From positions 1 to 9,506 of the forward strand of contig NW_021827911.1 in NCBI RefSeq assembly GCF_006345805.1: a stretch of DNA of 9,506 nucleotides. The letters run 5' to 3'. The translations under genes and the position numbers were made by a program. Of this stretch, positions 1 to 9,506 are shown one piece after another (the stretch's first letter is position 1; each line of letters starts with the position of its first letter). This DNA comes from Octopus sinensis (Eukaryota). The notes under the pieces were generated by a model. That model saw nothing but the letters and a program-made list of their open reading frames with translations, made no database searches and was not told the origin of the DNA.

Positions 1-3000
1 TGCCGGCAGATTGTTCCATGCTTGCGTGTGTATGGAGGGGAGAAATCAGGTGTAGTGTTGGTGAATCTCAGGAAAATGGAGTTTTGAAGGATGCAGTGTT
101 CAGACAATTAACAACTGATGCCGGCAGTTTGTTCCATGCTTGCGTGTATGGAGGGGAGGAATCAGGTGTAGTGTTCGTGAATCTCAGGAAGAATGGAAGT
201 TTTGAAGGATGCAGTGCTCAGACAATTAACAACTGATGCCTGCAGTTTTGTTCCATGCTTGATTGTATGGAGGGCAGGAAATCAGGTGTAGTGTTGGTGA
301 ATCTCAGGAAGAATGGAAGTTTTGAAGGATGCAGTGCTCAGACACATAACAACTGATGCCGGCAGGTTGTTCCATGCTTGAGTGTGTAGGAGGGGAGGAA
401 ATCAGGTGTAGTGTTTGAATCTCAGGAAGAATGGAAGTTTTGAAGGATGCAGTGCTCAGACAATTAACAACTGATGCCGGCAGTTTGTTCCATGCTTGAG
501 TGTGTATGGAGGGGAGGAATCAGGTGTAGTGTTGGTGAATCTCAGGAAGAATGGAAGTTTTGAAGGTTGCAGTGCTCAGACAATTAACAACTGATGCCGG
601 CATTTGTTCCATGCTTGCTGTGTATGGAGGGGAGAAATCAGGTGTAGTGTTGGCGAATCTCAGGAAGAATGGAAGTTTTGAAGGATGCCGTGCTCAGACA
701 ATTAACGACTGATGCCGGCAGTTTGTTCCATGCTTGCGTGTGTATGGAGGGAGGAAATCAGGTGTAATGTTGGTGAATCTCAGGAAGAATGGAGTTTTGA
801 AGGATGCAGTGCTCAGACAATTAACAACTGATGCCGGCAGTTTGTTCCATGCTTGCGTGTGTATGGAGGGGAGGAAATCAGGTGGTAGTGTTGGGTGATC
901 TCAGGAAGAATGGAAGTTTTGAAGGATGCAGTGCTCAGACACATTAACAACTGATGCCGGCAGTTTTGTTCCATGCTTGAGTGTGTATGGAGGGGAGGAA
1001 ATCAGGTGTAGTGTTGGTGAATCTCAGAAGAATGGAAGTTTTGAAGGATGCAGTGCTCAGACAATTAACAACTGATGCCGGCAGTTTGTTCCATGCTTGA
1101 GTGTGTATGGAGGGGAGAAATCAGGTGTAGTGTTGGTGAATCTCAGAAGAATGGAAGTTTTGAAGGATGCAGTGCTCAGAACAATTAACAACTGATGCCG
1201 GCAGTTTGTTCATGCTTGAGTGTGTATGGAGGGGAGGAAATCAGGTGTACGTTGTTGGTGATCTCAGGAAGAATGGACGTTTTGAAGGTTGCAGTGCTCA
1301 GACAATTAACAACTGATGCCGGCATTTGGTTCCATGCTTGCGTGTGTATGGAGGGGAGGAAATCAGGTGTAGTGTTGGCGAATCTCTCAGAAGAATGGAA
1401 GTTTTGAAGGATGCAGTGCTCAGACAATTAACAACTGATGCCGGCAGTTTGTTCCATGCTTGAGTGTGTATGGAGGGGCGGAAATCAGGTGTAGTGTTGG
1501 TGAATCTCAGGAAGAATGGAAGTTTTGAAGGATGCAGTGCTCAGACAATTAACAACTGATGCCGGCAGTTTGTTCCATGCTTGCGTGTGTATGGAGGGAG
1601 GAAATCAGGTGTAGTGTTGGTGAATCTCAGGAAGAATGGAAGTTTTGAAGGATGCAGTTCTCAGACAATTAACAACTGATGCCGGCAGTTTGTTCCATGC
1701 TTGCGTGTGTATGGAGGGGAGGAAATCAGGTGTAGTGTTGGTGAATATCAGGAAGAATGGAAGTTTTGAAGGATGCAGTGCTGCAACCACTAACAACTGA
1801 TGCCGGCAGTTTGTTCCATGCTTGAGTGTGTATGGAGGGGAGGAAATCAGGTGTAGTGTTGGTGAATCTCAGGAAGAATGGAAGTTTTGAAGGATGCAGT
1901 GCTCAGACAATTAACAACTGATGCCAGCAGTTTGTTCCAAGCTTGAGTGTGTATGGAGGGGAGGAAATCAGGTGTAGTGTTGGTGAATCTCAGGAAGAAT
2001 GGAAGTTTTGAAGGATGCAGTGCTCAGACAATTAAACTGATGCCGGCAGTTTTGTCCTATGCTTGAGTGTGTATGGAGGGGAGGAAATCAGGTGTAGTGT
2101 TGGTGAATCTCAGGAAGAATGGAAGTTTTGAGGATGCAGTGCTCAGACAATTACAACTGATGCCGGCAGTTTGTTTCATGCTTGAGTGTGTATGGAGGGG
2201 AGGAAATCAGTGTGTAGTGTTGGTGAATCACAGGAAGAATGGAAGTTTTGAAGGATGCAGTGCTCAGACAATTAACAACTGATGCCGGCAGTTTGTTCCA
2301 TGCTTGAGTGTGTATGGAGGGGAGGAATCAGGTTGTAGTGTTGGTGAATCTCAGGAAGATGGAAGTTTTGAAGATGCAGTGCTCAGACAATTAACACTGA
2401 TGCCGGGCATTTTGTTCCATGCTTGAGTGTGTATGGAGGGGAGGAAATCAGGTTTAGTTTTGGTGAATCACAGGAAGAATGGAAGTTTTGAAGGATGCAG
2501 TGCTCAGACAATTAACAACTGATGCCGGCAGTTTGTTCCATGCTTGAGTTTGTATGGAGGGGAGGAAATCAGGTGTAGTGTTGGTGAATCTCAGGAAGAA
2601 TGGAAATTTTGAAGGATGCAGTGCTCAGACTATTAACAACTGATGCCGGCAGTTTGTTCCATGCTTGCGTGTGTATGGAGGGGAGGAAATCAGGTGTAGT
2701 GTTGGTGAATCTCAGGAAGGATGGAAGTTTTGAAGGATGCAGTGCTCAGACAATTAACAACTGATGCCGGCAGTTTGTTCCATGCTTGAGTGTGTATGGA
2801 GGGGAGGAAATCAGGTGTAGTGTTGGTGAATCTCAGGAAGAATGGATGTTTTGAAGGATGCAGTGCTCAGACAATTGACAACTGATGCCGGCAGTTTGTT
2901 CCATGCTTGCGTGTGTATGGAGGGGAGGAAATCAGGTGTAGTGTTGGTGAATCTCAGGAAGAATGGAAGTTTTGAAGGATGCAGTGCTCAGACAATTAAC

Positions 3001-4138
3001 AACTGATGCCGGCAGTTTGTTCCATGCTTGAGTCTGTATGGAGGGGAGGAAATCAGGTGTAGTGTTGGTGAATCTCATGAAGAATGGAAGTTTTGAAGAA
3101 TGCAGTGCTCAGACATTAAACACTGATGCCGGCAGTTTGTTCCATGCTTGCGTGTGTATGGAGGGGAGGAAATCAGGTGTAGTTTTGGTGAATCTCAGGG
3201 AGAATGGAAGTTTTGAAGGATGCAGTGCTCAGACAATTAACAACTGATGCCGGCAGTTTGTTCCATGCTTGCGTGTGTATGGAGGGGAGGAAATCAGGTG
3301 TAGTGTTGGTGAATCTCAGGAAGAATGGAAGTTTTGAAGGATGCAGTGCTCAGACAATTAACAACTGATGCCGGCAGTTTGTTCCATGCTTGCGTGTGTA
3401 TGGAGGGGAGGAAATCAGGTGTAGTGTTGGTGAATCTCAGGAAGGATGGAAGTTTTGAAGGATGCAGTGCTCAGACAATTAACAACTGATGCCGGCAGTT
3501 TGTTCCATGCTTGAGTGTGTATGGAGGGGAGGAAATCAGGTGTAGTGTTGGTGAATCTCAGGAAGAATGGAAGTTTTGAAGGATGCAGTGCTCAGACAAT
3601 TAACAAACTGATCCGGCAGTTTGTTCCATGCTTGCTTTGGTATGGAGGGGAGGAAATCAGGTGTAGTGTTGGTGAATCTCAGGAGGATGGAAGTTTTGAA
3701 GGATGCAGTGCTCAGACAATTAACAACTGATGCCGGCAGTTTGTTCCATGCTTGCGTGTGTATGGAGGGGAGGAAATCAGTGTAGTGTTGGTGAATCTCA
3801 GGAAGAATGGAAGTTTTGAAGGATGCAGTGCTCAGACACCATTAACAACTGATGCCGGCAGTTTTGTTCCATGCTTGAGTGTGTATGGAGGGGGGAAATC
3901 AGGTGTAGTGTTGGTGAATCTCAGGAAGGATGGAATTTTGAAGGATGCAGTGCTCACAACAATTAACAACTGATGCCGGCAGTTTGTTCCATGCTTGAGT
4001 TGTATTAGGGGAGGAAATCAGGTGTATTGTTGGTGAATCTCAGGAAGAATGGAAGTTTTGAAGGATGCAGTGCTGCAACCACTAACAACTGATGCCGGCA
4101 GTTTGTTCCATGCTTGAGTGTGTATGGAGGGGAGGAAA

Positions 4139-4258
4139 TCAGGTGTAGTGTTGGTGAATCTCAGGAAGAATGGAAGTTTTGAAGGATGCAGTGCTGCAAC
4201 CACTAACAACTGATGCCGGCAGTTTGTTCCATGCTTGAGTGTGTATGGAGGGGAGGAA
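4139..4258 (-). repeat. Representative subtype B monomer (GTGCT-GCAACCAC-TAAC in place of GTGCT-CAGACAAT-TAAC)
   Basis: An 8-bp block differing at 5 positions, seen in 14 monomers (15, 34-37, 40, 43, 47-50, 53, 56, 72). The minus-strand frame reads SVVSGCSTASFK instead of SVVNCLSTASFK. Confidence 0.95.
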
Positions 4259-4622
4259 ATCAGGTGTAGTGTTGGTGAATCTCAGGAAGGATGGAAGTTT
4301 TGAAGGATGCAGTGCTGCAACCACTAACAACTGATGCCGGCAGTTTGTTCCATGCTTGAGTGTGTATGGAGGGGAGGAAATCAGGTGTAGTGTTGGTGAA
4401 TCTCAGGAAGAATGGAAGTTTTGAAGGATGCAGTGCTGCAACCACTAACAACTGATGCCGGCAGTTTGTTCCATGCTTGAGTGTGTATGGAGGGGAGGAA
4501 ATCAGGTGTAGTGTTGGTGAATCTCAGGAAGAATGGAAGTTTTGAAGGATGCAGTACTCAGACAATTACCAACTGATGCTGGCAGTTTGTTCCATGCTTG
4601 CGTGTGTATGGAGGGGAGGAAA

Positions 4623-4742
4623 TCAGGTGTAGTGTTGGTGAATCTCAGGAAGGATGGAAGTTTTGAAGGATGCAGTGCTCAGACAATTAACAACTGATGC
4701 CGGCAGTTTGTTCCATGCTTGAGTGTGTATGGAGGGGAGGAA
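4623..4742 (-). mobile_element. Representative monomer (subtype A): remnant of a non-LTR retrotransposon (CR1/L2-group LINE) ORF2 C-terminus with stop codon; the same fragment is present in every monomer
   Basis: The minus strand translates to FLPSIHTQAWNKLPASVVNCLSTASFKTSILPEIHQHYT*. This resembles the conserved tail after the RT domain of CR1/L2-group ORF2 proteins (SF.P....WN.LP..V....S...FK..L). Recognised by motif only; no database search was run. Confidence 0.75.
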
Positions 4743-6896
4743 ATCAGGTGTAGTGTTGGTGAATCTCAGGAAGAATGGAAGTTTTGAAGGATGCAGTGCT
4801 GCAACCACTAACAACTGATGCCGGCAGTTTGTTCCATGCTTGAGTTTTATGTTGAGTGTTCTGTGGACTTGGTAGCTGATTGGAATGGAGGAAATCAGGT
4901 TTAGTGTTGGTGAACTCAGGAAGAATGGAAGTTTTGAAGGATGCAGTGCTCAGACAATTAACAACTGATGCCGGCAGTTTGTTCCATGCTTGCGTGTGTA
5001 TGGAGGGGAGGAAATCAGGTGTAGTGTTGTGAATCTCAGGAAGGATGGAAGTTTTGAAGGATGCAGTGCTCAGACAATAACAACTGATGCCGGCAGTTTG
5101 TTCCATGCTAGAGTGTGTATGGAGGGGAGGAAATCAGGTGTAGTGTTGGTGAATCTCAGGAAGAATGGAAGTTTTGAAGGATGCATGCTGCAACCATACA
5201 ACTGATGCCGGCAGTTTGTTCCATGCTTGCGTGTGTATGGAGGGGAGGAAATCAGGTGTAGTGTTTGGTGAACTCAGGAAGGATGGAAGTTTTGAAGGAT
5301 GCAGTGCTCAGACAATTAACAACTGATGCCGGCAGTTTGTTCCATGCTTGCGTGTGTAATGGAGGGGAGGAAATCAGGTTAGTGTTTGAATCTCAGGAAG
5401 AATGGAAGTTTTGAAGGATGCAGTGCTCAGACAATTAACAACTGATGCCGGCAGTTTTTCCATGCTTGAGTGTGTATGGAGGGGAGGAAATCAGGTGTAG
5501 TGTTGGTGAATCTCAGAAGGATGGAAGTTTTGAAGGATGCAGTGCTCACAACAATTAACAACTGATGCCGGCAGTTGTTCCATGCTTGAGTGTGTATGGA
5601 GGGGAGGAAATCAGGTGTAGTGTTGGTGAATCTCAGGAAGAATGGAAGTTTTGAAGGATGCAGTGCTGCAACCCTACAACTGATGCCGGCAGTTTGTTCC
5701 ATGCTTGAGTGTGTATGGAGGGGAGGAAATCAGGTGTAGTGTTGGTGAATCTCAGGAAGAATGGAAGTTTTGAAGGATGCAGTGCTGCAACCACTAACAA
5801 CTGATGCCGGCAGTTTGTTCCATGCTTGAGTGTGTATGGAGGGGAGGAAATCAGGTGTAGTGTTGGTGAATCTCAGGAAGATGGAAGTTTTGAAGGATGC
5901 AGTGCTGCAACCACTAACAACTGATGCCGGCAGTTTGTTCCATGCTTGAGTGTGTATGGAGGGGAGGAAATCAGGTGTAGTGTTGGTGAATCTCAGGAAG
6001 AATGGAAGTTTTGAAGGATGCAGTGCTGCAACCACTAACAACTGATGCCGGCAGTTTGTTCCATGCTTGAGTGTGTATGGAGGGGAGGAAATCAGGTGTA
6101 GTGTTGGTGAATCTCAGGAAGAATGGAAGTTTTGAAGGATGCAGTGCTCAGACAATTAACAACTGATGCTGGCAGTTTGTTCCATGCTTGCGTGTGTATG
6201 GAGGGGAGGAAATCAGGTGTAGTGTTGGTGAATCTCAGGAAGGATGGAAGTTTTGAAGGATGCAGTGCTCAGACAATTAACAACTGATGCCGGCAGTTTG
6301 TTCCATGCTTGAGTGTGTATGGAGGGGAGGAAATCAGGTGTAGTGGTGGTTGAATCTCAGGAAGAATGGAAGTTTTGAAGGATGCAGTGCTGCAACCACT
6401 AACAACTGATGCCGGCAGTTTGTTCCATGCTTGAGTGTGTATGGAGGGGAGGAAATCAGGTGTAGTGTTGGTGAATCTCAGGAAGAATGGAAGTTTTGAA
6501 GATGATGCAGTGCTCAGACATTAACAACTGATGCCGGCAGTTTGTTCCATGCTTGCGTGTGTAGATGGAGGGGAGGAAATCAGGTGTAGTGTTGGTGAAT
6601 CTCAGGAAGGATGGAAGTTTTGAAGGATGCAGTGCTCAGACAATTAACAACTGATGCCGGCAGTTTGTTCCATGCTAGAGTGTGTATGGAGGGGAGGAAA
6701 TCAGGTGTAGTGTTGGTGAATCTCAGGAAGAATGGAAGTTTTGAAGGATGCAGTGCTGCAACCACTAACAACTGATGCCGGCAGTTTGTTCCATGCTTGC
6801 GTGTGTATGGAGGGGAGGAAATCAGGTGTAGTGTTGGTGAATCTCAGGAAAAATGGAAGTTTTGAAGGATGCAGTGCTCAGACAATTAACAACTGA

Positions 6897-9506
6897 TGCC
6901 GGCAGTTTGTTCCATGCTTGCGTGTGTATGGAGGGGAGGAAATCAGGTGTAGTGTTGGTGAATCTCAGGAAGAATGGAAGTTTTGAAGGATGCAGTGCTC
7001 AGACAATTAACAACTGATGCCGGCAGTTTGTTCCATGCTTGCGTGTGTATGGAGGGGAGGAAATCAGGTGTAGTGTTCGTGAATCTCAGGAAGAATGGAA
7101 GTTTTGAAGGATGCAGTGCTCAGACAATTAACAACTGATGCCGGCAGATTGTTCCATGCTTGAGTGTGTATGGAGGGGAGGAAATCAGGTGTAGTGTTGG
7201 TGAATCTCAGGAAGAATGGAAGTTTTGAAGGATGCAGTGCTCAGACAATTAACAACTGATGCCGGCAGTTTGTTCCATGCTTGAGTGTGTATGGAGGGGA
7301 GGAAATCAGGTGTAGTGTTGGTGAATCTCAGGAAGAATGGAAGTTTTGAAGGATGCAGTGCTCAGACAATTAACAACTGATTCCGGCAGTTTGTTCCATG
7401 CTTGAGTGTGTATAGAGGGGAGGAAATCAGGTGTAGTGTTGGTGAATCTCAGGAAGAATGGAAGTTTTGAAGGTTGCAGTGCTCAGACAATTAACAACTG
7501 ATGCCGGCAGTTTGTTCCATGCTTGCGTGTGTATGGAGGGGAGGAAATCAGGTGTAGTGTTGGCGAATCTCAGGAAGAATGGAAGTTTTGAAGGATGCAG
7601 TGCTCAGACAATGAACAACTGATGCCGGCAGTTTGTTCCATGCTTGCATGTGTATGGAGGGGAGGAAATCAGGTGTAGTGTTGGTGAATCTCAGGAAGAA
7701 TGGAAGTTTTGAAGGATGCAGTGCTCAGACAATTAACAACTGATGCCGGCAGTTTGTTCCATGCTTGCGTGTGTATGGAGGGGAGGAAATCAGGTGTAGT
7801 GTTGGTGAATCTCAGGAAGAATGGAAGTTTTGAAGGATGCAGTGCTCAGACAATTAACAACTGATGCCGGCAGTTTGTTCCATGCTTGAGTGTGTATGGA
7901 GGGGAGGAAATCAGGTGTAGTGTTGGTGAATCTCAGGAAGAATGGAAGTTTTGAAGGATGCAGTGCTCAGACAATTAACAACTGATGCCGGCAGTTTGTT
8001 CCATGCTTGAGTGTGTATGGAGGGGAGGAAATCAGGTGTAGTGTTGGTGAATCTCAGGAAGAATGGAAGTTTTGAAGGATGCAGTGCTCAGACAATTAAA
8101 ACTGTAAGGCTGATGCCGGCAGTTTGTTCCATGCTTGAGTGTGTATGGAGGGGAGGAAATCAGGTGTAGTGTTGGTGAATCTCAGGAAGAATGGACGTTT
8201 TGAAGGTTGCAGTGCTCAGACAATTAACAACTGATGCCGGCAGTTTGTTCCATGCTTGCGTGTGTATGGAGGGGAGGAAATCAGGTGTAGTGTTGGCGAA
8301 TCTCAGGAAGAATGGAAGTTTTGAAGGATGCAGTGCTCAGACAATTAACAACTGATGCCGGCAGTTTGTTCCATGCTTGAGTGTGTATGGAGGGGCGGAA
8401 ATCAGGTGTAGTGTTGGTGAATCTCAGGAAGAATGGAAGTTTTGAAGGATGCAGTGCTCAGACAATTAACAACTGATGCCGGCAGTTTGTTCCATGCTTG
8501 CGTGTGTATGGAGGGAGGAAATCAGGTGTAGTGTTGGTGAATCTCAGGAAGAATGGAAGTTTTGAAGGATGCAGTTCTCAGACAATTAACACTGATGCCG
8601 GCAGTTTGTTCCATGCTTGCGTGTTGTATGGAGGGTAGGAAATCAGGTGTAGTGTTGGTGAATATCAGGAAGAATGGAAGTTTTGAAGGATGCAGTGCTG
8701 CAACCACTACCACTGATGCCGGCAGTTTTGTTCCATGCTTGAGGGTGTATGGAGGGGAGGAAATCAGGTGTAGTGTTGGTGAATCTCAGGAAGAAGGAAG
8801 TTTTGAAGGATGCAGTGCTCAGAACAATAACAACTGATGCCAGCAGTTTGTTCCAAGCTTGAGTGTGTATGGAGGGGAGGAAATCAGGTGTAGGGTTGGT
8901 GAATCTCAGGAAGAATGGAAGTTTTGAAGGATGCAGTGCTCAGACAATTAACAACTGATGCCGGCTGTTTGTTCTATGCTTGAGTGTGTATGGAGGGGAG
9001 GAAATCAGGTGTAGTGTTGGTGAATCTCAGGAAGAATGGAAGTTTTGAAGGATGCAGTGCTCAGACAATTAACAACTGATGCCGGCAGTTTGTTCCATGC
9101 TTGAGTGTGTATGGAGGGGAGGAAATCAGGTGTAGTGTTGGTGAATAACAGGAACAATGGAAGTTTTGAAGGATGCAGTGCTCAGACAATTAACAACTGA
9201 TGCCGGCAGTTTGTTCGATGCTTGAGTGTGTATGGAGGGGAGGAAATCAGGTGGAGTGTTGGTGAATCTCAGGAAGAATGGAAGTTTTGAAGGATGCAGT
9301 GCTCAGACAATTAACAACTGATGCCGGCAGTTTGTTCCATGCTTGAGTGTGTATGGAGGGGAGGAAATCAGGTATAGTGTTGGTGAATCACAGGAAGAAT
9401 GGAAGTTTTGAAGGATGCAGTGCTCAGACAATTAACAACTGATGCCGGCAGTTTGTTCCATGCTTGTGTGTGTATGGAGGGGAGGAAATCAGGTGTAGTG
9501 TTGGTG
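6897..9506. repeat. Second, partial copy of the 57-monomer unit (monomers 58-79, matching about 1-2586)
   Basis: Shares the TTCGTG, GGTTGC, GGCGA, GGACG, GGGGCGG, CAGTTCTC, AATATC, subtype B, GCCAGC, TCCAAG and AATCAC variants, and the A/C allele string of monomers 1-21. Confidence 0.93.

What the first reader, a model, noticed from the sequence alone, without database searches (positions are those of the whole stretch)
1..9506. Satellite monomer is the last 39 codons plus stop of a LINE-like ORF2
Seen: on the minus strand the 121-bp unit parses as 1 nt + 39 sense codons + TGA (e.g. 4742->4623), giving FLPSIHTQAWNKLPASVVNCLSTASFKTSILPEIHQHYT*. Established: CR1/L2-group non-LTR retrotransposon ORF2 proteins end in a motif of the form SF(F/L)P....WN.LP..V....S...FK..L, and TE-derived satellites are known. 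Inference: the array was amplified from the 3' coding end of such a LINE, with the unit boundary at or near the stop codon and no evident 3' UTR or tail. FLP-to-WN spacing is one residue longer than I recall as typical, so the true junction could lie inside FLPSIHTQ. A satellite made almost entirely of an RT-protein C-terminal coding segment is unusual and may be an undescribed family.
Basis: partly seen in the sequence, partly recalled or inferred. Interest (0 to 1): 0.8.

Follow-up and report, generated by a model that had tools for sequence, protein, structure and literature searches.

The report
Satellite grown from octopus retrotransposon ends
This window is a tandem repeat made from the tail end of a common retrotransposon of what is likely an octopus; similar arrays sit in dozens of separate copies of that retrotransposon and likely spread between neighbouring copies by recombination, which would give a step-by-step view of how new satellite DNA is born.

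Summary
The window is a 78.5-copy, 121-bp array, and its LINE origin is confirmed. The parent is an endonuclease/reverse-transcriptase LINE with at least 5,743 dispersed 3' ends. FLPSIHTQ is UTR read in frame. No coding constraint was found. Its closest sister arrays sit inside one 5'-truncated insertion with a target-site duplication. Paralogues of that site are empty (6), single-copy (3) or carry 3 to 88 units. A 123-bp sister junction occurs in about two dozen further independent insertions. These are polyphyletic and nearly absent from large scaffolds. Derived markers are scaffold-specific: one has 8 of 10 sites on C26, another 23 of 40 on C29. The best reading is that dispersed LINE ends acquire the tandem junction by local ectopic recombination (inferred) and then expand in place. 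LINE-derived satellites are known (chicken HinfI), so this is a new variant. The value lies in the full birth series and the apparent local spread.

The parts
1..9506 (-). Tandem array of 78.5 units of 121 bp; fills the whole contig G000:C4382, so no flanks are present
4600..4720 (-). One unit in its true phase, from one AAGCATG to the next
4714..4720 (-). 7-bp direct repeat AAGCATG, present in the parent both in ORF2 and 121 bp downstream in the 3' UTR; marks the junction
4623..4720 (-). ORF2-derived part: 2 nt + 31 codons + TGA (stop at 4625-4623)
4600..4622 (-). 3' UTR-derived part (23 nt after the stop)
4721..4743 (-).
1..2589 (.). Block repeated 57 units (about 6.9 kb) away at 6918-9506; higher-order duplication or assembly overlap
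   Evidence: (distance 0.018 at lag 57 against a mean of 0.038)
6918..9506 (.). Second copy of the 57-unit-lag block
4844..4886 (.). Irregular 43-bp stretch in a 151-bp unit; no match in any other fetched locus; possibly a read error

Best explanation
The array is non-coding satellite DNA made of tandem copies of the last 31 codons, stop and first 23 UTR bases of an abundant LINE; it likely grew in place by unequal exchange inside a truncated insertion, and the tandem junction likely passes between dispersed LINE ends by local ectopic recombination. Step 1 (shown): the LINE scattered thousands of 5'-truncated 3' ends. Step 2 (junction shown, mechanism inferred): a strand slipped or switched template at an imperfect direct repeat, GCTGAAGCATG in ORF2 against (G/A)CAAGCATG in the UTR, giving 123-bp or 121-bp duplications. 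Step 3 (series shown, order inferred): one roughly 265-bp insertion with a TATA(AT) target-site duplication lies in a segmentally duplicated region; its paralogues are empty, single, or carry 3 to 88 units. Step 4 (inferred): repair of a break in a LINE end, using a nearby array as template, copies the junction and marker mutations into unrelated insertions, mostly on the same small chromosome. Step 5 (inferred): unequal exchange then expands and homogenises each array, including multi-kilobase block duplications. No protein function is expected.
For: Parent: 27 of 30 fetched UTR hits are dispersed non-array copies with staggered 5' ends. L128 carries endonuclease (PF14529, E 6.8e-12) and RVT_1 (E 5.1e-13) segments. 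There are 5,743 exact hits of a UTR 22-mer, control 0. Host site: 19 of 24 upstream-flank hits are paralogues, 6 empty, 3 single and 10 with arrays. The flank tree needs 3 state changes against a shuffled mean of 8.0. Window units are nearest to host-site arrays C674, C11372b and C13108 (1.1-1.3%, others 3.3% or more). Spread: 26 inspected non-host insertions have arrays, different 5' ends and different flanks. Seventeen of them held as one clade against 22 single copies are rejected (p-AU 0.0005). A 3-bp insertion marker has 8 of 10 placed sites on C26, four arrays and four single copies with unrelated flanks, and is in only some units of two arrays. A 2-bp insertion marker has 23 of 40 placed sites on C29. 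The two markers differ in scaffold (8:1 against 1:23, Fisher p 5.6e-6). A junction variant has both placed sites on C23, 64 kb apart. First and last units are closer within than between arrays (0.031 against 0.043, p 0.001). No synonymous bias among 589 units (Fisher p 0.61 and 0.44).
Against: No conversion event was observed directly. The 2-bp marker also has 17 sites on 12 other scaffolds, and the nine single-hit ones inspected are single copies with similar UTR letters, as a retrotransposing subfamily would leave. Eight of 26 arrays share rare variants between first and last unit, which fits duplication in place just as well. The same-scaffold sharing test falls from p 0.003 to 0.042 when one possibly non-independent array is dropped. 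The LINE tree has 3 of 36 branches well supported, and conversion itself violates its model. In the flank tree the array clade is weak (82/85) and includes two empty sites, so single copies could be contractions. LINE density on small scaffolds was not measured. Pattern listings stop at 100 rows, so the census is incomplete. The window has no flanks, so its assignment to the host site rests on similarity only.
Confidence: 0.62

Rival explanations
1. Several LINE source elements already carried the tandem 3' end and scattered it by retrotransposition, as plant Ogre elements scatter 3' UTR arrays; some insertions later expanded.
For: Most inspected arrays have normal insertion anatomy: staggered 5' end, units, one full UTR and an ATT tail. 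The 123-bp junction is the same across scaffolds, and one copy starts inside a unit (L216). The 2-bp marker occurs in single copies on many scaffolds.
Against: Array-bearing copies show the same polymorphism spectrum as unselected single copies upstream of the unit and largely so in the UTR, and monophyly is rejected. C1 has about 2 LINE ends per Mb (100 in the first 49 Mb), yet C1 and C3-C13 show no exact junction of either type. Different markers favour different chromosomes, which retrotransposition is not known to cause (own knowledge).
Confidence: 0.15
2. The same duplication recurs independently in place at the imperfect direct repeat, more often in high-recombination regions, and nothing is passed between loci.
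For: The repeat is in every parent copy. Both junction types fall on it. Units are closer within than between arrays, and 8 of 26 arrays share rare variants end to end. Polyphyly is expected under this reading.
Against: It does not explain one 3-bp insertion at 8 unrelated C26 sites or one junction mutation in two neighbouring C23 insertions. The G allele that lengthens the repeat is not enriched in the terminal UTR of arrays (7 of 23 against 13 of 27 single copies). A 7-bp direct repeat in 150 nt is unremarkable (233 of 500 shuffles).
Confidence: 0.15
3. The reverse transcriptase jumps back 121-123 nt on its RNA template during insertion and creates the dimer at integration.
For: The common 123-bp junction is what re-priming of an antisense strand across a 2-nt bulge would give (sequence geometry, inference). 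Many arrays have only 2 or 3 units.
Against: It predicts arrays wherever the LINE inserts. Instead 34 of the 40 best UTR hits are on C1-C10, while only 3 of 23 listed 123-bp sites are on C1-C13, all within 0.8 Mb of C2. It does not explain scaffold-specific markers.
Confidence: 0.05
4. The open frame is kept because the unit encodes a functional peptide.
For: 41 of 43 intact-length units keep the 39-codon frame open.
Against: There is no start codon and each unit ends in a stop. Synonymous and non-synonymous changes are seen at equal rates, and 6 of 11 possible stop-gain changes occur among 589 units. The open frame follows from recent origin and about 3.5% divergence.
Confidence: 0.02

Closest known systems
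Chicken HinfI (SCR1) tandem repeat
   Same: Listed as derived from the 3' UTR and partial ORF2 of a CR1 LINE (PMC9659126, passages and table seen; original paper not read).
   Different: Described there as a repeat containing a CR1 piece. Here the whole unit is LINE, and empty, single and expanded alleles are all in one genome.
Common cetacean satellite, PROsat and Pvc 20 (L1-derived)
   Same: Monomers similar to the 3' part or ORF2 of a LINE (PMC9659126, passages seen).
   Different: L1-derived. The passages seen give no series of intermediates and no spread among dispersed copies.
Ogre LTR-retrotransposon 3' UTR arrays in pea and grass pea (PisTR-A; PMC7004042)
   Same: Short tandem arrays inside dispersed retrotransposon copies that sometimes expand into satellites (PMC9659126 passages; PMC7004042 search listing and abstract start only).
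   Different: LTR element and UTR-only repeats, carried by the element itself. Here the array-bearing copies are polyphyletic and locally clustered.
Drosophila Rsp-like spread into 1.688 clusters (PMC7403614)
   Same: Satellite colonises new loci by inserting into existing homologous targets; interlocus conversion or eccDNA reintegration proposed (abstract and section 12 read).
   Different: There the target is an older satellite with microhomology only. Here the targets are thousands of dispersed LINE ends about 95% identical over the whole unit.

Membership tests
APE-type non-LTR retrotransposon (parent element) | ORF2 with endonuclease and reverse transcriptase domains | tested here: met
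   L128 segments hit PF14529/PF03372 and PF00078; the copy is broken by stops and frameshifts
APE-type non-LTR retrotransposon (parent element) | Dispersed copies with variable 5' truncation, a common 3' end and a simple-repeat tail | tested here: met
   Staggered 5' ends and ATT tails in the fetched copies
APE-type non-LTR retrotransposon (parent element) | Target-site duplication | tested here: met
   Empty against filled host sites show TATA(AT) on both sides; tested at this one site only
CR1 group (CR1, L2, Crack, Daphne, Kiri, Rex1 as listed in PMC13343379) | Placement of the RT domain among reference CR1-group elements | not testable with these tools
   No Repbase, Dfam or named reference set was available. 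Named hits carry the generic label 'mobile element jockey-like'. The CR1-like look of the C-terminus is recalled, not tested.
CR1 group | ORF1 type (esterase in vertebrate CR1 and L2 per PMC13343379) | tested here: inconclusive
   The upstream 253-aa frame has no Pfam hit. Atlas look-alikes score under 0.9, some with Baculo_FP domains; a lead only.
Satellite DNA | Long head-to-tail array of a homogenised monomer | tested here: met
   78.5 copies, mean pairwise distance 3.5%, array-specific variants near fixation
Satellite DNA | Large heterochromatic or centromeric blocks | not testable with these tools
   Longest complete array seen is 88 units. Several run off contig ends, so true size is unknown.
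TE-derived satellite | Monomer collinear with a segment of a dispersed element, with mapped breakpoints | tested here: met
   Array edges run into upstream ORF2 and downstream UTR at the same direct repeat
Protein-coding repeat | Purifying selection on the frame | tested here: not met
   No synonymous excess; stop gains present

The most novel reading that the evidence does not exclude
The thousands of dispersed 3' ends of one LINE act as landing pads for a satellite made from that same end. The tandem junction spreads from copy to copy by ectopic recombination within individual small chromosomes, turning unrelated insertions into new arrays with chromosome-specific variants. This would be a self-propagating route from dispersed to tandem repeat, caught at every stage from empty site to multi-kilobase array and shared among related species.
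Probability: 0.5. Interest if true: 0.7.

Novelty: new variant of a known kind. Interest (0 to 1): 0.5.

Why it matters
How a satellite first forms and reaches new loci is usually inferred from end states. Here one genome holds empty, single, short and long alleles of one site, plus many independent seeds with traceable marker mutations. That makes the rival routes (in-place slippage, retrotransposition, ectopic conversion) directly testable with long reads and haplotypes. It also suggests that small octopus chromosomes exchange sequence between dispersed repeats at a high rate. The satellite itself is small in the assembly (518 plus 684 junction matches, roughly 0.15 Mb) and has no shown function.

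Tried and rejected
Pfam on the 39-mer: only DUF3069 at E 0.084, below its cut-off. Rfam on the window and 9 loci: 0 matches. Folding: the window unit and the parent 3' region fold no better than shuffles (z 0.21; z 0.0 and 0.09). The other stretch folded turned out to be the distal UTR (z 1.02). An 11-bp inverted repeat in the parent unit is only marginal (19 of 500 shuffles). The window is not an overlapping copy of C674, C11372b, C13108 or C9098, since no collinear offset gives a near-zero distance; C11372b and C13108 are one array assembled twice. A single array-bearing source element is rejected. Sequencing runs: no RNA holder listed on record, so expression is untested. In run X6, whose RNA status is a guess, summed contig depth is 10-30 times higher over the unit than beside it; no silent-stretch control was laid, so it is not used as evidence. 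The earlier-findings look-up returned nothing. Literature searches returned no description of this family. The repeat libraries deposited with PMC13282606, Repbase and Dfam could not be searched and may hold it.
Full report
Observation. The window is the whole of contig G000:C4382 in a 2.72-Gb assembly. It is one array of 78.5 units of 121 bp. The minus-strand peptide is as quoted. Of 76 stop-to-stop intervals, 43 are 121 bp and 41 of those have one stop; the others carry indels, which may partly be read errors. Mean pairwise substitution distance among 78 units is 3.5%. A block recurs 57 units away (distance 0.018 against 0.038). C674 shows the same kind of signal at lag 70.

Likeness to LINE ORF2. 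I built an HMM from the C-termini of 114 of 116 homologues not named as Octopus, found with the parent ORF and filtered for WNxL. The monomer peptide scores 27.7 bits; 1,000 shuffles reach at most 8.4; the true LINE end scores 39.1. The alignment begins at residue 8, and shuffling the first eight residues changes nothing. So the match is real but FLPSIHTQ is no part of it.

The parent. Array edges in other contigs run upstream into FFTLRVAEAWNKLP-coding sequence and downstream into a UTR of about 150 nt with an ATT tail. A UTR-only search gave 1,174 candidates; of 30 fetched, 27 are dispersed non-array copies with staggered 5' ends and 3 reach beyond 1.5 kb. L128 holds an upstream frame, an endonuclease and an RT, broken by stops and frameshifts. 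An exact UTR 22-mer occurs 5,743 times. The best named relatives are Octopus proteins, up to 88% identical over half the query, so the host is likely an octopus. Single copies differ by 2.4% from column-majority letters, about 7 million years at the rate quoted in PMC13282606 (inference; parts 1 and 2 of 3 read). The unit is 98 nt of ORF2 end and 23 nt of UTR, bounded by AAGCATG, which the parent has once in ORF2 and once in the UTR. The clade was not tested against references; 'CR1 group' is a recalled resemblance.

The host site. Searches with both flanks found 19 paralogues among 24 upstream hits: 6 empty, 3 with a single truncated insertion and 10 with arrays. The duplication TATA(AT) brackets the insertion. 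Unit counts in these and related contigs are 3, 3, 3, 5, 11, 12, 16, 16, 32, 42+, 56+, 58+, 67, 75+ and 88. The shared region extends 10-19 kb, and some pairs are probably redundant haplotigs. In the flank tree, empty sites are basal, single copies next, and arrays form a weak group that also holds two empty sites (3 changes against 8.0 shuffled). Gain followed by growth is favoured, but contraction to one copy is not excluded. Window units are nearest to C674, C11372b and C13108 and carry their derived letters. The window has no flanks, so this link is by similarity. The 121-bp junction has 379 exact matches and 518 with up to two mismatches. On the 30 large scaffolds exact matches lie only on C28 and the first 1.15 Mb of C29; mismatched hits were not listed.

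The wider family. A sister junction 2 bp longer has 684 exact matches. The first 100 rows cover 23 sites: 3 on C2, 20 on C14-C27, none on C1 or C3-C13. I inspected these plus three C28/C29 sites. All 26 have arrays of 2 to 52 units and unrelated flanks, nearly all with their own 5' end, and most end in one UTR and tail. Two more turned up later. Some arrays mix both junctions. Both junctions fall on one imperfect direct repeat, so the 121-bp form may derive from the 123-bp form (inference). In public contig sets both junctions appear in two runs labelled organism B and the 123-bp one in a run of organism C, so they are not artefacts of this assembly.

How the junction reached many copies. Upstream of the unit, array-bearing copies have the same allele spectrum as 30 unselected C1 copies; two UTR columns differ at p about 0.01-0.02 without correction. 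A tree of 17 of 26 arrays and 22 of 30 single copies (rows under 250 filled columns dropped) needs 10 changes, and one clade is rejected (p-AU 0.0005), though support is low. Arrays are closer within than between. Three derived markers are local. A 3-bp insertion has 55 hits: 8 of 10 placed sites are on C26 (0.9% of the assembly), in four arrays and four single copies with different truncations. A 2-bp insertion has 89 hits, with 23 of 40 placed sites on C29. A junction mutation has both placed sites on C23 and also occurs in host-family arrays. The first two markers favour different scaffolds (p 5.6e-6), which a general insertion preference cannot give. Against this: the 2-bp marker can arise repeatedly by slippage and has 17 scattered sites; 8 of 26 arrays share rare variants end to end; and the substitution-sharing test is p 0.003, or 0.042 without one pair. 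I put local ectopic recombination (conversion or circle reintegration, not separable here) at about 0.6.

Function. No selection on the frame was found among 589 units. Transcription is untested.

Comparison and novelty. LINE-derived satellites are known, including chicken HinfI from CR1 ORF2 and 3' UTR (PMC9659126, passages; PMC12628747, passages). Spread into homologous targets is proposed for Drosophila Rsp-like (PMC7403614, abstract and section 12). Arrays inside retrotransposons are known from Ogre (PMC7004042, listing only). PMC13282606 reports recently active CR1 families in O. vulgaris and, in the parts read, no such satellite; PMC8967140 has no occurrence of 'satellite' or 'tandem'. 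PMC4992247 and PMC13343379 were seen as passages. Eight searches found no description of this family; supplements and deposited repeat libraries were not seen and could hold it. Verdict: real, a new variant of a known kind, interest 0.5.

Noticed in passing
G000:C29:1094312 onward against C29:1148k and C172 (L135/L136, L194, L196): The 67-unit host-site array has the same immediate 3' neighbour (a second LINE) as two short arrays with a different 5' flank. This could be a recombinant between arrays or a misassembly through the repeat.
   Followed up: partly
L032:1412-1900 and L031:6900-7380: The host site lies in an older repeat whose two sides match in inverted orientation at about 67%, with 442 candidates genome-wide; foldback or MITE-like.
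   Followed up: no
window, unit position 68 (e.g. 4653): The largest window-type arrays (window 100%, C11372b 91%, C13108 82%, C674 55%) carry a change that breaks the parent's 11-bp internal inverted repeat; chance or stabilisation.
   Followed up: partly
window 4100-6800 mainly: A five-site variant block (reads SGC instead of NCL) marks a subtype in about 14 of 78 units, clustered mid-array.
   Followed up: no
L234 (G000:C23, about 4.954 Mb): A second, 180-bp tandem unit from the same LINE (distal unit plus UTR plus tail, five copies) follows the 123-bp array.
   Followed up: no
G000:C29:13666851-13667086: Marker hits spaced 105 bp apart suggest a further unit length.
   Followed up: no
L034:7766-8786 (C674): The 88-unit array ends in a 5'-truncated insertion of a different RT-coding LINE.
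   Followed up: partly
L037:7793-9883: Two open frames of 340 and 319 aa with no Pfam hit lie upstream of the C9449 host site.
   Followed up: partly
L127:1331-3547: A 739-aa frame of tandem C2H2-type zinc-finger repeats (read by eye) lies 2 kb upstream of a long LINE copy.
   Followed up: no
G000:C2:194-199.3 Mb: The only large-scaffold region with arrays (3 sites) also holds 3 sites of the 2-bp marker; it behaves like the small scaffolds.
   Followed up: no

Follow-up and report, generated by a model that had tools for sequence, protein, structure and literature searches.

The window analyzed here, a stretch of 9,506 nucleotides that makes up the entire unplaced contig G000:C4382 of Octopus sinensis, is pure satellite DNA whose flanks are absent, and it carries a 57-monomer echo that our analysis confirms as real. 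This echo is probably the trace of a tandem block duplication of low copy number, generated by out-of-register repair or unequal crossing-over within a satellite that, judging by homology, derives from the tail of a LINE. The features concerned are the following:

1..9506, minus strand (the LINE sense): tandem array, 78.5 copies of a 121-bp monomer
1..2522, no strand: duplicated block, copy 1, monomers 1-21, of which 17 are noisy with indels
6897..9506, no strand: duplicated block, copy 2, monomers 58-79; 57 monomers on, mostly clean
2523..6896, no strand: part of the 57-mer seen once, monomers 22-57; contains every 77G monomer (11) and 12 of the 14 monomers of subtype B
3612..5205, no strand: nested 13-monomer tandem duplication, copy 1, monomers 31-43; from lag score and monomer pairs
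5206..6775, no strand: nested 13-mer, copy 2, monomers 44-56; from lag score and monomer pairs
4846..4885, no strand: stretch of non-monomer sequence within monomer 41, adding 29 bases net; found once in the assembly, either a genuine insertion or read noise
8945..8980, no strand: stretch in monomers 74/75 with variants 8T and 17T; exact in short-read contigs of run X1, depth 271.8
7276..7403, minus strand: one monomer and the 7-bp direct repeat that bounds it; matches dispersed LINE copies at 94% over 128 bases

The 13 rare-variant pairs that a first-pass annotation had placed at a 57-monomer spacing were all recovered (13/13 motifs, about 5 bases or less from the positions claimed), and the A/C site, which it had described as the same in monomers 1-21 and 58-78, reads CCAAACCCAAACACCAAAAAA in both at 21/21 positions. 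Every motif is present at least twice, but exclusive pairing fails for GGTTGC and GGCGA, seen four times, and for AATCAC and the G deletion, seen three times. The expected peak at 6897 bp proved about 20 bp too small, because monomer 41 has some 29 extra bases and many monomers have indels; the pairs lie 6902-6920 bp apart, with a mode of 6917 bp for two-copy k-mers, and monomer decomposition places them 57 monomers apart. At that lag, 14 rare substitutions are common to monomers 1-21 and 58-78, a score reached in none of 3000 monomer shuffles, for which the best lag gave a mean of 3.3 and a maximum of 7. The mean substitution distance per monomer is 1.67 at lag 57 vs 4.5 for random pairs; copies of the 57-mer are closer to each other than are the monomers inside it, as in a higher-order repeat. 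Strongly diverged monomer types are lacking inside the unit, in which monomers are about 96% alike (some 4.5 differences per 121 sites between random pairs); alpha satellite monomer types diverge by tens of percent. The nested 13-monomer duplication has a lag score of 46.6 against a null maximum of 23.6 in 200 shuffles. A further echo at lag 6 (monomers 5-6 and 11-12) was rejected, as it is not significant alone (score 8.5 vs a null mean of 11.6).

The monomer is homologous to a LINE segment, from which we take the satellite to be LINE-derived. It comprises the final 95 nt of ORF2, the stop codon TGA (7308-7306) and 23 nt of 3'UTR, and it spans exactly from one AAGCATG heptamer of the parent LINE to the other; on the plus strand this direct repeat reads CATGCTT, at 7276-7282 and 7397-7403, 121 bp apart. 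The match to dispersed copies of the element (94% over 128 bases) was found in 14/14 copies fetched, 12 of which have kept both heptamers. The parent is a non-LTR retrotransposon, a young LINE of the endonuclease/reverse-transcriptase type: its ORF2 contains RVT_1 (4e-32) and Exo_endo_phos_2 (9.2e-11) domains, and its copies, truncated at the 5' end to varying degrees (shared 5' extents of about 13 to 3240 bases), have (ATT)n tails. No clade name was obtained for it from 40 homologs or from the Atlas; a C-terminal motif resembles that of the CR1 clade, to which it may belong. The 58-residue reading frames of the window were considered for a coding role and rejected, being the end of ORF2 read through monomer junctions; they gave no Pfam match at an E value under 0.2. 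Neither the LINE origin nor the nested 13-mer figured in the first-pass annotation, nor did it consider that two reads or haplotypes might have been misjoined.

The genome keeps empty sites, a target-site duplication, single LINE tails and growing arrays side by side. A 5'-truncated LINE copy sits in an older repeat, flanked by a 7-bp target-site duplication: the empty sites (3/3) read ...GATATAATT directly followed by GTAATCG, and filled sites have TATAATT on both sides. In the segmentally duplicated block around this insertion, array length ranges from 1 to about 89 monomers, with derived alleles in interior monomers, and two more small arrays occur at unrelated insertions. Arrays of the family that are anchored in flanking DNA measure 0.1-11 kb; they are located within segmental duplications, on C29, on C27 and on unplaced contigs. 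As to host genes in the duplicated block, the open reading frames of at least 130 residues, among those listed, look by eye like retroelement pieces or simple repeats. Block duplications are a recurrent property of the sister arrays, in which units of 11, 19, 20/22, 48 and 70 monomers were found, the last two in a single array. Lag scores clearly exceed the null maximum in four of eight arrays (the window, L003, C674 and L011) and marginally in L002 and L009; those of L008 and L006 do not exceed it. C674 contains three copies of one block, the second and third of which carry 45T, 96A, 41T and 23G, all missing from the first; variants common to two of three copies indicate real successive duplication. 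Each long array has different lags of its own, and the 57-mer itself was not seen elsewhere: none of 12 loci and 17 further sequences exceeds 32 common rare 25-mers at one offset.

Some properties of the contig might reflect assembly instead. Indels occur in patches in 39 of its 78 monomers and look like long-read error, and the assembly demonstrably reused reads within this satellite family (L002/L003), as illustrated by the redundant contigs C13108 and C11372 with their identical indel errors. For an unplaced, error-patched contig made only of satellite, this leaves room for a misjoin, in which two noisy reads of the same locus, or two haplotypes, were overlapped in the wrong register and one 2.6-kb block is shown twice. 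False overlaps would be eased by the likeness of the monomers; the substitution difference of about 1% between the copies could be allelic, and the middle of the contig, where a join would be, contains both the 13-mer and the unusual sequence of monomer 41. However, only 1 of 58 indel tokens is common to the two block copies, as opposed to 33 of 76 for two contigs reusing one read. The two copies therefore come from independent read segments, and a single read pasted twice can be discarded. The hierarchical duplication of C674, moreover, shows that long duplications are real in the family, and the depth of the 8T+17T stretch is well above the minimum contig depth given for X1, 18.9, and would fit more than one copy if 18.9 were the single-copy depth. 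On balance, we regard a misjoin as unlikely.

Comparison of the block copies gave 31 substitutions and 52 gap events against 2473 matches (1.2%, a value confounded by read error), with 12 private substitutions within the 21 monomers free of indels, copy 1 being noisy. These differences bear on a concatemer read of a 6.9-kb circle, either extrachromosomal DNA or a rolling-circle product, which, as the first-pass annotation pointed out, would look like a higher-order repeat. Satellites can shed circles, and a direct repeat whose flanks are absent is what such a read would look like. Yet a circle should yield identical copies, and one of the private substitutions is confirmed in short-read contigs; more than one period would require an amplified library, and sister arrays anchored in chromosomal flanks have the same type of duplication. 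The circle thus seems to us highly improbable.

A different question is how many copies of the 57-mer the genome contains. About 1.4 periods are visible; the contig amounts to one period plus an overlap of some 2.6 kb, the match running towards both ends with no boundary in sight. This counts against a low-copy duplication and is what would be expected if a homogeneous, many-copy 57-mer repeat, centromeric or not, had been collapsed into one unit and its overlapping ends. The original caution that 1.4 periods cannot separate two copies from many was well founded, as was the notion of a long multi-monomer duplication. The assembly has the 8T+17T word a single time, whereas its depth in the X1 contigs is 271.8, an uncalibrated value that gives no copy number. 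In the same vein, the derived subfamily, with 98 exact matches in the assembly against short-read contig words at a depth of 25000, is under-assembled. The inner sub-repeats, finally, recall the cascading 58-mer alpha-satellite superHOR described for the orangutan Y chromosome, a centromeric unit of 67 copies (PMC12428378).

Against these points, none of the four markers of the 57-mer unit has a place in the whole assembly besides this contig, and long arrays differ in their lags. The 8T+17T marker reaches no more than about 1.1% of the depth of the modal monomer word in X1, below the 1.75% or more that a satellite composed entirely of this unit would give, with the caveat that the modal value, 25000, looks like a ceiling; a single-copy depth of at least 10 would imply fewer than 30 copies. 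As 8T is missing from block copy 1, this marker might miss some units. A point against the low-copy reading is that the 5A+19A marker was found in the short-read contigs of none of four runs (X1, X5, X2, X14), nor was the monomer-41 stretch in those of three (X1, X3, X2). Contig builders drop low-depth branches adjoining very deep ones; missing coverage was not counted as proof of artefact, and word shares (at most 0.32) were left out of the copy-number reasoning. The copies also differ by up to about 1%, errors included, more than the 0.25% at which 46 of the orangutan copies stand, the overall range there being 0.25-0.81% (PMC12428378). We consequently find a many-copy unit rather doubtful. 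Its most specific form, in which the contig would represent a cascading 57-mer super-repeat of many copies, collapsed by assembly and with the 13-mer nested in it, within a young and non-centromeric satellite from the stop-codon region of a LINE, seems to us improbable.

A low-copy duplication accommodates these observations without any function for the 57-mer. The anatomy of the monomer suggests that the first dimer might have formed by slippage or end-joining at the heptamers and that the array would then have grown by misaligned exchange, every exchange copying a block of arbitrary length. The 13-mer duplication would have come first, or inside, and the 57-mer spanning it would have been copied at least once more, for a total of two to perhaps fifteen copies. 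As assembled, in an assembly that may be collapsed, the duplication is confined to one region and few occurrences. These properties invite comparison with HORs of low frequency in the satellites of maize and Arabidopsis. Explained by out-of-register repair or unequal crossing-over, those local patterns are portrayed as lying within about 10 kb, with few occurrences and without link to centromere function (PMC13011684). The plant HORs average about 4 monomers and 3 occurrences, whereas the octopus pattern comprises 57 monomers, with a 13-mer nested inside, and belongs to a LINE-derived satellite of an animal. In monomer number and in having sub-blocks repeated inside, the 57-mer resembles the orangutan 58-mer and the local-nested HORs described with HiCAT (PMC12428378, PMC10053651); it differs from the former in its 1.4 periods and in that no evidence ties it to a centromere. 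The centromere-like organization suggested by the first-pass annotation is supported by nothing tested: the monomer is a LINE tail, the anchored arrays measure 0.1-11 kb and lie in segmental duplications, the markers are confined to a single contig, and a sister array has duplications of 48 and 70 monomers.

LINE-derived satellites and 58-mer repeats are already known. A review lists the chicken HinfI repeat (partial ORF2 and 3'UTR of CR1), PROsat of Phodopus (L1 ORF2) and the cetacean common satellite (L1 3' end), all of which, like the octopus satellite, come from the end of ORF2 or the 3' part of a LINE (PMC9659126). In HinfI, as far as described there, the CR1 piece lies within a larger unit, and in PROsat the L1 match covers a small region; in the octopus, the whole monomer is LINE and its ends are set by the parent's 7-bp direct repeat, the parent, at 94% identity, is young, and one genome contains empty site, solitary copy and growing arrays together. 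Our search for a published description of the octopus satellite found none, a weak result given that most subscription journals and Repbase lie outside the literature covered.

Taken alone, the 57-mer represents ordinary satellite turnover, and the useful part is its genomic context. Given accurate long reads, the empty sites and lone LINE tails, the paralogous blocks with their arrays of between 3 and about 89 monomers, and the nested duplications constitute a natural time series, bearing on the birth of satellites at microhomology and on the rise of long higher-order units, which are usually argued from end states. Should the many-copy super-repeat prove true, every stage, from empty site through single insertion, dimer and array to super-repeat, would be kept in one genome, and higher-order repeats of primate size would be seen to arise neutrally, fast and without a centromere.

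The window, which is the full length of an unplaced contig (G000:C4382) in the 2.72-Gb assembly, is filled by 78.5 tandem copies of a 121-bp monomer. The first-pass annotation had claimed a hidden period of 57 monomers from pairs of rare motifs; all 13 pairs were found, spaced 6902-6920 bases, and monomer decomposition bore out the spacing. At lag 57, monomers within the window have 14 rare substitutions in common, against a best lag averaging 3.3 and reaching at most 7 in 3000 shuffles of monomer order. The string of bases at the common A/C site, also said to recur, is the same in both copies at 21 of 21 positions. Alignment of copy 1 (1-2522) with copy 2 (6897-9442) gives 2473 matches, 31 substitutions and 52 gap events. 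The indels are patchy, affecting 39 of the window's 78 monomers, and look like partly corrected long-read error. Monomer 67 has about 7 extra bases (window 8095-8110) that monomer 10 lacks, probably read noise.

Two contigs with sister arrays, C13108 and C11372, have a common flank and share 33 of 76 indel tokens, which indicates that the assembly reuses reads among these arrays and that the contigs are redundant, from the same read. Their loci (L002; L003/L004) have the first 41 monomers in common, along with 4.8 kb or more of flank. The window's two copies share just 1 of 58 tokens and are thus not a single read pasted twice, an explanation we rule out; the 21 indel-free monomers hold 12 substitutions private to a single copy, all in copy 2. 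That two different reads, or two haplotypes, were misjoined we regard as unlikely.

Read on the minus strand, the monomer looks like the end of a LINE ORF2. When a single-monomer locus served as query, dispersed copies lay on many large contigs among the best 40 scored of 1999 first-look candidates. Fourteen dispersed LINE copies were fetched for comparison; all 14 contain one monomer and have the same 3' terminus, including an (ATT)n tail; their 5' truncation points vary. In L035, the longest, ORF2 contains RVT_1 (4e-32) and Exo_endo_phos_2 (9.2e-11). The monomer matches these copies at 94% identity over 128 bases and covers the final 95 nt of ORF2, its stop codon and 23 nt of the 3'UTR. Two AAGCATG heptamers at a spacing of 121 bases bound it, and 12 of the 14 copies keep the pair intact. 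The parent LINE's C-terminal motif resembles that of CR1-type elements; homolog names and the Atlas gave no clade name.

Most arrays have common flanks of ~87-97% identity, extending for 3.4 kb or more to one side and for up to 4.4 kb to the opposite side. L026-L028, three loci that lack the LINE piece, all read ...GATATAATT joined to GTAATCG, and in filled loci TATAATT stands on either side of a 5'-truncated LINE tail, which together identify the empty site of the insertion and its target-site duplication. The LINE had landed in an older dispersed repeat, with older relatives in L029, L030 and L032 (73-78%). Judged from block lengths, the arrays in this block number ~1, 1, 1, 3, 3, 3, 5, 11, 12, 16, 16 and 32 monomers, then at least 42, and ~56, 58, 67, 75 and 89. 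The 67-monomer array (L025 near 2313; G000:C29 near 1.094 Mb) terminates at another LINE-like 3' end. Two more small arrays have flanks that differ from those of the main block:

L023, 5356-6090 (G000:C28 near 1.875 Mb): 6 copies of the 121-bp unit in a LINE copy
L024, 5506-6005 (G000:C29 near 33.5 kb): 4 copies of the 121-bp unit in a LINE copy

Their different flanks imply that amplification also took place at other insertions, or that the unit was copied as a tandem, suggesting repeated satellite seeding from the parent LINE's 3' end.

Edge monomers keep the LINE alleles and the window's monomers carry derived ones. Four unplaced contigs hold 94 of 98 exact matches of the derived type and 39 of 40 of subtype B, a monomer subtype; with the derived type so nearly confined, the window probably lies inside one or two large arrays that are under-assembled.

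Duplication also acts on a larger scale. Two arrays on C29 lie within a ~30 kb stretch that has a duplicate about 62 kb away, among further nested duplications. G000:C29 668000-762000 (L047-L054, L006, L007) is a nested mosaic of segmental duplications (offsets near 9, 16, 47 and 62 kb; 92-97% identical) with many retroelement pieces. The duplicated block has two more tandem repeats, of ~105-135 bp GA-rich units and of a 171-bp unit in 2-3 copies:

L004, 7464-9035: further tandem repeats of the duplicated block
L006, 7948-9941: the same
L007, 7526-8343: the same

Eight arrays were compared by a segment score against 200 shuffles. In the window, lag 57 scored 65.5 and lag 13 scored 46.6, against a null maximum of 23.6. 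Sister arrays gave lags of 19 (L003), 20, 70, 22 and 48 (C674) and 11 (L011); L002 and L009 gave marginal short-lag signals, and L008 and L006 no lag above the null maximum. The C674 array contains one block three times, the second and third copies having four common variants missing from the first:

G000:C674, 8787-19561 (L015, L016): ~89 monomers with nested duplications of 20/22, 48 and 70 monomers

A different LINE's reverse-transcriptase fragment cuts one end of it. Thus the larger arrays generally carry long block duplications, one of them exceeding 57 monomers. A concatemer of a circle, which would also repeat at a constant period, we consider very improbable. The window's own unit occurs in none of the other fetched arrays, and four of its markers have no match outside C4382 in the whole assembly.

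The window is partly present in 14 of 24 listed public runs, none of which has half of its words. In a comparison over 8831-8980 at 99% likeness, run X1 gives an exact contig across 8945-8980 with the variants 8T and 17T at depth 271.8, a modal word standing at 25000; this depth can be set against that of the modal word but yields no copy number. The 8T+17T haplotype, whose 8T copy 1 lacks, is real and much rarer than the satellite overall. The sample behind X1 may be the one that was assembled or a different individual. Neither the 5A+19A pair (4 of 4 runs) nor the monomer-41 stretch (3 of 3 contig runs) was covered, and for the latter no read of the raw-read run X15 aligned; these gaps argue only weakly against a low-copy duplication. 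A collapsed many-copy repeat seems to us improbable, slightly more so than the misjoin. Derived-type words are deep in runs labelled organism B as well, pointing to an expanded subfamily common to two organism labels.

The LINE insertion, the heptamer-bounded unit, the graded arrays and the nested duplications can be read directly from the assembly. A first dimer would have arisen by slippage or microhomology-mediated joining, after which misaligned repair or crossing-over would have copied blocks of arbitrary length. On balance we favor the view that block copying yielded the 13-mer inside the 57-mer, the latter existing in two to roughly fifteen copies.

Published work offers parallels. LINE-derived satellites are already known, among them chicken HinfI, PROsat and a cetacean satellite (PMC9659126); in maize and Arabidopsis, higher-order patterns that are local and low in copy number occur without a centromere function (PMC13011684), and orangutan units can number 45-84 monomers and contain inner repeats (PMC12428378; HiCAT). 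The papers listed by our literature search included none on this satellite. The window's repeat is a LINE-derived satellite and works like a local higher-order repeat; nothing found here places it among centromeric ones. The 57-mer is a real observation with an ordinary explanation, and what surrounds it is an unusually complete record of the birth of a satellite.
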